From assembly GCA_028824415.1 (NCBI GenBank), contig JAPPDX010000134.1, positions 13,175-77,174 on the forward strand: a DNA stretch of 64,000 nt, read 5' to 3'. The first letter of the stretch is position 1. The number at the start of each line of letters is the position of its first letter. The notes beneath the pieces are model-generated. The model did no database searches, was not told the origin of the DNA, and was given only the letters and a program-made list of their open reading frames with translations. The position numbers were made by a program, and so were the translations under genes. The DNA is from a bacterium (GTDB taxonomy: Bacteria > Actinomycetota > Acidimicrobiia > Acidimicrobiales > CATQHL01). Positions 1-64,000 of the stretch are shown here, piece after piece.

Positions 1-418
1 TGGCGCCGATGTCGGCGCCAACATCCACATGACTGCGGATTGCGGTCACGCCGTGCTCAGCGGCGATCTCGGTGGCGCGAAGCGCCCGTGCCAGGGTGTT
101 CTCGCTGCTGATCCTGCCGCGATGCTCGTGCCAGGCTTCGATGGCGCCGATCAGGTCGCCGGTGGCGTTGACCACCACATCGGCCGACAGCGCCTTGTCC
201 AGATGGGCGTGTGGCTCGGCGAGCCCCTCCAGCAGCAGCATCCCCCCGAGGTCGTGGCGCAGAAACTGCTCCTCGTCACGGTCCTGCAGGTCCGCCGGGC
301 TCCGTGCGGCGCTCGACGAGACCTCGTCCACGGCCGCCACCACACCATCGACGACGGTCACATCGACGCGCCGCCCATCAGGCAGCAGCGCGTCGGTCAG
401 GATGCAGGATGCGCCCAC
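1..418 (-). CDS. Amidohydrolase, cytosine deaminase (CodA)-like; 5' part only, runs off window start
   Basis: Manual minus-strand translation from GTG at 418: ...GMLLLEGLAEPHAHLDKALSAD...ARALRATEIAAEHGVTAIRSHVDVG; HxHxDK metal motif and RSHVD strand typical of CodA family. Confidence 0.8.
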   Translation of the reverse strand, partial: MGASCILTDALLPDGRRVDVTVVDGVVAAVDEVSSSAARSPADLQDRDEEQFLRHDLGGMLLLEGLAEPHAHLDKALSADVVVNATGDLIGAIEAWHEHRGRISSENTLARALRATEIAAEHGVTAIRSHVDVGADIGA

Positions 419-520
419 CGGCGCCGAGGGTAGCCCGCGCCGGTCGCGGCCCCGCCGCGAACGCCACGGCCAGGTCAATCGGACCCGGCTTGTGGCCAGC
501 GATTGCGCGACTGCCAGAAT

Positions 521-1111
521 GTGGCCGTGCAAGTGGTTCTGGTGCTGGCCGACGATCCCGCTGTCGACGACGGTGGGCTGCGACGGGCCGTGGAGGCCGC
601 GCTCGCCACGACCGACCACGCCATCGACGTGATCGATCTGTACGCCGGCGACTTCAACGCCGCCATGACAACCGCCGGGCGGCGGGCCTACCACTCCGGA
701 CAGCCCCTCGTGGAGCCCGATGTGGCCGATTTCGGGTCACGGGTGCGAGCCGCGGAGGCGCTGATCTTCGTCTACAGGGCTCGCTGGACGGGTATGCCCC
801 CGCGCCTCAAGGGCTTTGTGGACCGCACCTTCGTCCCGGGTGTCGGCTTCGTCCTCGTGGACGGCAAGCTGCAGCGAGGGCTGGTCGGCGTGCGCCGGTT
901 GGTGGCGATAACCATCCACGACCGCTCCCGATCCGAGGTACTCCGGAGCCGGGACTACGGGCGCCGCATCCTGCTTCGCACGTTCGGACTGATCGTGCAT
1001 CCGCGCTGCCGGCGACGCAATGTGGCCCTCTACGACACGCGGCCCGAGCGTGCCGCGGCGGCGCGCCGGCGCTTCGCCGCCAAGCTCGACCGCGTTCTGG
1101 TGGGCCTGTGA
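521..1111 (+). CDS. Flavodoxin-like NAD(P)H-dependent oxidoreductase (Flavodoxin_2), atypical FMN motifs
   Basis: DVIDLYAGDFNAAM, AEALIFVYRARWTGMPPRLKGFVDRTF; GTG start at 521 chosen within ORF 503..1111. Confidence 0.8.
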   Translation: MAVQVVLVLADDPAVDDGGLRRAVEAALATTDHAIDVIDLYAGDFNAAMTTAGRRAYHSGQPLVEPDVADFGSRVRAAEALIFVYRARWTGMPPRLKGFVDRTFVPGVGFVLVDGKLQRGLVGVRRLVAITIHDRSRSEVLRSRDYGRRILLRTFGLIVHPRCRRRNVALYDTRPERAAAARRRFAAKLDRVLVGL

Positions 1112-1664
1112 GCACGCTGGTCGTCCTCTGCCACCCCGTGCCGGAGAGCTTCGTGACGGCCGTGGCCGCGCAGGTCGTCGAGACGCTCGACGACGCCGGT
1201 GCCGAGCCACGGCTGCTGAACCTGTACGCCGAGGAGTTCTCGCCGACGGCAGCCGGCGCAGCGGTCGTCGAGGCACACGGCGAGGAACTGCGCAACGCGA
1301 ACGCGCTGGTGCTCGTGTACCCCACCTGGTGGAGTGGCCTGCCGGCGATGCTCGCCGGCTGGCTGGAGCAGGTCGTGGCCGGCGGCTCGACGCCGCGGCC
1401 GGGCAGACCCGAGACGACCGCATCCAGTCGCGAGCTGCTGGCGAACCTCCGTTACGTGGCTGCGGTCACCACGCACGGGTCCTCGAAGTACGTGAACGCC
1501 GTGCAGGGCGAGGCGGGCCTGCACTTCATGCGGCACAGCATGCACCCGCTCTGCCCGGCCGACTGCCGGCTCGTCTGGCTGGCCTTCTACGGCTCCGACA
1601 TCTCGAGCATGGCAGACCGGCGTGCATTCCTCGCCCGCGTCGACCGTCGCCTGCGCAAACTCGC

Positions 1665-1668
<4 letters not shown>
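1108..1668 (+). CDS. Flavodoxin-like NAD(P)H dehydrogenase (quinone) family
   Basis: VVLCHPVPESF, LLNLYAEEF, LVLVYPTWWSGLPAMLAGWL; GTGA overlap with upstream gene. Confidence 0.85.
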
Positions 1669-4411
<2,743 letters not shown>

Positions 4412-4415
<4 letters not shown>

Positions 4416-5761
4416 TGGGACGATCCCGGAAGGAACCAGGCCTGGCCGTCAAGGTACGCCTGGGGTACCTGCACTGCGCCCCGCATGATCTCCCTCGCCG
4501 TGCGATCCATGGTGAGGCCCGCCACCCGCCACGTACCGGACAAGCAGTCCGCGGTCACGTTCAGGGCGAGCACCCCGGCGGGATGCCCGAGGCGGACCTC
4601 CCGCGACGGCGTTGGCGCCCCGGCCGCTGCGCGAGTGGTCCGGGATGATCCGGCGGCAACCTCCGCCACGACGCTGCCGTCCATGGCGGTCGCGGCCGCG
4701 CAGGCCATCGCACCGGTCATCGCCAGGGTCCGGTGAGTGCGGCCCATCGAGATCAGGCGCACGACCAGGTCCACGTCATCCGCAGGCACATCGGTGTCGC
4801 TCGTGGTCCGGTAGGCCGCCGGGGAGCCCACCACCGCCACCTTCGGCACCGTCCGGTGCCGGCGGGCGGCTTCGGTTGGCGATTCGGCCATGCCGATGCG
4901 CACCGCTGCTTCGCAGCGAATCCACTCGAGGCGCTCCTGTACGGCGGCATCGGCGTCGAGTGCCGTTGGAAGGGCGGTGGCGGCCGCGGGTGCCCCCAGA
5001 GCGTCGGCCGCCACGAACACGGCGGGATTGCCGACATCGATGATCGACACCGGGACGGCGCCGCATCCCGGCACGTCGACACTCTCGCGGACCAGCCCGG
5101 TAGGCAGTGCACCTCGCCCGATCGAGCCGTCCGGCTCGAGGTATTCGAGGGTCAGCCGTGCCCCGGTGCCGGGCACCCCTCCGATGGCGAACGCGCCCGA
5201 CGGGTCGTACCTGCCCGCGCGTAACGGCACCCGGGTGCGGAAGCGCTGGCCGGTATTGAGGCTCAGCACCTCGACATCCACCGCAGCGCGAGTCTCCGTG
5301 GGGCCGGGACCGGGATCCCGTCCCCGGATCGAGTCCGGGACGGGATCCCGGATCGGGGTCCGGGACATGCCTTCGCCGGGTTGACGGGAGGTGGCGTCTC
5401 CGAGCACGCCGATGGCAACGAGGCCCTCGTTGACGGCGAACGGGGCGATGGCGGCCGATATGTTCCCGCAGTTGCCGGCGAAGTCCACACTCGGCTCGGC
5501 CACCTCCACCTGTGCGAAGCGGAACGCCACATCGGCTCCGCTGCCCGCCGGGGCAGGGCCCACGATGGCGGCCTTGCTGAGCGAGGAGATCCCGCCGCCG
5601 AGACCGTCGATCTGGCGCCCGTCGGGGTCGGGACTGCCCAGCGCCGCCAGGATGATCGCCTCGACCTGCCATGGCTCGTAGGTGGCCAGATCCTCTGCCC
5701 GGAACAGAACGGCGCGGCTCGTGCCTCCCCGCCAGAACGACGCGGGGACGGGCCGGTCCAC
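4412..5761 (-). CDS. prpF: PrpF-family isomerase (methylaconitate/aconitate isomerase-like)
   Basis: RGGTSR, RQIDGLGGG, NCGN, IDVGNP, MGRTHR motifs; GTG start at 5761 just after the upstream stop. Confidence 0.9.
5301..5385 (-). repeat. Degenerate REP-like palindromic element in frame inside prpF
   Basis: Minus strand GTCAACCCGGCGAAGGCATGTCCCGGACCCCGATCCGGGATCCCGTCCCGGACTCGATCCGGGG resembles the copies at 34891 and 55604; near-perfect hairpin at 5312-5349. Confidence 0.65.
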
Positions 5762-5763
5762 GC

Positions 5764-6894
5764 TCAGCCCGCCGGGTACGGGCGCGGCGGCGACCCCTCG
5801 TACTGAGCGCGGGGCCTGATCAGGCGGTTGTTGGCGTACTGCTCGAGAACGTGCGCCGTCCATCCCGCCACCCGGCTGCAGACGATGAAACTCGTGAACA
5901 TGCTGAGTGGGAAGCCGAGGTGATACAGCACCAGCGCCGAGTAGTAGTCCACGTTGGCGTTGAGCCGCTTGCGCGCGTGCAACTCCGACTCCAGCGCGCT
6001 GGCCACGGCGTGCCAGTGCGGCTCACCCGCCTCGTCGCCGAGTTCGGAGGCGAGGCGGTCCATGGCGATCGCCCGCGGGTCGCGGGTCCGGTACACACGG
6101 TGGCCGAATCCCGGGACCTTGCGCCTCGCCGCCAGCGCCGCCTCCACGAACGGTGTCACCCCGTCGGGTTCGCCGATCTCGGAGAAGACCGCCATGGCGT
6201 CGTCCACGGCACCCCCGTGCAGCGCTCCCTTGACGGCCCCGATGCCCGACACCATCGCCGAGTAATAGTCCGAGAGCGTCCCCACGGTCGTGCGGGCTGC
6301 GAAGGTTGAGGCGTTCAACTCGTGCTCGGCGTACGTGTTGAGGAGGGCATTCAGGGCACCGGCTTCGTTCTCCGACGGCCGCTGTCCCGTGAGCATCCAG
6401 CAGAAGTTCGCGGCGTGGTCGAGGCTTGAATCGGGCGCGATCGGCTCCTTGCCCTGCAGGTAACGCGACATGGCGGCAACCATCGTCGGCAGGAGTCCCA
6501 CCAGCCTTGCGGCCTTGGCCACCACGGCCTCCCGCGAGATGTCGTCGGCGGTCGGATCCTCGGCGCCCACCAGCGACACGGTCGTGCGCAGCACCGCCAT
6601 CGGGTTCGCGCTCTCGATGGGCGCGGCCGCCAGGAGCGCCGCCACGGAGTCGCTCAGGTCACGGTGAGACGCCACCTCGGCGGCGAACGCCGAACTCTCG
6701 GTTCGGTCCGGCCAATCGCCGTGCCACAGCAGCCAGGTGACGTCACAGAACGAGGCATCGGTCACGAAGTCGCGTATGTCGTAACCCCTGTAGGTCAGGA
6801 CGCCGCCGGGACCGTCGATGGAGCAGACCGCGGAGTAGCAGGCCAGCACGCCTTCGAGACCGGAGGTGACCTGCGGTGGGCTGTCCTCACTCAT
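5764..6894 (-). CDS. Citrate / 2-methylcitrate synthase family
   Basis: SGLEGV, LTYRGY, HELNASTF, GALHGGA, PGFGHRVY, NVDYY; 376 aa from MSEDS. Confidence 0.92.
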   Translation of the reverse strand: MSEDSPPQVTSGLEGVLACYSAVCSIDGPGGVLTYRGYDIRDFVTDASFCDVTWLLWHGDWPDRTESSAFAAEVASHRDLSDSVAALLAAAPIESANPMAVLRTTVSLVGAEDPTADDISREAVVAKAARLVGLLPTMVAAMSRYLQGKEPIAPDSSLDHAANFCWMLTGQRPSENEAGALNALLNTYAEHELNASTFAARTTVGTLSDYYSAMVSGIGAVKGALHGGAVDDAMAVFSEIGEPDGVTPFVEAALAARRKVPGFGHRVYRTRDPRAIAMDRLASELGDEAGEPHWHAVASALESELHARKRLNANVDYYSALVLYHLGFPLSMFTSFIVCSRVAGWTAHVLEQYANNRLIRPRAQYEGSPPRPYPAG

Positions 6895-6943
6895 CGGTGA
6901 CCTCCTGTGGTCGGCCGGCTCGGAACCTACGGCCTCGCCGTAC

Positions 6944-8458
6944 TCAGCCCAGCTTGAACGGGTCGCGTGTGGCACCGGACATCTCCACCCACACGGCCTT
7001 GGTGTGCAGGAACTCGCGCAGGCCCTCCAGCCCGTTCTCACGGCCGTGACCGCTCATCTTGTATCCGCCGAACGGAACGTCGTAGTTGACGGTCCGGTAG
7101 GCGTTGACCCAGACGGTGCCGGCCTGCAGCCGCGGGACCATCCGGTGCACCCGCTGCACATCGCGGGTCCAGACGCCCGCCGCCAGGCCGAACGGCGAGT
7201 CGTTGGCGATGCTCAGCGCCTCGGCCTCACCGTCGAACGGGATGACCGACAGCACCGGCCCGAAGATCTCCTCGCGGGCGATCCGCATGGAGTTGTCGAC
7301 ACCGACGAAGACAGTGGGTTCCACGAACAGACCGTCGCCGAAGCGTTCGGGGCGGCGCCCCCCCGTGGCCAGGTCCGCACCCTCGGCGGTGCCGACGTCG
7401 ATGTAACCCATGACCTTGTCCCACTGGGCGGCGAAGGCCAGAGGCCCCATCTCGGTGGCCATGTCCATCGGGTTCCCGAGAACGATCTCCCGGGCCCGGT
7501 CCACCACTCGTTCCACCAACTCCTCATGCACCGAGCGTTCGACGAGCAGGCGCGACCCGGCGATGCAGGTCTGCCCGCAGGCGGCGAAGATCCCCGCCAC
7601 GACGCCGTTCGCGGCAGCCTCGAGGTCGGCGTCGGCGAACACGATGTTCGGCGATTTGCCTCCCAGTTCCAGCGACACCCGGGCCAGATGCTCCGCGGCC
7701 GCCTTGGCGACGCGAATCCCGGTTGCGACCGACCCGGTGAATGACACCTTGTCGACGCCGGGATGCGACACCAGCGGTTCGCCCACCCCGGGACCGTCGC
7801 CGGTGACCACGTTGAACACCCCGTCGGGAACGCCCGCGGCGGCCACGATGTCGGCGAAGCGAAGCGCCGAGACGGAGGTGTGCTCCGAGGGTTTGAGGAC
7901 GAAGGTGCACCCCGCTGCCAGCGCCGGCGCCAGCTTGTACGCCAGGAGCATGAGCGGCGAGTTCCATGCCGTGATGGCACCGACGACGCCGACGGGCTCG
8001 AACAACTGGTAGACGAAGAAGTTGGTCTTGGCGGAGTCCAGGACCTCGCCGCCGATCTTGTCGGCGGCACCGGCGAAGTAGTCGTAGAACTCCGGCAGCA
8101 GCGCCGCCTGCCCCGCCATCTCGCGCAGCAGCTTGCCGTTGTCGCGCACCTCGATGACGGCCAATTCCTCGGCGTGCTCCTCGAGCAGCCGCGCCAGACG
8201 CCGCATGATCCTGGCTCGCTCCACACCCGCCAACCGCGGCCAGGGCCCCTCGTCGAAGGCGGCGCGCGCCGCGGCGACGGCGCGGTCCACGTCGGCGGCG
8301 CCGGCCTCGGGCACCTGCGCCCACGCCTGGCCGCTGTAGGGATCGATGGAGTCGAAGGTGCGCCCGGAGAGCGCCTCGACCCACTCACCGCCGATGAACA
8401 TGCGCGGCGGGCCGCTGGGAGATGGATCGGTGCCGGCCTTCGCCGCAGTCATGGTCAT
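6944..8458 (-). CDS. NAD-dependent aldehyde dehydrogenase
   Basis: ITAWNSP, LKPSE, FTGS, LELGGKSP, GQTCIAG, EEIFGP, PFGGYKMSG. Confidence 0.95.
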   Translation of the reverse strand: MTMTAAKAGTDPSPSGPPRMFIGGEWVEALSGRTFDSIDPYSGQAWAQVPEAGAADVDRAVAAARAAFDEGPWPRLAGVERARIMRRLARLLEEHAEELAVIEVRDNGKLLREMAGQAALLPEFYDYFAGAADKIGGEVLDSAKTNFFVYQLFEPVGVVGAITAWNSPLMLLAYKLAPALAAGCTFVLKPSEHTSVSALRFADIVAAAGVPDGVFNVVTGDGPGVGEPLVSHPGVDKVSFTGSVATGIRVAKAAAEHLARVSLELGGKSPNIVFADADLEAAANGVVAGIFAACGQTCIAGSRLLVERSVHEELVERVVDRAREIVLGNPMDMATEMGPLAFAAQWDKVMGYIDVGTAEGADLATGGRRPERFGDGLFVEPTVFVGVDNSMRIAREEIFGPVLSVIPFDGEAEALSIANDSPFGLAAGVWTRDVQRVHRMVPRLQAGTVWVNAYRTVNYDVPFGGYKMSGHGRENGLEGLREFLHTKAVWVEMSGATRDPFKLG

Positions 8459-8480
8459 ACCGTGCCCTCCAGGTCGGCTC

Positions 8481-9497
8481 TCAGCGGTATCCCCCTGTCC
8501 GCACCGCTTCCAAGCCTACGGCCAGCAGGAGGAGCAGGCCTTCCACAACGTACTGGTAGAAGGTCGGCCAGCCGGCCAGGGTCATGCCGTTCTCCAGCAC
8601 TCCCAGGACGATCACGCCGAGGATCGTGCCGCCCATAGTGCCGGTGCCCCCCATGAGGCCGACCCCGCCCAGAATCACCGCTGTGATGACAGTCAGGATC
8701 AGAGTGCCGGGCACGCTGGCCGCCCCCGATCCGCCCAGCGTGGACGACAGCACCCAGCCACCGGTTGCCGCGCAGGCGCCGCTGAAGACGAGGTACATCA
8801 TCCGCAGCCGGTCCACCGGGAGGGCGACAGAGCGCCCCGCCGAGGCGTTCCCGCCCACGGCGTAGGTGTAGAGACCGAAGCGGGTCTTGGCGAGCAACAC
8901 CCAGCCGGCGGCGGCGAAGAGCACGGCGAAGACCAGCGGCAGGGGGATCCCCACGAGGTCGTTCTTCATGACCCCGTAGGCCGCGTCGGTGGTCTGGCGC
9001 AGGTTTCCGGCGATGCCGGCGCCACCGTCCACGACGAACGCCAGCCCGTAGGCGATGCCCAGCATGCCCAGCGTCGCCACCAGCGGGTTGACCCGCAGCT
9101 TCACCACCACGAAGCCGTTGACGAGCCCCGCGCCGAAGCCCGAGGCGATGGCCGCCAGGATGGCGAGGGACGCCGGATAGCCGGCTATGACGATCTGTGT
9201 GCCGATCGTTCCCGACAGGGCCATGACCGAGGCGCCCGAGATGTCGAGGGCACCGGAGATGAGCCCGAACGTGGCGCCGGTGGCGACGATCATGAGGACC
9301 GCCGTGGCCCGGCCGGTGTTCAACAGGTTCGTGGTGGATAGGAAGCGGGGCGCCGCGATGCTGAACACCACGAACTCCGCCACGATGACCGCGCCCAGCG
9401 TGACCCACGTCAACTTCCCGGAGAACACCAGGTCGCGCAGGCGCTGCGACCAGACCGACGTCTCGGTGGGGGGATCTTCGGGTACGACGGCGGTCAT
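8481..9497 (-). CDS. Sugar ABC transporter permease (RbsC/CUT2)
   Basis: Hydrophobic; GALDIS, NPLVATLG, FGLYTYAVGGN, AVILGG. Confidence 0.9.
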   Translation of the reverse strand: MTAVVPEDPPTETSVWSQRLRDLVFSGKLTWVTLGAVIVAEFVVFSIAAPRFLSTTNLLNTGRATAVLMIVATGATFGLISGALDISGASVMALSGTIGTQIVIAGYPASLAILAAIASGFGAGLVNGFVVVKLRVNPLVATLGMLGIAYGLAFVVDGGAGIAGNLRQTTDAAYGVMKNDLVGIPLPLVFAVLFAAAGWVLLAKTRFGLYTYAVGGNASAGRSVALPVDRLRMMYLVFSGACAATGGWVLSSTLGGSGAASVPGTLILTVITAVILGGVGLMGGTGTMGGTILGVIVLGVLENGMTLAGWPTFYQYVVEGLLLLLAVGLEAVRTGGYR

Positions 9498-10489
9498 CGG
9501 AACCCGCCCTTGGGACGCTGGTCGAACGCAACGGCCAGGATCATGGCGGTACCCACGACGATCAGGACGATCTGGGGTCGCACCGCCATCTGGACGAGGC
9601 CGTTGTCGAGGGCGCTCACGAACACCACGCCGATGAAGGTGCCGACGACCGAACCCCGACCACCAGTGAGGCTGGCGCCGCCCAGGAAGACCGCAGTGGC
9701 GACGTAGAGCTCCCAGTTGCGTGCCGAGTTGGGGGCGATGGCGCCGAGGTCCGACGCCAGCAGTACGCCGGCGATCCCCGTGTAGAGACCGGCCACGGTG
9801 TACATCCCCAGGCGGAACCGGTCGACGTTCATGGCGGCCTGCCGGGCCGCGTCGGGATTGCCGCCCACGGCGAACAGGTGGCGCCCTGCCTTGGTGGTGT
9901 GCAGCAGGACGACGGACAGCACGGCGGTGGCAATCAGGAAGAACACCGGCACCGGAACGCCGCCCACGTTCTCTCGGGCGAAGCGGAACCCGTCATCACG
10001 GAGTTGCGTCGAGCGCCCGTCGGTGATGATGAACGCCACACCGAGGAGGGCGAAGAGCATCGCCAGGGTCGCAATGAGCGGGTTGATGCGGAACTGGGTG
10101 ACGATGAACCCGTTCACGAACCCGATGGCGACGCCCACCACCACCCCGATCACGAACGCCAGCACGAGCGGGACGCCGGCCTCGAACAGCTTCCCGGAGG
10201 TGACCCCGACCACCGCCATCCCCGAGCCGATCGAGAGATCGAGCCCTCCTCCGATCAGGACGAGCGTGAAACCGGTCGCCACGATGAAGGTGACGGCGCT
10301 GAACCGCAGGATGGTGAGGACGTTCTGACTGGTGAGGAAGAAATCGAGGCGCGAGGTGAAGTACGTGCCCAGCAGGATGAGGGCGATCAGCAGCAGGACG
10401 TGTTGGCCCAGCAGGAGGCGGCGCGCCCGCGCCGCGGCCTGGGCGCGACTGTCGAGGGGAGCGCCCGGCGGGGTGGCGGTGGTGGTCAC
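9494..10489 (-). CDS. Sugar ABC transporter permease (RbsC/CUT2)
   Basis: GGLDLSIGS, INPLIATLA, GRHLFAVGGN, VFLGGASLTGGRG. Confidence 0.9.
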   Translation of the reverse strand: MTTTATPPGAPLDSRAQAAARARRLLLGQHVLLLIALILLGTYFTSRLDFFLTSQNVLTILRFSAVTFIVATGFTLVLIGGGLDLSIGSGMAVVGVTSGKLFEAGVPLVLAFVIGVVVGVAIGFVNGFIVTQFRINPLIATLAMLFALLGVAFIITDGRSTQLRDDGFRFARENVGGVPVPVFFLIATAVLSVVLLHTTKAGRHLFAVGGNPDAARQAAMNVDRFRLGMYTVAGLYTGIAGVLLASDLGAIAPNSARNWELYVATAVFLGGASLTGGRGSVVGTFIGVVFVSALDNGLVQMAVRPQIVLIVVGTAMILAVAFDQRPKGGFR

Positions 10490-11292
10490 GCCTGCCCGGT
10501 CGCCGCCGGAGCGCCGGCCACGATGAGGTTGACGCACTCCTCCACCGACGTGCTGCGGGCGTCGAGCGTCGCCACGTGCTCGCCCCGCTTCATGACCATG
10601 ACCCGATCGGCGAGGTCCAGAACCTCGGGGATGCGATGGCTGATGATCATGATCGAGAGGCCGTCGCCGCGGATGTCCCGGATCAACTCGGTCACCGTGG
10701 CCGACTCGGTGGCCCCGAGTGCCGCCGACGGCTCATCCATCAGCAGGATGTGGTTGTTCTCCTCGAACGCCACTGCCCGGGCGATGGCCACCATCTGTCG
10801 CTGCCCGCCCGAAAGGACGCCGACCGGAAGCCTCGTGGACCCGATCATGATATTGAGCCGTTGGAGTAGGGCGGCGGCCTCGCGGTGCATTCGGCGCCGT
10901 TCCAGGAATCCCAGCAGGCTCGGCAGCCCGCGCGTGGGCTCGCGCCCGATGAAGACGTTGGCGGCCACGTCCAGATTGTCGAACAGCGCCAGGTCCTGGT
11001 AGATCATCTCGATCCCGAGGCGACGGGAATCCTGGGCGGTGGTGATCTCGACGGGCTCGCCGTTCATGAGGATCTGGCCGCTGTCGGGACTCACGGTGCC
11101 GGCGATGATCTTCATGAGGGTGGACTTGCCGGCACCGTTGTCGCCGACGATCCCCAGGATCTCGTTGCGCTGCAGATCCACGTCCACCTCGTGCACCGCC
11201 CGGACATGGCCGAAGCTGCGGCAGATCCCCCGCAGCTGCAGCAGCGGCGCTCCGTTCGATCCGTTGCCGTTCGGGGTTGCGCGTTCGTTCAC
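10486..11292 (-). CDS. Sugar ABC transporter ATP-binding protein (single NBD)
   Basis: GDNGAGKST, LSGGQRQ, LLMDEP; GTG start at 11292. Confidence 0.93.
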   Translation of the reverse strand: MNERATPNGNGSNGAPLLQLRGICRSFGHVRAVHEVDVDLQRNEILGIVGDNGAGKSTLMKIIAGTVSPDSGQILMNGEPVEITTAQDSRRLGIEMIYQDLALFDNLDVAANVFIGREPTRGLPSLLGFLERRRMHREAAALLQRLNIMIGSTRLPVGVLSGGQRQMVAIARAVAFEENNHILLMDEPSAALGATESATVTELIRDIRGDGLSIMIISHRIPEVLDLADRVMVMKRGEHVATLDARSTSVEECVNLIVAGAPAATGQA

Positions 11293-11297
11293 TCGAA

Positions 11298-11915
11298 TCA
11301 CTCTCCCGGTGGGTTGTGGGGCGGGCCGGCGACAACCGCCCCGCTGGCTCCAAGCTGGTAATCGTCGGCTGCCGGCGGCGCGAACTCCAGGTCGAAAACG
11401 AAGCCCAGTTCGCTGTCCAGGTTGACCCGCACCACGTCGTCGGTGGTGTTGGCGGTCGCCGGGTCGACGCGCTGCGTCACGTAGGCGAAGTCCACGTAGG
11501 CGCCGAGCGGGTAGGCGTAGCGCACCCAGATGCCGCGATGGATCACCACACCGGTCCCGCCGGTGATCAGGAACGCACGGGCCGCATCGACATCGGGACG
11601 GCCGTCGAGGTCCGGAACGACCACGAGGGCGGCCGGATGCATCCCGAGCGTGATGAGCGTGATGGTGCTCGCCGGATGCTTCTGCACGAACTCGCACCGG
11701 TTGCCCCGGTAGTAGTAGCGCAGCGAGCACATGAACGCCCTGCCCGGGAACTCCAACTCCTTCTGGACCCAGAGGTAGCCCAGATTGTTGGCTGCCCTGT
11801 TGAGATTCGGCGAGTCGGCGGTCTCGGGGGCGATGACGGCGCCGAACGGCTCGAAGGCGGTCCTGTCGAGGTGTTCCACCGGCAGGCGGCGGACACTGAC
11901 GGGGTCGGTGCTCAT
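11298..11915 (-). CDS. Ureidoglycolate lyase (AllA)-like cupin
   Basis: LPVEHLDRTAFEPFGAVI, QKHP..T, AFLITGGTGVVIHRGIW resemble AllA family; catalytic details divergent. Confidence 0.6.
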   Translation of the reverse strand: MSTDPVSVRRLPVEHLDRTAFEPFGAVIAPETADSPNLNRAANNLGYLWVQKELEFPGRAFMCSLRYYYRGNRCEFVQKHPASTITLITLGMHPAALVVVPDLDGRPDVDAARAFLITGGTGVVIHRGIWVRYAYPLGAYVDFAYVTQRVDPATANTTDDVVRVNLDSELGFVFDLEFAPPAADDYQLGASGAVVAGPPHNPPGE

Positions 11916-13045
11916 GATTCGGTCGGATCGAGGGACGGCCGCACGGGCCGGCCGCTGCGGATGGATTCCTTGAGCGCGAACAGCGTGCTCATGCTGCGCA
12001 GGATGTCCGCGCCGGTGGCCCACGGCTCCCCACCGGTGGCGATGCACTGCAGCACATCGGCGCGCGTCGCCAAGTACGAGTCCGGCGACAGCGTGTACTG
12101 CAGCGGCAACTCCAGTGCCGAGCCCCTCGGCTCGTGCGGCCCGAACCGCAGTTCCGCGCGCACCAGCCGGGCCGGGCCGGGCAGTTCCTGATCCTGGATG
12201 CCGTCGACCCCTGCCCGCTCACCCACGGCGAACATCTCGAAGCGGCGCCGGTGGCGGGTGGCGAAGTCGTACAGGATCGTGGCGTTGGCGCCGCTCGCGA
12301 AGCTGAAAACCCCAGAGAGCACCGAGCCGACGCCGTCGACACGGCGCGACCAGTTGCCGTAGACCTCTTGGGGCGCCTCGCCGAACCACGACTGCAGCAC
12401 GTCCACCGCGTGGATGCACACGTCGTGGACGGCGTCGAAGGCGTTGGTGTGCTGGCGCCCGATCCCCGAGTGATAGTTGATCCCCGCCGAGATGAGAGGC
12501 CCCAGCGAGCCGGCCAGGATGAGGGCGCGGCAGCCGTAGAAGGCCGGGGCATAGCGGGTGTTGAAGTCCACGCCGAAGGTGATTCCGCCCTCACGTGCGT
12601 GCCCCACCATGTCCTGACACTGCTGCCACGTCTCGGCCACCGGCTTGGCGATGATGACACCGATGCCTCGGCGTGCGGCCTCGGCCACCACTTCGACGCG
12701 CAGGGGCGAGAGGCCGACGTCCCAACGGATGTTGATGTCGAGGAGGTCCAGGTCGACGGCGTCGATCATCGAGCGGTAGTCGTCGAAGGTGTATTCCACG
12801 CCCCAGGTCTCGCGGATCGCCTTGGCGGCGACCGGGTCGGGGTCGCAGGCGGCAACGGGTTGGAGGCCGGCCGCCCGGTAAGCGGGCATGACGCCGCTGT
12901 GCACGATGCGACCGGCCCCCACGAGACCGATCCGCAGATCGCGGGGGATCTCCCTGCGTAATGGCGGCGGTACGAGGTCCAGGGCCGCGACGGGGCCCAG
13001 ATCGACGGGGGGGATGTCCGAGCTCATGTCGATCTGCGGTGCCAT
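11912..13045 (-). CDS. Gfo/Idh/MocA family oxidoreductase
   Basis: IGLVGAGRIV, IIAKPVA, NTRYAP, DVCIHAVD. Confidence 0.85.
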   Translation of the reverse strand: MAPQIDMSSDIPPVDLGPVAALDLVPPPLRREIPRDLRIGLVGAGRIVHSGVMPAYRAAGLQPVAACDPDPVAAKAIRETWGVEYTFDDYRSMIDAVDLDLLDINIRWDVGLSPLRVEVVAEAARRGIGVIIAKPVAETWQQCQDMVGHAREGGITFGVDFNTRYAPAFYGCRALILAGSLGPLISAGINYHSGIGRQHTNAFDAVHDVCIHAVDVLQSWFGEAPQEVYGNWSRRVDGVGSVLSGVFSFASGANATILYDFATRHRRRFEMFAVGERAGVDGIQDQELPGPARLVRAELRFGPHEPRGSALELPLQYTLSPDSYLATRADVLQCIATGGEPWATGADILRSMSTLFALKESIRSGRPVRPSLDPTES

Positions 13046-13052
13046 GTCCCTC

Positions 13053-14054
13053 TCAATCCTCCTCGGCGCCCCTCAGCAGCCTCGCCCCCGCACCCCTCAG
13101 CAGGGGAGTCAGGAAGCGGCCCGCCTCGCGCACGCCCTCCTCGTAGGTCTGGTAAGGGTCCTCGTTCTCGATGCTCACGTAACCGTCGTAGCCGGCGGCC
13201 GCCAGGGCGTCCACGAGCGCCCCCCAGAAGACGGCGTCGTGTGCTCGTCCGATCGTCCGGTAACGCCAGGCCCGCGCCGAAGGGTCATCGAACGGCCGCT
13301 GGTCCAGGACACCGGCGAGAGCCAGTTCCTCGGGCACCATCTCGGTGTCCTTGAGCTGCACGTGATGGACCGCCTCGCCGAGGACCTCCACGACCCGGAC
13401 CGGGTCCATCTGCTGCCAGAACAGATGGCTGGGATCGACGTTGGCGCCGATCATGGGCCCGACCGCCTCCCGCATGCGCAGCAGCGTGGGCACGTTGTAC
13501 ACGAGGTGGATCGGATGGAGTTCGAAGGCGATGCGGCGCACACCGCAGCGCTCGGCCAGATCCGCCATCTCCGACCACAAGGCGATCCCCTCAGACCACT
13601 GGCGTTCCAACAGTGCCACGCTGTCCTCGGGCCACGGATAGAAGACCCAATTGACGGTGGATGAGCCGTCCCCGTCGCCGGTCGTGCCCGACATCGTCAC
13701 GATTTTTTCGACGCCAAGGAGTTCGGCCAGCCGGAACGTGTCCTCGATGAGCCGGCGGTGCTCGGGCCCCCGCAGCGGGTGCAAGGGCATTCCGGCGCAG
13801 TTGAGTGCGGAGATCTCCAGGCCTCGGCTGGCGAACGCCTCGGAGAACATCGCCCGGCTGCGGTCGCTCTCGAGCAGGTGGCGAACACCCGAAGGCTGCC
13901 CGGCCTGGGTGACCTCGATCCCCCTCGCCCCGATCTCCGCCGCGATGTCGAGGCGAGCCTCGAACTCGGCCCGGGTGGAGACGGGGCTCATCCAGGCCGG
14001 GCCGGCGTGCTCGGGCTTGGTCTCATCCGGCCGGCCGCTCGTGGCGGTGAACAT
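13053..14054 (-). CDS. Sugar phosphate isomerase/epimerase (xylose-isomerase-like TIM barrel, IolH-like)
   Basis: SALNCAGMPLHP, AFELHP, GANVDPSHLFWQ, HVQLKD, VSIENED; start uncertain (14054 or 13991). Confidence 0.85.
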   Translation of the reverse strand: MFTATSGRPDETKPEHAGPAWMSPVSTRAEFEARLDIAAEIGARGIEVTQAGQPSGVRHLLESDRSRAMFSEAFASRGLEISALNCAGMPLHPLRGPEHRRLIEDTFRLAELLGVEKIVTMSGTTGDGDGSSTVNWVFYPWPEDSVALLERQWSEGIALWSEMADLAERCGVRRIAFELHPIHLVYNVPTLLRMREAVGPMIGANVDPSHLFWQQMDPVRVVEVLGEAVHHVQLKDTEMVPEELALAGVLDQRPFDDPSARAWRYRTIGRAHDAVFWGALVDALAAAGYDGYVSIENEDPYQTYEEGVREAGRFLTPLLRGAGARLLRGAEED

Positions 14055-14222
14055 CCGGACGATGAGCCCCAGGGCGGGGCCACGCGAGCGCCCGGCACCC
14101 CTCACCGCGTCAATCCATCCATGCGGGTCAACCTCGTCGCCTTCCGGGGGAACCTCTGGAGCCCCGCCCGCGGTCTCGCGAGGACAGTAACCGAGGCGGG
14201 ATCGTGCGCTTGCCCGAAGGCT

Positions 14223-14264
14223 CCGGGTGCGTCCGCCGGCCTGCGATGCCGCGGACGCACCCGG
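14223..14264. terminator. GC-rich stem-loop downstream of sugar SBP gene
   Basis: CCGGGTGCGTCCGC ... GCGGACGCACCCGG perfect 14-bp stem. Confidence 0.55.
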
Positions 14265-14284
14265 TCTACGTACCTACGAGGCCC

Positions 14285-15256
14285 TCAGCCCTCCGGATAC
14301 CACTCGTCGATGTTGCTGGCGTCGATGGGCACGTGGGTGACGTGGTTCACCCGCTGGGGAGTACCGCCGTCGAGGATGTCGGCGATGATCGGGCGCAGGA
14401 ACTCGCCGTAGCGGTCCGGGAAGTAGCCGATCGACATGATGAACGGTGAGTCCGGATCGCGGATCTCCGCCAGCGCGTCCGAGGCGCCGCCGTTGGACAG
14501 CACCACACCGGCGTCCAGCCGGCCGAGTTGCTCCATGGCCGCCACCACGGCGACGCCGGCGAGGTCGTTGGTCGTGGCGATGAACAGCAGGTTCTTCGCG
14601 TCCGGGTTGGCGTTCAGGTACGCCGCCGCAGCGGCCTGCGTCTCCGAACCCTCCAGCACGACGTCGTTGAGGGTGATGGTGTCCATCGTCCACTCCGGGA
14701 ACGTCTGGGAGATCACGTCCATGGCAACGACCAGGCGCGCCTTGGTCTCGTCGGGCCAGGTGCTCTGGAAGATGCCGAAGATGCCGTCGACGTTGCCGCC
14801 CCAGTTGCTATTGATGTAGTCGAGGGCGTACTCGCCCATCTGCTGGCCCGCCGACTCGCCGTGGGCACCGAACCAGTACACGTCATCAGCCGGTGCGGGG
14901 ATCGGACCGTCGATGAAGATCATCGGGATCTCCGCCTCGGCCATCTTCTCCAGCGTGGCCTCGTAGTTGGTGATGCCGCCGTCGAAGTTGAGGTAGACGT
15001 CCACCTCGCGGGTGATCATGGCGTCGGCGTTGGCCAGCATCTTGTTGGCGTCCAGGTCGTGGTCGAGGGCGTACAGCTCCCAACCCGCATCGGCAGTCTC
15101 CGCGGTCACGCCGTTCTCGACGTCGTTGCAGAACTCGCAACCGGTCCGCAGGATGTTGGCGAATCCGACCGTCTTCTCGTCGTCATCGCCCCCGCAGGCG
15201 GCCGCGATCAGTACGACGGCCACAATGAGGGCCAGCAGGCCCGACAGTTTCTTCAC
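14285..15256 (-). CDS. Sugar ABC substrate-binding lipoprotein (Peripla_BP/RbsB-like)
   Basis: Lipobox IAAAC; type I periplasmic binding fold pattern (SIGYFPDRYG); GTG start. Confidence 0.88.
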   Translation of the reverse strand: MKKLSGLLALIVAVVLIAAACGGDDDEKTVGFANILRTGCEFCNDVENGVTAETADAGWELYALDHDLDANKMLANADAMITREVDVYLNFDGGITNYEATLEKMAEAEIPMIFIDGPIPAPADDVYWFGAHGESAGQQMGEYALDYINSNWGGNVDGIFGIFQSTWPDETKARLVVAMDVISQTFPEWTMDTITLNDVVLEGSETQAAAAAYLNANPDAKNLLFIATTNDLAGVAVVAAMEQLGRLDAGVVLSNGGASDALAEIRDPDSPFIMSIGYFPDRYGEFLRPIIADILDGGTPQRVNHVTHVPIDASNIDEWYPEG

Positions 15257-15355
15257 GAGACTCCCCCATGATTCGGCGCCCGGCTGATCCGGGCAATGCT
15301 CCAACTGTACGAAACGGCGCAGGCCCGCGCTAATGGCACCGGCCGGACGGGGCAC

Positions 15356-16453
15356 TCAGGCGACGGCCTCCAGGTGGCCGCTTTGGGCGCTGCGGTAGGC
15401 GGCTTCGATGATCTCCACCGTCCGGACGCCCAACTCGCCGGGCGAGTTATTCGGGGCGTCGGTGCCCCGGGCAAGGGCGACCAGCGCGTCGATCGGCCCG
15501 GCGCAGTCGTAGGCCCCCGCCTCGGACGCCAGCGGAACGGTCAACTCCCCCTCGTCGACGCGGTAGCGGGTCAGCAACTCGCGGTTCAGGTCGACCGTGA
15601 GTTGGCCCTCGGAGCCGATGACCTGCACGACCAGGTAGTGCTTGCCGGCGTTGACGGCCAGGTGCGCCGAGGCGCCCGAGACGCTGCCGATGGCACCGCT
15701 CGTGAACCGCACCGAGATGCTGTCGTGGAACTCCACCTGCGTGCCCTGTGGTGACGCCATCATGGCGAACACCTCGGCACCGCGCAGCCCGGTGAGCCAG
15801 AGCCCCAGGCCGAGTGCATGGCTGAGCTGCGCCTGGGCGTACCCCCCTCCGGAGATCGCCGGATCGGTCAGCGTCTCGGGGCGGGGCGTCAGTTCGGGAA
15901 CCTGCTCGCCGCTGACGATCTCGCCGGCGGTCTGGTCGGCCGCGAACGACGGCTGGCGCCCGACGAGGGCCTCGCGGGTGGTGGAGGACATCACAATCGA
16001 GACATGCTCGATCTCGCCCACTCCCCCGTCCCGGTCCATCAGCTCCTTCGCCCGGATGACGATGTCCTTGTAGTGCCATCCGAGGGCGATGAGCAGGTGG
16101 CGATCGGCGGCGTCGGCGGTGGCAGCAAGATCGCGGGCCTCTTCGGGGTGCAGGGTGAAGGGCTTCTCCACGAGCACGTGGGCGCCGGCCTCGAGCGCGG
16201 CCTTGGCCTGCTCGTGGTGCCAGCGCACGGGGCTGGCGACCACCACGATGTCCGGATTGGCCTCCAGGACGCCCTCATAGTGGGTGTGCGCCGAGGCGAA
16301 CCCGAAACGGGCCCGCACGCTCTCGGCCATCTCCGGGTCCCGACGGTTGACGGCCACGAAGTCCACCGTGTCTCGGTGGTGCTGGAGGCGGGGCAGGTGC
16401 GACGCCACGCTCCAGGCTCCGGCTCCGATCACGCCGAGTCGCAGCTTGCTCAT
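15356..16453 (-). CDS. Gfo/Idh/MocA family oxidoreductase
   Basis: LGVIGAGAW, HVLVEKP. Confidence 0.9.
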   Translation of the reverse strand: MSKLRLGVIGAGAWSVASHLPRLQHHRDTVDFVAVNRRDPEMAESVRARFGFASAHTHYEGVLEANPDIVVVASPVRWHHEQAKAALEAGAHVLVEKPFTLHPEEARDLAATADAADRHLLIALGWHYKDIVIRAKELMDRDGGVGEIEHVSIVMSSTTREALVGRQPSFAADQTAGEIVSGEQVPELTPRPETLTDPAISGGGYAQAQLSHALGLGLWLTGLRGAEVFAMMASPQGTQVEFHDSISVRFTSGAIGSVSGASAHLAVNAGKHYLVVQVIGSEGQLTVDLNRELLTRYRVDEGELTVPLASEAGAYDCAGPIDALVALARGTDAPNNSPGELGVRTVEIIEAAYRSAQSGHLEAVA

Positions 16454-16478
16454 GGATCGTCCCGTCCCATCCGCAGTG

Positions 16479-17972
16479 CTACCGGCCGGGCCCACGAACC
16501 GCCGTCAGCGCCCTGTAGAGGTCGTGGTAGCGCGCCAGCTTCGCACGGTGCCGCCTGCCGGCGGACTCCTCGGGCTCGTAGCGCCGACTCGGAGGGAGAC
16601 CCCAACCATCGCCGGCGCTGAGGCCAGTGGCGGCACCGGCGATGAGTGCCGCCCCGACGGCCGCGGCGTCCGCACTGGCGGTCGAGTCCACGGGGATGCC
16701 GAGCACGTCAGCGACGATCTGCATCCAGACCGCCGAGCGCGATCCGCCGCCGACAGCGCGGAGCGACGTCACCGGCGCGCCCGCCGCCGCGAACCGCTGG
16801 GCCATCACCGCGGTCTCCAGGGCCACACCCTCCAGCAGGGCACGGACGATGTGGTGCCGCTCGGTGGCGAACGTCAGGCCGATGAGCGCGGCTGTCGCCT
16901 GCGGGTCGTCGAAGGCGGTGCGCGAGCCGGCGAAGTGCGGCAGGACAATCAGGTCGGTCTCGACATCGGCCACACCGGCGACGATCCGGTCGTAGAACCC
17001 GTCCTCGGTACCGGCGCCCTCCGGCACTGCCACGTCCACGGCGCCGAACCGATCGCGATACCAGCGCAGGACCGCACCCCCGGCGGGGGTTCCGGCGATT
17101 GCGAGCCGCGTTCCCGCCTCCAGGTACGGCACCGTCGGCACCGAGGACGGCGCCGGCCGGTCGGTACGCAATACAGCCGCCAACACCGCGACGGTCCCGA
17201 GCGACAGCATGGCGCACGCATCGGCCCCCGCGGCGATCCCGGCGCCGCGGGCGGCGCAGACCTGATCCAACCCCCCGGCCACCAGCAGTGCGCCGTCGGC
17301 GAGCCCCAGGTCGCGGGCCTGGCGCGCCGCGACGGCGCCGACGACCGTGCCGGTGGGAACCGGAGCCGGGAGCTTTCGAACATCCACCCCGGCAGCGTCG
17401 AGGATCTCCGCCGACCAGCAAGCACCGGCGGCATCGAAGGCGAGAGTCCGCGTCGCCATCGTGTGGTCGATGACGGGCGGAAGTCCCAGGCGGACGGCGC
17501 AGAGGTCGCCGAAGCAGGCGAGGGTTGCGGCGCGGCGGTAGGTCTCGGGCGTCTCGGTGGCGATCCAGCGCCACTTGGCGACCGAGTAGTGCGGCTGCGG
17601 CGCCACGCCGCACACGGCGGTGAGCCGCTCCGTCCCAACGGCGGCGACCAGCTCCTCGAAACAGGCGCCGGCTCGGCCGTCGAAGGAGACGATCGTCGGG
17701 GCCAGTGCCTCACCGGACGCGTCGATGGGCGTCACCGCTTCGCCGAGAGTGGCGAACGCCAGAGCCCGCGGCGGTTCGGCCACGGCCGCGGCGACCTCCC
17801 GGATGGTGGCACAGACCGTCTCCCAGACGCCGTCGGGGTCCAGCTCGGCCCATCCTGGCCGCGGCGTCGCCAGGGGATACTCGCGGTACGCGGTCGCCCG
17901 CACCGACCCGTCGAGTCCCACCGCGGCGGCCTTGCACCCGGTCGTGCCGACATCGACGCCTAGGAGCGTCAC
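16479..17972 (-). CDS. FGGY-family carbohydrate kinase (xylulokinase-like)
   Basis: GVDVGTTGCK, GGLDQ, LSLGT, LPHFAG, RALLEGVA, VGGGSRS. Confidence 0.92.
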   Translation of the reverse strand: MTLLGVDVGTTGCKAAAVGLDGSVRATAYREYPLATPRPGWAELDPDGVWETVCATIREVAAAVAEPPRALAFATLGEAVTPIDASGEALAPTIVSFDGRAGACFEELVAAVGTERLTAVCGVAPQPHYSVAKWRWIATETPETYRRAATLACFGDLCAVRLGLPPVIDHTMATRTLAFDAAGACWSAEILDAAGVDVRKLPAPVPTGTVVGAVAARQARDLGLADGALLVAGGLDQVCAARGAGIAAGADACAMLSLGTVAVLAAVLRTDRPAPSSVPTVPYLEAGTRLAIAGTPAGGAVLRWYRDRFGAVDVAVPEGAGTEDGFYDRIVAGVADVETDLIVLPHFAGSRTAFDDPQATAALIGLTFATERHHIVRALLEGVALETAVMAQRFAAAGAPVTSLRAVGGGSRSAVWMQIVADVLGIPVDSTASADAAAVGAALIAGAATGLSAGDGWGLPPSRRYEPEESAGRRHRAKLARYHDLYRALTAVRGPGR

Positions 17973-18091
17973 CGGCCCACCGCTTCCTGGAGGATCCCGG
18001 CGGTCCCGCCGCCGGCGTCCGAACCCGCGGCGACGCCGGTGAGGGTCATCAGGTGCGGGGAGGGCCCTCTGGAACCGGGCCGTTCATCCCC

Positions 18092-18721
18092 TCAGGCCAC
18101 GATCATGTCGGCGCCGACGCGCTCGAGCGTCTGGGGATCGCCGACCCGCAGGGCGAGATGCATGACCTGCGCGTTGAACTCGATCCCGATGGTGCGCTCG
18201 GCGGCGTTCTCCACGGTGTCGGCCACGACCAGCAGGCCGTGGTTCTGCCAGACCACGCCGTGTCGCTCACCCATGATTTCCAGCATCTCGGCGACGAACG
18301 CCTCGTCGCGGCGGTGGCGGAACGGCATGATGGGGATGCTGCCGTTGGCCGACTTCAGGCCGGTCGTGGTCACCGGCAGGATGTCCCGGTTCAAGGCTCC
18401 GAACGCGTTCACGTACGGCGGCTCGGTGTGCAGCACGGCAAAGACCTCCGGGCGCGCCGCGTAGACGCCCACGTGCAGGAGCGCGTCATACGACGGGTCG
18501 AGGCGACCGTCCAGCTGCGTCCCGTCCGGGGCGAGTACGACGAGGTCGTCGGGTGTCATGTCCTCATACGGATACGCATGCGGGGTGATCACGACGTTGC
18601 CCGTGTCCCGATCGCGGGCACTCAGATTTCCTTGGGACGCGGGCATCAGCGACGACGCAGAGAGCCGCTTCATCGTCACCGTGATGCTGTGACACAAGTC
18701 CGCCGCCACCAGATCAGCCAC
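18092..18721 (-). CDS. Class II aldolase/adducin family (FucA/AraD-like)
   Basis: QGNLSAR, PSYDALLHVGVY, VLHTEP, QNHG. Confidence 0.88.
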   Translation of the reverse strand: MADLVAADLCHSITVTMKRLSASSLMPASQGNLSARDRDTGNVVITPHAYPYEDMTPDDLVVLAPDGTQLDGRLDPSYDALLHVGVYAARPEVFAVLHTEPPYVNAFGALNRDILPVTTTGLKSANGSIPIMPFRHRRDEAFVAEMLEIMGERHGVVWQNHGLLVVADTVENAAERTIGIEFNAQVMHLALRVGDPQTLERVGADMIVA

Positions 18722-18835
18722 CGTGACCTCCGATCCTCGCCGGCTCCCAGCGACCCTAGTTCACCCGGCTACGGAACCCCGGGCCGGGAGCGCGGGGTTC
18801 CGCGGCGCGGCCGGCGCGCCGTAGGATCGCCGCCC

Positions 18836-19258
18836 ATGAGCATCTGCACCGTTGAGATCGACGTCGCCGCCGATCCGCAGCGAACCTTCGCCTTCCTGGC
18901 CGACGCCTCCAACCAGCCCGCCTGGCGCCACGACGTGGAGACCTGTTCGTTGACCGAAGGCACGCCCGGAGCCGCCGGCGCCGTCTACCGGCAGACCAAT
19001 CGCGGCCAGGAGGTCGAGTTCCGGATCACCGAGGTGGACGACGACTCCTCCATCTCCTGGGTCTGCGCCGAGGAGACCTCGTGGCCGGTGCGCGGCACCT
19101 ACCGCCTCAGCGACCTGGACGGGGGCGGCACACGCATCACCATGGACCTGGAGATGAAGCCCTCCGGGCCGTTCCTCCTGCTGCGACCGCTCGTGCCGCT
19201 GATGGTCAAGGCACAGCGCAAAAAGTACGAAGCAGGACTGCAGGGCGCCCTCGGCTGA
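18836..19258 (+). CDS. SRPBCC/polyketide cyclase family protein
   Basis: MSICTVEIDV...FAFLADASNQPAW; START-like pattern. Confidence 0.75.
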   Translation: MSICTVEIDVAADPQRTFAFLADASNQPAWRHDVETCSLTEGTPGAAGAVYRQTNRGQEVEFRITEVDDDSSISWVCAEETSWPVRGTYRLSDLDGGGTRITMDLEMKPSGPFLLLRPLVPLMVKAQRKKYEAGLQGALG

Positions 19259-19325
19259 CGCCGTCCGGGGTGCTAGGAGTCTGCCGAAGAATCCCTCCGC
19301 GAGTGCGAATCGAGCCGCTAGACAG

Positions 19326-19351
19326 TGGATTCCGGCCTACGCCGGAATGAC
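19326..19351 (-). repeat. REP-like palindrome, short form
   Basis: Minus strand GTCATTCCGGCGTAGGCCGGAATCCA between convergent genes; 1 mismatch to copy at 40279. Confidence 0.8.
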
Positions 19352-19370
19352 GCAGAGGGGACCCGCAGCA

Positions 19371-20408
19371 CTACTCAGCAGTCTCCCAACCCTCCGCCGG
19401 GGGTCCGAACGGCAGGACGTGGCAGGCCACCCGGTGCGGCCCGTCGTCGGGTGCGAGCGCCGGGTCGTCGGTCTCGCAGACGTCGGTGGCGTAGGGGCAG
19501 CGGGTCCGGAACCGGCACCCCGACGGGATGTCGAGCGGCGAGGGAATGTCCCCCGAGATTGGGGTGGTCTCGTCGGCTGCGCCGAGCGTGTAGGGATCGG
19601 GATGGGCGTCGAGCAGGGCCCTCGTGTACGGATGCCGGGGGGTTCTGAAGACAGCGTCAACCGGGCCTTCCTCGACGATCCGCCCGAGGTACATGATGGC
19701 GACGCGGTCGGCGACGTGGGAGACGACGGCCAGGTCGTGGGCGATGAAGATCATCGCCAGACCCAACTCGTCGCTCAGTTGGGCGAACAGATTCAGGATC
19801 TGGGCCTGGATCGACACATCCAGCGCGCTCACGGCCTCATCGGCGATCAGCACCTCGGGTTGCACGGCGAGGGCTCGGGCGATGGCGGCCCGCTGGCGCT
19901 GACCGCCGCTCAGAGCCCGGGGACGGCGCCCGGTGAACGATCGCGGCAACCCGACCACTTCGAGGAGGTCGCCGACGAAGTCGTTCCCCTCGCGACCGTG
20001 CACCTTGCCGGCTTCCTCGATGGCAGCCCCGATCGACATCTGCGGGTTCAGCGAGGTGAACGGATCCTGGTAGATCATCTGCATCCGCCCGTGGAGGTCG
20101 CGGCGCATCTGCCCCGTGGCCTCGGTCACGTCGACCCCGTCGAAGTGGATGCTCCCCTGATTGGGTCGGTACAGGGCGACCAGGCAGCGGGCCAGGGTGC
20201 TCTTCCCGCTGCCTGATTCGCCGACGATTCCGAGTACCTCGTTCGGCAGCAACTGCAACGAGACGCCGTCGACGGCGTGAACGCGCTCCCGTGGATTCCG
20301 GCGAATCACGTCGATCGGCGAGCGCGGGACGGGGAACCACTTCTCGAGCGCCTCCACAACGAGAATCGGATCGCCGTTGCGGGCACCGTCGGGCGCTTGC
20401 GTGCTCAT
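19371..20408 (-). CDS. Oligopeptide/dipeptide ABC ATP-binding protein (OppF/DppF)
   Basis: GESGSGKST, LSGGQRQR, IADE, HPYT, C-terminal CRFRTRCP. Confidence 0.93.
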   Translation of the reverse strand: MSTQAPDGARNGDPILVVEALEKWFPVPRSPIDVIRRNPRERVHAVDGVSLQLLPNEVLGIVGESGSGKSTLARCLVALYRPNQGSIHFDGVDVTEATGQMRRDLHGRMQMIYQDPFTSLNPQMSIGAAIEEAGKVHGREGNDFVGDLLEVVGLPRSFTGRRPRALSGGQRQRAAIARALAVQPEVLIADEAVSALDVSIQAQILNLFAQLSDELGLAMIFIAHDLAVVSHVADRVAIMYLGRIVEEGPVDAVFRTPRHPYTRALLDAHPDPYTLGAADETTPISGDIPSPLDIPSGCRFRTRCPYATDVCETDDPALAPDDGPHRVACHVLPFGPPAEGWETAE

Positions 20409-21427
20409 GATTCGCGCCTCGCGAACGGGCACGCCGAGAGCTGCGTCGGCGAGACGGCGGTCAGTTCCATGGACACCTCTGCACAGTCGTGACGGGCAAG
20501 CGGGCAGCGAGGGGCGAAGGGGCAACCCTCGGGCAGCTTCAACAGGTCCGGCGGCTGGCCCGGAATGGTCCGCAGTTCCGTTCGATCCTCCGGGGTGAGT
20601 TGCGGCATGGCGTCGATGAGTGCCCGCGTGTACGGGTGGTCCGGGCTGCTGAACAGCACGTCGGTGGGAGCCACCTCTACGATGCGCCCGGCGTACATGA
20701 CCGCCACACGATCCGCGGCGGTGCCGATGACCCCCATGTCGTGCGAGACCAGGATCATCGACATGTTCCGCTCACGGCGCAGGTCCTCGAGGAGCTGCAG
20801 CACCTGATCCTGGATCGTGACATCGAGGGCGGTCGTGGGCTCGTCGGCCAGCAGCAGGCGGGGCTCACCGGCCAGCGCCATGGCAATCATGACGCGCTGA
20901 CGCATGCCGCCGCTCATCTCGTGCGGGAACGCCGACATGCGCCTGTCCGGCGCGGGGATTCCCACCCGCTCGAGTAACTCGATGCTCCTGGCGCGTGCCG
21001 CGGCCCGGCCCAGTCCGGCGTTGAGACGCAGGACCTCGGAGATCTGATGGCCGATCGTGAAGACGGGATTCAGAGCGCTGGCAGGGTCTTGGAAGATCAT
21101 GGCGATCTCGCGGGCCCGGAGTTCGCGCATCTCGGTGCGGTTGAACTCCAGCACGTTGCGCCCGTCGTAGTCGATGCGTCCGCCGAGCACCGCTCCCGGA
21201 TGGGGAACCATCCCCACGATGGCGCGGCACGTGACGCTCTTGCCGGACCCCGACTCGCCCACGAGGCCGAGCACCTCGCCCTGACCGACGGTCAGATGCA
21301 CGTCATTGGCAGCGAGGACGATGCCCTCCAGCGACGGGAAGCCGATGCGGAGCCTCTTGATGGTGAGCAGCGGCGGGGCCGAGGTCTCCGCCTGGTCGGC
21401 GCGGAGTGCCCCCTCGGTCGACGTCAT
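20405..21427 (-). CDS. Oligopeptide/dipeptide ABC ATP-binding protein (OppD/DppD)
   Basis: GESGSGKS, MSGGMRQR, LADEPTTALD, HPYT, CPFAPRCP. Confidence 0.93.
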   Translation of the reverse strand: MTSTEGALRADQAETSAPPLLTIKRLRIGFPSLEGIVLAANDVHLTVGQGEVLGLVGESGSGKSVTCRAIVGMVPHPGAVLGGRIDYDGRNVLEFNRTEMRELRAREIAMIFQDPASALNPVFTIGHQISEVLRLNAGLGRAAARARSIELLERVGIPAPDRRMSAFPHEMSGGMRQRVMIAMALAGEPRLLLADEPTTALDVTIQDQVLQLLEDLRRERNMSMILVSHDMGVIGTAADRVAVMYAGRIVEVAPTDVLFSSPDHPYTRALIDAMPQLTPEDRTELRTIPGQPPDLLKLPEGCPFAPRCPLARHDCAEVSMELTAVSPTQLSACPFARRES

Positions 21428-22326
21428 CCGACCACCCCGAACTTCTGGCCGAGGCGGTCGGCCAGCGAATCGCCGATCATGCTGAAGCCGGCTCCCAGGA
21501 CCACGATCACCACGCCCGGCAGCGTCGTGACCCACCACGCCTGCTGGAGGAACGACTGGCCGTCGGCAACCATCGCGCCCAGCTCCGCCGTCGGTGCCTG
21601 CACGCCGACCCCCAGGTACGAGAGGCCCGCCAGCAGCAGCAGGTTCAGGACGATGTCGGCCATCGAGAACACGAGGTTCGACCTGATCAGGTTGGGAACG
21701 GCATGCCGGAGGATGACGCGCCGCGGCGAGTAGCCCAGCGTGCGCGCCGCGAGGATGAACTGCTGCTCGCGCAAGACCAGCATGTCGCCCCTCGTGAGCC
21801 GGGCGTACAAGGTCCAGCCCACGGCAAGGACGCCGATGTACACCCCCTTCAGGCCGGGCCCCAGGATCGCCACCACGGCGATCACCAGCACGATGAACGG
21901 GAAGGCGATGAAGGCGTCGATCACGCGGACCGTGATGGCGTCCACCCATCCCCGGAAGTAGCCGGCGAGCGCCCCGACGATCATCCCGAAGACCATCGGC
22001 ACGTAGGTGATGATGAGCACCACCACCAGGTCGAGCCGGATGGCGTAGAGCGTGCGGGTGAAGATGTCCCGACCGAACGGGTCGGTCCCCATCCAGTGCT
22101 TCCCGGACGGGCTCAGCAGGCGCTGGGTCAGGTCGACGGCATTGGGGTCGAAAGGAGCGATCAGAGATGCGAAGAAGCCGGCGACCGCGAGCGCTCCCAC
22201 GATGACGATCCCGACGCCCAGGGTGACGTTCGACCAGCGCCGCTCCGCCTGGGCCTGGCGCAGCAGGGTGGCGGCCTCCCCCCGGAGACCCACGGCACGG
22301 CGGCCCGCCCAGGCGAGGGTCCTCAT
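21424..22326 (-). CDS. Peptide ABC permease (OppC/DppC)
   Basis: HWMGTDPFGRD, EAA-loop FILAARTLG, LSYLGVG. Confidence 0.92.
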   Translation of the reverse strand: MRTLAWAGRRAVGLRGEAATLLRQAQAERRWSNVTLGVGIVIVGALAVAGFFASLIAPFDPNAVDLTQRLLSPSGKHWMGTDPFGRDIFTRTLYAIRLDLVVVLIITYVPMVFGMIVGALAGYFRGWVDAITVRVIDAFIAFPFIVLVIAVVAILGPGLKGVYIGVLAVGWTLYARLTRGDMLVLREQQFILAARTLGYSPRRVILRHAVPNLIRSNLVFSMADIVLNLLLLAGLSYLGVGVQAPTAELGAMVADGQSFLQQAWWVTTLPGVVIVVLGAGFSMIGDSLADRLGQKFGVVG

Positions 22327-23270
22327 TCGGCGGCCATCCCCGCTCGCACCCGCGGGTCGACAACGGCGTAGGCGGCGTCGGCGAGGATGTTGACGAGGAT
22401 GACCATCGCCCCGAAGACGAGGATCAGCCCCTGGATCACGGGATAGTCCCTGTTGAGCACCGATTGCACCAGCAATGCCCCGAGACCCGGCACCTGGAAG
22501 ACCACCTCCACGATCACCGTGCCGCTGATGAGGAAACCGATGTTGATGGAGAGAACGCTGATCAGTGGCACCAAGGCGTTGCGCATGGCCAGCTTGCCCA
22601 CCACCCGGCTCTCCCGGTAGCCCCGGGAGCGGGCGGCCTCCACATAGTCGCTGTCGATCGCCTCGATGAGACTCGAGCGCAGCGTCCGCATCAGCTGCGG
22701 GGCGAGATAGAGGCCGATCGTGAGCGCCGGCAGCGTGAGGTGCAGAAGGATCCCGCCGAACCCTTCCCCGTACCCCCCGCTGGGCAACACATCGAGCTGG
22801 ATGGCGAACAGCAGGATCAGCATCAGGCCCAGCCAGAACTGCGGCATGGCGAAGGACACCATGCTCGTCAGCCGGACGACCTGGTCGGGCACGCGGTTGC
22901 GGTAGATGGCCGAGAGGGCGCCGAGCGGCACCGAGATGATCAGCGCCAGGACAGTGGCGTACAGGAGCAGGTAGACCGAGGGCAGGAGCCGGTCGAACAC
23001 GATGTCGTTCACGGGCGCCCGCTTGATGATGGACGAACCCAGGTCGCCCTGGAAGGCGCGCTCCACGAACTGCACGATCTGCTGGCCCATCGGGAGGTCG
23101 AGCCCGAGATCCTCGTTGACGGCGGCGATGTTCTCGGGTGTCGCCTGGAGACCCAGCATCTGCACGACCGGGTCGCCCGGTATGAGCCGGATGACCAGGA
23201 ACGACACGAGGATGATGGCGGCCAGCACCCAGATGCTGTGCAGCAGCCGCCGCCCTAGGAACCCCCACAT
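22323..23270 (-). CDS. Peptide ABC permease (OppB/DppB)
   Basis: PGDPV, GDLGSS, YVEAARSRG, RDYPVIQG. Confidence 0.93.
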   Translation of the reverse strand: MWGFLGRRLLHSIWVLAAIILVSFLVIRLIPGDPVVQMLGLQATPENIAAVNEDLGLDLPMGQQIVQFVERAFQGDLGSSIIKRAPVNDIVFDRLLPSVYLLLYATVLALIISVPLGALSAIYRNRVPDQVVRLTSMVSFAMPQFWLGLMLILLFAIQLDVLPSGGYGEGFGGILLHLTLPALTIGLYLAPQLMRTLRSSLIEAIDSDYVEAARSRGYRESRVVGKLAMRNALVPLISVLSINIGFLISGTVIVEVVFQVPGLGALLVQSVLNRDYPVIQGLILVFGAMVILVNILADAAYAVVDPRVRAGMAAE

Positions 23271-23294
23271 ACGCGAAAACGACCTCCCGGCGTG

Positions 23295-23325
23295 GGTCGG
23301 GTCCCCGTGGCACGGGGACCCGACC
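23295..23325. terminator. Stem-loop downstream of peptide SBP gene
   Basis: GGTCGGGTCCCCGT-GGC-ACGGGGACCCGACC perfect 14-bp stem. Confidence 0.55.
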
Positions 23326-23365
23326 AGTATCGCGTCGTGGCGACTACGTCGCCGTTGTCAGAGCG

Positions 23366-25330
23366 TCAGTTACTGAGCCAGACGTCCTCGAGGTCCCACC
23401 AGCCGTTGGGCACGACCCGGAATCCCTCGACGTGGTCGGCCACCGCGTGCACGGTGGGCAGGAAGAACAGCGTCACCCAGGGCGCCTCCTCCATGGCGAT
23501 CCGCTGCACCTCCGGCCAGAGTTCGGCCCGGATCACCTCGTCGGTCGTGAAGGCGGCCTCCTCGGTGAAGCGTTCGAGTTCGTCCGGGATCTCCCAGCCG
23601 GTGAAGAAGCCGGCGAGGATGTTGCTCGGATCCGTGTCGTAGAACAGCAGCGCCACCTCGTCGGGCACGACCACGTCGGAGGTGAACTTCGGCAGCGGCA
23701 CGCCCGACTCGTACTCCATCGTGAAGAAGCGGTCGCCGAACAGCGTGCCGGTGTCGACCTCCTCGATGGACAGGTTCACGCCGATCTGCGCCCAGTCCGC
23801 CTGGAGAATGGTCCCGAGCTGCTCGTGGGCCGTCGAGCCCGACGGGTAGATGTAGGCGAGGTCGAAGCCGTCGGGCATCGACGACGCCGCCATGAGCTCC
23901 TTTGCCCGCTCGATGTCGTAGAAGTACGCCGGCAGGGTGTCGTAGTCGGAGTGGTACAGCGCCTTGGGGATCATGCTGTTGGCGATCTCGCCGACGCCCC
24001 CGTACACCGCCTCGTTGATGGCCGCCTTGTTGGTGGCGTAGTTCAACGCCTGGCGCACGCCGATCTCGCCGAGCGGCGGGACGGTGTGATTCAGGAACAC
24101 GCCCTCATAGCGGACGATGTCGGCGACGTGGATGCTGAAGCCCTCGCTGAGGGCCAGGTCGGGGATCTGCGTCCACGGCACGCCCTCGACAAGGTCGGCA
24201 TCGCCGCCCTGGATGCGCAGGATGCGGGCGTTGTCGTCGGGGATGTAGTCGAACCGGATCTCGTCGAGATACGGCTTGCCCTCCTCCCAGTAGTACTCGT
24301 TGCGCTCGAGGGTGATGTGCGAGCCGGCCACCCATTCCTTCACCTTGAACGGGCCGGTGCCTAGGGGGTTCATCCAGTGGTCGTCGCCCTCGGCCAGCAC
24401 GGCGGCCTTGTTGATGATCGATGCGGGGAACACCGAGATGTTCTCGAGGAACGCACCGACCGGGCGGTCCAGGTTCACCTGCACGGTCTGGTCATCGATG
24501 ATGTCCACGCTCTCGACCCCGACGCCGAGGCTCGGGATGTTCACGCTGATCGTCGGGTCCGCGAAACGCTCCAGTGAGAACTGCACGTCCTCGGCCGTGA
24601 CCGGCTCGCCGTTGGAGAACCTGGCGTTGTCACGGATGTGGAACGTCCAGGTCATGCCGTCGGGACTGGAACTCCACTCGTCGGCGATCCCCGGGCCCAC
24701 GTTCGGGAGAGTGTCGGGGTCGGCTTCCACGAGAGTGTTGTAGATCTGCACCCGCACGAAGATGGACCCGTTGTCGGCCACCCCCGCCGGGTCGAGGTTC
24801 TGCGTCTCGAAGAACCGGGCGAAGGTGAGCGACCCACCGCGCTGCGGGCCGCCCGCAGGCGCGGCGGCCTCTGCGGCTGCCGCTTCCGCCTCGGCACGCG
24901 CCACATCGGCTTCTGCCTGCGCGGCGGCGGCCTCGGCCTGCGCGGCGGCGGCCTCCGAGAGCGCCTCGTCCGCGGCGGCTTGCGCGGCGGCGAGGGCGGC
25001 TTCGGCGGCAGCCATGGCCTCCACGTTGCCCTCGGCGGTGGCCTGTGCCAGTGCAGCAGCGGCGGCTGCTGCGTCGGCGGCGGCCAGGGCCGCCGCGGCG
25101 TCCGCCGCCGCACTCTGGACCGCTGCCCCGGTGGCCCGAGCTTCGGCCATGGCGTCCGCCGCATCCGCGGATGCGCTGCTTGCCTCCGCCATTGCGGCAT
25201 CAGCGGATGCTGCCGCCGCGTCGGCGGCCTCCGAAGTGGAGTCATCGGCCGCGCACGAGGCGGCGATGAGCATCGTCACGGCACCGAGCACGATCAACCG
25301 CCTCCAAGAGCGGCCGTGTCGCGAATTCAT
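23366..25330 (-). CDS. Peptide ABC substrate-binding lipoprotein (SBP family 5) with N-terminal Ala-rich stalk
   Basis: Lipobox IAASC; ~135 aa Ala-rich region, then RGGSLTF..NLDP, WTFHIR, GTGPFK. Confidence 0.92.
   Translation of the reverse strand: MNSRHGRSWRRLIVLGAVTMLIAASCAADDSTSEAADAAAASADAAMAEASSASADAADAMAEARATGAAVQSAAADAAAALAAADAAAAAAALAQATAEGNVEAMAAAEAALAAAQAAADEALSEAAAAQAEAAAAQAEADVARAEAEAAAAEAAAPAGGPQRGGSLTFARFFETQNLDPAGVADNGSIFVRVQIYNTLVEADPDTLPNVGPGIADEWSSSPDGMTWTFHIRDNARFSNGEPVTAEDVQFSLERFADPTISVNIPSLGVGVESVDIIDDQTVQVNLDRPVGAFLENISVFPASIINKAAVLAEGDDHWMNPLGTGPFKVKEWVAGSHITLERNEYYWEEGKPYLDEIRFDYIPDDNARILRIQGGDADLVEGVPWTQIPDLALSEGFSIHVADIVRYEGVFLNHTVPPLGEIGVRQALNYATNKAAINEAVYGGVGEIANSMIPKALYHSDYDTLPAYFYDIERAKELMAASSMPDGFDLAYIYPSGSTAHEQLGTILQADWAQIGVNLSIEEVDTGTLFGDRFFTMEYESGVPLPKFTSDVVVPDEVALLFYDTDPSNILAGFFTGWEIPDELERFTEEAAFTTDEVIRAELWPEVQRIAMEEAPWVTLFFLPTVHAVADHVEGFRVVPNGWWDLEDVWLSN
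24933..25051 (-). repeat. Left arm of 119-bp inverted repeat (stalk coding sequence)
   Basis: Reverse complement matches 25900-26018 with 6 mismatches by manual alignment; encodes LAQATAEGNVEAMAAAEAALAAAQAAADEALSEAAAAQAE. Confidence 0.9.
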
Positions 25331-25587
25331 AGTGATCTCCTTCCGCCAACGCCATAGGCGATGCGGAGGAGCGCCTCCCCCCGTCGGCGCCGGCGATCAG
25401 CACTGTAGTGCAACGCCCTTTTCACTGCTCATGGGTAACCGCCGGGCTCGCCCGGGGCGGAGGTGACCATTTCCCAGGCGGCGTGACACCGGATACTGTG
25501 CGCGGCCAATCCCCCTGATGCTGCATCGCGTGTCGGCTCCCCGGCGGCTCTCCCGGCGTCGGGTCAGATACCAGCATCGGAGGACCT

Positions 25588-27366
25588 ATGAGGTACTTGA
25601 AGAAGAGCGGTGCTCTCGCGTCACTGCTCGCACTAACGCTCTTGGCAGCGGCGTGCGCGGCCGATGACGCCGCGTCGGAGGCCGCCGACGCGGCGTCCGA
25701 CGCTGCCGACGCGGCTCTGGCGGAGGCGAGAGGTGCATCAGCCGACGCCGCCGACGCCATGGCCGAGGCCCAGGCAACCGCTGCCGCTGCCCAGAGTGCG
25801 GCGGCGGACGCCGCCACCGGGATCGCCGATGCCGCAGCCGCGGATGCGGCCGCTGCGGCGGCACTCGCCGCGGCGGAGGCGGCGCAGGCGGCAGCCGACC
25901 TGGCGCAGGCCACCGCCGAGGGCAACGTGGAGGCCATGGCCTCCGCCGAAGCCGCCCTCGCCGCCGCGCAAGCCGCCGCGGACGAGGCGCTGTCGGAGGC
26001 CGCAGCCGCCCAGGCCGAAGCTGACGAAGCACGAGATGCAGCCGCCGCGGCCCAGGCAGAGGCCGAAGCGGCTCAGGCAGAGGCCGACCAGGCGCGGGCA
26101 GAAGCCGAGGCGGCGCGCGAGGAGGCCGCAGCCGCCCAGGCCGAGGCCGCAGCCGCGGCCGGTCCGGCAGCGGGCTCTATCGAGTTGGACTTCCTCGTGT
26201 TCGAGACCCCGAACCTGCCGGCGGAGTTCTGGGACGACGCCATCGCCCGCACGGTGGCCGATTTCCCGCAGTTCAAGATCAACAAGATCGTGGCACCCGA
26301 CCTCAACATCGGCGACTTCCTCAAGCAGCTGGCAGCCACCGACCAGCTCCCCGACGTCATGATGAGCAACTTCTCCACGGCGGAGTTCATCGCCGAGGGT
26401 CTGCTCCTGCCGTTCGAGCCGGAGGACCTGGAGCGATTCATCGACCCGGTCGGCCTCGGATACACCGACGGCAAGCAGTACGCGCTGCCGATGCTGACGG
26501 TCTACGAGTCAGGCGTCTTCTACAACAAGGACATGTTCGAGGCGGCGGGCATCACCGCCGAGCCGGAGACTTGGGACGAGTTCATCAATGCGGCTCTGGC
26601 CATCGCCGCATCGGGTGAGACGCCGTTCGTCATCGGCGGCGCCGGCGCTGACGCTTGGGCCGCGGGCTGGCCGATCATGAACCTGGCCTCCCTCAACGTG
26701 ACCGGCGCGGACCCGACGTTCAACCAGAAGCTGCGCACCGGTGAGGCCAGTTTCACCGACCCGATCTTCGTGGACGCACTGCGGCCGTACGAGCAGATGG
26801 TGGCCGCAGGATGGCTGACAGGTGAGGAGCTGAACCTCGGCTACGCCGACCTGCAGCAGACGTTCCTCGACGGCGCCGCGGCGATGTACCCGATGGGCAG
26901 CTTCTTCGCCGGTGCGGTGCCGATGGACCATCCGTTCGAGATCGGCATCTTCCCGATGCCCACCCTCGACGGCACCAAGCGCCTCGCCACCTACACGTCG
27001 GGCGGACCGGCCATCTCGGCACGCACCCCCGACCCGGAGGCGGCGCGGCTGTTCTCGGTGGAGTTCGCCACGAACGTCGAGACGAACCTCGACGATCTGA
27101 TCCGCGACGCGCACATCGCCAACAACAAGCTGTTCGTGCTTCCCAGCGACGTGGAACTGCACCCGCTGATCACCGAGGTCATCGAGATCCTGGCCGATCA
27201 GTCGGCCAGGCAGGTCGCCTTCTACACCTTCGAGGTCGGCGACGACGCCCTCGTGGCGGGTATGCAGAACGAATTGTGGATCCAGGCGCAGGAGATGCTG
27301 GCCGGCAGGTCGGCGGAGGAGGCCGCACAGGCCCTCCAGGACGCCTGGAACGACCTCTCCGGCTAG
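25588..27366 (+). CDS. Carbohydrate ABC substrate-binding lipoprotein (SBP family 1) with N-terminal Ala-rich stalk
   Basis: Lipobox LAAAC; ~165 aa Ala-rich region, then LPDV, YALP, FYNKDMFEAAGI, PETWDEF. Confidence 0.92.
   Translation: MRYLKKSGALASLLALTLLAAACAADDAASEAADAASDAADAALAEARGASADAADAMAEAQATAAAAQSAAADAATGIADAAAADAAAAAALAAAEAAQAAADLAQATAEGNVEAMASAEAALAAAQAAADEALSEAAAAQAEADEARDAAAAAQAEAEAAQAEADQARAEAEAAREEAAAAQAEAAAAAGPAAGSIELDFLVFETPNLPAEFWDDAIARTVADFPQFKINKIVAPDLNIGDFLKQLAATDQLPDVMMSNFSTAEFIAEGLLLPFEPEDLERFIDPVGLGYTDGKQYALPMLTVYESGVFYNKDMFEAAGITAEPETWDEFINAALAIAASGETPFVIGGAGADAWAAGWPIMNLASLNVTGADPTFNQKLRTGEASFTDPIFVDALRPYEQMVAAGWLTGEELNLGYADLQQTFLDGAAAMYPMGSFFAGAVPMDHPFEIGIFPMPTLDGTKRLATYTSGGPAISARTPDPEAARLFSVEFATNVETNLDDLIRDAHIANNKLFVLPSDVELHPLITEVIEILADQSARQVAFYTFEVGDDALVAGMQNELWIQAQEMLAGRSAEEAAQALQDAWNDLSG
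25900..26018 (+). repeat. Right arm of 119-bp inverted repeat (stalk coding sequence)
   Basis: See left arm; same peptide, same reading frame. Confidence 0.9.
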
Positions 27367-27376
27367 ACCAACCAAC

Positions 27377-28339
27377 TTGACTTCCGCCGTCAGGGGCTCC
27401 CTCCTGCCGACGCGGAGTCGCGCCGAGCGCCCCTCCGGCCGCCGGGCCGGAGGGCGCCGCCGGCCGCCCGGCGCGGGGCGGCGCAGCTTCGGGCTGATGG
27501 CGATGGGTGCGCCCACCACGGCGCTGTTCGCAGCGCTGGTGGTCGTGCCCATCGGCGTCACCGTCCACTACAGCCTCAACGACGTGAACTTCCTGCGGGA
27601 CGAGATCTCGTGGGTGGGCTTCAGCAACTACGCCAAGCTCTGGGAGAGCGGCGATTTCCGCCACGCCCTCTACGTCACGCTGCTGATCGCCGCCGCCTCG
27701 GTGGTGGTCCCCAATGCTCTGGGGCTGCTCTTCGCGGTGCTGCTGGATGCAGGTTCGCGTCTCTACACGACGCTTCGCATCATTCTCTTCGCGCCGTTCG
27801 TGCTGAGTCCGCTGGTCGTGGGACTGACGTTCCGCTGGACGCTGGCCAACGACGGCTCACTGAACAACGCTCTCGAGGCACTCGGGATTCCGGGACCCGA
27901 GTGGATCAGCTCGCCCAATCTTGCGGTCGTGTCCGTGGGGCTGGCGCTGTCGTGGCAGCTGGTCGCCTTCGCCACCGTCCTCTACGTGGCCGCGCTGCGA
28001 GCCATCCCGACCGACCTCTACGAGGCGGCAAGCATCGACGGCGCCTCGGGATACCTGCGGTTCCGGCTCATCACCTGGCCACTCGTCGCCCCGGCTGTGA
28101 CCATCACGACCCTCATCTCCCTCATCTCCGCCCTGAAGCTCTACGACCACGTCGTGGCTCTGACGGGCGGCGGCCCGGGCCGGTCCTCGGAGACCGTTGG
28201 CTTGGCGATCATCCGCGCCGGCTTCACCCAGAACCGCGCCGGCCTGGCCTCGGCGATGGCGGTGCTCCTACTCGTCATCACGGCGGCGACGACGGCCATA
28301 TCGCTGCGGGTTCTGCGTCGCCGCGAAGTGGAGTTGTGA
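27377..28339 (+). CDS. Carbohydrate ABC permease (CUT1, MalF-like)
   Basis: WVGFSNY, EAA loop DLYEAASIDGAS, ITWPL; true start may be ATG near 27497. Confidence 0.9.
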   Translation: MTSAVRGSLLPTRSRAERPSGRRAGGRRRPPGAGRRSFGLMAMGAPTTALFAALVVVPIGVTVHYSLNDVNFLRDEISWVGFSNYAKLWESGDFRHALYVTLLIAAASVVVPNALGLLFAVLLDAGSRLYTTLRIILFAPFVLSPLVVGLTFRWTLANDGSLNNALEALGIPGPEWISSPNLAVVSVGLALSWQLVAFATVLYVAALRAIPTDLYEAASIDGASGYLRFRLITWPLVAPAVTITTLISLISALKLYDHVVALTGGGPGRSSETVGLAIIRAGFTQNRAGLASAMAVLLLVITAATTAISLRVLRRREVEL

Positions 28340-29145
28340 TGCGCCAGGCACGGGCCCTGCTGGCGATCGTCGTCTCGGCGTTCTTCCTGTTCCCCCTGTA
28401 CCTGGTGATCGCCAACGCCTTCAAGACCGACCCGGAGATCCTGCGGTCACCGGCGAGGCCGCCGATCGGACCGACGCTGGACGGCATGTCGGGGGTGCTC
28501 AGCGTCGGGGACGTGACCGGCGGACTGGTGAACTCACTGCTCATTACCGGCTCGACGATCGCCCTGATCATGGTCGTGTCATCGATGCTGGCGTTCGCCC
28601 TCCACATGTCCAACAGTTGGATCAGCAACGCCGTCGGCACCGTCATCCTCTTCGGTCTGATCCTTCCGACACCGGTAATCCTGATACCGGTGTTCCGCGT
28701 ACTGAAGTACATCGGCCTGGAGAACAGCTTCCCGGGCCTCATCCTCTTCCTTTGCGCCTACTACGCCCCGTTCGCGGTACTCGTGTACCGGGGCTTCATG
28801 CGGTCGATCCCGAAGGAACTGGCCGAAGCGGCCTCGATAGACGGCGCCTCCCTGGCATCCATCTACTGGTCGGTGATCCTGCCGCTACTGCGGCCGGCCA
28901 CGGCGAGCGTGCTGGTGATCTGCGGGGTATGGGTGTGGAACGAGTTCCTGCCCCCGCTGGTGCTGTTGGGTCCGCTGCAGGGCAACACGGTCACCGTGGG
29001 GTTGTTCCGGTCGGTCGGGCAGTTCGACGTGAACTACGGGCAACTCTTCAGCTACATGCTCTTCGTGTCGATACCGGTGCTGGTGTTCTACCTGCTGCTG
29101 CAGAGGTACTTCGTCCGCGGCCTCACCGCGGGCGCCACCAAGTGA
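28339..29145 (+). CDS. Carbohydrate ABC permease (CUT1, MalG-like)
   Basis: NAFKT, IPKELAEAASIDGAS, VWNEFL, QRYFVRGLTAGATK. Confidence 0.92.
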   Translation: MRQARALLAIVVSAFFLFPLYLVIANAFKTDPEILRSPARPPIGPTLDGMSGVLSVGDVTGGLVNSLLITGSTIALIMVVSSMLAFALHMSNSWISNAVGTVILFGLILPTPVILIPVFRVLKYIGLENSFPGLILFLCAYYAPFAVLVYRGFMRSIPKELAEAASIDGASLASIYWSVILPLLRPATASVLVICGVWVWNEFLPPLVLLGPLQGNTVTVGLFRSVGQFDVNYGQLFSYMLFVSIPVLVFYLLLQRYFVRGLTAGATK

Positions 29146-29250
29146 GCGTGGCCGTGCACAGCCCATCACGTGCTGGAGGCAGGCGGCCCCGTCGCATCGT
29201 CCAAACCCGTGAACGCCATCATCGACGACCATCATTCGGAGGCCGAGACC

Positions 29251-30117
29251 ATGTCTGAGACCGCCACCCGACTCATCGACACCCATCTCCACCAGTGGGA
29301 CCTCGACCAGTGCGACTACGCCTGGCTGGATGCCGACCTGCCACCGGCGTTCCACCAGCTCCGCCGAACGTTCCTCGTCGACGAGGCGCGGGAACACATC
29401 GAGGCCACGGGCGTGACCGAGGCGATTCTGGTGCAGGCCGAGAACAGTCTCGCCGACACCGAGGCGATGCTCGCCGTGACGGCGTCGCAGAACCGGGTGG
29501 TCGCGGTGGTCGGCTGGTTCGACATGCTCGACCCCGAGAGGGCATCCGCCGCGCTCGATGCCCTGCAGGCCTCCGGACCGGTCGTGGGGATCCGTCACCT
29601 GATCCACGACGAACCCGATCCCGACTGGGTGCTGCAACCCGCGGTCATCGAGAGCCTCCGCGAGCTGGCCCGACACGGGATGGCCTACGACTTCGTGGGC
29701 GTGCAACTGCGACACCTCGAGCACGTGCCCACGCTGGCGAGCGCGGTCGGGGATCTCCGTATCGTGATCGACCATCTCAACAAGCCGCCCATCGGCACCG
29801 CCGACTTCTCACGCTGGGTGGAGTTGATGGGAGCCGCGGCGAGCTTCTCGAACGTCTTCGCAAAGGTCTCCGGGCTGCACAACGTCACCCCACACGCCGA
29901 CTGGACTCCCGACGACCTGCGGGGCGCCTTCGATGTGGCCCTCGAGTCGTTCGGTTCGGGCCGTCTGATGTTCGGCAGCGACTGGCCCGTCTGCAACGTC
30001 GGCGGGGGCTACCGCCGCCAAGCCGAGGCCTTCGAGGCGCTCATCGGGTCGCTGGACGCCGAGGCCGCCGCGGACCTGCGCTGGCGTTCCGCCTGCCGGG
30101 CCTACGCCCTGGACTGA
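29251..30117 (+). CDS. Amidohydrolase_2, L-fuconolactonase-like
   Basis: IDTHLHQW, ILVQA, VGIRH, VIDHLNKP, KVSGL, MFGSDWPVC. Confidence 0.85.
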   Translation: MSETATRLIDTHLHQWDLDQCDYAWLDADLPPAFHQLRRTFLVDEAREHIEATGVTEAILVQAENSLADTEAMLAVTASQNRVVAVVGWFDMLDPERASAALDALQASGPVVGIRHLIHDEPDPDWVLQPAVIESLRELARHGMAYDFVGVQLRHLEHVPTLASAVGDLRIVIDHLNKPPIGTADFSRWVELMGAAASFSNVFAKVSGLHNVTPHADWTPDDLRGAFDVALESFGSGRLMFGSDWPVCNVGGGYRRQAEAFEALIGSLDAEAAADLRWRSACRAYALD

Positions 30118-30146
30118 TGGCGATTCGGACGAGAGGAGAATCCAAC

Positions 30147-31643
30147 ATGTCCGGTCCACGCGTGGCTGTCGGCGGGATCTTGACCGAGTGCAACGACTTC
30201 GGCGGCCAGCCGATCGACGTGGCCGCGTTCGCGCGCTTCGAACTCCGCTACGGCGACGACGTGTTGACCGTGGCCGGCGGCGTCATGGGCGGGATGTTGG
30301 AGGTTCTCGCCGAGCGTAAGGCAACGCCGGTGCCCCTGCTGTTCGCCTCCACCAGTCCGGGCGGCCCGCTGACGGACGAGTGCTACGAGGCGCTGCGGCG
30401 CGATCTGCTGGCAGCGCTCGAGGCGGTCGTCCCGGTGGACGCCGTCCTGCTGGCACTGCACGGCGCCGCGGTCTCCGAGACCGTGCACGACATCGAGGGG
30501 GACCTGCTGGAGCGTGCCCGCTCGCTCGTCGGTCCGGACGTCCCGATCGTCGCCACCCTGGACCTCCACGCCCACGTCACCGAGGAGATGGCCATCAACG
30601 CCGACGGGCTCGTCGCCTGGGAGACCTATCCCCACCGTGACGCCTACACCACAGGCCGGCGCGGAGCCTCGCTGCTCGTCGATGCCGCCGTCGGCGCGAC
30701 GCGCCCGACGATGGTCATGGCCAAGGTGCCGGTCCTCACGGGCGCCGTGAATGGTTCAACCGAGGGTGACGGGCCGTTCGCCGACATGATGCGCAAGGCC
30801 AAGGCGTTGGAGGAGCGCCCGCACGTGCTGTCCACCAGCATGTTCCTGGTCCATCCCTTCATCGACCGCCCCGGCATGGGCAGCGGGGGGCTCGTCATCG
30901 CCGACGGCGACCCCGCCGGTGCCCGAACGGCTGCTCTGGCCCTGGCCGAGGAGTACTGGCAGCGGCGCCACGAGTTCGAACCCGCCATGTCGAGCCCCGC
31001 CGAGGCAGTCCGGCAGGGCCTGGCGATCGACGACCAGCCGATCGTGCTGATGGAGACGGCTGACGCCTGCGGGGGCGGCGCGGCCGGCGACAGCGTGGCC
31101 TGCATCGCCGCGCTGCTGCGGCACGCGCCGGATGCGACCTCCGTCGCCCCCGTGGTGGACCCCGGGGCGGCCGCGCAGTGCCACGCCGCAGGTGTCGGCG
31201 CCGAGGTGACGCTACGGCTCGGCCACCGACTGGATCCGCGCTGGGGCGAACCGATCTCGGTGAGCGGCACCGTGGAGGCGCTGACCGACGGCAATTTCGT
31301 CTACGAGGGCGGCATCTGGGAGGGCGTGATCGGCGAGATGGGCCCGACGGCGGTCCTGCGATCCGGCGGGCTGCAGATCGTCATCGCCACCCACCCCACC
31401 TACGAGTGGACAGGCGAGCAGTACACCTCGGTGGGCGTGGACGCCGGCGCACCCAAGTTCGCCGTCGTGAAGAACCCCATGAACTATCGGATGGTCTACC
31501 CGGATGCTCCCGCGGTCATCGTCATCGACTCGCCCGGCCCGACTCCCGCTTCGGTGCGATCGCTGCCGTTCGAGCGGATGCAGCGACCCTTCTTCCCTCT
31601 CGACGACGACATCGCCGGTCTGCGCCCGACGGTCTTCTGCTGA
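30147..31643 (+). CDS. M81 family metallopeptidase (MlrC-like)
   Basis: GILTECNDF, LLALHGA, LDLHAH, TYPHRD, ADACGGGAAGD, AVVKN. Confidence 0.88.
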   Translation: MSGPRVAVGGILTECNDFGGQPIDVAAFARFELRYGDDVLTVAGGVMGGMLEVLAERKATPVPLLFASTSPGGPLTDECYEALRRDLLAALEAVVPVDAVLLALHGAAVSETVHDIEGDLLERARSLVGPDVPIVATLDLHAHVTEEMAINADGLVAWETYPHRDAYTTGRRGASLLVDAAVGATRPTMVMAKVPVLTGAVNGSTEGDGPFADMMRKAKALEERPHVLSTSMFLVHPFIDRPGMGSGGLVIADGDPAGARTAALALAEEYWQRRHEFEPAMSSPAEAVRQGLAIDDQPIVLMETADACGGGAAGDSVACIAALLRHAPDATSVAPVVDPGAAAQCHAAGVGAEVTLRLGHRLDPRWGEPISVSGTVEALTDGNFVYEGGIWEGVIGEMGPTAVLRSGGLQIVIATHPTYEWTGEQYTSVGVDAGAPKFAVVKNPMNYRMVYPDAPAVIVIDSPGPTPASVRSLPFERMQRPFFPLDDDIAGLRPTVFC

Positions 31644-31706
31644 AATCGGGATGCCCCGACCGACCTCAAGATGCCGATGCTCGGAGTCTCGGGAATGAGT
31701 TGCTCT

Positions 31707-32099
31707 TCAGGCGAGGCCTGCCGTCTCCAGCCGGCTGTGGCGGGCCAGCACGTCGAAGTCGGCGTCCGCGTGCAGCACGGGCGTGCCCGCCCGCAGAGCG
31801 ACCGCGGCGATCAGGCAGTCGATGAGCTTGCGTACCGTCTCGCCGCCGCTACGACAGGATCGGTAGAGGAGCGCGGCGTGGTCGTAGTCGTCGGGCACGG
31901 TGGGGAGTGTCATGGCCCGCGCCAGTAGCCGGCGCAGCGCCCGGAGATGCATCTCGTCGCGGGCGCCGGCCAGCACTTCCATGCGGATGGCATCGCAGAT
32001 GGCCATGTCCTCGTCGAGCAGTTCATCCACTCTGGCGCAGACGCCGCTGCCCGTGTCGCGCAGGAACTCCACCCAGGCCGACGTGTCGATGAGGATCAC
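31707..32099 (-). CDS. vapC: VapC PIN-domain toxin
   Basis: ILIDTSAWVEF, RMEVLAGA, DCLIAA, HADADF. Confidence 0.92.
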   Translation of the reverse strand: MILIDTSAWVEFLRDTGSGVCARVDELLDEDMAICDAIRMEVLAGARDEMHLRALRRLLARAMTLPTVPDDYDHAALLYRSCRSGGETVRKLIDCLIAAVALRAGTPVLHADADFDVLARHSRLETAGLA

Positions 32100-32299
32100 G
32101 GAGTGCGAGACGCTCGCAGCTCGTCGAGGTCCCCGTGCCAACCCGAGCCCCGCATGGCACGGGCCTCGTCGATATCGAGGGGCTCCGCGGCAAGTCTCCG
32201 CAACGCCAGGTTGACCGCCTCCCGCTTCGTCTCCAGCCGGTAGAGCCGCATCACGGCCAAGCAGGCTTCGTCATCGATGTCGATGTTTGTGCGGCTCAT
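32096..32299 (-). CDS. vapB: VapB antitoxin
   Basis: MSRTNIDIDDE...TKREAVNLALRRL; 4-nt overlap with vapC. Confidence 0.92.
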   Translation of the reverse strand: MSRTNIDIDDEACLAVMRLYRLETKREAVNLALRRLAAEPLDIDEARAMRGSGWHGDLDELRASRTP

Positions 32300-32320
32300 A
32301 CACCTAGCATACACCATACC
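32300..32320 (-). promoter_or_regulatory. Probable leaderless vapBC promoter with direct repeat
   Basis: TATGCT -10-like hexamer (32311-32306) 6 nt before ATG; GGTGTATG repeated with 11-nt period, second copy including the start codon. Confidence 0.5.
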
Positions 32321-32362
32321 ACCGGACGCGAAGCCTTGGCACGCGGTATGCCGGAGCGACTC

Positions 32363-33661
32363 CTAGAAGAACGTGCGCACCGCTCTGACGATGTTGTGGT
32401 CGTCGTCGGCGACCGGCAGGGCGCGCCAGCGGTCGAACGAGGTGCAGGGATGGCTGATGCCGCACCCCACCTGGTCGCCGACTCGGAGGTCGAAGCCAGG
32501 CGCGATACGCACGAAGGCGTGCTGGTCGTTGAGCTCGAAGATCTTGAGTTGGCCGTCCACGTCGTGCATCTTGCCGTCGCGGCGGATCACCTCGGGCATT
32601 GGCAGGTCCACGTCGTAGGAGCCGTCGCGCTTGCCGAAGCCCAGCAGGGCCAGATCTGGCTCGGGTCGGGAGACGACGTAGGACCACAGCGTCAGTGCGG
32701 GACGCAGCGCCGGGTAGCTGTCCATCGGAGCCCGCACCCCGAACGGCCCCGAGTCGGTGTACATCTTCGAGTCGTGCGTGGCGTAGCCACCGGGGCGGAT
32801 GATCGGCCGCACGGGTCGGCCGATGTCCCAGTCGCTTCCCAGGATGGCCACCACCCGGTCGGGGAACATGCTGCCGCCGGCGGTGACGATCACCTCGTCG
32901 AGGTGGTCGAAGTGGCCGGCCGCAGCGAGCCGCTCGGTGAGCTCGCGCATGCGGTGGAGGAACTCGTCGACCTCGCTGAAGTCGTCGCCATGGAAGTGCA
33001 GGATGCCCTCGTAGCCCTCCACGCCGACGAGGCGGAGGCGGTCCGACGCAGCGATGCGCTCGGCCACCCGCACCGCTCCCTCGATGGTCCGGCAGCCGGT
33101 CCGGCCCGCCATCATGCCGAGTTCCACCAGCCCGTCGACGGGCCGTCCGGCGGGCCGTCCGGCCAGTGCCGCCTCCATCAAATCCACGCATTCGACCGAG
33201 TCGATGAGACAGGACAAATCCACCTCGGGATGGGCGTCGAGCTCGTCGGCCATCCAGGTGACCGCCGCGGGGTCCACGACCTGGTGGGCAATGAGGATCC
33301 GGGGAATGTCGAAGGCCCGGAAGATGCGGGCCTGGCTGCCGGTGGAGGCGGTGATGGCCCACGCCCCCGCCTCCAGTTGGAGGTGCGACAACTCGGGTGA
33401 CATGGTCGTCTTGCCGTGCGGCGCCAGCGAGACGCCGCTGTCTGCGCAGAAGCGGGCGACGACCTCGATGTTGTGCATCAGGTCGCTGTGGGAGATGACC
33501 ATCACCGGGAACATGAAGTCGTCGGCGAACAGGTTCAGCCCGGCCTCGGCGATCGAGTCGAGGTCGGCGCCCGGCGCCAGGGGCCAGCCCTTGTACTGCC
33601 AGCCGAGATCGGCGTTGGCAACGTCGTAGTGCCGGGTCCAGCCCGCTGTGTGGTTCGTCAT
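32363..33661 (-). CDS. PLP-dependent amino acid deaminase, D-serine dehydratase (DSD1)/alanine racemase fold
   Basis: LAPHGKTTM PLP lysine, GRTGCR, GVEGYEG, TAGGS, RPGGY, LNDQH, GISHPCT. Confidence 0.85.
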   Translation of the reverse strand: MTNHTAGWTRHYDVANADLGWQYKGWPLAPGADLDSIAEAGLNLFADDFMFPVMVISHSDLMHNIEVVARFCADSGVSLAPHGKTTMSPELSHLQLEAGAWAITASTGSQARIFRAFDIPRILIAHQVVDPAAVTWMADELDAHPEVDLSCLIDSVECVDLMEAALAGRPAGRPVDGLVELGMMAGRTGCRTIEGAVRVAERIAASDRLRLVGVEGYEGILHFHGDDFSEVDEFLHRMRELTERLAAAGHFDHLDEVIVTAGGSMFPDRVVAILGSDWDIGRPVRPIIRPGGYATHDSKMYTDSGPFGVRAPMDSYPALRPALTLWSYVVSRPEPDLALLGFGKRDGSYDVDLPMPEVIRRDGKMHDVDGQLKIFELNDQHAFVRIAPGFDLRVGDQVGCGISHPCTSFDRWRALPVADDDHNIVRAVRTFF

Positions 33662-33664
33662 TGT

Positions 33665-34084
33665 TCAGGCCTCCGGTGCGTAGGCCACGCACTCGATCTC
33701 GACGAGGATGTTTCCGTAGATCTTCGCTCCGACGGTCGTGCGGGTGGGTGGCTCGGTCGGGAAGTACTCCAAGTAGACCTCGTTGTAGGCCGCGAAGTGA
33801 CGGTCGACGTCGCGCAGGAACGTGTTGACCTTGACCACGTCGGACAGCTGTGCCCCGGCGGCCTCGAGGGCCGTCTTGATGTTCTCCAGCGTCTGGCGGG
33901 TCTCGGCCTCGATGCCGCCCTCAACCAGGGCGCCAGGTTGCCAGCTGCCGTCCCCGGCGGTCGCCGAACTGCGCGGCAACAGCCCGGCATTGCCCGACAC
34001 GAAGACGAAATCCCCCGCCCTGATCACCGGCGACAGGAACGGGTGTCCCGGCGGCCCGTCCGGGACCTCGTAGACGCGCTTCAT
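33665..34084 (-). CDS. RidA/YjgF family imine deaminase
   Basis: SPVIRAGDFVFVSG, VVKVNTFL, PTRTTV, VEIECVA. Confidence 0.9.
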   Translation of the reverse strand: MKRVYEVPDGPPGHPFLSPVIRAGDFVFVSGNAGLLPRSSATAGDGSWQPGALVEGGIEAETRQTLENIKTALEAAGAQLSDVVKVNTFLRDVDRHFAAYNEVYLEYFPTEPPTRTTVGAKIYGNILVEIECVAYAPEA

Positions 34085-34176
34085 GGGCCCTCCCGAGGGT
34101 GCTCGCGGTCGGTTCGGAGACTGTAGACGCGGCGTTCCCGTCCCGCCGATACCCACGTTGGAGTACTTTCGACGCC

Positions 34177-34848
34177 ATGGCGATACCTCGGGCGGAGCTC
34201 TGTGAGCGCTTCCGGCGCATACCCATGACGGCGGTCTGTGACGCCATCTACCGGGCGGGCCGCGTCGAGCGCGTCCTGCCGTCGTACCTCCGGCCGCTGT
34301 TCCCCACCCAGCGAGTCGTCGGCATTGCCCGAACGGTCCTCGGCGTCGGGTTCGACGAGCAGTTGCCGTGGGAGGAGGGCGTCGAGCGGATCCAGTCGTA
34401 CTTGCGGATGTTCGACGGCATCCAGCCCGACGACGTGTTGGTGTCGGTCAACGGTGACAGCCCTGTCGGCCACTTCGGCGAACTCACCGGCAACGCCGCG
34501 CAGGTGCACGGCTGCGTGGGCGTGATCCTCGACGGCAACCTGCGCGACACCGACGGGCTGCGGGACATCGGGCTGCAGGTCTTCTACCGCGACATGTCGC
34601 CCTTGAATGCCATCGGCCGCTGGGAGATGGCGGCCACCCAGGTGCCCGTGACCATCGGCGACGTGGAGATCAACCCCGGTGACGTGATCCACGCCGACTT
34701 CGACGGGATTCTGGTGATCCCGGGTGCGGAGGCTGAGCAGGTGCTGCAGGACTCCGAGACCGTGATGGCCGGCGAGGATCTCGTGCGCGAGGACATGCGT
34801 CGCGGGCTCTCCCCGGCGGAGGGGCTCGAGAAGCACGGCTACATCTGA
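34177..34848 (+). CDS. RraA / HMG aldolase family protein
   Basis: TAVCDA, GELTG, LDGNLRD, PGDVIHADFDGILVIP. Confidence 0.88.
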   Translation: MAIPRAELCERFRRIPMTAVCDAIYRAGRVERVLPSYLRPLFPTQRVVGIARTVLGVGFDEQLPWEEGVERIQSYLRMFDGIQPDDVLVSVNGDSPVGHFGELTGNAAQVHGCVGVILDGNLRDTDGLRDIGLQVFYRDMSPLNAIGRWEMAATQVPVTIGDVEINPGDVIHADFDGILVIPGAEAEQVLQDSETVMAGEDLVREDMRRGLSPAEGLEKHGYI

Positions 34849-34890
34849 TGGCCACCGGGGCGGGTTACCAGGGTTTCGGGCTACTGCCCC

Positions 34891-34940
34891 GTCGTTCCGG
34901 CGAAGAGCCTGCGCCAGACTCGATCTGGGGCCGGAACCCA
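34891..34940 (+). repeat. REP-like palindrome, long form
   Basis: GTCGTTCCGGCGAAG-AGCCTGCGCCAGACTCGATCTGGG-GCCGGAACCCA: short-form arms with an inner hairpin. Confidence 0.75.
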
Positions 34941-34971
34941 GGCATCGGCAACGAACCGGGCGGTTGAGGAC

Positions 34972-35220
34972 ATGAGCGGGCGCACGCCGATTCTCGTACC
35001 ACACTCCGGCGTGGTGGAGAGTGTGATCCTCGTGGAATGGCTGCACGAGTCCGGTGCGCGCGTCGAGGAGGGCGAGGAGGTGGTGATCGTCGAGTCCGAG
35101 AAGGCCGAGACGGCCATCGAGGCGCCGGCCGGCGGCACCCTTGAGATCCTCATCCGCGCCGATCCGAACGACGACGTCGAGGTCGACGTCGGCACGATCA
35201 TCGGCCACATCGTGGCGTGA
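34972..35220 (+). CDS. Stand-alone lipoyl/biotinyl carrier domain
   Basis: 82 aa; EW...GARVEEGEEVVIVESEKAETAIEAPAGGTL, lipoyl-lysine turn ESEKA. Confidence 0.88.
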   Translation: MSGRTPILVPHSGVVESVILVEWLHESGARVEEGEEVVIVESEKAETAIEAPAGGTLEILIRADPNDDVEVDVGTIIGHIVA

Positions 35221-35978
35221 CTGCCCTGGCGCGCTTCTCGCTGGACGGGCGGGTCACCCTCGTAACCGGCGCCGCCAGCGGGCTCGGCCGGGCCATCGCC
35301 GTGGGATTCGCCGAGGCGGGCGCCCAGGTGCGCTGCGTCGACCGCGACGCTGCCGGCAACGAGGAGGCGGCGCTGTCGATCGGCAAGGCTGCGGATGCCG
35401 TCACGGCGGACATGACCGACGCCGCTGCGGTCACTGCGGCCGTCGACGGTTTGGTCGCCGATGCGGGCCGTGTGGACGTGCTCGTGAACAGCGCCGGCGT
35501 CGGGGGACGGTCTCCCGCCGTGGACTACCCCGAGGAGCTCTGGGACTCGGTGATGGAGATCAACCTACGAGGCACCTATCTGGCCTGCCGGGCGGCGGGC
35601 CGGCACATGGTGGCCGCCGGCTCCGGCTCGATCATCAACATCGCCTCGGTCGGCGGCCTGGCCGGCTTCCCCGGCAGCCTCGGCTACCAGGCCTCCAAGG
35701 GCGGTGTTGTGGCCCTCACCCGCACTCTCGCCATCGAATGGGCACCGCACGGGGTGCGGGTCAACGCCATCGCCCCCTCGCAGTTCGAGTCCGCCATCGT
35801 GCTGGCGCAGTGGGAGAAGGAACCGGAGATGCGCGCCGACTGGGAGTCCCGCACGCCGCTCGGGCGCATCGGGCAACCCGACGAGATCGTCGGACCGGCC
35901 GTCTTCCTGGCCTCCGACGCCGCCGCCATGGTGACCGGGCACATCCTGGCTGTCGACGGCGGCTACCTGGCGCAGTGA
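35217..35978 (+). CDS. SDR family oxidoreductase
   Basis: VTGAASGLG, NSAG, YQASK, VNAIAP, GHILAVDGG. Confidence 0.93.
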   Translation: MTALARFSLDGRVTLVTGAASGLGRAIAVGFAEAGAQVRCVDRDAAGNEEAALSIGKAADAVTADMTDAAAVTAAVDGLVADAGRVDVLVNSAGVGGRSPAVDYPEELWDSVMEINLRGTYLACRAAGRHMVAAGSGSIINIASVGGLAGFPGSLGYQASKGGVVALTRTLAIEWAPHGVRVNAIAPSQFESAIVLAQWEKEPEMRADWESRTPLGRIGQPDEIVGPAVFLASDAAAMVTGHILAVDGGYLAQ

Positions 35979-36030
35979 GAGAGCCGGCCGTCCGCGCTCG
36001 GCGGGCCGCTGCGGTCCGGGCGGCCGCACC

Positions 36031-37041
36031 GTGAGACCGCCGACCGGTCCTGCGACGCTCGCCGGCTTCAGCCCGGAGGTCGCCCTGCCGATCCACGCCA
36101 CGATGGTGCGCATCCGCGTCTTCGAGACGAGGGTGACGGAGCTGTTCGCGGCCGGGAGGCTGCCCGGCTTCGTGCACACCTACCTGGGCCAGGAGGCCAT
36201 CGCCGCGGCCACCTGCCGGCACCTCCGCGACGACGACTACATCACCTCCACCCACCGCGGCCACGGCCACGCCATCGCCAAGGGGATGCCGACCAACCGG
36301 CTGATGGCCGAACTGTTCGGCAGGGAGACCGGCGCCAATCGCGGCCGGGGCGGTTCGATGCACGTGGCGGATTTCTCGCTCGGCATGCTCGGCGCCAACG
36401 GAATCGTCGGCGGCGGCTTCGGCATCGCCGCCGGGGCCGGGCTGTCGGCCCGGCGGCGGGGCTCTGGGCAGGTGGCGGTGTGCTTCTTCGGCGACGGCGG
36501 CATCAACAAGGGCACCTTCCACGAGGCGCTCAACTTCGCCTCGGTGCAGTCGCTTCCCGTGGTGTTCGTGTGCGAGAACAACCAGTACGCCCAGTTCACC
36601 GCCATCAGCCGAACCTCCGCGGTGGGGGATCTGGCAATCCGGGCCACCGGTTACGCCATGCCGGGGACGACCGTCGACGGCAACGACGCCGGTGCCGTCT
36701 ACGCCGCGGTGGGCGCAGCCGTCGGGGCGGCTCGCGATGGCGACGGACCGGCGCTGCTGAACTGCGTGACCTACCGCCACAGCGGCCACTACGTCGGCGA
36801 CGCCGAGGTCTACCGCGATGCCACCGAGGTGGAGCAGTGGCAGGCGGCCGACCCGATCGGTCGGCTGGAGGAAGCGCTCGTTGGGGCCGGGTGGGTGGAT
36901 GAGCCGGATGTCGGCGCGGTCTGGGAGGCCGCCCGGACCGAGACCGCGGCAGCGGAGGAGTTCGCCGCCTCTTCCTCCGATCCCGACCCTGCCACGGCCC
37001 TGGACTACGTGTACACCCACGCCGATGGGGTGGACCCGTGA
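36031..37041 (+). CDS. TPP-dependent dehydrogenase E1 alpha (AcoA/PdhA-like)
   Basis: GFVHTYLGQEA, STHRGHGH, GGSMH, GDG...N, TYRHSGH. Confidence 0.93.
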   Translation: MRPPTGPATLAGFSPEVALPIHATMVRIRVFETRVTELFAAGRLPGFVHTYLGQEAIAAATCRHLRDDDYITSTHRGHGHAIAKGMPTNRLMAELFGRETGANRGRGGSMHVADFSLGMLGANGIVGGGFGIAAGAGLSARRRGSGQVAVCFFGDGGINKGTFHEALNFASVQSLPVVFVCENNQYAQFTAISRTSAVGDLAIRATGYAMPGTTVDGNDAGAVYAAVGAAVGAARDGDGPALLNCVTYRHSGHYVGDAEVYRDATEVEQWQAADPIGRLEEALVGAGWVDEPDVGAVWEAARTETAAAEEFAASSSDPDPATALDYVYTHADGVDP

Positions 37042-38015
37042 AGCGCATGTCGTTCGGCCAGGCGACCGTGGACGCCACCCGCCTCGCCATGCGGGAGGAC
37101 GAGCGGGTGATCGTGCTGGGGGAGGACATCAGCTGGGGCGGCAACTTCGGGCAGTTCCGGGGCCTGCTGGAGGAGTTCGGCCCCGACCGCATCATCGACA
37201 TGCCCATCTCGGAGGCACTCATCATGTCGGCCTCCGTCGGGGCAGCCATGACCGGCCTGCGGCCGGTGGCGTCGATGAGCTTCCTGGAATTCACCATGGG
37301 AGCCATGGACGAGATCGTCAACCAGGCCGCCAAGATGCGCTACATGTCCGGAGGCCAGGTGAGCGTGCCGCTGGTGCTGCGGGCCTCCGACGGCATCCTG
37401 CGTTCCTCAGCCGCCCAGCACTCCGGCAGCCTCGAGTCGCTCTTCACCCACATTGCCGGCCTGAAGGTGGTGGCGCCGTCCAACCCGGCCGACGCCAAGG
37501 GCCTGCTGCGCTCGGCCATGGACGACGACGACCCGGTCATCTACCTCGAGAACAAGTCCATCACCGCCAAACGCGGTCCTGTGCCCGAGGACGACCACCG
37601 GGTGCCTCTGGGCTCGGCTTCGGTGGTCCTGGAAGGAACCGATGTGACCCTGATCACCTACTCGGCCATGGCGCTGCGAGGTGCCGACGCCGCGGCCACC
37701 CTCGCCGACGACCATGACGTCTCCGCCGAACTGATCGACCTGCGCAGTCTGTGGCCTCTGGACTTCGAGACGGTGGCCTCGTCGGTGTCCAAGACCGGAC
37801 GGGTGGTCATAGCCCACGAGGCATGGCTAAACGGCGGATTAGGCGCCGAACTCTCCGCCCGCATCGGCGAGGAACTGTTCGCCGACCTGAAGGCCCCGGT
37901 GGTCCGTATCGGCGCCGCGCGGGCCCCGATCCCCTTCAGCCCCCCGCTTGAGAGCGCCGTTGTCCCCGGAACCGACGCCATCGTCGACGCCGTCCTACGG
38001 GTGCTGCCCTCATGA
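37038..38015 (+). CDS. TPP-dependent dehydrogenase E1 beta (AcoB/PdhB-like)
   Basis: LGEDI, DMPISE, AAQHS, DAKGLL, IDLRSLWPLD, VSKTGR. Confidence 0.93.
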   Translation: MKRMSFGQATVDATRLAMREDERVIVLGEDISWGGNFGQFRGLLEEFGPDRIIDMPISEALIMSASVGAAMTGLRPVASMSFLEFTMGAMDEIVNQAAKMRYMSGGQVSVPLVLRASDGILRSSAAQHSGSLESLFTHIAGLKVVAPSNPADAKGLLRSAMDDDDPVIYLENKSITAKRGPVPEDDHRVPLGSASVVLEGTDVTLITYSAMALRGADAAATLADDHDVSAELIDLRSLWPLDFETVASSVSKTGRVVIAHEAWLNGGLGAELSARIGEELFADLKAPVVRIGAARAPIPFSPPLESAVVPGTDAIVDAVLRVLPS

Positions 38016-38086
38016 ACGGCCTCGACGGGAGGCACCATCCGACCCAGAGTGGGTCACCCGAACGATTCAGCAGGTCAGCGGGCCGC

Positions 38087-39517
38087 TCAGTCGAACGATA
38101 GCCCTTCCCCGACTGCGTGGCGCGGCCACGGCGCGGCCTCCTCGAACGCCGCCGCTGCGCGCATGACGAGGGCGTCCTGCCGCCAACCGCCCACGATCTG
38201 CAGACCCACCGGCAGGCCGCCGGACATCCCGCACGGCACGCTCGCCGCCGGCAGCCCGGTGATGTTGAACGGGTACGTGAACGGGGTCCAACTGAGGTAC
38301 TCCGTTGGCCTCCCGGCCACCTGGCCCGGCTGGTCGGCGCCGGCCGCGAAGGCGGTGAGCGGGAGCGTCGGCGTCAAGAGCAGGTCGTAGCCGGCCATGA
38401 ACTGCCGGACCGTCTCGGCGAACGTGGACTTGGCCGCATGGGCAGCAGCCAATTCGGGACCCGTGATCCGCATGGCGCTCTCGATGATCTCAAGGCGGCC
38501 CGGGTCGATGAGATGGCGCACCTGCTCGAGATCCTGGAGATGACGAGCGGCGTTTCCGGCCGACCAGATCGCGTCCAGGAACGGGTACGGGTCGTCCCAG
38601 CCGGGCACAACCTCGCTGATGTGGCAGCCGAGGGACTCGAAGGTGACGGCCGCCGCAGCGGTCAACTCCCGGACCTCGGGTTCGACGGCCGCATATCCCA
38701 GGTCGGGGCTCCAGGCCACGCGCAGTTCCCCGATCGGCCCGGTCACTGCCGAGGCGTAGTCGGAGCCGGTGTCGGGAAGCGAGAACCTGTCCCTCGGATC
38801 GGGACCGGCCACCACGTCAAGCATGTCCGCCGCGTCGGCGACGGTGGTGGCCAACACTCCCACGTGCGACATTGACTCGATGGGGCTGATCGGATAGGCG
38901 GGGATGACGCCGGCTGACGGCTTGATACCGAAGACCCCGCAGAAAGCCGCGGGAATCCGAACCGAGCCGGCACCGTCGGTGCCGATGGCCACCGGGCCGA
39001 GTCCGGCAGCCACCGCCGCAGCCGCGCCCCCACTGGACCCTCCCGCTGTCCGGTCGAGCTGCCATGGATTCCTGGCCGGCCCAACGACTCTGTTGCCGGA
39101 TTCACCCTTCCATCCGAACTCGCTGGTTGTGGTCTTGCCCAGAAGGGGAGCCTGGGCGGCGCGGAGCCGCTCGGAGGAGGGCGAGTCGAACTCGGGAACC
39201 CAATCCGCCAGCAAGAGCGACCCCATCGTCGTGCGCACGCCCTGTGTCGCGACCATGTCCTTGATCGAGATCGGCACCCCGCAGAGCGCACCGCCGGGAT
39301 CCCCCGCGCCACCGCCGCCGCGAAGCATCCGCTCGGCGGCCGCGGCCGCCCGCCGTGCCTCGTCGCCGGTCACCGTCACGAAAGCCGTGAGATCGCCGTT
39401 CAGCCGCTCGATCCTGCCCAGGACGGTCTCAACCACGACGGCGGGCGTCAGTTCCCCGGACTCGTAGCCCGAGCGGAGTTGCCGGGCGGTCATCTGCGCA
39501 AGGCGCTCGTCAGGCAT
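38087..39517 (-). CDS. Amidase (amidase signature family)
   Basis: ISIKD, GKTTTSEF, GGSSGGAAA, GTDGAGSVRIP, PVGLQ. Confidence 0.93.
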   Translation of the reverse strand: MPDERLAQMTARQLRSGYESGELTPAVVVETVLGRIERLNGDLTAFVTVTGDEARRAAAAAERMLRGGGGAGDPGGALCGVPISIKDMVATQGVRTTMGSLLLADWVPEFDSPSSERLRAAQAPLLGKTTTSEFGWKGESGNRVVGPARNPWQLDRTAGGSSGGAAAAVAAGLGPVAIGTDGAGSVRIPAAFCGVFGIKPSAGVIPAYPISPIESMSHVGVLATTVADAADMLDVVAGPDPRDRFSLPDTGSDYASAVTGPIGELRVAWSPDLGYAAVEPEVRELTAAAAVTFESLGCHISEVVPGWDDPYPFLDAIWSAGNAARHLQDLEQVRHLIDPGRLEIIESAMRITGPELAAAHAAKSTFAETVRQFMAGYDLLLTPTLPLTAFAAGADQPGQVAGRPTEYLSWTPFTYPFNITGLPAASVPCGMSGGLPVGLQIVGGWRQDALVMRAAAAFEEAAPWPRHAVGEGLSFD

Positions 39518-39711
39518 GACACGCCGTCTACCATCGAGACCGGGCAAGGGCAACTGCGAAGCGGGCGCGGCGCCAAAGCCCGATCCCTGCGGTCGGGCGC
39601 TCCGGAGCGACGAGGCCCTCGACGGCTACCGCTGGGGCACAAAGACCAAGCCGCCGTGCTGGCCGCCGACGCCGAGAACACCACGGGCGCCCCAACGCGA
39701 GCATCCCCAGG

Positions 39712-40239
39712 TCAGAGGCGCTCGTAGGTCCAGCCGACCGCCCGGTCGCCGGAGTAGGGCATGATCCCGTGGAACGGGCGAGGGTCGTCGTCGAAGACGA
39801 GTGGCAGGAAGTGGCGGTCGCCGTCCCACAGCATCAGGCCGGCGGCCCGCCGGACAGCGGGGTCGGAGTCGCAGGCGGCGAGCAGGCGCGTGCGGGGCAC
39901 CCAGATCAGGCCGCCCTCGTCGTTTTGTGGCGGGGGTTCGCCGCGCCAGGCGTCGGCCACGAACACGAACCCCAACCAGTCCTCGGCGCGGGGACCGAAG
40001 TCGGTCCAGGAGATCGTGCCGCGCAGCCGCAGCGAGGTGACCTCCAGGCCGGCCTCCTCGCGCAGCTCGCGCCGTATGCACTCGACGACGTGTTCGCCCG
40101 GCTCGAGCTTGCCGCCGAGACCGTTGACCTTGCCGAAGTGGTCATCGTCGGGACGTGCGTCCCGCTGCACCATCAGCACCTGGTCGCCGTCCCGGTCCCA
40201 CAGGTAGGCGAGCGTGCCGACGATCGGCGTGAGGGTCAC
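39712..40239 (-). CDS. Nudix hydrolase (8-oxo-dGTP diphosphatase-like)
   Basis: NGLGGKLEPGE...RRELREEAGL Nudix box. Confidence 0.88.
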   Translation of the reverse strand: MTLTPIVGTLAYLWDRDGDQVLMVQRDARPDDDHFGKVNGLGGKLEPGEHVVECIRRELREEAGLEVTSLRLRGTISWTDFGPRAEDWLGFVFVADAWRGEPPPQNDEGGLIWVPRTRLLAACDSDPAVRRAAGLMLWDGDRHFLPLVFDDDPRPFHGIMPYSGDRAVGWTYERL

Positions 40240-40278
40240 GGCGTCACGGTAGTCCCGGCACGCCGATCCGCAGCCAGG

Positions 40279-40304
40279 TGGATTCCGGCCTCCGCCGGAA
40301 TGAC
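40279..40304 (-). repeat. REP-like palindrome, short form
   Basis: Minus strand GTCATTCCGGCGGAGGCCGGAATCCA, intergenic. Confidence 0.8.
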
Positions 40305-40345
40305 GGGTCGGGGGATCTGCAGTCTCGCCCGGCGGTCCGTGGACG

Positions 40346-40837
40346 CTAGCCGGCACCCTCGGCTGCGGCCCGGTCCAGCACCTCTCGGGTCGGAACCCGC
40401 CAACTCACGTAGGCCACGCCGACCGCCCCGGCGGCCAGGACGATGACCCGCGGGGTCCAGCTCTGGATGGCCAGACCCGTGCTGATGCCCACGGCGATCA
40501 CGATCATGGTCACAGCCATGATCTTGGCCCGGCGTCGCATGCCGAGGCCGGCCCGGTAGTCGCCCACCATCCGTCCCACAACGGGGAGGCCCAGCAGCCA
40601 GCGTTCCAGCCGGGCGCTGGACCGGGAGAAGGCTCCAGCCGCCAGGATGAAGAAGATCGTGGAGGGCAGTCCCGGGACCACGATGCCGACCGCCCCGATG
40701 CCGACGAGCAGCAACCCCACGGCGATCCAGATGCCACGAACCAACCGGCTGCGCACAACGCCGGGGCGATCCGCCGCAGCGGGATCGCCCGGTGCCCCCG
40801 CGACGGACCCGCCCGCCTGCTCGGCCCGCTGCGACAT
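40346..40837 (-). CDS. YbaN (DUF454) family membrane protein
   Basis: GAVGIVVPGLPSTIFFILAAGAFSRSSARLERWLL. Confidence 0.85.
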   Translation of the reverse strand: MSQRAEQAGGSVAGAPGDPAAADRPGVVRSRLVRGIWIAVGLLLVGIGAVGIVVPGLPSTIFFILAAGAFSRSSARLERWLLGLPVVGRMVGDYRAGLGMRRRAKIMAVTMIVIAVGISTGLAIQSWTPRVIVLAAGAVGVAYVSWRVPTREVLDRAAAEGAG

Positions 40838-40854
40838 GCCCGGCCCGTCCAGAT

Positions 40855-41184
40855 TCAGCCGGCCAGCTCGGAAATGTCGCCGGCGGCAAGGAAGCACATC
40901 AACCCGATCACCGCCACGTTGACAGCGCTCAGCGCCCATTTCAGCCGGTGGTTCACGCGCCAGAACCGCCGGATGCTCACCACGTTGAACACCACCGCCA
41001 CCGCGCCGATGGCCACTCCCACCGCCGGCCCCACCACGTCGGCCACACCGATCAGCGGGAACACATACGGGAAGACGACGTAGGCCAGAAGGCAGCGGGT
41101 GCCGGAGACGACCATGGACTGGCTGAAGCGGCGTTCAGCAGCCTGGCGCGAAGCCGCCCGGGTGGATGCGGTACCTGACGTCAT
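40855..41184 (-). CDS. Hypothetical membrane protein (about 3 TM)
   Basis: SMVVSGTRCLLAYVVFP..., hydrophobic segments, GC3-biased codons. Confidence 0.65.
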   Translation of the reverse strand: MTSGTASTRAASRQAAERRFSQSMVVSGTRCLLAYVVFPYVFPLIGVADVVGPAVGVAIGAVAVVFNVVSIRRFWRVNHRLKWALSAVNVAVIGLMCFLAAGDISELAG

Positions 41185-41269
41185 GGCAGAATCCGACCCA
41201 GCCTAGGCGTCGCCCCCAACCTTCGGAGGCTCGCCGCGCCGGCGCTGAGCAGCGAATTCGTATCGCGAT

Positions 41270-41290
41270 TCATCCACAGACTGTGGATAA
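41270..41290. promoter_or_regulatory. Inverted pair of DnaA-box-like 9-mers
   Basis: TCATCCACA (1 mismatch) + gac + TGTGGATAA (perfect reverse TTATCCACA). Confidence 0.45.
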
Positions 41291-41882
41291 CTTCGGCCAT
41301 CGGGCACGGAACCGCATGGGTGCGCGGGAAGCGTTCCGGGTTGGACCAGCTTGCCAATAGACCGGTTGAACGACCCCGGAAGCGCCGGGCAAGAGACGAG
41401 CGTTCAGCGCCGGAAGGCCCCCTCCTGGCACTTTGCCGGGGATTCGACATCGTGAGCCGGATCGAGCTCGACGAGCACCGCCGCCTCCACTGCCCGCGGG
41501 ATACCGCAGCGGCACCAAGCGAGTTTCACCACCGGCGCCGACGATCTCGAGGCTCTCTGTGGTAGAGGCAGTGCATCGGTTGACTTGGACGCGTCCGTAC
41601 ACATGATCCCGGCAGGTGAGGCCCCCTGCCACCTCCCACCGCCGAGCCTGACCTGGGAAGCGAGAATCGTGCCCACGAGCAGCGCCTGCGGGGCAGGCGA
41701 CTGTGAGCGCCTGGATGTGAGCGTTGAAGGCCCCAGCCAGCAAGCCCTGCCGCCCATGGAGCCGGCAGGCGTCGTCCACCCACTCGCCGATGGAAATCAA
41801 GCGGGGCGCGTCGGGCCGCGACAACTCGCCGAGGGCGGCCCGGAACTGGTTGTCACCCACTCAATTCGGCCAGGAAGGTCTA

Positions 41883-41930
41883 TACACAAAAGAGCTCATA
41901 ACATAATTATATTTGATTCCGTTTTGTGTA
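41883..41930. promoter_or_regulatory. AT-rich island bounded by 9-bp inverted repeat, containing TATAAT on minus strand
   Basis: TACACAAAA-N30-TTTTGTGTA; ATTATA at 41906-41911; the most AT-rich stretch noticed in the window. Confidence 0.5.
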
Positions 41931-42579
41931 AGTCGAGATCTTAGCCGGCTATCGGGCAGCGCTGCGAGACCCAGCTGGCGACCCATGACAACCACGCGGC
42001 TCACCCGCCGCTCAGCCGTCTGTGGCAAAGGGCAGGTCAGCCGCCATCTCGGCGCAGGCGAGACTAATCCGGGCGGTGAGAACGAGCACGTGCCATCGCT
42101 GAAATCCGTGTACAGCTCGAGGGCAGGATCCCCATTGACACCGGCACGCCGATCGACCGCGACGGTGAATAGGTTGCCTGGTTCCTCGGCGACAGAGGTG
42201 CGCAGGCAGAGCCCGGTCGGATCGCTGCTCCTCACTGCCACGCCTGGCCAGACCCGGTATGGATCGTGGCTGTCGAGCGCCTTTCCGAAGTGCCCCGAGT
42301 GGCGTCGTCGTACTGCTCGATTCCGTTCCGCCAGGAAACGTCGACTGTTGATCCGACCTCAAGCGGCCGCATGGCATCGTGCCGGACGCTGCGTTGCCGC
42401 TGCAGTAGCGGCGACGGAGAACCGCGCTGCCGCTTCCCGGGCCCCTGCGGCGAACAGAGCCCAGCAGGCGCCGAGCCGCGGCCGGCCACCCGCAAGCATG
42501 GTCTGTGGAAAAACTCTCGTTGTGGGACCAAGAGTTACGCACAGCCTGGGGTTCTGCGATGTCACTCTGAGATCTATCG

Positions 42580-45441
42580 CTACGTCTGCGCCCGGCCGGC
42601 GGCGAGGCGGGACAGTTCCGGCCAAGAGTTGACGAGACTGTTGCAGGCCGCGGCCTCTGCGGACCTGTTGCGGCGCGTGCAGATCCGGAATAGCTGGTAG
42701 GCAAGGTCGCGGACCCCAGCCGCGGCACCGGCATCGATGCGGCTGAGTAGCGCCACCGCCTCCTGCTCGCCCCCGTCGCACAGATGGCGCAGGAGGTGCT
42801 GGGTGGCTTCCCAGACGCTGGGGCTCCCAGCGCGGATCCGATCCTGAACGGCGCGAAGTTCGCCGCGCTGGCAAAGGCGCACGCGGTCGCCCTCGGCAAC
42901 GACAACTCCGGCGGCGATCAGATCGGCCATCGAGACGTCGCGCGCCTCGGAGAGCCGCTCGGCGCAACCGAACGATCCCTCGGCGAAGCCGTGCTCGTCG
43001 AACCACGTGAGCGCCCAGCGGGTGATCCCGTCGAGTTCGGCCCCGGCACCGGTGAGCGTCTCGTCCAGCACTTCGTTGATCATCGCGAGGGCCTCGCGGA
43101 CCTCGATGGGGGAGCCGTCATCCGCCAGGACGCGCTCGAAGCGGGTGTAGACGGCCATCCCCGGACCGATGGCGGCCTGCGCGAGATCCAACGGGGCGAT
43201 GTTGGCCTGCTGCATCATCCGCACAGCGTCGGGCAGCTCGGCCCGCAGCGCTCTTCGAAGGTCATCCACGGTGACCACCGGCCGAACCGAGTCCGGTCCG
43301 TCCACAGGGCGACAAACCAGCAGAACCGAAGAGGCCAGCGACTTGGTGCCCTTCTTGACCCCCTCGGGTCGCTCGGTCCGCAGAGGCCAACTGGCGGTGA
43401 TGCAATAGCCCGCAGCGATGAGGCTCTCCAGCATCGCCTCCCACGCCGTGCCGGGAGACCTGCCTGACCCCACCATCGACCTGGTCTCGGTGTGCTGGTA
43501 GCCGTAGTACACGGTGAGCGGATATCGGCTGTCGTGCACAGCGCTCATGCGCTCGAATGCGAGGCGCAGCAGCTTCTCGAATCGCTCGTGTGCCGCCGCC
43601 CGGTCCCCGCCACTGCGGGCCGGGTTCGCCACGATCTGCTCGGCCACCGGCGCCAGCGCCGGACCCAGTGCCTGGGGCCACACGTTGCCGAGCGCGGCTC
43701 GCAACCACACCAGGAACAGGTTCGAGAGGGCGGCGTAGTCGAACATGTCGTAGTACGGCGGGTCGGTGCAGACCACACCCGCCACGCCGTCGAGAGCGCT
43801 GAGCATCGAGCCGCATCGCACATCCGCTCGACCGACGACCGCTCCTCCCAACGACCGATCGCCGGGCCGGCGCGCGCCGCGCGACACGACCGAGTCGGCA
43901 GGGGGAGAACCCGACCCGGGAAGGGACGCCATCGCCCGCACTACATACCCCAATCCGCCGGACCATGATCCGGTGGAATCCGAGAACGGATTCGCCTCGG
44001 CGAATTCGCCGTAGAAGCCGTAAGCCGGCCGGATGAAGGATTGCTCCACCGATCCGTTGGCCCGGTTGTGCGTCGTCATCGTCGTCGTGCGGTTCGCCAT
44101 GCGCGACAGCGCCAGAGCCAGGTAGGTGGTCACGGCCTCGGCATAGGCGCGGGCACCGCTCCCGCCCCCCTCGATGCCCACCCCGTCGTCGACAAGCCCC
44201 GCCGAGAGGGCATCCCGGTACACAACCGCAGTGATGTCGCCTATCACCTCGGCGAAGGTCGCCATCGTGCGCCGCTGGCGAGGCGACAGCACATCGGCGA
44301 AGGTGCGCAGCCCGAACGCGGTGACGTTGCCGCACGCCTCCGGCAGCTCGCGGCCCAGCGCCGCCTCGACCGCCTCGGGCAACCCGGCTGCCGCACCGGT
44401 CAGGCCCGCCCTCTCCGCAGCCTCGTCGGGGGTCGACCAGACGCGGCCCGATCGGGGACGGCGCGGATCGGCCAGCCGCTGCACGGCCACGAGCCGCAGC
44501 CCGAACCCCGCCTCGCGACCGTGGCGGCGCACCACGCCGGCATCGTTCACAGCGCCGCAGTACAGGCAGCGGTAGTTGGCGCCCCGACCGACCTTGAGGT
44601 CCGCCAGATCGTCCGGCGGCGGCCCCCGCTCGGCGGTGAACCCGAAGCGGTCGCGCTCCACAACGGGGCGCGCGTGCCAGCGGTTGGTCGGCTTCTTCGA
44701 GAGCCACCACGTGGACAGCAGCGGCGTGGTGCGCCCGCAGGCGGGATCGGCGCACGTGATGGTCCGTGTCCACAGGTAGGAGATCGCCACGCCGTGGTCG
44801 CCCGGCCGCATCCGGTCCGATGGCGCGGGGAACGCTCCCCCGAGGCGCCGCCTGCACTCGTCCTCCACGGCCTGGCCGTAATGGGCGACGTCGGCGGCGA
44901 TCCCCACTGTGCCGGTTCCGCCGGAGCAGCCGGAACCGATGGCAGGCTGCCCCGTGAACCGCTGCGCGACCGACAGAGTGGCCGAACTAACCAGCGCCGC
45001 CACGGGGTTCAGATCAATGGCGAGCGTGTCCAACCCCAGCCGGATCGCCTCGGCGGAAATCGCCCCGCCTCCACAGAACGGGTCGATGATCCGCGGCGGC
45101 GTCCCGCCGGTCGATGCCGCGATGCTGCGCTGCGCTTCAGCCAGCAGGCTCGGATCATTGCTCCGATCCCAGCGGCAGAGATCCTCGATCAGGTCCAACA
45201 GGCGGCGACGCTCTTCCTGCTGGGCCGCCTCGGTGGGATACAGGTCGGGGCGTGCCGAGGGATCGTCGACGAGTGAGGCGAACAGGGCGGCGCGCGTCAC
45301 TCCCAGCGGCTTGCGAGACCACCACAGGTGCATCGTGGCCGGATGGCCTTTCTTGGGTACCGCCTTCTCGGCTCGTCCGGCGGCGTTCACCGCCTCCAGC
45401 GGCAAGGCCACCTCGATCAGCTTGCGCTGCGAGGGCTCCAC
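42580..45441 (-). CDS. DUF1156-domain adenine DNA methyltransferase
   Basis: RKLIEVALPLEAVN, HPATMHLWWSRKP, DPFCGGG (motif I), TDPPYYD (motif IV), WEAMLESL, SWPLRTE, LASSVLLVCR; GTG start at 45441. Confidence 0.92.
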   Translation of the reverse strand: MEPSQRKLIEVALPLEAVNAAGRAEKAVPKKGHPATMHLWWSRKPLGVTRAALFASLVDDPSARPDLYPTEAAQQEERRRLLDLIEDLCRWDRSNDPSLLAEAQRSIAASTGGTPPRIIDPFCGGGAISAEAIRLGLDTLAIDLNPVAALVSSATLSVAQRFTGQPAIGSGCSGGTGTVGIAADVAHYGQAVEDECRRRLGGAFPAPSDRMRPGDHGVAISYLWTRTITCADPACGRTTPLLSTWWLSKKPTNRWHARPVVERDRFGFTAERGPPPDDLADLKVGRGANYRCLYCGAVNDAGVVRRHGREAGFGLRLVAVQRLADPRRPRSGRVWSTPDEAAERAGLTGAAAGLPEAVEAALGRELPEACGNVTAFGLRTFADVLSPRQRRTMATFAEVIGDITAVVYRDALSAGLVDDGVGIEGGGSGARAYAEAVTTYLALALSRMANRTTTMTTHNRANGSVEQSFIRPAYGFYGEFAEANPFSDSTGSWSGGLGYVVRAMASLPGSGSPPADSVVSRGARRPGDRSLGGAVVGRADVRCGSMLSALDGVAGVVCTDPPYYDMFDYAALSNLFLVWLRAALGNVWPQALGPALAPVAEQIVANPARSGGDRAAAHERFEKLLRLAFERMSAVHDSRYPLTVYYGYQHTETRSMVGSGRSPGTAWEAMLESLIAAGYCITASWPLRTERPEGVKKGTKSLASSVLLVCRPVDGPDSVRPVVTVDDLRRALRAELPDAVRMMQQANIAPLDLAQAAIGPGMAVYTRFERVLADDGSPIEVREALAMINEVLDETLTGAGAELDGITRWALTWFDEHGFAEGSFGCAERLSEARDVSMADLIAAGVVVAEGDRVRLCQRGELRAVQDRIRAGSPSVWEATQHLLRHLCDGGEQEAVALLSRIDAGAAAGVRDLAYQLFRICTRRNRSAEAAACNSLVNSWPELSRLAAGRAQT

Positions 45442-45598
45442 GGGCGCAGGTTTACACCCGGCGGCGCACCGAGGGATCGATACCGAGGGACATCGGCCGC
45501 GAGGTTCCCGAATGTCCGGCATTCGACTCCGGCAGCCCGCCCGGCGTAGAGGGGTACCATCGGCGGACCGCTCGGAAACCGCGACAGGAGTTGGCGCC

Positions 45599-45871
45599 AT
45601 GACCTCTGTGCTGGATCAACCGCTCGGCGTCGCGCCGCAGGTGTCGGTGCGGCCGGAGCGTTTCGGTGCCCTGCTGTACCACTTCGGCACCCGGCGCCTG
45701 TCGTTCCTGAAGGATCGGCGCCTCCTCGATGTCGTCGAGCGACTCGACGGCTCGCCCTCGGCGCGGGAGGCCTGCAGCGCGGCGGGCGTCAGCGAGACGG
45801 CGCTCCCCGCCTTCGAGCGGGCGCTCGCACGGCTGGTTGAGACCGACATGCTCCGGGAGCGCCGGCCGTGA
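45599..45871 (+). CDS. mftB: Mycofactocin biosynthesis chaperone MftB
   Basis: VSVRPERFGALLYHFGTRRLSFLK; RBS ACAGGAG; GTGA overlap with mftC. Confidence 0.95.
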   Translation: MTSVLDQPLGVAPQVSVRPERFGALLYHFGTRRLSFLKDRRLLDVVERLDGSPSAREACSAAGVSETALPAFERALARLVETDMLRERRP

Positions 45872-47046
45872 GTGTGGCGCTGCCCCTCGTCGAGCACTTC
45901 GCCGCCGGGCTGGACGCCCCGATCTGCCTCACCTGGGAGTTGACCTACGCCTGCAACCTGGACTGCCGGCACTGCCTGTCGAGTTCGGGGCGGCGCGATC
46001 CTCGCGAGCTGTCCACCGCCGAGGCCAAGGGGGTCATCGACGAACTCGAGGCGATGCAGGTTTTCTACGTGAACATCGGCGGGGGTGAGCCGACGATCCG
46101 GCGGGACTTCTGGGAGATCGTGGACTACGCCGTCGCCCATCACGTCGGCGTCAAGTTCTCCACCAACGGCTCGCGTATCACGCCCGAGGTCGCCGGTCGC
46201 ATCGCCGGAAGCGACTATCTGGACGTCCAGGTCTCCCTCGACGGCGCCACCGCCGAGATAAACGACGCCGTGCGCGGCCAGGGCTCCTTCGCGACCGCCG
46301 TGGGCGCTCTTGAGAACCTGGCCACCGCGGGCGTGCGGGACTTCAAGCTGTCGGTGGTGTGCACCCGCCACAACCTGCCCCAACTCGACGACCTCAAGGC
46401 GCTCGCCGACCGCTACGGCGCCCAGCTGCGGCTCACGCGGCTGCGTCCGTCGGGGCGTGGCGCGGTGGTCTGGAACGAGCTTCACCCAACCGCCGAGCAG
46501 CAGCAGGTGCTCTACCGGTGGCTGCTTGCCCACGGCGAGGAGGTCCTCACCGGCGACTCTTTCTTCCACCTCGCCGGCTTCGGCGAACCGCTCCCCGGCC
46601 TCAACCTCTGCGGTGCCGGAAGGGTCGTGTGCCTCATCGATCCTGTCGGTGACGTCTACGCCTGCCCGTTCGCGATCCATGACGCCTTCCTGGCCGGCAA
46701 CGTGCGCGACCCCGGCGGCTTCGGACACCTCTGGCGCCACTCGGAGTTGTTCCGCTCGCTGCGCGAACCCGAGGCGGCCGGCGCCTGCGGTTCGTGCTCG
46801 GCCTATGACAGCTGCCGCGGCGGCTGCATGGCGGCGAAGTTCTTCACCGGCCTCCCACTCGCCGGACCCGACCCCGAATGCGTCAAGGGCCACGGCGCTG
46901 CAGCGCTGGCAGCCGTGACGCCGGGCTCGCAGCCGCGACCCTCCCCCGACCATTCCCGGGTGGCATTCCTGGGACGCCGGGTTGACCGTGCCTGCGACGA
47001 GCACCCCCTGGCCGGGACCGAGTTGGCCACGACCGCGAGCGCCTGA
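45868..47046 (+). CDS. mftC: Mycofactocin radical SAM maturase MftC
   Basis: LDAPICLTWELTYACNLDCRHC, YVNIGGGEPT, SPASM cysteines CGAGRVVC...CGSC..YDSCRGGCMAAKFFTG. Confidence 0.96.
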   Translation: MSVALPLVEHFAAGLDAPICLTWELTYACNLDCRHCLSSSGRRDPRELSTAEAKGVIDELEAMQVFYVNIGGGEPTIRRDFWEIVDYAVAHHVGVKFSTNGSRITPEVAGRIAGSDYLDVQVSLDGATAEINDAVRGQGSFATAVGALENLATAGVRDFKLSVVCTRHNLPQLDDLKALADRYGAQLRLTRLRPSGRGAVVWNELHPTAEQQQVLYRWLLAHGEEVLTGDSFFHLAGFGEPLPGLNLCGAGRVVCLIDPVGDVYACPFAIHDAFLAGNVRDPGGFGHLWRHSELFRSLREPEAAGACGSCSAYDSCRGGCMAAKFFTGLPLAGPDPECVKGHGAAALAAVTPGSQPRPSPDHSRVAFLGRRVDRACDEHPLAGTELATTASA

Positions 47047-48224
47047 TGGCCGGCAGCTGGTTCGAGTCGGTCGCGGTGGCCCGCCGGCGCGCCGAGCGGG
47101 TCCTGCCACCCTCGGTCGCCGCGGCGCTGCACGCGGGCGCCGAGGCAGGTCTCACGCTTAGGGACAACGAGGCCGCGTTCGACGAGTTGGGGTTCGCCCC
47201 CACAGTCGCCGGCAAGTCCGGCGAGCGCGACCTGTCCACCAGCGTGATGGGCCAGCAGGTGTCCCTGCCGGTGCTGATCTCCCCCACGGGCGTGCAGGCC
47301 GTCCATCCCGGCGCCGAGGTGGCCGTCGCCGGTGCCGCCGCCGCCCGAGGAACAGTCATGTGCCTCAGCGCCTTCGGAAGCAAGCCCATCGAGGAGGTCG
47401 TCGCCGCCAATCCCCGGACGATGTTCCAGATCTACTGGTGCGGCTCCCGGGACCGGATCGTGCGGCGCCTCGAGCGCGCCGAGGCCGCCGGCGCCGTCGG
47501 GCTGATCGTCACGCTGGACTGGTCCTTCGTGCACAGCCGCGACTGGGGCAGCCCGTTCATTCCCCAGCGCATCGACCTGGAGGCGATGCGACGGCTCGCC
47601 CCTGAGGTGCTCGGTCGACCCCGCTGGCTCGGCCGCTGGTTGCGCGGCCGGCAGCTGCCGGACCTGGTGGTTCCGAACATGGCGATCCCCGGGGAGCGAC
47701 CGCCGGGATTCTTCGAGGCCTACGGCGAGTGGATGCAGACCCCGCCACCCACCTGGGACGACCTGGCGTGGCTGCGCCAGCAGTGGGACGGCCCGTTCAT
47801 GATCAAGGGCATCATGCGCGTCGACGACGCCAAGCGAGCCGTGGACGTCGGCGCCACGGCGATCTCCGTCTCGAACCACGGCGGGAACAACCTGGACACC
47901 ACACCGGCGACCATCCGCGTACTCCAGCCGATCGCCGCCGCCGTGGGAGGTGAAATCGAAGTCCTGCTCGACGGAGGCATCCGCCGGGGCGCCGACGTCG
48001 TCAAGGCGGTGGCCCTGGGCGCCCGGGCGACCCTCATCGGCCGGGCCTACCTGTGGGGACTGGCCGCCAACGGGCAGGCCGGGGTGGAGAACACCCTCGA
48101 CGTGCTCCGAGCCGGCATCGACTCGGCGCTGCTGGGGCTCGGCCGCGGCTCGCTCACCGAACTGTCCCCCGGCGACGTCCTGGTGCCACCTGGTTTCGAG
48201 GTCACCGCCGGCGCCGCGGAGTGA
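47046..48224 (+). CDS. mftD: Pre-mycofactocin synthase MftD (FMN alpha-hydroxy acid dehydrogenase family)
   Basis: WFESVAVARRRA, ISPTGVQAVHP, SRDWGSP, SNHGGNNLD, DGGIRRG. Confidence 0.95.
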   Translation: MAGSWFESVAVARRRAERVLPPSVAAALHAGAEAGLTLRDNEAAFDELGFAPTVAGKSGERDLSTSVMGQQVSLPVLISPTGVQAVHPGAEVAVAGAAAARGTVMCLSAFGSKPIEEVVAANPRTMFQIYWCGSRDRIVRRLERAEAAGAVGLIVTLDWSFVHSRDWGSPFIPQRIDLEAMRRLAPEVLGRPRWLGRWLRGRQLPDLVVPNMAIPGERPPGFFEAYGEWMQTPPPTWDDLAWLRQQWDGPFMIKGIMRVDDAKRAVDVGATAISVSNHGGNNLDTTPATIRVLQPIAAAVGGEIEVLLDGGIRRGADVVKAVALGARATLIGRAYLWGLAANGQAGVENTLDVLRAGIDSALLGLGRGSLTELSPGDVLVPPGFEVTAGAAE

Positions 48225-48264
48225 ATCGCTCCACGTTCCCGACCCCCGGCCGTCGCCACCTGGC

Positions 48265-49731
48265 GTGACAATCCTCGCCGTTCTGGGTGCCACCGGCTAC
48301 GTCGGCGGGCGGCTCGTGCCGGCGTTGCTGGAGGCCGGCCATGAAGTGCGCTGCATCGTGCGCAGGCCCGAGCGAATCGCCGGCTTCGGCTGGCGGGAGC
48401 GTGTCGAGGTGGTGCGGGGCGACGTGGGGGACCGAGGCTCCCTCGAGGCGGGTTTCGACGGGGTCGACGCGGTCTACTACCTGGTGCACGCCATGGGTCA
48501 CAGCGACCGCTTCGCCGAGACCGACCGAACGGGCGCGACCAACGCCGCCGCGGCCGCCCAGGACGCCGGCGTGCGGCGGATCGTGTACCTCGGCGGGCTG
48601 GGCGTCGATGATCCCGCCGCTCTTTCCCCTCACCTGGCGAGCCGCCACGAGGTCGGGCGCCTGCTGGCCGCCGGGGCGGTGCCGGTCACCGAGTTGCGGG
48701 CGGCGGTCATCATCGGCTCGGGCAGCGCCTCCTTCGAGATGCTGCGCCACCTCGTGGACGTGCTGCCGGTGATGACGTGCCCTCGCTGGGTGACACGAAC
48801 CCGCTGCCAGCCGATCGCCATCGCCGATGTGCTGCACTACCTGGTCGCCGCCCCACAGGTCGAGGCGCTGGCGGGGCGCACCGTCGAGATCGGCGGTGGG
48901 GACGTGGTCACCTACAGGGACATGATGGACCGCTACGCCGTCGCCGCCGGGCTGCGTCCCCGGGTCATCATCCCCGTGCCGGTGTTGACACCGCGGCTGT
49001 CCTCTCACTGGGTGAGGCTTGTCACCCCACTGCCCTACGGTCTCGCTCGCCCGCTCGTGGACAGCCTCGTCAACGACGTCGTCGTGAGCCCCGAACGGGA
49101 CATCCGGAAATTCGTGGAGCACGAACCTCAGGACTTGGAGGAGGCGCTGACCCGGGCTCTTCAGCGGGTCCAGGACCTCGACGTGCAAACGAGTTGGACG
49201 GGCAGCGCACCCGACCGGACCGTCGCGGGCCCCATGCCCCAGGATCCCGCCTGGGCGGGTGGCACGGTGCTGGCCGACGAGCGGGTGCTCTCCACGGAGG
49301 CGTCGGCGGAGGCTCTGTTCGCCACCGTGGCAGGGGTGGGCGGTGACCGCGGCTGGTACGTGGCCCAGCCCCTCTGGGAGCTGCGCGGCGCGTTGGACGC
49401 CCTGGCCGGAGGGGTCGGGATGCGCAGAGGCCGCCGCCACCCCGACGAGCTCCGGGTCGGTGACGCCCTGGACTACTTCCGCGTCGAAACGCTTGAGGCG
49501 CCACACCTGCTGCGGCTGCGCGCCGAGATGCGACTGCCGGGCGTGGCCTTCCTGGAGTGGCACATCACCGAGGGGAACGGACGGCGGACGCTCCGCCAGT
49601 TGGCCCGGATGTATCCCCGCGGCGTGCTCGGCCGCCTGTACTGGTGGGGGCTGTTCCCGGTCCACTCGCTGATCTTCCGGCTGCTGGCGAAGCGGCTCGT
49701 GCACGCCGCCGAGACCCGCCGGGGGGCGTAG
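48265..49731 (+). CDS. NAD(P)-binding SDR/epimerase fused to DUF2867 (YbjT-like)
   Basis: LGATGYVGGRL, YYLVH, HLASRHEV, GSGSASFEM; C-terminal LRLRAEMRLPG, RLYWW. Confidence 0.9.
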   Translation: MTILAVLGATGYVGGRLVPALLEAGHEVRCIVRRPERIAGFGWRERVEVVRGDVGDRGSLEAGFDGVDAVYYLVHAMGHSDRFAETDRTGATNAAAAAQDAGVRRIVYLGGLGVDDPAALSPHLASRHEVGRLLAAGAVPVTELRAAVIIGSGSASFEMLRHLVDVLPVMTCPRWVTRTRCQPIAIADVLHYLVAAPQVEALAGRTVEIGGGDVVTYRDMMDRYAVAAGLRPRVIIPVPVLTPRLSSHWVRLVTPLPYGLARPLVDSLVNDVVVSPERDIRKFVEHEPQDLEEALTRALQRVQDLDVQTSWTGSAPDRTVAGPMPQDPAWAGGTVLADERVLSTEASAEALFATVAGVGGDRGWYVAQPLWELRGALDALAGGVGMRRGRRHPDELRVGDALDYFRVETLEAPHLLRLRAEMRLPGVAFLEWHITEGNGRRTLRQLARMYPRGVLGRLYWWGLFPVHSLIFRLLAKRLVHAAETRRGA

Positions 49732-49747
49732 GCCCCGGCACCTTCTC

Positions 49748-50725
49748 TCAGCGCCGGGCGGCCTCGAGGCGGGCGCGCATCCGCTCGTGCGCCTCGGGCG
49801 AGCCGTCGTGCCAGGTGCCCATCCAGGCGTCGATGGGGATCACCTGCAGGCCGTAGTTGCACTCGAAGTACTTGTGGTGGAGGTCGTGGTAGTAGGTGCC
49901 CGCGGGCATCGTGCGCCCGTAGCCGATCTCGAAGCGGTCGAAGCCGCAGTGTCCCCGCGCCGGGTCCATGGCGGTGAAAAGGTTCGTGAGGATGACGACG
50001 AACGGGCTCACCGGGATCACCATGAAGAACAGCACCGTGGAGAAGTAGAGCAGGTGCTCGATGGGATGCATGGAGAGTCCCGACCATGGTCCGGTGTTGA
50101 CGTTCTTGTGGTGCAGGTAGTGAGCCCACCGATAGAGCGGTTTGGTGTGCAGCAGCCGGTGAGTCACATAGAACCAGGCCGTGACCAGGAAGAACGGAAC
50201 GACGGTCATCGCGAGCAGGTAGACCACCCAAGCCGGCCCGTCGCCCCAGTCCACCCGCGGGATGTGCTCGTTGGCGTAGGCCCACAGCAGCAGTGACTCG
50301 TAGGCGGTCCAGAAGAAGGCGCCGCTGCTGAGCGCCCAGAACATGTTGTCCCGGGTCTGGCTGCGCCAGAGGAAGCGGCGGCTCTTGTTGTTCAGCCACC
50401 GGGAGTCGTACTTGTAGCTCTTGCCCTGCGCCCGCCGGACGTAGAGCCACAGGTGCAGGCCTCCCGCAGAGACCAGCAGCAGCACGACGTTGCGCAGATA
50501 GATCTCGGCGATCCAGCCCACCGCGAACCGCTCCATGCGCTCCATGGCGGGGGTGAAGACGTTCCACACCAGGGCCGCCAGACCGGCGTAGATGAAGCCG
50601 TAGGGCCACATCGTCATCCAGACGAGTTCCCAGATGGTGCGCAGGGCTTTCCCCGGCCCGCCCCGCAGCGTGGGCGGCCGCATCGGGATGGCTTCTGCCG
50701 GCTCGTATCCCGCGATCCGCTCCAT
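49748..50725 (-). CDS. Sterol desaturase / fatty acid hydroxylase family
   Basis: His boxes HRLLH, HYLHH, HDLHH; NYG. Confidence 0.88.
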   Translation of the reverse strand: MERIAGYEPAEAIPMRPPTLRGGPGKALRTIWELVWMTMWPYGFIYAGLAALVWNVFTPAMERMERFAVGWIAEIYLRNVVLLLVSAGGLHLWLYVRRAQGKSYKYDSRWLNNKSRRFLWRSQTRDNMFWALSSGAFFWTAYESLLLWAYANEHIPRVDWGDGPAWVVYLLAMTVVPFFLVTAWFYVTHRLLHTKPLYRWAHYLHHKNVNTGPWSGLSMHPIEHLLYFSTVLFFMVIPVSPFVVILTNLFTAMDPARGHCGFDRFEIGYGRTMPAGTYYHDLHHKYFECNYGLQVIPIDAWMGTWHDGSPEAHERMRARLEAARR

Positions 50726-50847
50726 GGCCAACGTCCCCCTCAGCCGATCCGCGGCATTCCGATCGTACCAGCCACCCCTCACCCGCCTGAATTGTGCCAA
50801 CGTATGTCCCCCGCGACGGCCCACTGCGCCGAAGGAGGATCGCAACG

Positions 50848-51195
50848 ATGACGACCATCAAGTCGCTGCTGGACAACGTGTGCGCCGGAGGGGTCCTGAC
50901 CGTCGCGGACCTGGCCCAGGTCACCAGGACCAGCCGGCGCACGGTGCTTCGATGGCGCTACCGGAGCGACACCGTCCGCAAAGACGTGGAGAAGCGGCTC
51001 CTCGAACTTCGCGCCGTCGTGGATCTCGCCCGCCAGGCGATGCCCGACCGCCGGGCGCGCACCTGGTTGCGGTCGCCTCAGCCCGAACTCGAGGGCCAGC
51101 GACCGCTCGACGCCGTCTCCGACGGTTCGGCCTACCTGGTGATCGAACTGCTGGGGGCTCTCGTCGAGGCTGCGGTGGAGGCCGCCATCGAGTGA
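50848..51195 (+). CDS. Xre/MbcA/ParS (DUF2384)-like antitoxin with N-terminal HTH
   Basis: VADLAQVTRTSRRTVLRW HTH; ARTWLRSPQPELEGQRPLD; RBS GGAGG. Confidence 0.75.
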   Translation: MTTIKSLLDNVCAGGVLTVADLAQVTRTSRRTVLRWRYRSDTVRKDVEKRLLELRAVVDLARQAMPDRRARTWLRSPQPELEGQRPLDAVSDGSAYLVIELLGALVEAAVEAAIE

Positions 51196-51208
51196 CGCGG
51201 CGACCGGG

Positions 51209-52561
51209 TCACGGCCCGGTGGAATGCGGCCGGTGTGCGGTCCGCCAGCGCTCGACGGCGGTCACCACGATCGCTTCGGCCTCTCCCAGATACCCCGCCA
51301 GCCCGAGGTCGAGATCCTCACCGAATCCCTGATCGCGGGCGTAGGCGCGGGCGGCCGCCGCGAGGGAGGTCCCCGCGGCCCTCGCTTGCGCCGAGAGGTC
51401 GTAGACCACCTCGTGGGCCTCGTGGCGACCGAGGCGCCGCGCCAGCTGCATCATGAGGGCCTCGGCCATGACGAGGCCCCCGTCCACCTCCAGGTTGGCG
51501 GCCATCGCCTCGGCATCGACGTGCAGGCCCTCGACGAGGTCGCTGCAGCGGGCCATGGCACTGCCGGTGTAGGCCACCAGCAGCGGCAGCGAGTCCCATT
51601 CCAGCTGCCACTCACCGGCCGAACGCTCGTGGCGGCCCGTCATGGCCCGCAGGGGCACTGCCGAGAGCGCGCCGGCCATCCCGCTGAGGCCCACGATCGT
51701 CTCTGAGAGGATGGGGTTGGCTTTCTGGGGCATCGTGGACGACGCGCCGGCCAGACGACCGCCGCCCTCGCCCACTTCGGCGATCTCGCTCCGTGCCAGG
51801 TCGATCACCTCCAGCGCGATGCGTCCCACGGCCGTGGCCAGCACGCCGAGCGAGGCCGCCACCGCGGCCAGCCGGTCCCTGACGCTGTGCCACGGCACAT
51901 CGTCGCAGCCGATGCCGAGGATCCCCGCAGCGGTGCGACGTGTCTCGGCACTCAGGGGGCCGTAGGCGGCCGACGTGCCGGCGGCCCCGTACAACTGGAC
52001 GACCTCGGCTGCCGCTCGCGCCTCGCCGAGCCGCACGAGTGATCGGCCGAGCTCCTCGAGCCACCCGGCGACCTTCATGCCGAATGTGATGGGAACCGCC
52101 TGCTGCCCGTGGGTCCGGCCCGCCATGGGCGTGGTGCGATGGGTCTCGGCGAGTGTGGCGAGGCCGTCGCCGAGTTCGGCCCCGGTGGCGGCGATGTCCC
52201 TGCACGCATCGCGCAGCAGCAGGACCAGCGCCGTGTCCATGATGTCCTGGGTGGTGGCACCGAAGTGCAGCCAGGCCGCCACGTCAGGATTCCTCCGGCC
52301 GAGTTGCTGCAGCAACGGCAGGATCGGATACCCCACCAGCCGGGTCCCCTCGTCGAGCAGCTCGCGATCGATCTCGACGGTCTCCAGCTCGCGCCGGATC
52401 GCCTCCGCCGCCGAGTCGGGGATCACTCCACCCTCGGCCTGCGCCCGGGCCAGCGCCACCTCGACCTCCAGCCAGGCCTCGATCGTCCGGTCAGCCGAGA
52501 ACGCCTCGACGAACCGCCGCTCGCCGAAGACATCCAGGAGGGGAAGTTCCATGCCGGTCAT
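51209..52561 (-). CDS. Class II fumarase/aspartase superfamily lyase (adenylosuccinate lyase / PcaB-like)
   Basis: HFGATTQDIMDT, MAGRTHGQQA, SSTMPQKANP, HERSAG. Confidence 0.9.
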   Translation of the reverse strand: MTGMELPLLDVFGERRFVEAFSADRTIEAWLEVEVALARAQAEGGVIPDSAAEAIRRELETVEIDRELLDEGTRLVGYPILPLLQQLGRRNPDVAAWLHFGATTQDIMDTALVLLLRDACRDIAATGAELGDGLATLAETHRTTPMAGRTHGQQAVPITFGMKVAGWLEELGRSLVRLGEARAAAEVVQLYGAAGTSAAYGPLSAETRRTAAGILGIGCDDVPWHSVRDRLAAVAASLGVLATAVGRIALEVIDLARSEIAEVGEGGGRLAGASSTMPQKANPILSETIVGLSGMAGALSAVPLRAMTGRHERSAGEWQLEWDSLPLLVAYTGSAMARCSDLVEGLHVDAEAMAANLEVDGGLVMAEALMMQLARRLGRHEAHEVVYDLSAQARAAGTSLAAAARAYARDQGFGEDLDLGLAGYLGEAEAIVVTAVERWRTAHRPHSTGP

Positions 52562-52772
52562 GGCGTCCACCGCAGGCTGATGCATCCGGCTCTCGGTCCG
52601 CTGGCCACCGTTCGAGCGTAGGACCTAACGCGCCGGGCACCCCAGCGGCCGGGGGCCGACCGGGTGCACCGCGCACAGCGCCGACCCCGCGGCCTGCTGT
52701 CCCCCCTGGGAAACAGTAGCCGACCGGGTGTCCCCCGTCCCCTGGTGAGGCGTCCGAACTCCGTCCGCTGCG

Positions 52773-53756
52773 TCAGCCGGAGGTGTGGCCGGCGGCCTCT
52801 CGGCGGGTTCGCATGCGCTCGTGGGCCTCGGGGGAGCCGTCGTGCCAGGTGCCGACCCAGGCGTCGACGGGGACCACCGGCGTGCCGTAGTTGCACTCGA
52901 AGTACTTGTGGTGCAGGTCGTGGAAGTAATCGCCGGCGGGCAGGGTGCGGTCACCGACGGTGACGATGCGGTCGAAGTTGGAGTGGCCGAGCGACGGGGC
53001 CAGGCCGGTGAAGATCTGCGTGACGATGATGACAAATGGGTTGGCGGGGATGAACAGGAAGAACACCGGCGTGGAGAAGTAGAGCAGGTGCTCGATCGGG
53101 TGCATCGACAGGCCCGACCACGGCCCGGTGTTGACGTTCTTGTGGTGGAGGTAGTGGGCCCAGCGGTACATGGGCCTGGTGTGCAGGAACCGGTGGGTCA
53201 CGTAGAAGTAGCCGGCCACCAGCCAAAACGAGAAGACCGTCATCACCACCAAGTAGACGACCCAGCCTGCCCCGTCGCCCCAGCGGACGTGGGGAATGTA
53301 GTCGTTGGCGTAGCACCAGTAGAGCAGCGCCTCCCAGAAGGTCCAGAAGACGGGCGCGCTGGCGAGGCTCCAGAAGGCGTTGTCCCAAGCCTGATTACGC
53401 CACATGAAGCGGCGGGCGGTGGTGCTGAGCCAGCGTTCGTCGTACTTGAACCGCTTGTCCTGCGACCGCCGCACGTAAAGCCAGAAGTGGATGGCGCTCA
53501 CCCACACGGCCACCATCACGAGGTTGCGCACATAGATCTCGGCCACCCAGCCGATCTCGAAGCGCTGCATGCGGCTCAGCGCGGGCGTGAAGTAGTTCCA
53601 GACCACCACCGACAGCCCGATGTAGAACAGCCCGTACGGCCACAGCATCAGCTTGGTGAGCTTGGTGATGTTCTTCAGCGACTCCGACGGCCTTGTCAGG
53701 AACCTGGGCGGCTCCATCGGCATGCCGTCCGGCACGTACCCCTGAGTCCTCGTCAT
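52773..53756 (-). CDS. Sterol desaturase / fatty acid hydroxylase family (paralogue)
   Basis: HRFLH, HYLHH, HDLHH; close paralogue of 49748-50725. Confidence 0.88.
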   Translation of the reverse strand: MTRTQGYVPDGMPMEPPRFLTRPSESLKNITKLTKLMLWPYGLFYIGLSVVVWNYFTPALSRMQRFEIGWVAEIYVRNLVMVAVWVSAIHFWLYVRRSQDKRFKYDERWLSTTARRFMWRNQAWDNAFWSLASAPVFWTFWEALLYWCYANDYIPHVRWGDGAGWVVYLVVMTVFSFWLVAGYFYVTHRFLHTRPMYRWAHYLHHKNVNTGPWSGLSMHPIEHLLYFSTPVFFLFIPANPFVIIVTQIFTGLAPSLGHSNFDRIVTVGDRTLPAGDYFHDLHHKYFECNYGTPVVPVDAWVGTWHDGSPEAHERMRTRREAAGHTSG

Positions 53757-53943
53757 CGACTCCCCGCTCGGGTTGGCGCCGCCGGTCGCGACGTGTGCAT
53801 CTCCTCTGAGGTGAACCATAACCGGACGCCGGGCGGCGAGCATTCCGGTTGACTCCTCGCAGACAGGTCGAGAGCACTTCGAAGCCGTGGGTACTCTCAC
53901 TTGCGGTCAGCATCGACATCATCGCCTACTACGGTCGTGAGCC

Positions 53944-54594
53944 ATGAGGATGCTGCGCTTGGCCGCAGCGGCGTTCGTGCTGACTGCGGCCGTCGCAATT
54001 TCCACGTTGCTGATGGCACCAAGCACTGCCCAAGCGTGCATGTGTGTCTCCGAGGAGGCCTACGTCGTCGGCGCCGACGGCACCGAATCGCTGGTGCACT
54101 ACCCGGCCGGAGCCGACGGTGCCGATGTCGCGTTCGTCGGCCGGCCGGTGTCCGAGGAGGAGATCGGTCCCTGGGAGGTGGTGGTGCTGCTGGAGGTCGA
54201 CTGGGTCTACAAGGGGAATGTCGGCTCGCGCATCGAGATTCTCACCGAGACCGCCACGACGTGCGCGCTCTACCTCGCCCCCAACGTGCCCACGGGACTG
54301 CTCGCGTACAGGGATGACAACGGCGTGCTGGGTGCAGGCGCGTGTTCCCCCGCCAGGATCGCAGCGCTCAAGCACGTGTTCGGCGCCGGCTATCCACCCG
54401 ACCCGTCGGTCGACGTTCCGGCAGGCAGCGTCGCCGGAGACAGCGAGGATTCCGGACCTTCCCTTGCGCTGGTGCTCCTTGTCGCGGTGGTCCTTCCCGT
54501 TGCGATCACTCTTGGGGCCGTCTGGGTGATCGTGTCACACCGCCGGAGGGGCCGGACGGCTCCGGCGGCGGAATCCCCTGAGGAGGGGAGCTAG
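53944..54594 (+). CDS. Exported, C-terminally anchored protein with TIMP/NTR-like N-domain
   Basis: Signal peptide ending AQA, then CMC; ADVAFVG, VDWVYKG, TTCA, GACS; C-terminal TM helix followed by RRR. Confidence 0.6.
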   Translation: MRMLRLAAAAFVLTAAVAISTLLMAPSTAQACMCVSEEAYVVGADGTESLVHYPAGADGADVAFVGRPVSEEEIGPWEVVVLLEVDWVYKGNVGSRIEILTETATTCALYLAPNVPTGLLAYRDDNGVLGAGACSPARIAALKHVFGAGYPPDPSVDVPAGSVAGDSEDSGPSLALVLLVAVVLPVAITLGAVWVIVSHRRRGRTAPAAESPEEGS

Positions 54595-55523
54595 CGGCCG
54601 GTGAGGTGTTCGACGACGGGGGCGAACTCCACCGCCGCCTCAGCGGGGATGGTGACGTAGGAGAGGCCCCAGCGCTCGCGGTGCTCCTCGAGGGCGGCGA
54701 TGCACTCGTCGGCGGTTCCGAAGAGGGCGTGGGGCGACCCGAGGGCCTGCTCGACGGTGAGCCCGAAGCCGGGCGCCAGATCGGCGGCGAAGTCGCGGCG
54801 GTCATCGACGATGGTGGCAATGAACACCCCGACGCTGAGTTCGATGCCGGCGAACCGGTCCCCGGCGACGTCGCGCACCAACGCCACCTTGTCGTCGGTC
54901 GCCTCGGCAGTGGCGTTGGCCGCCACGCTCTCGTCCATGGCGCCGCTGCGCAGGTTGACGTTGACCGCCACGATGTCGGCTCGCTGGGCCGCCAGCGTCA
55001 GCATCCTCGGGCCACCTCCGGCCATCAGCAACGGCGGGCGCGGACGCTGGACGGGGGTGGGTCCCGCGTCGAGCCCCCGGATGGTGTAGTAGTCGCCGGC
55101 GAAGTCGAACGGCCCCTCGCCGAAGCAGCCGTCCATGACCGACACGGCCTCGGCCAGGCGCGCGATGCGCACTCCCGGCCGGTCCTTCGGCAGGCCGGCC
55201 TGCTCGTAGTCGGTCGTCATCCAGCCGGCTCCAATGCCGATCTCCAGCCGGCCGTCGGAGATCCGATCGAGCGTGGCGAGTTCCTTCGCCAGCACGACGG
55301 GGTGGCGGTAGTCGTTGCAGAGCACCAGGGTGCCGACCCGCAGCGTGGAGGTGGCCAGCGCCGCGGCGGTGATCGTGACGAGCGGCCCGTTGCGCGCGTC
55401 CAGATGGTCGGTCATGACCATGCATGAGTAGCCCAGGTCCTCCGCGCGGCGGGCCTGCTCGGCGATCTCGTCCTGGTTGCTGGTTCGCTCCAACGTGAGG
55501 CCGAACCGGAATGGGCGTGTCAT
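54591..55523 (-). CDS. LLM class, probably F420-dependent, oxidoreductase
   Basis: RRAEDLGY, MTDH, TLRVGTLV, RHPVVLAKE, GRLEIGIGAGW, QRPRPPLLMAGGG. Confidence 0.88.
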   Translation of the reverse strand: MTRPFRFGLTLERTSNQDEIAEQARRAEDLGYSCMVMTDHLDARNGPLVTITAAALATSTLRVGTLVLCNDYRHPVVLAKELATLDRISDGRLEIGIGAGWMTTDYEQAGLPKDRPGVRIARLAEAVSVMDGCFGEGPFDFAGDYYTIRGLDAGPTPVQRPRPPLLMAGGGPRMLTLAAQRADIVAVNVNLRSGAMDESVAANATAEATDDKVALVRDVAGDRFAGIELSVGVFIATIVDDRRDFAADLAPGFGLTVEQALGSPHALFGTADECIAALEEHRERWGLSYVTIPAEAAVEFAPVVEHLTGR

Positions 55524-55603
55524 GACTGCTCCCGTCGTGGACCGCTCCTCTGCGGCGACCTGCCGTCACGCTACCTGTGGGCGCCGACGGGCTGCCGGGT
55601 TGC

Positions 55604-55652
55604 TGGATTCCTGCCCCGGGATGAGTCCGGGCAGGCTCGTCGCCGGAACGAC
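55604..55652 (-). repeat. REP-like palindrome, long form
   Basis: Minus strand GTCGTTCCGGCGACGAGCCTGCCCGGACTCATCCCGGGGCAGGAATCCA, intergenic. Confidence 0.75.
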
Positions 55653-55701
55653 GTGCGAGCGAGCGAGTCGGAGGGCGGAGTGGGTGCAGCGTCCTCGGGG
55701 T

Positions 55702-56868
55702 TCAGCGCATGGCGGTGAGGACGCGGCCGACCGTGTCGTGGCTGCGGCCCACGATCCGCTCGTAGGCGTCGGGGTCGGTGGCGCCCTCGGTGACCGTCAC
55801 CATGACGCAACTGCCCGACAGGTCACCGAGCGCCTCCCGTGCGGCCGGGTCGGCCAGCAATGCCACCAGGCCGGCCAGGGAGGCGGCACCCGTCTCGCCG
55901 GCCACGACGGCTGCGTCGGCCAGGTCTCGCATGGCCTGTCGGGCCGCATCGTCGTCCACCGACGTGAACCAGTCCACGCCGGTGGCCAGGCGGGGCCAGG
56001 CCACCGGTGACGGCTGCCCGCAGTTGAGGCCCACCATGATCGAGCGGTGCGGGCCGGGCACGTGCGTGAGACCGCCGGCGAGGGCCGAGGCCTGCACGCA
56101 GTTGGCGTCGCTCGGCTCCACGCCCACCAGCACGGGGCGGTGCCAGCCGGAGCGGTAGTGCGTCACCGCAGCCGACATGAACGCCCCCACGCCCATCGGC
56201 ACCACCACCAGCTCGGGTTGCTCGAGGCCGCTTGCAGCGATGGCCTCGTCCACCTCGGCGAAGATGGTTGTGTAGCCCTCGATGACCTGGGCAGGGATGG
56301 TCTCGTAGCCCGGCCAGGAGGTATCGGACACCACGATGCAGCGCTCGCCGGCCTCCTGGGCGGAGCGGGCAACGGCGTCGTCGTAGTCGCCGGCAACCAT
56401 CGTGACCTTGGCGCCCTCCCACTCCATGGCCTCGATGCGGGCGGCCGCCATCCCCGCGGGAACGAAGATCTGAGCGTCGAAACCCAGCAGGCGAGCCATG
56501 AAGGCCACCGCCCGGCCGTGGTTGCCGTCGGTGGCGGTGCACAACTGCAGCGGGCGCAGGTAGGCCAGCCGGGCCGCCAGTTCGTTGATGTTGCCCCAGC
56601 GGGCCGGCGGAGCACCGACGTGTTCGCAGATCGCCTGGTAGGTGGCCCAGGAGGCGCCCAGGATCTTGAACGACGGCAGACCCATGCGACGGGTCTCGGC
56701 CTTGACCAGCAGGCGTCCCACGCCCAGCCGTTCGGCCAGGTCGGGGGCGTCCAGCAGGAGTGTCGGCGAGTAGGCCGGCATCCGCCGGTGGAATCCGGCG
56801 ATCTCGGGCGGCGCCGGGGGCCAGTCTCGATCCTCACGCAGGGGATTGGGGGTGACCAGTACAGACAT
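55702..56868 (-). CDS. Diaminopropionate ammonia-lyase (PLP)
   Basis: KAETRRMGLPSFKILGASWA, ATDGNHGR, SDTSWPGY, QVIEGY, GLNCG, VAGETGAA. Confidence 0.88.
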   Translation of the reverse strand: MSVLVTPNPLREDRDWPPAPPEIAGFHRRMPAYSPTLLLDAPDLAERLGVGRLLVKAETRRMGLPSFKILGASWATYQAICEHVGAPPARWGNINELAARLAYLRPLQLCTATDGNHGRAVAFMARLLGFDAQIFVPAGMAAARIEAMEWEGAKVTMVAGDYDDAVARSAQEAGERCIVVSDTSWPGYETIPAQVIEGYTTIFAEVDEAIAASGLEQPELVVVPMGVGAFMSAAVTHYRSGWHRPVLVGVEPSDANCVQASALAGGLTHVPGPHRSIMVGLNCGQPSPVAWPRLATGVDWFTSVDDDAARQAMRDLADAAVVAGETGAASLAGLVALLADPAAREALGDLSGSCVMVTVTEGATDPDAYERIVGRSHDTVGRVLTAMR

Positions 56869-57159
56869 CACGGCTCCTCGTTGAGCGTGCGGTACGGCAC
56901 CAGTCTGGCGGACTCGCGTGCTTTCGCGGGGTCAGGTCGGGTAGCACGCAATGTCTATGCGACGGAGGCCGGACGAGACTGCCGATCGCCCGCCAAGTGA
57001 CGGTCTCGACGACCCGAATACACCAATCCGACACAGGCGACAGGGCTGCTCCTGAGCGAATCCACCGCCGCGCTCTCCAGGATCGCGGGAACCAATCGGG
57101 CCGCTCGGGCGTCGTCGCGGGTGATGGGAACAGTCCTCGCTGTGAGCGGTGACCACACG

Positions 57160-57636
57160 ATGACCCGATCGAGGGTGTTGGATGGTCGCGTGATCACCGT
57201 CGATTTCGACGAGTTCTACCGGGCCGAGTACGCGCCCATGGTGCGCCTCGCGCGCGGGCTCGTGGATACCTCGGAGTCTGCCGAGGAGATCGCCCAGGAT
57301 GCCTTCGCCGCGGTATTCGAACGTTGGGGCCAGCTGGATGCGCCCGGCGGCTACCTGCGCACGGCCGTCGTGAACGGCGCCCGTAGCGAATTGCGCAAGC
57401 GGGAGGTGCGGCGGCGGGTGGGCCTGGGTCGGCCTCCGCAACCGACCGCGGAACGCGACTACCTCCTCGACGCCCTCGACCGGCTCCCGGTCAAGAGGAA
57501 GACGGCCCTGGTGCTCCGCTACTACGCCGGCCTGTCCGAACGGGAGATCGCCGAGACCATGGGCGTCCGCCCCGGAACGGTCAAGAGCATGGTGTCGCGA
57601 GGACTGGCGGAACTGCGGGAGGTGATCGAGCAATGA
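57160..57636 (+). CDS. ECF RNA polymerase sigma factor
   Basis: AEEIAQDAF, YLRTAVVN, LVLRYYAGLSEREIAETMG, GTVKS. Confidence 0.93.
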   Translation: MTRSRVLDGRVITVDFDEFYRAEYAPMVRLARGLVDTSESAEEIAQDAFAAVFERWGQLDAPGGYLRTAVVNGARSELRKREVRRRVGLGRPPQPTAERDYLLDALDRLPVKRKTALVLRYYAGLSEREIAETMGVRPGTVKSMVSRGLAELREVIEQ

Positions 57637-59714
57637 ACGAGAACAGGCGGGGCGACCCCCGCCAGCACGGTGACGACGACACCCTTGGTGACGCCCTCGG
57701 AGAGGCCGTCAGCAGGGAAACCGATTCGCCGGTCGTGACTCCCCCGGTCACCGACATCGCCGAGCGGGCCGCCGCTCGGGCGAAAGCCAGGCGGGTCCGA
57801 CACGGGGTGGTGAGCATCGCTGCCGCAGCGGCCCTGATCGCCGGCGGCCTGGCGGCCTGGAACACGCTGGGCGGCGACGGTGACGGGAACATCCTGGTGG
57901 CCACCCAGCCGACCGTGACCCAGACGACCGAGTCGGCGAGCACCGGAGGCGACCCGGCTGCCAGCCCGGTGGCAGTTCCCGAGAAGGAGTCCGCCACGCC
58001 CGCTCCGCAGCCCACCGACCCCCCACCTCCCGACCCGCAACCCACCGATCCACCCCCGCCGGACCCGCAGCCCGCCGATCCACCCACAGCCGAGGTGGCC
58101 GAGGAACCCGAAGACCCTGACCCCGGATCGGCGGTGCCCGATCCGAGTTCCCCAACTCCTGAGAAACTGTCCACCGGATCCACGCTGACGTGGATCGAGG
58201 TGTCCGTCGAAGCCCCTCCGGGCATCTTCGACATCTACCAACCGGTGTCGGTAGGGGACGGGCGCATCTTCGCGCGCGCCTGGGGTGAGACCGGCGACCA
58301 GATCGTCGTAACCGATGACGGCACTACGTGGACGTCCGTCCCGACGCCTGCCGGAATCGCTCCCGGGCTCATCGACATCGCCGGGGCCCGCTGGGTGGTC
58401 GCAGGCGTCGATGCTTCCGGGGCTGAACGCACGGACCGGGTCTTTTTCTCCGACGACGAGGGCGTGACGTGGACCGAGTTGGCTCTCGAGCTTGCTCCCG
58501 AGCCGGTACCCGGAGCGCCGTACTGCGTCGAGTACTCGCGTGTGCAATCGGCACTGGCGTCCGATGATCGGATCGTCGTCGTGATCGACAGCTACACCGA
58601 CCTCGACCTGCAGGCTCTGCTCGTCGAGCGCGGCTATGCGCCCGACACGGAATCGATCCTGGGTCTGCACCACACGGAACGCGCCCTCATCGTCCGCGTC
58701 GGCGACGGCTCCACGACGGAGAGGCTCGAGATCGCCCACGACGAGCTGGGCCTGGCTCCCGGGCAGCCACAGCCCTGCGCGGGGCAGGACGGTCGGTACG
58801 GTCAACTCGTCCACGTCCTCACGAGCGACGGTACCCACACCGAGGAGGTACGCCGCTACGGCGGGCGGGGCGCCGCGGCGCTCAAGACTGCCGACGGCTT
58901 CTCGATCACTCTGAGCACCCACGACGGGGGACTGCTGCTCACCTCTCAGGATGGTCGCACCTGGACCGAGCGCCCCATCAGCGAGCAGGGCTACGTCCCC
59001 GTGACGCGCGGGCCCGACGGCGCCGCCTGGCGCAGTGTCTGGAACTTCGGCTCGTACCGCATCGAGCGCCTGGCCGCCGGCGGCGATCCGGGAACCGTGG
59101 CCGAGTTCGGAGACCTGCTACCCGGTCAGGTGCTCACGGCGGGCCCGGCGGGCGTGGTCGCCACAGCGTCGCCGATATCCGCCGCCGGAAGCGACTACGT
59201 GCCCGACATCCGCATCGCCAAGGACGGCTACGAACTGCGTCTCAACCAGAGGTGGGGCGGCTTGGCTCTCTGGGATCTCGCCACGGGTGTCGCCGTCTAC
59301 CAGTTCGGCGGGGCCGAGATGATGCTGGCTGCCGAGCCTCCGGATGGACTCCGCATGGTCATCGAGAACGACGGGTCCACGACCATCGTGTTCGAGGATC
59401 CCGACACCGGCGCTGACCTCGTGGCCTTCACCGACGGGGACCTGGAACTCGCCGCCGCGGAACTCCCCGCCGATCCCGGACCGTTCGAGCCGCCTCCGAC
59501 CTGGATCGGCTGGTCGACCGACGGCGACGCTTGGGGCTGGCAGAGCCTCAACGACGCCTTCGAGATCGACACCGGCGACACGAGTCCGCACGTCGAACTC
59601 GCCGTCGGCGAGGACTTCGTGCTCGCGCTTGTCCTTCTCGCCACCGGCAGCGAATCGCAGCCGTCCGCGAGTCCGAGCCCCGACGCCCGCTGGTTCATCG
59701 CCCCGGTGCCCTAG
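57633..59714 (+). CDS. Single-pass membrane protein (putative anti-sigma/sensor) with Pro-rich linker and Asp-box repeats
   Basis: Overlaps sigma stop; TM at residues ~58-76; TDDGTTW, SDDEGVTW, SQDGRTW, STDGDAW. Confidence 0.75.
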   Translation: MNENRRGDPRQHGDDDTLGDALGEAVSRETDSPVVTPPVTDIAERAAARAKARRVRHGVVSIAAAAALIAGGLAAWNTLGGDGDGNILVATQPTVTQTTESASTGGDPAASPVAVPEKESATPAPQPTDPPPPDPQPTDPPPPDPQPADPPTAEVAEEPEDPDPGSAVPDPSSPTPEKLSTGSTLTWIEVSVEAPPGIFDIYQPVSVGDGRIFARAWGETGDQIVVTDDGTTWTSVPTPAGIAPGLIDIAGARWVVAGVDASGAERTDRVFFSDDEGVTWTELALELAPEPVPGAPYCVEYSRVQSALASDDRIVVVIDSYTDLDLQALLVERGYAPDTESILGLHHTERALIVRVGDGSTTERLEIAHDELGLAPGQPQPCAGQDGRYGQLVHVLTSDGTHTEEVRRYGGRGAAALKTADGFSITLSTHDGGLLLTSQDGRTWTERPISEQGYVPVTRGPDGAAWRSVWNFGSYRIERLAAGGDPGTVAEFGDLLPGQVLTAGPAGVVATASPISAAGSDYVPDIRIAKDGYELRLNQRWGGLALWDLATGVAVYQFGGAEMMLAAEPPDGLRMVIENDGSTTIVFEDPDTGADLVAFTDGDLELAAAELPADPGPFEPPPTWIGWSTDGDAWGWQSLNDAFEIDTGDTSPHVELAVGEDFVLALVLLATGSESQPSASPSPDARWFIAPVP
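58005..58085 (+). repeat. 30-bp tandem repeat encoding PQPTDPPPPD (about 2.7 copies)
   Basis: Units start at 58005, 58035, 58065. Confidence 0.85.
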
Positions 59715-59741
59715 CCCGCGACAAGTCTCCCCCATGCCCAC

Positions 59742-59769
59742 GCGGGCCCCGCCAGCCGGCGGGGCCCGC
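59742..59769. terminator. Stem-loop between convergent genes
   Basis: GCGGGCCCCGCC-AGCC-GGCGGGGCCCGC perfect 12-bp stem. Confidence 0.6.
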
Positions 59770-59819
59770 TTACTTCGGGTCGCTCAACAGCCGGGGCCTG
59801 CGGCGCGAGAGGTCAGCCA

Positions 59820-60569
59820 TTGCCGCCAGCAGGGATCGTCTCGGGCGGCTGCCGAGGCGCCTTCGGAACCGTAGAGGTACGACCAGATCGACACGGTGAC
59901 CGCCTCGCCGTCTCCCTCGACGGCCAGGAAAGCGGTGCCGGGGGCGGGGTGGTCGAGCACAAGGGCGATCCAGCGCGGGTCGACATCGACGACAGTGCCC
60001 GCCAGTTCGGGAGCGTCGGCCGCCGCCACCTCGATTCGGTCGCCCACTGCGGGATCCGGAGGCAGGCCGAGCCCGCCGAGCAGCGCCCTCCAGGCTGCCT
60101 CCCGGGGGCCGGCCCAGAGCGCCATGGGGATCACGGCGGTGGCGACCCGGCCGGCGAAGTGCTCCCGGTGCAGACGCAGGTTGAGCATGAACAGGCGCCA
60201 GCCCTCGATCATGCCCTCGCGGAGAGCGTCATGTTCGGGTCCGCTGCCGAAGCCCGAGTTCACCAGCCGCACCATGCAGGCGGCGTCGCCGCGGGGCTCG
60301 ATCGTCCACTCGAAGCTCAGCCCGTCAACACCCTCGCCCCCGTCGAAGAGGATCCGACGGGGTGGCTCCCAGACCGCCACCCGCCCGCTCACCTGCATCT
60401 CGGGCTCCGGTCCGAACGACGCCGTGCCCACGCCACCGGCGCGTTCCTCCACGGTGTGTGGCACGTACCACGAGGAGATCCCCGGACCGGTCGCCACGGC
60501 CCACCAGACCTCATCGGGCCGCCCCGGGACCTCGATTTCCAGCCCGATGGAGCGCAGCTCATCGGACAT
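59820..60569 (-). CDS. SRPBCC/AHSA1 domain protein
   Basis: IGLEIEVPGRPDEVWWAVATGPGISSW, VAVWEPPRR. Confidence 0.82.
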
Positions 60570-60604
60570 GGTTCGCCTCCTGATCTCTGCCTTGCCCCAG
60601 GAGT

Positions 60605-61102
60605 TCACAGGCGGCGTCGGGACGAGATGACGCCCGTGTCGAAGCCGGCGAGCGCCAGCCCGCCGGAGAACCTGGCGTGCTCGATCTTCAGGCAGCGGTT
60701 CATCACCACGTCGAGGCCGGCGGCGACGCAGAGCCGGGCGGCTTCGGGACTCCACAGACCCAGCTGCGCCCAGAACACCCGGGCGCCGACGGCGATGGCC
60801 TCGGTGGCCACGTCGGGCAGGCCCGCGGGGCGCCGGAACACGTCCACGATGTCGGGCACCACCGGCAGAGCCTCCAGCGAGGGATAGACCGGCCGGCCGA
60901 GGATCTGCCGCTCGCGGGGGTTCACGAGATAGGTGTCGAAGTCCACCGACGACGACAGCAGATAGGTGACCACGAAGTTGCTGGCCCTCGCCCGGTCGCC
61001 CGAGGCGCCTACGACCGCGACGGTCCGCGAGCGCCGGATGATGTCCCAGCGCTCGCCGGCGTCGGGCGGCGTCCAGCCCTCGACGGCGGGGAATTCAGGC
61101 AC
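60605..61102 (-). CDS. CoA-binding protein (YccU-like)
   Basis: VAVVGAS, YLVNP, DIVDVFR, WAQLG, VVMNRCLKIEH. Confidence 0.9.
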   Translation of the reverse strand: MPEFPAVEGWTPPDAGERWDIIRRSRTVAVVGASGDRARASNFVVTYLLSSSVDFDTYLVNPRERQILGRPVYPSLEALPVVPDIVDVFRRPAGLPDVATEAIAVGARVFWAQLGLWSPEAARLCVAAGLDVVMNRCLKIEHARFSGGLALAGFDTGVISSRRRL

Positions 61103-62402
61103 CGGCGCCGCCCCCACGGCCCGTAGCGGCGGCCAGGGCCTGGTCAAGGTCCCAGATGATGTCCTCGACATCCTCGAGGCCGACCGAGAGCCGCACCGTG
61201 TCCGCTGACACGCCTGTGGCGGCCAGGTCGGCCTCGGAGAGCTGCTGGTGGGTGGTGGAGGCCGGGTGGATGACGAGTGTCTTGGCGTCACCGACGTTGG
61301 CCAGGTGGGAAACGAGCTGCAGCGCCTCGATGAACCTGGCTCCGGCCTCCCGACCGCCCTCGACACCGAAGGTGAAGATGGAGCCCGGGCCCTTGGGGAG
61401 GTACAACTGCGCCCGCTCGTGGTGGGGGTGGTGGGGCAGGCCGGCCCAGCGCACCCAGGCCACCCGGTCATCGGCGTCGAGCCATTCGGCGACGGCGCGG
61501 GCGTTGGCCACGTGGGCGTCCATGCGCAGCGGCAGCGTCTCCAGGCCCTGCAGCAGGAAGAACGCGTCGAAGGGCGACAGGCAGGCCCCCACGTCGCGCA
61601 TCTGCTCGGCCCGCAGCCTGGTGCAGAACGCATACTCGCCGAAGTTGTCCCACCAGCGCAGTCCGTTGTAGCTGGCCACCGGCTCGGTGAAGCTCGGGAA
61701 CCGCCCCGAGCCCCAGTCGAAGCGACCGGCCTCGGCGACGACCCCGGCGATGGTGGTGCCGTGCCCGCACAGGAACTTCGTGGCCGAGTGCACGACGATG
61801 TCGGCACCGAACTCCAGGGGCCGGCAGAGGTACGGGGTGGCGAACGTGGAGTCCACGACCAGCGGCAGGTCGTGGGCGCGGGCGACCTCGGCGAGGCCAC
61901 TCAGGTCGGCGATCTCCCCCGCGGGATTGGCGATGATCTCGGTGAAGATCAGCTTCGTCCCCTCGCCGATGGCGGCGGCGAAGTCCCCGGCATCGGTGCT
62001 TTGGACGAAGGTTGTGTCGATGCCGAGCCGGCGCAGCGTCACGTCGAACTGCATGTACGTGCCGCCGTACAGCCCGGCGGCCGAGACGATGTGATCGCCG
62101 GCGCCGGCCAGGGACGTGAGGGCGAGGAACTGGGCCGACTGGCCGCTGGAGGTGGCCACCGCCCCGATGCCGCCCTCAAGGTTCGCCATCCGCTCCTCGA
62201 ACACGTTGACGGTGGGGTTCGAGATCCGCGTGTAGATGGAGCCGTACTTCTGGAGAGCGAAGAGGTCGGCCGCGTCGTCGGTGTCCTCGAAGACGAAGGC
62301 GCTGGTGTAGTAGATCGGCGTGGTCCGCGACCCGGTCCCCGGATCGGGCCGCCCGCCGGAATGCAGGGCCCGCGTGCGAAAACCCCACTCCCGATCCGGC
62401 AT
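61095..62402 (-). CDS. metY: O-acetylhomoserine aminocarboxypropyltransferase
   Basis: FRTRALH, IYTRISNPT, SSGQSA, HSATKF, HLANVGD, RLSVGLED. Confidence 0.93.
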   Translation of the reverse strand: MPDREWGFRTRALHSGGRPDPGTGSRTTPIYYTSAFVFEDTDDAADLFALQKYGSIYTRISNPTVNVFEERMANLEGGIGAVATSSGQSAQFLALTSLAGAGDHIVSAAGLYGGTYMQFDVTLRRLGIDTTFVQSTDAGDFAAAIGEGTKLIFTEIIANPAGEIADLSGLAEVARAHDLPLVVDSTFATPYLCRPLEFGADIVVHSATKFLCGHGTTIAGVVAEAGRFDWGSGRFPSFTEPVASYNGLRWWDNFGEYAFCTRLRAEQMRDVGACLSPFDAFFLLQGLETLPLRMDAHVANARAVAEWLDADDRVAWVRWAGLPHHPHHERAQLYLPKGPGSIFTFGVEGGREAGARFIEALQLVSHLANVGDAKTLVIHPASTTHQQLSEADLAATGVSADTVRLSVGLEDVEDIIWDLDQALAAATGRGGGAGA

Positions 62403-62576
62403 GAAGGCGACGCTAGCGGCAAGCGACGTTGCCGAGTGGAGAACCGGCCGCGGTGGTGTAACGGTGCTCGGAGGCCCGGCGCGATCGAGGTGAAGTCCCC
62501 ATCGTCGAACAACTAGTCTGCGGATCCGGATCGCGACCGCGTCGGCGGCCCGAGCCCGTGGGGACTTCGCTCGAGC

Positions 62577-63014
62577 GTGATGAGCAACCACATGAACATC
62601 AGGTCACTCAAGCAACTGTTCGGCTATGCGCACATCCTTTTGGGCTTGGCGGTGGCCGGACAGTTCGTGGCATCGCCAACCTACGACGTGGCGACAAGCA
62701 CCGACGTGTGGGACGTCATCAGTTTCGCCATGGCCGTTGGCGCGGCGACTGCGCTCGTCGTGAGCCTCATGCGGATCCGCGAAGCCGGGAAGCCACCGGA
62801 CCGGGCGGCCACGACCATGCTGATCGCCTCCGGGTGCCTCTTCCTGCTCTTCTACCGGCTGTGGCTCAGCTGGGAGGTGTACGACTCCGCCGAGACGCCG
62901 CCGTGGGAGATCAGACTGCTGCTCTGGTACTTCATCGACGTGCTGTTCGTCATCGTGAGCATCACGGTTGGCCGCTACCTGCTGCGCACCGCCAAGTCGC
63001 CGGCCAGCCCCTGA
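62577..63014 (+). CDS. Hypothetical membrane protein (about 4 TM)
   Basis: Hydrophobic helices, coding-like codon usage. Confidence 0.65.
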   Translation: MMSNHMNIRSLKQLFGYAHILLGLAVAGQFVASPTYDVATSTDVWDVISFAMAVGAATALVVSLMRIREAGKPPDRAATTMLIASGCLFLLFYRLWLSWEVYDSAETPPWEIRLLLWYFIDVLFVIVSITVGRYLLRTAKSPASP

Positions 63015-63037
63015 AGGCCCGCTGCGACGATCTGGCC

Positions 63038-63844
63038 ATGAAGCCCCACACCGCCCTCGTCACCGGTGCGGCCTCGGGGATCGGCGCCGAGGTCGCCCGC
63101 CGCCTCGTACGGCGGGGCCACCGGGTGATCGTCGTGGACCGCACCGACGAACTGGCTGCGAGGGCCGCAGCGGACATCGGAGCCGGCTCGCTCGCCGTCG
63201 GTTGCGACCTCGCTACCGAGGCCGGCACCGCCGGGCTCTGCGAGCGCATCGCCGACGACTGGCGGGACCTGGAGGTACTCGTCTGCAACGCCGGAGCCGT
63301 CGTGCTCCGCGAGGTCGCCGACCAGAGTGCGGGTGACTTGGACCGGCAACTCGACGTCATGCTGCGCAGTCCCATGCAAGTCATCCGCGCCGCCATCCCG
63401 GTGTTCACGGAGCGCGAACGAGGCCACATCATGGCCACCGTGTCCCTCAGCGGGATATGCCCGATGCCGACGACGGCCGCCTACTCGGCCGCCAAGGCGG
63501 GGCTGCGAGCCTTCCTTGCCGCGCTCAACGTCGAACTGACCGGCACGGGGGTCCACATCAGCGGCATCTACCCCACCGCCATCGACACACCCATGCTCCG
63601 GCAGGCCGTGTCCGGCGATGGCAGCCTCGAGTACCTCAACCGCGTCCGAACCGTCGACGATGTGGCCGACGCCTACGAGCGCGCCCTGGACAGACCGAGG
63701 CTCGAGATCTACGTCCCCTATCGCGACGGCTTCACGGCCCGGGCCGTCCAGTGGACCCCGGGGATGATTCCCAGGACCCTGCCGCTATTCCGCTTGATGA
63801 GCAGGCGGAACCGCCGGGAGTATCTGCGGCGGATCACGGAATGA
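63038..63844 (+). CDS. SDR family oxidoreductase
   Basis: VTGAASGIG, CNAG, YSAAK. Confidence 0.92.
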   Translation: MKPHTALVTGAASGIGAEVARRLVRRGHRVIVVDRTDELAARAAADIGAGSLAVGCDLATEAGTAGLCERIADDWRDLEVLVCNAGAVVLREVADQSAGDLDRQLDVMLRSPMQVIRAAIPVFTERERGHIMATVSLSGICPMPTTAAYSAAKAGLRAFLAALNVELTGTGVHISGIYPTAIDTPMLRQAVSGDGSLEYLNRVRTVDDVADAYERALDRPRLEIYVPYRDGFTARAVQWTPGMIPRTLPLFRLMSRRNRREYLRRITE

Positions 63845-63893
63845 TCCGAGGCTGAGCCTCACAGGCGATCAGGCCGGCGTCGAGGACGCTCCC

Positions 63894-64000
63894 CTAACCT
63901 CCGGCCCGGGTCGAGGCCAGAGACTCGGCGACGACCTCGGCTGCAGCCTCGTTGACATCGTCGGCCGACATGGCCCGCGGCAGGTCGGCAATGGCGGCCG
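63894..64000 (-). CDS. 3' end of an unidentified gene entering from beyond the window
   Basis: AAIADLPRAMSADDVNEAAAEVVAESLASTRAGG-stop with GC3-biased codons. Confidence 0.5.
   Translation of the reverse strand, partial: AAIADLPRAMSADDVNEAAAEVVAESLASTRAGG

Follow-up and report, generated by a model that had tools for sequence, protein, structure and literature searches.

What brought a palindromic repeat into the middle of a conserved metabolic enzyme, and does the peptide that it encodes serve that enzyme? The question arises at prpF, a propionate-pathway gene of the 2-methylaconitate isomerase family (4412-5761, minus strand) in the 64,000-nt stretch of DNA that we analysed (the window), part of a 3.2-Mb Acidimicrobiia MAG of a sponge-associated lineage in 138 contigs. 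The gene is intact, with a GTG start, and encodes 449 aa that match PF04303 (E=4e-88) as well as the PDB entries 2pvz and 2h9f (E ~1e-62); a structure model of the protein matches 2pvz with a TM of 0.79. The catalytic Cys98, which lies in a GNCGN motif (codon at 5468-5470), is invariant among aligned orthologues. An AcnD-like aconitase-family gene (1665-4415, minus strand; PF00330, E=2e-147) is located directly downstream in the same operon, and a PrpC-like citrate-synthase-family gene (5764-7041, minus strand; PF00285, E=1e-116) directly upstream. The operon order prpC-prpF-acnD is that of a methylcitrate-cycle neighbourhood.

Alignment together with AlphaFold2 delimits an enlarged loop at PrpF residues 116-161 (codons at 5279-5416, minus strand), between helix 102-111 and strand 159-167, in the region that follows the catalytic-Cys helix. 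The loop counts 46 residues here, compared with 10 in the nearest empty orthologues and 7 in distant ones. It contains the peptide RQPGEGMSRTPIRDPVPDSIRGRDPGPGP (residues 126-154; 5300-5386, minus strand), which a first-pass annotation had attributed to a REP-like palindrome inserted in frame at 5301-5385. The open reading frame is indeed intact and the palindromic repeat non-autonomous; the coordinates pointed to the right place and were a few bases off, the repeat DNA running from 5310 to 5386.

Read along the minus strand, this copy comprises 77 nt in frame and is a degenerate two-module version of a CGTC-1 REP/Ssn-related motif. It opens with the CGTC tag, the left arm and the start of the loop (CGTCAACCCGGCGAAG, 5371-5386), continues with two 24-nt inner hairpin modules and closes with the right arm and tail (GACGGGATCCCGG, 5310-5322). 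The canonical form of the opening part is CGTCATCCCGGCGAAG; the prpF copy carries CAA in place of CAT, and its peptide reads R-Q, not R-H. Module 1 (GCATGTCCCGGACCCCGATCCGGG, 5347-5370, eight codons) recurs in the intergenic copies at C10:24899, on C74 and on C117, and in the acyl-CoA synthetase gene of genome G006. Module 2 (ATCCCGTCCCGGACTCGATCCGGG, 5323-5346) is the inner module found in the long-form repeat, its canonical sequence being AGCCTGCCCCGGACTCGATCCGGG. Both of the tandem inner hairpins described in the first-pass annotation are thus present. Module 2 and the mutated right arm build a near-perfect palindrome of 38 nt (GGGATCCCGTCCCGGA-CTCGA-TCCGGGGACGGGATCCC, 5312-5349), the main feature of the predicted fold; the predicted folding energy of the repeat-containing strand is -58.1 kcal/mol (z=-3.05 against shuffles). 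The CGTC tag is kept, the two modules replace the usual 4-nt loop by one of 48 nt, and the stem has two mismatches.

A genome-wide BLAST search with the insert returned an intergenic sequence at C10:24905 (93% identity over 58 nt, E=1.8e-17) and a second match at C74:8682 (89% over 66 nt). Furthermore, an HMM trained on the three other two-hairpin copies only, with the prpF copy left out, placed the latter fourth among its matches in the genome (E=3.9e-16, 60.5 bits), the next match having E=2e-8. The intergenic copies that had been proposed at 34891 and 55604 proved to be true family members, one a long-form copy with one inner module (34890-34941, plus strand; nhmmer E=2e-14) and the other a degenerate long-form copy (55603-55653, minus strand; E=3.4e-9). 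Two intergenic copies of the canonical short form lie on the minus strand at 19326-19352 (CGTCATTCCGGCGTAGGCCGGAATCCA) and 40279-40305 (CGTCATTCCGGCGGAGGCCGGAATCCA), and match a pattern for which 0 matches are expected in shuffles. Generic repeat finding in the 64-kb window did not report the element, whose copies are short, gapped and diverged; they were recovered by targeted BLAST, nhmmer and regular expressions. Searches of Rfam gave chance miRNA-hairpin matches only, far under threshold. Together the sequence comparisons confirm that the prpF segment is a genuine in-frame copy of the repeat, read as an extra loop of ~36 residues.

Genome-wide, the family amounts to 82 short, ~25 long and 4 two-module copies at ~102 loci. 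The basic unit is an oriented 28-nt hairpin made up, in this order, of CGTC, ATTCCGGC, GNAG, GCCGGAAT and CCAG, and conservation ends sharply at the 28-nt boundary. CGTC stands at the 5' start in 86 of 94 hairpins, the stem is ATTCCGGC/GCCGGAAT, the loop is GNAG in 76/94 copies, and the 3' tail is CCAG, CCAT or CCAC in 88/94. One stem pair covaries (79 T-A, 14 C-G, 1 mismatched). According to a custom GC3-based gene caller, on which the gene settings rest, 59 of the ~102 loci lie between same-direction genes, 19 between convergent and 4 between divergent ones. Copies between same-direction genes are co-oriented with them in 50 cases and opposed in 9 (p=5e-8), and the median distance from the upstream stop codon is 44 nt; the usual site is 15-50 nt past a stop codon, in the gene's own direction. 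Exact copies number 69 in the present genome and 8-155 in 15 of the 17 other genomes of the genus, the remaining two holding 2 and none. Outside the genus, 43 genomes from 41 other genera contain 0 exact copies, and the reversed-pattern control for these counts gave 0 matches. By this sequence census, the repeat is specific to the genus.

CGTC-1 REPs are defined by an unpaired 5' CGTC tag, an 8-bp stem that opens with two A-T pairs, a 4-nt loop, a short unpaired 3' tail fitting CCA, and the lack of an associated RAYT; they occur in high copy, mainly between same-direction or convergent genes and near 3' ends (PMC3733652). In its sequence and siting, our repeat has every defining feature of this class, exemplified by Neisseria dRS3/NTS and by Rickettsia RPE-6, which Di Nocera et al. 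2013 classed as CGTC-1 (PMC3733652). The Rickettsia palindromic elements had been invoked for prpF as an analogy, and the relation is closer than was claimed. As with RPE-6, a short palindromic repeat forming a CGTC-tagged hairpin lies in frame in housekeeping genes of a symbiont, the host ORF remains intact, and orthologues from other genera are without the extra peptide. Unlike RPE-6, the repeat is found in Actinomycetota, class Acidimicrobiia, in sponges; its stem is TTCCGGC; internal in-frame copies occur only in prpF, tsaE and an acyl-CoA synthetase gene among ~100 loci; and the orthologous sites are seen empty, short, long or two-module, with arrays of 21-nt half-repeats. The GTAG-type REP/BIME elements that go with a RAYT (TnpA-REP) in Enterobacteria and Pseudomonas offer another comparison. 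Like them, the repeat is a high-copy, extragenic, post-gene hairpin with a nuclease gene between inverted copies and occasional intragenic copies; it differs in its CGTC tag, in the lack of a Y1 transposase and in an enzyme that is GIY-YIG. A search for RAYT (Y1 transposase, PF01797) that detected its positive controls found none in 18/18 genus genomes, which rules out a RAYT as mobiliser.

The second known relative is the SRM, with the pattern HGTCWYN(0-2)YYVSBRHN(0-5)WNVSBRGN(0-2)RNCYNB (Chenal et al. 2025, PMC11893778). Both canonical stem variants fit it in full, and the genome holds 93 matches against 20 in a reversed control; the prpF copy itself, with its 48-nt loop and mismatched arms, does not fit. 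From Neisseria NTS (CGTCATTCCCGCGMAVGCGGGAATCYRG) our repeat unit differs essentially by one covarying stem pair. Like NTS and the SRMs it is oriented, with a C directly past the palindrome, and like NTS it is seldom intragenic (2% in N. meningitidis, ~3% here). SsnA, a GIY-YIG ssDNA nuclease tied to Neisseria NTS/dRS3 and to SRMs, is encoded by a gene of ~95 aa with the motif on both sides, and its forward ssDNA cut falls just upstream of the hairpin (PMC11893778). The present genome has an ssnA-like single-domain GIY-YIG gene (C62:1143-1439, 99 aa; PF01541, E=4.7e-14) bracketed by inverted repeat copies (C62:1017 on the plus strand, 2612-2640 on the minus strand), which reproduces the order SRM-ssnA-SRM. 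Its product is a putative nuclease and a candidate counterpart of Neisseria SsnA; NCBIfam and PDB sequence searches with the small protein gave nothing useful.

The ssnA-like gene is part of an indel cassette, a clean indel against at least 7 empty loci. Four genus genomes carry the repeat beside such a gene; because the four loci are orthologous, they are not independent evidence. Of four homologues examined in other phyla, those of Sedimenticola, Rhodanobacteraceae and an Acidobacteria MAG lie between inverted copies of the repeat, and the Microbulbifer one has a copy only upstream. The gene is missing in 14/18 genus genomes, among them complete chromosomes that carry 38-106 copies of the repeat. 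Since the repeats persist without it, the nuclease is not needed for their persistence, which sets the genus apart from the SRM systems, as do the nested 24-nt modules, which lie outside the SRM definition. The combination of a GIY-YIG gene with inverted repeats as a new 'REPtron' of CGTC repeats was considered and dropped, as it is already published as the Ssn/SRM system. Both the repeat family and in-frame insertion are thus already known, the former with its nuclease since 2025 (PMC11893778) and the latter from REP/RPE insertions, including the Rickettsia RPEs, reviewed in PMC3733652; prpF is a further example. The main text of PMC11893778 mentions neither Actinobacteria nor intragenic in-frame copies.

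We read the prpF site at the DNA level in 17 representative species and found it filled in 9 and empty in 8. Filled sites hold the short, long or two-module form with 0-13 units of 21 nt; these half-repeat units consist of upstream flank plus left arm, are translated as PRHPGDT heptads and often precede the repeat. Same-genus orthologues carry the segment at the same site, so that this genome is not alone in having the insertion. Distant PrpF orthologues are all empty, as the first-pass annotation had predicted, and the gap against the nearest empty orthologues is ~36 aa; the segment is missing in orthologues of 57-70% identity and in many closer ones. Between species, the loop ranges from 29 to 97 residues, with about 20 to about 90 of them extra, and species L042 carries two complete long-form copies in tandem. 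Well-supported branches force at least 6 filled/empty state changes, and near-identical PrpF proteins differ in fill state. Divergence peaks beside the site (19/60 and 9/24 differences, against 0-6/60 elsewhere). Loop sequence 3' of the repeat (VSSGTPERSAV, LSSGAADRS, APGxxAD) is common within clades and missing from empty alleles. In five species 27 nt of the repeat are invariant, whereas none of 383 other 9-codon prpF windows is, the mean being 8.8 variable sites per window. As the repeat is invariant at the nucleotide level and no other window is so, conservation acts on the nucleic acid and not on the peptide. The filled genes as such are under purifying selection (median dN/dS 0.245, nine genes). 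Invariance of the repeat would also fit a hot spot at which it had recently re-inserted, or a hairpin that is itself under selection, and a modest benefit of the insert is conceivable given its persistence through much of the genus radiation.

The reading that we favour, with a probability of roughly 0.8, is that the prpF segment is a copy of the genus CGTC-1 REP/SRM family, an old insertion that later evolved as a repeat and not as protein. An ancestor within the genus would have acquired one copy in the stretch of prpF that encodes the loop. The inserted frame would read R-H-P/S-G-E...G-R-D/N-P, free of stops and rich in Gly, Pro and charged residues, and the host enzyme would have kept its function, since a flexible loop lies at this point, distal on the helix that bears the catalytic Cys. 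The exact family nucleotide sequence was probably upheld via gene conversion with the ~100 other copies. The copy may have switched among the short, long (one 24-nt module) and two-module forms, as at intergenic loci, and arrays of the 21-nt units may have grown at the site. In many lineages the copy would have been lost, or swapped by homologous recombination; the present genome would retain the two-module form with its outer arms decaying. The peptide would be neutral, and the putative nuclease may act at the prpF copy. The insert is most likely a tolerated passenger and not a domesticated loop.

The closest competitor, which we regard as unlikely yet deserving of weight, is that the site was hit repeatedly and independently, the shared position reflecting target preference instead of descent. 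Such re-insertion would account for the highly homoplastic filled/empty pattern, with its minimum of six changes, for the different structural forms at one site, for a repeat that looks younger than the gene around it and for the tandem pair in L042. However, the clade-shared 3' loop sequence that empty alleles are missing is expected under a single insertion, a clean insertion would leave the flanks of filled and empty alleles far more alike than they are, and the three intragenic sites show no target sequence in common.

That the hairpin is kept as DNA or RNA, either as an Ssn site for recombination or transformation of the prp operon or through an effect on mRNA decay or translation, appears improbable. 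The invariant nucleotides and covarying stem pairs are consistent with a function in cis, as is the raised divergence beside the site, which resembles that of genes beside dRS3 in Neisseria (PMC11893778). By analogy with that work, the coding strand of prpF would correspond to the cleavable strand, and the genome has an ssnA-like gene. Against this stand the departure of the prpF copy from the SRM pattern, the absence of ssnA from most genus members, the many species that manage without the insert and the intergenic copies, which already supply the usual post-gene hairpins. We give similarly little credence to the idea that intragenic SRMs generate in-frame length variation and recombination breakpoints via Ssn cutting and slipped repair. 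The nuclease would cut ssDNA a few bases upstream of the hairpin, and slipped repair would copy flank plus left arm in ~21-nt steps. If true, the nuclease-hairpin pair would drive heptad arrays, form switching and mosaic divergence in housekeeping genes of sponge symbionts.

Still less probable is the claim of the first-pass annotation that the repeat was domesticated as a surface loop, that is, that its peptide came to serve PrpF in interaction, regulation or localisation and has been retained through protein-level selection. In its favour, the segment is in frame and is kept in 9/17 representative species, the host gene is under purifying selection, and one reading frame is used in three different enzymes. 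In contrast, AlphaFold2 predicts residues 119-155 with pLDDT < 50 and no secondary structure, so that the insert loop is predicted to be disordered, in a model of moderate quality (mean pLDDT 70) where low confidence is not equal to proof of disorder. The insert is absent from near-identical orthologues, the loop length varies over the 29-97-residue range, and the nucleotides of the repeat are invariant where synonymous change would cost nothing. Furthermore, the same sequence in three unrelated enzymes speaks against a specific role, an argument also made in PMC3733652. An assembly or binning error, or a dead prpF, can be set aside almost entirely: the MAG is fragmented and repeats can misassemble, but the frame is open with catalytic motifs intact, dN/dS is ~0.25, and equivalent inserts occur in independent assemblies, including complete chromosomes.

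The locus is of comparative value. Three orthologous intragenic sites can be traced across ~18 species of one genus, and intragenic copies, unlike intergenic ones, can be aligned with certainty. One physical copy is thereby seen empty, short, long, two-module and half-repeat-expanded, with a core identical in nucleotides. This three-site comparison is direct evidence that SRM/CGTC repeats evolve in concert and are remodelled in place. The range of the family is extended to Acidimicrobiia of sponge-associated lineages; the repeat is enriched here in a symbiont, in agreement with the report that SRM-rich genomes are enriched among symbionts (PMC11893778). For annotation, the repeat accounts for the unusual low-complexity stretches (RHPGE/PRHPGDT) that interrupt otherwise conserved enzymes in these MAGs.

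Likewise, the repeat is present at one site in tsaE and at one in the acyl-CoA synthetase gene, in the orientation and frame that it has in prpF; there too it takes the three forms, and the sites are polymorphic between filled and empty. Repeat-derived C-terminal tails are found in purL and in an APH-like gene. An ORF-based screen had listed 15 copies 'inside genes'; codon-position GC places most of them in the 5' leaders of over-long ORFs. The common frame in three genes could hint at selection on the peptide, although 3/3 reaches only p ~0.1, and the hint is weakened by the orientation bias that intergenic copies show too. At intergenic loci, which have no frame to preserve, a period of ~21 nt is again the most frequent.

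The PrpF-family ORF at 4412-5761, on the minus strand, encodes 449 aa (PF04303, E=4e-88), and its product matches PDB entries 2pvz/2h9f with an E of about 1e-62. A citrate-synthase-family gene lies on one side and an aconitase-family gene on the other, the order prpC-prpF-acnD that methylcitrate-cycle genes take. The first-pass annotation had described a low-complexity peptide in PrpF, encoded by a palindrome with two inner hairpins, and all of these are present. PrpF residues 126-154 read RQPGEGMSRTPIRDPVPDSIRGRDPGPGP, and the DNA of the insert (5310-5386, minus strand) consists of CGTCAACCCGGCGAAG, GCATGTCCCGGACCCCGATCCGGG, ATCCCGTCCCGGACTCGATCCGGG and GACGGGATCCCGG in succession; the predicted fold of this strand has -58.1 kcal/mol (z=-3.05).

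Alignment of 40 PrpF orthologues shows a loop of 46 residues in the query versus 7-10 in every distant protein (57-70% identity) and in many that are closer, so that the distant orthologues lack the segment, as had been anticipated. An AlphaFold2 model from the same alignment, of moderate confidence, has the PrpF fold (TM 0.79 to 2pvz). In it, residues 119-155 have pLDDT below 50 and no secondary structure; helix 102-111 (after the catalytic Cys98) precedes them and strand 159-167 follows. The domestication proposed in the earlier reading of a surface loop is not supported. A second variable, low-confidence loop with a local divergence spike is found at alignment columns of about 440-480 (query residues about 372-386), where the orthologue P0034 carries an insert of about 30 residues.

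The genome holding the window has 3.19 Mb in 138 contigs, with 69.5% G+C. BLAST of the insert against it revealed intergenic relatives at C10:24905 (93% over 58 nt) and C74:8682 (89% over 66 nt), on two contigs of the same MAG. The forms of the family were delimited by reading the BLAST matches and searching for the head motif. The short form has 28 nt (CGTCATTCCGGCGNAGGCCGGAATCCAG; 82 copies), and its conservation falls sharply at either end. The long form carries a 24-nt hairpin module (AGCCTGCCCCGGACTCGATCCGGG) within the loop (about 25 copies), and the two-module form has four copies, on C10, C74 and C117 and in prpF. With an HMM of the three other two-module copies, the copy in prpF scores E=3.9e-16 and the match after it 2e-8. 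A REP-like palindrome does lie in frame in prpF, within a few bases of where it had been placed. The third stem pair covaries (79 T-A, 14 C-G, 1 mismatch). At many loci the repeat is preceded 5' by a tandem series of units, each made of about 9 nt from the local flank plus the left arm CGTCATTCCGGC, with a period of 17-24 nt, mostly 21; examples upstream of a complete repeat are C23:2954-3040, C87:5258-5344, C132:19138-19224 and C98:3736-3909. The 21-nt period is also the commonest between genes, where frame is irrelevant. At C18:24550-24721 a 74-nt unit, comprising a complete short-form repeat and identical flank, occurs three times head-to-tail.

CGTC-tagged REPs are defined by an unpaired CGTC head, a CCA tail, a position after genes and the lack of a dedicated transposase; family 1 has an 8-bp stem that opens with A-T pairs and a 4-nt loop, and has been equated with Neisseria dRS3 and Rickettsia RPE-6 (PMC3733652, Di Nocera et al. 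2013). The genus repeat has every one of these features, from head, stem, loop and tail to its post-gene position, and no RAYT was found in any of the 18 genus genomes (18/18). The first-pass view of a non-autonomous repeat in frame is right. Likewise, the unit fits the published degenerate pattern of the Ssn-related motif (SRM), with 93 genome matches versus 20 in a reversed control. The family can thus be named precisely, as SRM/CGTC-1. Intragenic CGTC REP copies encoding 20-80 residues are on record (PMC3733652); in-frame insertion of such repeats is already known, and prpF is a further example.

Placement was examined with gene calls from our own rough caller, which uses codon-position GC. 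Among about 102 loci, same-direction genes flank 59, of which 50 are oriented like the genes (p=5e-8); a further 19 have convergent neighbours and 4 divergent ones. For co-oriented copies the median distance past the upstream stop codon is 44 nt. Exact copies number 69 in the present genome. Of the 17 other genus genomes, 15 have 8-155, one has 2 and one has none, and a reversed-pattern control gave 0. A search of 43 genomes representing 41 other genera in this family and order found none; the repeat is genus-specific. The related genomes are Acidimicrobiia/Acidimicrobiales MAGs, and isolate names such as SB0668_bin_6, APA_bin_18 and COS4_bin_33, which we take to be those of sponge metagenome bins, suggest a sponge source.

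We read the prpF site as DNA in 17 representative species; it contains the repeat (filled) in 9 and lacks it (empty) in 8. Filled sites carry a short form, CGTCATCCCGGCGAAGGCCGGGATCCAG, giving the peptide RHPGEGRDP, or a long form giving RHPGEEPAPDSIRGRDP; among the 17 species, the two-module form is present only in the genome studied here. In most cases 1-13 units of 21 nt, each with the left arm, come before the repeat and read as PRHPGDT-like heptads. On a second prpF contig of one genome (L042), the loop holds two complete long-form copies in tandem. Well-supported branches of a loop-masked PrpF tree force at least six state changes, and near-identical PrpF proteins differ in state. In a close filled/empty pair, differences beside the site reach 19/60 and 9/24 versus 0-6/60 elsewhere, which patch replacement by recombination fits better than clean excision. 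In five species with prpF dS of 0.2-0.6, the 27 nt of the repeat are identical, whereas 0 of 383 other 9-codon windows of prpF are invariant (mean 8.8 variable sites per window); conservation therefore operates at the nucleic-acid level. Median pairwise dN/dS outside the loop is 0.245 among nine filled prpF genes, indicating that selection maintains the decorated enzyme.

Two further enzymes encoded outside the window, TsaE and an acyl-CoA synthetase, harbor an internal repeat in the orientation and frame seen in prpF. The tsaE copy (C48:4636-4688) splits the Pfam domain; the site holds the short form in one species and the long form in three, the present one among them, and ten are empty. The synthetase copy (C132:35521-35568) lies directly ahead of the TSGTT motif; here four species have the short form, four the long form and two the two-module form, several lack the repeat, and one species has 15-nt DRHSG repeats. 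In another species the two-module synthetase peptide, DRHSGESMSRTPIREPAPDSIRGRNP, almost equals the prpF peptide described here. Independent point mutation is thereby excluded as the origin of the shared form, and forms must have passed from locus to locus by copying, or been produced by a process that the loci share. Repeats also occur near the 3' ends of long ORFs, where they seem to provide the final 40-60 codons, at C3:16968-17020 (a purL-like, 1090-aa ORF) and C42:7432-7487 (an APH-family ORF), one of them reversed and the other in a different frame; they could represent C-terminal tails derived from the repeat, or ORFs extended in error.

Followed at three orthologous sites within genes, the repeats show in-place remodelling and concerted evolution, and in this comparison lies the value of the prpF case. 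Most likely, the part of prpF that codes for the loop acquired an SRM/CGTC-1 copy, oriented and phased to give a hydrophilic, Gly/Pro-rich, stop-free peptide, which was tolerated owing to the flexibility of the loop at this site. The copy would then have evolved together with other copies, for which gene conversion is the simplest reading. It would have expanded by slippage of left-arm units, of which only multiples of three would survive within genes, and in many lineages the copy would have been lost or exchanged through recombination. The prpF copy of the present genome no longer fits the SRM pattern, and so is probably a relic in the course of decay.

SsnA, a GIY-YIG nuclease of about 95 aa, recognises the Neisseria unit (NTS, CGTCATTCCCGCGMAVGCGGGAATCYRG) and other Ssn-related motifs as single-stranded DNA, its cut falling a few bases upstream of their hairpin, and the ssnA gene typically has a motif on either side (PMC11893778, Chenal et al. 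2025). One small GIY-YIG protein is encoded in the genome, at C62:1143-1439, outside the window (PF01541 E=4.7e-14); a repeat lies upstream of its gene and an inverted one downstream. The cassette (C62:830-2730, about 1.9 kb; loci L118-L121 and L138-L155 in the comparison) comprises a forward repeat, the 99-aa GIY-YIG gene, variable cargo (here a 345-aa ORF) and a reverse repeat. Four of the 18 genus genomes carry it, all at the same locus; relative to at least seven others, whose empty locus has no repeat either, it is a clean indel. The cargo is unlike between two carriers. Homologues of the protein, at 70-77% identity, occur across phyla. The Sedimenticola homologue and that of an Acidobacteria MAG are bracketed by inverted repeat pairs with the same stem as here, while the inverted pair around the gene of a Rhodanobacteraceae genome has a stem that is different but matching. 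Microbulbifer has a clear repeat only upstream, the downstream hairpin being degenerate. Size, domain, context and the published pattern make the C62 protein a candidate Ssn. Bracketing of a GIY-YIG gene by inverted repeats is not a new association, having already been published (PMC11893778). Hypothetically, Ssn could act on intragenic copies, its cut upstream of the hairpin seeding left-arm duplications. On the Microbulbifer chromosome (CP116898.1, L156) the ssnA homologue and repeat lie between an imuB-like (IMS) gene and dnaE2, which recalls that REPs are often in or near error-prone polymerase genes (PMC3733652).

Elsewhere in the window, an Ala/Glu/Gln-rich low-complexity coding region at 24864-26157 is built of 21-nt-periodic GCN-rich repeats. 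Long inverted repeats are scored there too (247-nt arms, 81% complementarity), probably because such GCN-rich repeats resemble their own reverse complement. The 300-nt stretches at 49757-50056 and 52791-53090, 3 kb apart and 80% identical, are probably paralogous genes.

Follow-up and report, generated by a model that had tools for sequence, protein, structure and literature searches.

An inverted repeat between two divergent ABC lipoprotein genes belongs to a genus-specific alanine-rich module and probably reflects gene conversion rather than a promoter switch

Invertible DNA switches shuffle promoters or coding halves, and they include fimS, the Hin/H-segment, the Bacteroides polysaccharide promoters and the phase-variable Type I hsdS genes. 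In site-specific switches, short exact inverted repeats surround a segment carrying promoters and/or 5' coding parts, a tyrosine or serine recombinase is encoded nearby, and both orientations are found in every population. In those of the hsdS type, the repeats lie in frame and inversion returns intact chimeras. Inverted paralogs can also undergo interlocus (ectopic) gene conversion, as do tufA and tufB of Salmonella and Escherichia coli. In this pair, RecA-type exchange of short tracts without crossover keeps the copies closer to each other than to their orthologues, and inversion between them is possible but rare. Modular families of variable lipoproteins are known from Mycoplasma (vsp, vlp and vpma), where many genes have a conserved 5' cassette, recombination transfers segments from one locus to another, and surface antigens are varied by dedicated recombinases or slippage.

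We analyzed a window of 64,000 nucleotides, the whole bacterial stretch presented above, in which two divergent ABC lipoprotein genes, here named P1 and P2, resemble each of these systems in part. As in site-specific switches, inverted repeats surround a segment with 5' coding parts, and as in the hsdS type the repeats are in frame. Unlike the switches, however, the repeats of P1 and P2 are imperfect, and of the features of an inverton the flanking inverted repeats are present, whereas a nearby dedicated recombinase and a second orientation were both not found. The resemblance to tufA and tufB lies in inverted copies that are closer to each other than to orthologues; the differences are that homology here covers only a module inside two genes that are unrelated elsewhere, that the copies lie head to head about 850 bp apart, and that around 25 dispersed copies can also donate. 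The Mycoplasma families vary antigens, whereas the heads of P1 and P2 are housekeeping transport receptors with no phase variation seen.

P1 and P2 are each the first gene of an ABC operon (Table 1) and fit the class of ABC solute-binding lipoproteins, with a lipobox Cys (IAAS-C in P1, AAA-C in P2), a binding domain and transporter genes as neighbours, as assigned with Pfam. The first-pass annotation had described the two binding domains as unrelated folds. The heads indeed have no detectable sequence similarity, but both belong to Pfam families of the periplasmic-binding-protein type, and the description was overstated. Judging from the gene layout, the intergenic region must carry the promoters of both operons. 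A scan of the spacer returned no sigma-70 consensus promoter, a consensus that actinobacterial promoters match poorly, and no terminator. A search of positions 24500-26500 against Rfam gave nothing credible (isrG matched at chance level, 17 bits compared to a gathering score of 100). The palindrome closer to P1 is a candidate operator or 5'-UTR hairpin, and the conserved upstream translations in relatives also imply its conservation.

The two arms of the repeat are reverse complements of each other except at 6 of their 119 nt, the same number as had been counted by hand. The identity of 95% (113 of 119 bases) extends to synonymous sites and includes uninterrupted runs of 49 and 35 matching nt. 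Translation also confirmed that both arms encode the same peptide in frame, LAQATAEGNVEAMA(A/S)AEAALAAAQAAADEALSEAAAAQAEA, with 39-40 residues and a single A/S difference. A repeat search lengthened the pair on both sides and found a second, offset inverted pair (25030-25271 and 25638-25879, 74%). The stalk-coding regions of P1 and P2 are therefore homologous throughout.

Table 1. Coordinates of the features of the P1/P2 locus, counted from the first nucleotide of the window.
Feature	Position	Strand	Details
Remaining peptide ABC operon: permeases, two oligo_HPY ATPases	19371..23313	-	Pfam BPD_transp_1, ABC_tran, oligo_HPY
P1, ABC peptide/nickel-type solute-binding lipoprotein (SBP_bac_5), 654 aa	23366..25330	-	PF00496, E 6e-91
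P1 alanine-rich hairpin module (predicted fold), residues 26-158	24857..25255	-	Net charge -21
Extended left arm	24865..25111		247 nt, 81% complementary to 25840-26086
Left arm	24933..25051	-	Hairpin tip and first ~35 residues of the P1 descending helix (predicted)
P1 signal peptide and lipobox (MNSRHGRSWRRLIVLGAVTMLIAAS-C26)	25253..25330	-	Sequence
Divergent intergenic region, 257 bp	25331..25587		P1-proximal half conserved across species (alignment)
Palindrome GGAGGAGCGCCTCC, 5' of P1	25365..25378		Conserved in G001 and G016 (alignment)
Palindrome GCACTGTAGTGC, 5' of P1	25400..25411		Conserved (sequence, alignment)
P2, ABC sugar-type solute-binding lipoprotein (SBP_bac_1), 592 aa	25588..27366	+	PF01547, E 2.8e-28
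P2 signal peptide and lipobox (MRYLKKSGALASLLALTLLAAA-C23)	25588..25656	+	Sequence
P2 alanine-rich hairpin module (predicted fold), residues 23-193	25654..26166	+	Net charge -30
Extended right arm	25840..26086		247 nt, repeat search pair I1
Right arm	25900..26018	+	Hairpin tip and start of the P2 descending helix (predicted)
Sugar ABC operon, first permease	27377..28339	+	Pfam BPD_transp_1

The repeat corresponds to the tip of an acidic module of 130-210 aa, composed of approximately 57% alanine and lying after the lipobox Cys and ahead of the binding domain. When used as a DNA query, the arm returned 38 matches in its own genome. Overall, an Ala-rich stalk follows the lipobox in 27 lipoproteins of this genome, 25 of which show the tip [LV]A.[AV]T[AS][ES]G[NS]. 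Their heads belong to SBP_bac_5, SBP_bac_1/8, Peripla_BP_4, Peripla_BP_6, NMT1, OpuAC, Bmp and Peptidase_M16; they are mostly ABC solute-binding proteins from at least seven Pfam families, plus one M16 peptidase. Near-identical stalks are found on the unlinked OpuAC and Bmp genes. A 45-column profile of the module detected 5-25 copies in each of the 17 genomes sampled from the genus, which is uncultured, sponge-associated and belongs to the Acidimicrobiales. The same profile had no matches in the sister genus, in 148 other genomes of the order or in 400 of the phylum, and the module is missing from all of the approximately 550 Actinomycetota genomes sampled outside the genus. Among 1.84 billion representative proteins, only 21 matched. 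Pfam assigns no family to the stalk, and we found no description of such a module in the searchable literature. Within this genus-specific module, no stretch is better conserved than the 119-bp repeat, which covers the tip and the beginning of the descending helix. The first-pass annotation had reasoned that many equally similar copies elsewhere would point to a dispersed module; the genome does hold about 25 dispersed copies, but the pair in the window is the closest of all.

The tip ATAEGN separates an N-arm and a C-arm of approximately 74 and 55 aa in P1, and of 88 and approximately 78 aa in P2. The AF2 model of the mature P2 stalk, built with an alignment of 29 sequences, consists of two helices (2-89 and 92-168) with a break at G-N (pLDDT 90.8, pTM 0.67). 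Among the 25 paralogs, the lengths of the two arms covary (r=0.83, slope 1.04), with a mean difference of 5 residues (SD 10). Indels between orthologues measure 7, 14 and 21 aa and are placed opposite one another in the two arms. Because these indels are heptad-sized and spatially matched, they indicate, together with the model, that the module is an acidic, antiparallel two-helix hairpin of the alanine-zipper type. On the same two lines of evidence, we rejected a straight stalk or spacer of 25 nm. The best geometric matches of the model in the PDB are all helical hairpins (Vipp1 9eom, TM 0.66; colicin E2 R-domain 2ysu, 0.60; colicin 7nna, 0.59), and no Foldseek match to the PDB was statistically significant for either model. 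The predicted fold thus resembles alacoil-type hairpins, such as the receptor-binding domains of colicins E2/E3/E9, Vipp1/ESCRT-III and the Ala-rich 'Maxi' antifreeze protein (4KE2), in its small core residues and long antiparallel pair. These proteins have no sequence relationship to the module, however, and none serves lipoprotein binding proteins as an N-terminal module.

The module occupies the same place, between lipobox Cys and domain, as the flexible tethers rich in Ser, Gly, Pro, Thr or Glu of Gram-positive and actinobacterial lipoprotein binding proteins. Those tethers are disordered spacers, whereas for the module the prediction is a folded and rigid two-helix hairpin whose tip is conserved. 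Since the hairpin folds back, it would not by itself distance the head from the membrane, and the module is probably not a simple spacer. In four related species (G012, G014, G002 and G011), the orthologues of P1 have a Pro/Thr/Glu linker in the module's place and no adjacent P2. Because these four species have the linker in the same gene, the module was swapped into P1. Tether and hairpin module are interchangeable cassettes, since the P1 orthologues carry either type and about a dozen other binding proteins of the same genome have Pro-rich PAPE tethers. The signature ATGIADAAAADA is common to P1, P2 and a further module copy, C18, and this subfamily similarity suggests the lineage of the neighbour P2 as the most likely donor of the P1 module.

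None of the other pairs among the 300 paralog pairs in the genome is as close as the arms of P1 and P2, which differ at 8 of 123 positions, the median being 36. They also show the lowest difference in synonymous codons (0.175, median 0.53): in other paralog pairs with equally similar peptides, about half of the codons for identical amino acids differ, compared to 17.5% here. The two arms are nearest to each other also when orthologues are considered, which differ from them at 10 or more positions (11-23 in one comparison). They have in common private synonymous states (GCC GCC CTC GCC GCC GCG CAA) and a private residue change (ALAAAQ), both missing from the orthologues. Between orthologues, the stalks have diverged by 13-25% and the heads by 3-11%. 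Similar tracts are found independently in relatives: the arms of L037 share a private identical tract of 61 nt, and those of L129 have one mismatch across their first 62 nt. The longest identical tract averages 34.5 nt within a genome and 25.9 nt between genomes, and none of 20,000 permutations reached the within-genome value, although the genomes are related and their independence is overstated. L036 and L038, for example, are nearly identical. The tract is bounded, as the flanking binding domains belong to different Pfam families.

These comparisons support the view that short tracts were recently converted between the two arms. The first-pass annotation had proposed recent module transfer or gene conversion as its minimal reading, and this part of it stands on the nearest-pair status, the private synonymous variants, the permutation and the linker replacement. 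Over the 8 genomes, the core has on average 18.1 mismatches within genomes and 18.7 between them. Since the former is no lower than the latter, conversion would have been episodic, and we rejected continuous concerted evolution of the arms.

Part of the similarity between the arms must derive from two other sources: the tip is under strong purifying selection, and a genome of 70% GC has a narrow codon set. If all of it did, the identity would be convergent or ancestral, maintained by selection and by the few codons available for Ala, Glu and Gln, and no DNA exchange would be needed. Such an explanation agrees with a tip that is better conserved than the rest of the module in all 25 paralogs and with the equal mean divergence within and between genomes. 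It is nevertheless improbable, because it is at odds with the codon differences of equally similar paralogs, with the private states shared by the pair in the window, with orthologous stalks that have diverged by more than the difference between the arms, and with the permutation test. The likeness could also have been inflated by a short-read assembler that collapsed or cross-polished the copies: the genome is a metagenome-assembled one of 138 contigs, and in the source run the unitigs are interrupted within the repeat, where word depth is 4-6 times that of the flanks. This is extremely unlikely, since the six differences between the arms were retained, relatives assembled into 1-8 contigs show the same architecture and have private identical tracts reaching 61 nt, and 7 other genomes have the genes in the same order and orientation.

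The main proposal of the first-pass annotation was a RecA-dependent invertible switch, in which the spacer of about 850 bp flips and exchanges promoters, signal peptides and proximal stalks as heritable regulation. The inverted, in-frame arms and their long identical runs are suited to it, the evidence for conversion implies that the arms pair and recombine, and a simulated crossover between them yields two intact in-frame chimeric lipoproteins of 665 and 581 aa, as predicted. The contig of the window (C60) also encodes no tyrosine or serine recombinase, in agreement with the annotation, and matches to PF00589 and PF00239 lie elsewhere in the genome; this absence also weighs against a switch. 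However, we found a single orientation in all 10 independent assemblies (8 species-level genomes, single-contig ones included, and 2 metagenome contigs): the signal peptide MNSRHGR...IAASC is always on SBP_bac_5 and MRYLKKSG...AAAC always on SBP_bac_1. The head and upstream region of P1 are ancestral and present in species without P2; the signal peptide stays with the same binding domain even where the Ala module is missing, and the upstream region is kept beside P1 even in genomes without the sugar operon. About 25 other copies of the module have no such arrangement, and one of the simulated chimeras has arms of 88 and 55 residues, beyond the range of the matched natural arms. In the sequencing runs found for the locus, the Logan unitigs end inside the arms (among them X1 records with ends at 24989, 25016-25818 and 25962) and are hence uninformative on orientation. 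The sole joint between opposite strands in public contigs (run X3, 24946 to 25927, depth 6.6) is off the homologous position, which would be 26005, and that run has a quarter of the locus's words; we therefore read it as a relative or a paralog with a different stalk length. Inversion is not fixed in any sampled lineage, and a promoter-swapping switch is very unlikely.

The repeat is most probably a by-product of modular protein architecture and gene conversion and not a regulatory device. P1 would have gained its copy of the module, most likely from the P2 lineage, in exchange for the older Pro/Thr/Glu linker. Afterwards, the inverted copies would have kept trading tracts of tens of base pairs through non-crossover homologous recombination (interlocus gene conversion), and one recent event in the genome of the window would account for the identity of the arms. 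A crossover is chemically possible and would invert the promoter-bearing spacer. Approximately 25 genes have 400-600 bp of in-frame homology directly after the export signal, and it is conceivable, if decidedly improbable, that the hairpin DNA is a portable recombination cassette, through which RecA-type crossovers occasionally re-pair heads with different binding domains. In that case, the head (promoter, signal peptide and N-arm) would move, by simple inversion for P1 and P2, and nutrient receptors would be heritably rewired to other regulators without a dedicated recombinase. Such events would have left their traces in the linker replacement in P1, in the near-identical stalks of OpuAC and Bmp, and in the presence or absence of the P2 operon.

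As a DNA feature, the repeat is ordinary, because mutually converting inverted paralogous segments are already well known. Less ordinary is that each genome carries a private, highly acidic module, predicted to fold as a hairpin, on some 25 membrane-anchored proteins that are unrelated in other respects. This module may have a structural role in the cell envelope. It evolves through heptad-sized compensating indels and cassette exchange, and the arm-matched indels offer a clean natural case of length covariation that reveals a fold.

The two arms of the inverted repeat lie in divergent genes, P1 and P2, that code for lipoproteins with different binding heads, and the likeness described in the first-pass annotation is confirmed. 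The segment 24933-25051 differs from the reverse complement of 25900-26018 by exactly 6 mismatches in 119 nt, and the translations show that both arms encode, in frame, the same peptide, LAQATAEGNVEAMA(A/S)AEAALAAAQAAADEALSEAAAAQAEA, apart from one A/S position. Both proteins carry a signal peptide and a lipobox at the N-terminus and, given the permease and ATPase genes that lie beside them, belong to two divergent ABC operons. The earlier description of the two heads as unrelated folds was too strong, because they fall into different Pfam families but both families are of the periplasmic-binding-protein type.

Features of the inverted repeat, its two genes and the sugar operon (window coordinates)
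Feature	Coordinates	Strand, orientation or state	Description
Inverted pair, extended	24865-25111 / 25840-26086	inverted	247 nt, 81% (repeat search)
Second inverted pair, offset	25030-25271 / 25638-25879	inverted	74% (repeat search)
P1, gene of the left arm	23366-25330	-	654 aa; Pfam head SBP_bac_5; lipobox IAAS-C26
P2, gene of the right arm	25588-27366	+	592 aa; Pfam head SBP_bac_1; lipobox AAA-C23
Sugar ABC operon (P2 and permeases)	25588-29260	present/absent between P1 and the amidohydrolase-like/M81 genes	compared with loci L034 and L041-L044 of relatives

In both lipoproteins an Ala-rich acidic stretch, hereafter the module or stalk, separates the lipobox cysteine from the head. The interest of the locus is moderate, and its source is this module rather than the repeat. 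Counting further copies across the genome of the window (3.19 Mb in 138 contigs, 69.5% GC) showed that the repeat is no private pair. A DNA search of this genome returned 38 matches to the arm, and a six-frame scan identified 27 open frames in which a lipobox is followed by a 130-210-residue stretch of Ala/Glu/Asp/Gln. The motif [LV]A.[AV]T[AS][ES]G[NS] followed by EAVAAAEAAL is present in 25 of these 27 frames. Their heads belong to SBP_bac_5, SBP_bac_1/8, Peripla_BP_4, Peripla_BP_6, NMT1, OpuAC, Bmp and Peptidase_M16, and one stalked head had no Pfam family in the scan. A third stalked SBP_bac_5 lipoprotein lies just upstream of the window (6810-8747 of the same contig); its stalk has no Gly-Asn tip (…AARAAEDEAAVAAAEAAL…) and may represent a turnless variant.

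We searched for the module in other genomes with a 45-column profile built from the tip alignment. All 17 of the 17 genomes of the genus contain 5-25 tip copies each, and the profile had no match in the single sister-genus genome, in a further 148 genomes from the same order or in a sample of 400 from the phylum. Only 21 of 1.84 billion representative proteins match it at E <= 1e-3, a few of which are not lipoproteins but anti-sigma-like single-pass membrane proteins. Only one genus has the module, and neither Pfam nor the searchable literature describes it. The public proteins P0018, P0021 and P0003 include anti-sigma-factor-like single-pass membrane proteins, in which the tip motif follows a Pro-rich linker, and a lipoprotein whose C-terminal beta-rich domain is preceded by three tandem tips.

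Alanine accounts for 57-58% of the P1 and P2 stalks, whose net charges are -21 and -30, respectively. AlphaFold2 predicted for P2 alone two helices (residues 54-111 and 114-190) with a break at the Gly-Asn of the motif and pLDDT > 90 around the break. When the mature module was modelled with a 29-sequence stalk alignment, the helices spanned residues 2-89 and 92-168 (pLDDT 90.8, pTM 0.67). A Foldseek search of the stalk models gave no significant match; the best geometric matches, not significant, were all antiparallel helical hairpins (Vipp1, TM 0.66; colicin fragments, 0.59-0.60). Arm lengths and opposed indels offer independent support for a hairpin. The numbers of residues before and after the tip are correlated among 25 paralogs (r = 0.83, slope 1.04, range 59-103 residues), and orthologue indels, which measure 7, 14 or 21 residues, occur at opposed positions of the two arms. 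In P2 orthologues, a loss of 7 residues close to the tip in the N-arm is matched by an equal loss close to the tip in the C-arm, and an insertion of 7 residues close to the base is matched by one of 8 residues, also close to the base. Compared with its orthologues, P1 of the window is without 14 residues of the N-arm and 21 of the C-arm. Models and sequences together suggest a two-helix alanine-zipper hairpin of 9-13 nm whose tip is ATAEGN. The repeat codes for this tip and the start of the descending helix (its first ~35 residues), the most conserved part of the module. The base of the predicted hairpin would hold both the lipid anchor and the binding head, so that the module would not act as a simple spacer. 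It fills the same place as the usual disordered lipoprotein tether, yet it is predicted to be folded, and our best guess for its role is a structural element of the envelope or a means of bundling.

The first-pass annotation had proposed that a crossover between the arms inverts the ~850-bp spacer and thereby swaps the promoters and signal peptides of P1 and P2. The geometry of this proposal is right, since both chimeras made by a simulated crossover at homologous positions are intact (665 and 581 aa); also as had been noted, our search detected no tyrosine or serine recombinase on the contig. However, one pairing of signal peptide and head is found throughout 8 species-level genomes and 2 metagenome contigs, with MNSRHGR...IAASC always joined to SBP_bac_5 and MRYLKKSG...AAAC always joined to SBP_bac_1. 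The P1 head and its upstream sequence also occur in genomes without P2, and the ~100 nt upstream of P1, including two palindromes, stay conserved beside it. Moreover, in one of the chimeras the N-arm would have 88 residues and the C-arm 55, whereas the arms of natural copies are matched (mean difference 5, SD 10), and selection would therefore probably remove it. An invertible switch is not supported. Neither of two features that define site-specific invertible switches was found here, one being a recombinase close by and the other the presence of both orientations.

Two further observations concern the same region. The palindromes, GGAGGAGCGCCTCC (window 25365-25378) and GCACTGTAGTGC (25400-25411), are both kept in two other genomes of the genus (G001 and G016) and are candidate operator or 5'-UTR structures. 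Logan unitigs end inside the repeat; one public unitig of depth 6.6, from a sequencing run (X3) that covers only about a quarter of the locus, joins window 24946 and 25927 on opposite strands, which is not a homologous position, and we read it as a putative relative or paralog.

We then compared a 123-nt core among module copies. The two cores of the window are the closest of 300 paralogous pairs in their genome (8 mismatches, median 36), followed by a tandem OpuAC pair with 14. Among codons for identical amino acids, 17.5% differ between P1 and P2, compared with a median of 53% in paralog pairs. In a matrix of 17 cores the two are mutually nearest, each closer to the other than to any orthologue, and they privately share the residues ALAAAQ and the codon run GCC GCC CTC GCC GCC GCG CAA. 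Since orthologues diverge more in stalk DNA (13-25%) than in the heads (3-11%), the stalk evolves fast and the arms cannot simply be frozen. Private P1-P2 tracts are detectable elsewhere: one relative (L037) has 61 identical nt, and in a metagenome contig (L129) the first 62 nt contain a single mismatch. The longest identical P1-P2 tract averages 34.5 nt when both genes come from one genome and 25.9 nt when they come from different genomes, and the within-genome mean was reached by none of 20,000 derangements (permutation test). Genome-averaged core divergence is equal within and between genomes (18.1 and 18.7), which indicates that the exchange is episodic. Short-tract interlocus gene conversion among copies of the module fits this pattern and would be commonest between the neighbours P1 and P2; as a DNA phenomenon, the repeat matches gene conversion between inverted paralogs. 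The closest pair, the private shared states, the tract excess and the linker replacement in P1 orthologues support module transfer or gene conversion, which had been offered as the minimal reading. Near-identical stalks also occur on unlinked genes of this genome with different heads, for example two tandem OpuAC genes (contig C65) and a Bmp gene (C71), whose cores are 14-16/123 nt apart, with up to seven perfect AAAAQ[QE]E heptads in the stalk.

P1 orthologues are found in twelve species of the genus, and in 7 of them P2 is adjacent in the same divergent layout. In G012, G014, G002 and G011 (loci L041-L044), P2 is not adjacent, and the P1 orthologue keeps its signal peptide and head (87-94% identity) with a ~60-residue Pro/Thr/Glu linker in place of the Ala hairpin that the other orthologues carry. 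Since either type may occupy one orthologous gene, linkers behave as interchangeable cassettes. The sugar operon is an insertion/deletion polymorphism, because the amidohydrolase-like and M81 genes, found on its far side in the window, directly follow P1 in these four genomes and in G017. G017 is without the operon though its P1 has the hairpin, and its core is identical to that of G001. The stalks of P1, P2 and a P2 paralog on contig C18 form one subfamily with the common signature ATGIADAAAADA, from which we infer that P1 took its module from the P2/C18 lineage.

In the window's genome, Pro-rich (PAPE-type) linkers stand in place of the module in about a dozen further binding lipoproteins, and these linkers are the genome's second class of long tether. 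Long examples are found on contigs including C116, C126, C129, C132, C49, C63 and C67, and some PAPE-type linkers contain exact tandem repeats of 12-16 aa.

Follow-up and report, generated by a model that had tools for sequence, protein, structure and literature searches.

In Pseudoalteromonas prydzensis ACAM 620, oxidised N-acetylglucosamine (GlcNAc1A), an oxidised chitin product, is broken down by the Ong pathway (Jiang et al. 2022, PMC9537276), the closest described counterpart of the locus presented here. In this experimentally proven route, the deacetylase OngB is followed by OngC, which together with the RidA protein OngD yields KDG, and the latter is passed on to KdgK (PMC9537276). OngC, a PLP deaminase of fold-type III, acts on D-Ser and D-Thr as well (PMC9537276), and the structure of OngB has been reported in a separate paper (PMC12017989). 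The logic of a deacylase, a deaminase with RidA and a 2-keto-3-deoxy acid is thus already established from the Ong pathway. Single components of the locus have characterised relatives as well, namely microcystinase MlrC (family M81; PDB 7ylq, PMC9982164), the L-fucono-1,5-lactonase BmulJ_04915 (COG3618; PDB 4dlf), HMG/CHA aldolase (PDB 3noj), the DHDPS-family 2-keto-3-deoxy/4-hydroxy-2-oxo-acid aldolases, and the acetoin dehydrogenase system AcoA/AcoB/AcoC(/AcoL) together with PDH-type E1.

The window, meaning the whole stretch of 64,000 nucleotides that was analysed, comes from the genome of a sponge-associated actinobacterium, and three small operons form a patchwork over its positions 25588-38015 (Table 1). 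Pfam and NCBIfam searches confirmed all genes named in the preliminary description (CUT1, lactonase-like, M81, DSD1, RidA, RraA, lipoyl, SDR and E1), each in the place assigned to it there, while every score against the specific family models (NCBIfam lactonase, aldolase, PDH E1) was below the model's own cut-off. Instead of the two halves described earlier, the block has a mosaic structure, composed of three transcription units and an inserted VapBC pair. The first unit consists of CUT1 sugar importer genes, a lactonase-like Amidohydro_2 gene and a gene for a zinc hydrolase of family M81, the second of RidA and a PLP enzyme of fold-type III (DSD1 fold, probable OngC family), and the third of an RraA-type putative aldolase, a free-standing lipoyl domain, an SDR and the two E1 subunits (alpha and beta). 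The RidA-DSD1 pair does diverge from the RraA operon, with 92 bp separating RidA and RraA, and the block is indeed devoid of a sugar kinase: no PfkB gene was found in the window, and the only two PfkB matches of the genome sit on other contigs (C37 and C32). Four items have no counterpart in the preliminary description, namely the VapBC pair, the missing ATPase gene, the convergent amidase and the three-unit structure.

Table 1. Features of the block and its flank, with window coordinates.
Feature	Position	Strand	Basis
CUT1-type solute-binding lipoprotein	25588..27366	+	Pfam SBP_bac_1, 100 bits
ABC permease 1	27497..28339	+	Pfam BPD_transp_1; start codon picked from reading frame
ABC permease 2	28339..29145	+	BPD_transp_1 permease, read from reading frame
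Amidohydro_2 (COG3618-like), putative sugar-lactone hydrolase	29251..30117	+	Pfam, 134 bits
M81 (MlrC-like) zinc hydrolase, proposed N-deacylase	30147..31643	+	DUF1485 277 bits, MlrC_C 134 bits
VapC (PIN) toxin, part of variable insertion	31707..32099	-	Pfam PIN, 59 bits
VapB-like antitoxin	32096..32299	-	Small ORF overlapping VapC start
Fold-type III PLP enzyme, DSD1 fold, probable OngC family	32363..33661	-	Pfam D-ser_dehydrat; PDB 3gwq 248 bits
RidA enamine/imine deaminase	33665..34084	-	Pfam Ribonuc_L-PSP 92 bits; TIGR00004
RraA-family, putative class II 4-hydroxy-2-oxo-acid (pyruvate) aldolase or oxaloacetate decarboxylase	34177..34848	+	RraA-like 95 bits
Free-standing lipoyl domain, 82 aa	34972..35220	+	Pfam Biotin_lipoyl; lipoyl lysine K44 in ESEKAE
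SDR (short-chain dehydrogenase)	35217..35978	+	Pfam adh_short_C2, 218 bits
Thiamine-diphosphate E1 alpha	36031..37041	+	Pfam E1_dh 252 bits; TIGR03182 324 bits, cut-off 394
E1 beta	37038..38015	+	Pfam Transket_pyr, Transketolase_C; PRK09212 322 bits
Amidase-signature amidase	38087..39553	-	Pfam Amidase, 341 bits; convergent with E1 beta

The second unit resembles the Ong cluster in combining a PLP deaminase of fold-type III with RidA, whose gene lies 3 bp upstream in one operon and on the same strand, as a counterpart of OngD. In alignment A1, the PLP lysine K84 (in HGK) and the H404-x-C406 motif do not vary, and the enzyme probably acts as an ammonia-lyase on beta-hydroxy-D-amino acids or hexosaminates. 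Two gammaproteobacterial loci (L119 and L120) hold genes for DSD1, a GntP permease, RpiR, Amidohydro_3 and RidA in an ongCRBD-like layout, and their DSD1 proteins, which are ong-like and not authentic OngC, nest within the 86-row family that holds the window enzyme, so the latter belongs to one family with ongCRBD-like operons. The proposed N-deacylation before deamination, a 2-keto-3-deoxy acid as product and the absence of phosphorylation before deamination would be shared as well. On the other hand, identity of the DSD1 enzyme to the ong-like proteins amounts to only about 36% (E ~1e-65, full length), and the block carries an M81 hydrolase and no OngB-type D-aminoacylase (Amidohydro_3). It is also without KdgK, the RpiR regulator, GH20, TonB receptors and the SSS transporter, and has a CUT1 ABC importer, the lactonase-like Amidohydro_2, the RraA aldolase and the E1/free-lipoyl/SDR set. 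A single good Amidohydro_3 match exists in the genome, next to another DSD1 paralogue on contig C124; CUT1, MalK, Amidohydro_3, a short DSD1 paralogue and RidA form a more canonical set there. KDPG aldolase (PF01081) was not found in this 91%-complete genome.

Neighbours of DSD1 were surveyed in 67 loci of at least 12 kb outside the genus, counting genes within 10 kb. The most frequent were SDR (40 loci), D-aminoacylase-like hydrolase (25), RidA (23) and amidase-signature amidase (22), followed by RraA-like (16), E1 (12), PfkB kinase (11), M81-family (10) and Amidohydro_2 (9) genes, and the PfkB copy tested (locus L067) reads as a KDG/KDGal kinase. In Chloroflexota and Dormibacterota an operon runs RraA-RidA-SDR-Amidohydro_3-isochorismatase-DSD1-KDG kinase-Amidohydro_2-amidase. 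The amidase flanking the block may be part of the system.

The importer of the first unit is made up of a solute-binding protein and two permeases, the second overlapping the stop of the first with its start and being 91-99% identical among congeners, and no ATPase gene for it was found in the block. In congener loci L121-L123 a MalK gene stands between permease 2 and Amidohydro_2; it is possible that the CUT1 system uses a shared ATPase encoded elsewhere. The solute-binding lipoprotein consists of a lipobox, an Ala/Glu/Asp-rich linker (about 190 aa, 99 of 190 residues being Ala) and the SBP_bac_1 domain, and its closest solved relative is the chitin-oligosaccharide-binding NagB2 (7eho, 90 bits). 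The Amidohydro_2 protein has the fold of BmulJ_04915 and aligns with it over the full length (86 bits against 4dlf), but represents a distant subfamily: the top NCBIfam match, L-fucono-1,5-lactonase (NF052480), gives 152 bits against an equivalog cut-off of 400, and only the Pfam Amidohydro_2 cut-off is reached.

The M81 gene begins 30 bp past Amidohydro_2, and both of its domains, DUF1485 and MlrC_C, score above the Pfam cut-offs, placing the protein in family M81. It shares with MlrC the two-domain fold family and an intact zinc site, with E14, D139, H141 and H163 aligning with MlrC E39, D167, H169 and H191. Nevertheless, it is not MlrC proper (179 bits for model NF041767, cut-off 999), and its orthologues (49-70% identity) are found in neighbourhoods of sugar-acid type, not in mlr or peptide contexts, adjoining LacI, CUT1, Amidohydro_2, GFO/IDH/MocA, acid-sugar dehydratase and sulfatase genes. 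The subfamily is highly conserved, with 57-61% identity across phyla. DSD1 was present in none of the M81 orthologue contexts examined, and the M81 genes adjoining DSD1 in other lineages are paralogues (30-35% identity). No link of family M81 to sugars was found in the literature searched. A deacylase role, as put forward in the preliminary description, is proposed from gene context and would agree with the sugar-acid surroundings of the orthologues.

The third unit is a self-contained operon, found without DSD1 in most other lineages, in which the lipoyl and SDR genes overlap and the E1 beta start lies over the E1 alpha stop. Its first protein, scoring above the RraA-like Pfam cut-off of 24.5 bits, resembles HMG/CHA aldolase in the RraA fold and an Arg-Asp motif (R123-D124), which we take to be catalytic, as in 3noj. 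With 84-91 bits against NCBIfam HMG/CHA-aldolase cut-offs of 179-304, it is however far under the equivalog level, and the aldolase role is putative. In sister Acidimicrobiia clusters a DHDPS-family aldolase substitutes for RraA beside lipoyl-SDR-E1, and an aldol step is argued for because two unrelated pyruvate-aldolase families, RraA and DHDPS, occupy one position. The type of E1 alpha/beta, the lipoyl carrier and the adjoining butanediol-dehydrogenase-like SDR recall the acetoin dehydrogenase system and PDH-type E1, while the block differs from these in its lone 82-aa lipoyl domain, in the RraA-type aldolase leading the operon, and in the absence of an E2 catalytic/hydrolase domain and of E3 (neither an E2 catalytic domain nor E3 was found with Pfam within 25.5-40.4 kb). 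The top NCBIfam matches of the SDR are of GolD/DthD, gluconate 5-DH, glucose 1-DH, KduD and BudC types. RraA orthologues (60-65% identity) lead lipoyl-SDR-E1 operons lacking DSD1, and these follow a peptide ABC system, an S15 X-Pro peptidase, a class I/II aminotransferase and an M20 peptidase. As KDG is not plausibly made by transamination, the 2-oxo acid common to RraA operons may not be a sugar acid, and such contexts would suit a 2-oxo acid derived from an amino acid no less than a sugar acid.

It is only in this genus that all three units lie side by side. Among 13 congener loci, the CUT1 transporter is missing in four, where Amidohydro_2-M81 directly adjoin a peptide solute-binding gene, and the RidA-to-E1 part, including the RraA-to-E1 unit, is missing in two. 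VapC, which in the window stands with VapB between M81 and DSD1, is present in only three, and the VapB-like ORF co-varies with it. Partial joins occur elsewhere: L020 and L031, from two other families, have DSD1 linked to the RraA operon, and in L020 the order is Amidohydro_3-SDR-RidA, DSD1, RraA-lipoyl-SDR-E1ab, with Amidohydro_3-SDR in the place held by Amidohydro_2-M81 in the window. In other phyla the families recur as DSD1 neighbours, the full join being restricted to the genus.

We tentatively favour the reading, possible though short of probable, that the block encodes an Ong (GlcNAc1A) pathway variant that is non-phosphorylative and employs other enzymes at several steps. The imported compound would be an N-acyl amino sugar, or an aldonolactone or aldonic acid thereof; it would be oxidised by the SDR, and its lactone opened by Amidohydro_2. 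The N-acyl group could then be removed by M81, as suggested by its context and by the fact that a D-aminoacylase-like enzyme occupies this position in relatives. Judging from homology to the characterised family, DSD1 with RidA would, by eliminating water and ammonia, form a 2-keto-3-deoxy acid, which RraA may cleave to pyruvate and an aldehyde without phosphorylation, and the E1/lipoyl/SDR trio would oxidise pyruvate or a hydroxy-ketone product. An amino-sugar-acid pathway was already proposed in the preliminary description, and the match of the deacylation and deamination chemistry to Ong, the DSD1 family and its contexts, the M81 contexts and the chitin-oligosaccharide-type relative of the solute-binding protein speak for it, while the genus-only join of the units, the absence of CUT1 from four of 13 loci and the frequent position of the RraA operon near peptide genes, without DSD1, speak against it. 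The intact zinc site of M81 and the missing KDPG aldolase also favour it, and against it count the more canonical set on contig C124, the low identity of DSD1 to the ong-like proteins, the lack of DSD1 in the M81 orthologue contexts, the family-model scores below cut-off, the absence of the RidA-to-E1 part from two loci and the lack of a regulator gene in the block.

Alternatively, the block could serve the catabolism of peptides or N-acyl-D-amino acids, an explanation that we consider somewhat unlikely. M81 would be a peptidase or acylase of D-residue peptides or N-acyl-D-amino acids, possibly taken up via the adjacent Dpp-type transporter, and would free a beta-hydroxy-D-amino acid (D-Ser, D-Thr or D-3-hydroxyaspartate); DSD1 and RidA would convert it to pyruvate, 2-oxobutyrate or oxaloacetate, and RraA, acting as an oxaloacetate decarboxylase, would consume the 2-oxo acid together with E1/lipoyl. 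The usual partners of the RraA operon, the activity of OngC itself on D-Ser and D-Thr and the peptidase nature of MlrC, the sole characterised M81 enzyme, are all in line with this, as are the peptide solute-binding genes beside Amidohydro_2-M81 in the four congeners without CUT1, the Dpp-type solute-binding genes near DSD1 in eight loci outside the block, and pyruvate dehydrogenase E1 models as top scores of the E1 subunits. However, M81 orthologues adjoin sugar-acid genes and not peptide genes, the lactonase-like gene is tightly coupled to M81, DSD1 is accompanied in 11 loci of other phyla by a PfkB kinase whose tested copy is of KDG/KDGal type, and the peptide solute-binding proteins linked to the RraA operon share only 24% identity with that of the window.

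It is also conceivable, but quite improbable, that a sugar-lactone/sugar-acid unit, a D-amino-acid deaminase unit and an acetoin-type E1/lipoyl unit are chance neighbours in a rearrangement-prone region and share no common substrate. The variable VapBC insertion, the gain and loss of whole units among congeners, the different usual context of each unit elsewhere and the free recombination of modules across Acidimicrobiia would be expected in such a case; in addition, no regulator gene was found within 25588-38015, and a promoter and terminator scan of the block was uninformative. Against this, the co-occurrence of DSD1 with M81-family, RraA-like and E1 genes in unrelated loci (10, 16 and 12 of 67) is far over the expectation in a 20-kb neighbourhood for families present about once per genome, DSD1 and the RraA operon are linked in L020 and L031 as well, and RidA and RraA share their 92-bp divergent intergenic region.

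The non-phosphorylative Ong variant can be extended to a joint proposal, at present doubtful, that the M81 subfamily comprises amidohydrolases of carbohydrate acids, namely N-acyl-hexosaminate deacylases replacing the D-aminoacylase OngB, and that RraA/DHDPS with free lipoyl-SDR-E1 is a portable lower pathway. The latter would accept 2-oxo acids from interchangeable upper modules, with M81, Amidohydro_3, Amidohydro_1 or M20 as the hydrolase and DSD1+RidA or an aminotransferase at the deaminating step. If this is true, sponge-associated Acidimicrobiia would turn amino sugars into acetyl units by a route that is non-phosphorylative throughout. A microcystin peptidase is the one characterised member of family M81, and a deacylase role on oxidised amino sugars, if true, would give a function to a widespread subfamily. 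Tying the E1 and free-lipoyl module to a defined upstream deaminase narrows its candidate substrates. Furthermore, the oxidative chitin/GlcNAc1A route would, if the reading is true, reach past marine Gammaproteobacteria to Actinomycetota, Chloroflexota and Dormibacterota, and for the sponge symbiosis the locus would indicate the use of host or dietary amino-sugar polymers.

The observation of the gene set is confirmed, and its interpretation as a single amino-sugar-acid pathway finds support in part. An established route covers the middle steps that were proposed, but the three operons are joined only in the genus of the window, plus partial joins, and may not be one unit. Genes in the window (approximately 70% G+C; contig C60 of a 3.19-Mb metagenome-assembled genome, G000, 91% complete) were picked by third-position G+C and confirmed by Pfam and NCBIfam, and all those listed in the preliminary description were recovered. 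Genes for a family-1 solute-binding lipoprotein, two permeases, Amidohydro_2 and M81 (DUF1485 and MlrC_C) lie on the plus strand, and on the minus strand RidA is followed, 3 bp on, by the DSD1-fold PLP enzyme (DSD1). RidA diverges across 92 bp from an RraA-like gene, after which come an 82-aa lipoyl domain, an SDR and E1 alpha/beta, with overlapping lipoyl/SDR and E1 alpha/E1 beta junctions; E1 beta is convergent with an amidase-signature amidase. The lack of a sugar kinase also held, as no PfkB kinase was found in the block. When 25.0-40.5 kb was scanned for promoters and terminators, no signal rose above shuffled controls; the scan was uninformative, so operon boundaries follow from spacing and strand only.

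Coordinates of features in the window and of loci in the same and related genomes
Feature	Location	Strand	Remark
Solute-binding lipoprotein, linker	window 25660-26230	+	about 190 aa behind the lipobox, 99 Ala plus Glu/Asp/Gln
MalK site of congeners	window 29146-29250		only 106 bp
VapB/VapC pair	window 31707-32299	-	PIN toxin and small antitoxin, between converging M81 and DSD1
DSD1	window 32363-33661	-	fold-type III PLP enzyme
Second sugar-type ABC system (L174)	G000, C124:4000-20000		two CUT1 permeases and MalK
Second lipoyl-SDR-fused E1 set (L175)	G000, C18:12000-28000
Congener locus L010	G014:C1:557900-577800		M81 match covers residues 2-147 only

The VapBC pair, overlooked in the preliminary description, is present in just 3 of 13 congener loci, which marks it as a recent insertion at the operon junction. 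No ATPase gene for the ABC system was found at this locus in the window. Some congeners (loci L121-L123) have a MalK-type ATPase gene between the second permease and Amidohydro_2, and the short spacing left at that site indicates that the transporter's own ATPase was lost in this genome. The best solved match of the solute-binding domain, at no more than 90 bits, is the chitin-oligosaccharide-binding protein NagB2.

In regard to the middle steps, the gene set around DSD1 relatives corresponds to the ong cluster found in Pseudoalteromonas prydzensis, with ongCRBD as the core operon. Its OngB, homologous to D-aminoacylases, removes the acetyl group of GlcNAc1A, OngC together with OngD (RidA) then gives the 2-keto-3-deoxy acid KDG and ammonia, and KDG is phosphorylated by KdgK (PMC9537276). 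The relation was judged through ongCRBD-like gene order in gammaproteobacterial genomes. Among 400 sampled Gammaproteobacteria, four genomes besides the seed genome (G431) hold a DSD1 relative; in two loci (L119 and L120) Amidohydro_3 and RidA lie downstream of DSD1, and the intervening genes annotated in L120 encode a GntP sugar-acid permease and an RpiR regulator. A quick maximum-likelihood tree places these sequences inside the 86-row family that holds the window's enzyme. The match, together with the shared DSD1 family, argues that the chemistry first proposed for the middle steps is sound; experiments on a related enzyme had demonstrated it in 2022. The closest solved relative of DSD1 is the uncharacterised 3gwq (248 bits), and its relation to D-threonine aldolases and to D-serine or 3-hydroxyaspartate dehydratases is distant. 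DSD1 relatives keep the PLP lysine (HGK) and an H-x-C motif without exception.

DSD1 loci were collected from a scan of species genomes (80) and from the class sample (14), and their flanks were searched with a protein panel from the window and well-annotated relatives. In the 67 loci from outside the genus that span 12 kb or more, DSD1 was found near an SDR (40), D-aminoacylase-like Amidohydro_3 (25), RidA (23), an amidase-signature amidase (22), an RraA-like gene (16), E1 (12), a PfkB kinase (11), hydantoinase A/B (11), M81 (10), Amidohydro_2 (9) and a DHDPS-family aldolase (8). The PfkB kinase of locus L067 scored best against the KDG/KDGal-kinase model (273 bits). Chloroflexota and Dormibacterota hold a single operon in the order RraA, RidA, SDR, Amidohydro_3, isochorismatase, DSD1, KDG kinase, Amidohydro_2 and amidase, with a peptide-type ABC system behind it. 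One DSD1 gene that groups within the Dormibacterota sequences comes from a record titled Candidatus Micrarchaeaceae archaeon (L085), a contig that is probably mis-binned.

The window's own DSD1 falls, in the quick maximum-likelihood tree, within a 17-row Acidimicrobiia clade with good support. Its marine relatives in this clade (60-72% identity) lie inside a larger cluster with a DHDPS-family aldolase, fused E1, a free lipoyl domain, SDR, Xaa-Pro-dipeptidase-like Amidohydro_1, PhyH, cupin, amidase, alpha/beta-hydrolase, hydantoinase A/B and RidA. A class I (DHDPS) aldolase thus takes the place of the window's class II (RraA) enzyme, both adjoining lipoyl-SDR-E1, which argues for aldol cleavage of a 4-hydroxy-2-oxo acid after deamination and supports the aldolase step of the proposal.

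Within the genus, M81 is present in 13 of 17 congeners (85-93% identity), and 20-kb stretches surrounding it were compared. Amidohydro_2-M81 converging on DSD1-RidA, itself divergent from RraA-lipoyl-SDR-E1 alpha/beta, is the order kept in 11 of these 13 loci. The RidA-to-E1 part is absent from two. The CUT1 transporter is absent from four, where a Dpp-type peptide solute-binding gene directly adjoins Amidohydro_2-M81. At L010 the M81 gene is apparently a truncated remnant, with Amidohydro_2, DSD1 and the RraA operon intact. Since the congeners are kin, such conservation is weak evidence of function.

Orthologues of M81, the proposed deacylase, form a tight group with 57-61% identity over Planctomycetota, Latescibacterota and Chloroflexota. 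With all four zinc ligands of MlrC kept, the window's protein is probably an active hydrolase; its score lies far under the microcystinase cut-off, and a literature search on M81/DUF1485 returned microcystinase work only. Across six contexts that were looked up and some 30 metagenome contigs of at least 5 kb, recurrent neighbours of the orthologues include sugar-acid genes (sulfatases, xylose-isomerase-like TIM barrels, SDRs), and a 70%-identical relative adjoins LacI with a CUT1 system, Amidohydro_2 and GFO/IDH/MocA. The commonest recognised neighbour is an enolase-superfamily protein scoring as arabinonate, galactonate or talarate dehydratase. In marine metagenome loci (L134-L137, L158, L125, L127-L129) such acid-sugar-dehydratase-like genes directly adjoin M81 orthologues (55-61%), and in L127-L129 a further M81 paralogue lies about 5 kb from the first.

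Gene context thus supports well a role of M81 on a sugar-acid derivative, but its specific action as an N-deacylase stays inferential. Regarding the co-occurrence by which the pathway was to be judged, DSD1 does lie near RidA, RraA-like, M81 and Amidohydro_2 genes in unrelated loci, but none of the above contexts of M81 orthologues contained DSD1. The DSD1-adjacent M81 genes of other Acidimicrobiia families and of Gaiellales/Thermoleophilia are paralogues (30-35% identity), often with Amidohydro_3. The best argument for a deacylase, an indirect one, comes from L020, a locus of another family with Amidohydro_3-SDR-RidA, DSD1 and RraA-lipoyl-SDR-E1 alpha/beta (58-71% identity; lipoyl domain, 43%), where Amidohydro_3-SDR holds the position of the window's Amidohydro_2-M81.

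Alternatively, M81 could be a peptidase or acylase freeing a beta-hydroxy-D-amino acid, which DSD1 and RidA would convert into a 2-oxo acid for RraA and E1. Had the M81-linked enolase-superfamily genes been dipeptide epimerases, such a peptide role would have been favoured, but their scores are those of acid-sugar dehydratases. The chief support for the peptide or D-amino-acid route comes from the RraA operon elsewhere. Of 400 genomes of the class, 9 have RraA orthologues (56-65% identity), and database relatives outside the genus reach approximately 76% identity. Several families retain the five-gene order, but its joining to DSD1 is confined to the window's genus, genome G124 and, partly, G401. 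Elsewhere a peptide ABC system, an S15 X-Pro dipeptidyl peptidase, a class I/II aminotransferase and an M20 peptidase lie upstream, and in one case the cupin-amidase-hydrolase trio adjoins. The shared logic would be an amide hydrolase, removal of the amino group, and a 2-oxo acid passed to RraA and E1; formation of KDG by transamination is implausible, so the 2-oxo acid entering the operon may be no sugar acid. The window's peptide solute-binding protein is not an orthologue of those linked to RraA operons (24% identity). Hydroxyproline or 4-hydroxy-2-oxoglutarate catabolism for the RraA operon, and creatinine/hydantoin breakdown for the sister clusters, are speculation, the required dehydrogenases being lacking, and literature on free-standing lipoyl domains with E1 and on D-glucosaminate dehydratase offered no explanation for this operon.

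In the 91%-complete genome, neither a KDPG aldolase nor GH20 was detected, though either may lie in the missing part; the former absence is consistent with the non-phosphorylative cleavage of the amino-sugar-acid pathway, and the latter suggests that the substrate is monomeric or processed beforehand. The second E1 set, on contig C18, is accompanied by Xaa-Pro-dipeptidase-like Amidohydro_1, cupin, amidase and alpha/beta-hydrolase, with a PhyH homologue between Amidohydro_1 and cupin (tblastn), and contig C47 carries a DHDPS-family gene along with those for hydantoinase A/B; these gene types surround DSD1 in related genera and are scattered here. On contig C124, a D-aminoacylase-like Amidohydro_3 and a short DSD1-fold paralogue (26% identity) come after the second sugar-type ABC system, with RidA 3 kb beyond; this set is closer to a canonical Ong-like core than that of the window.
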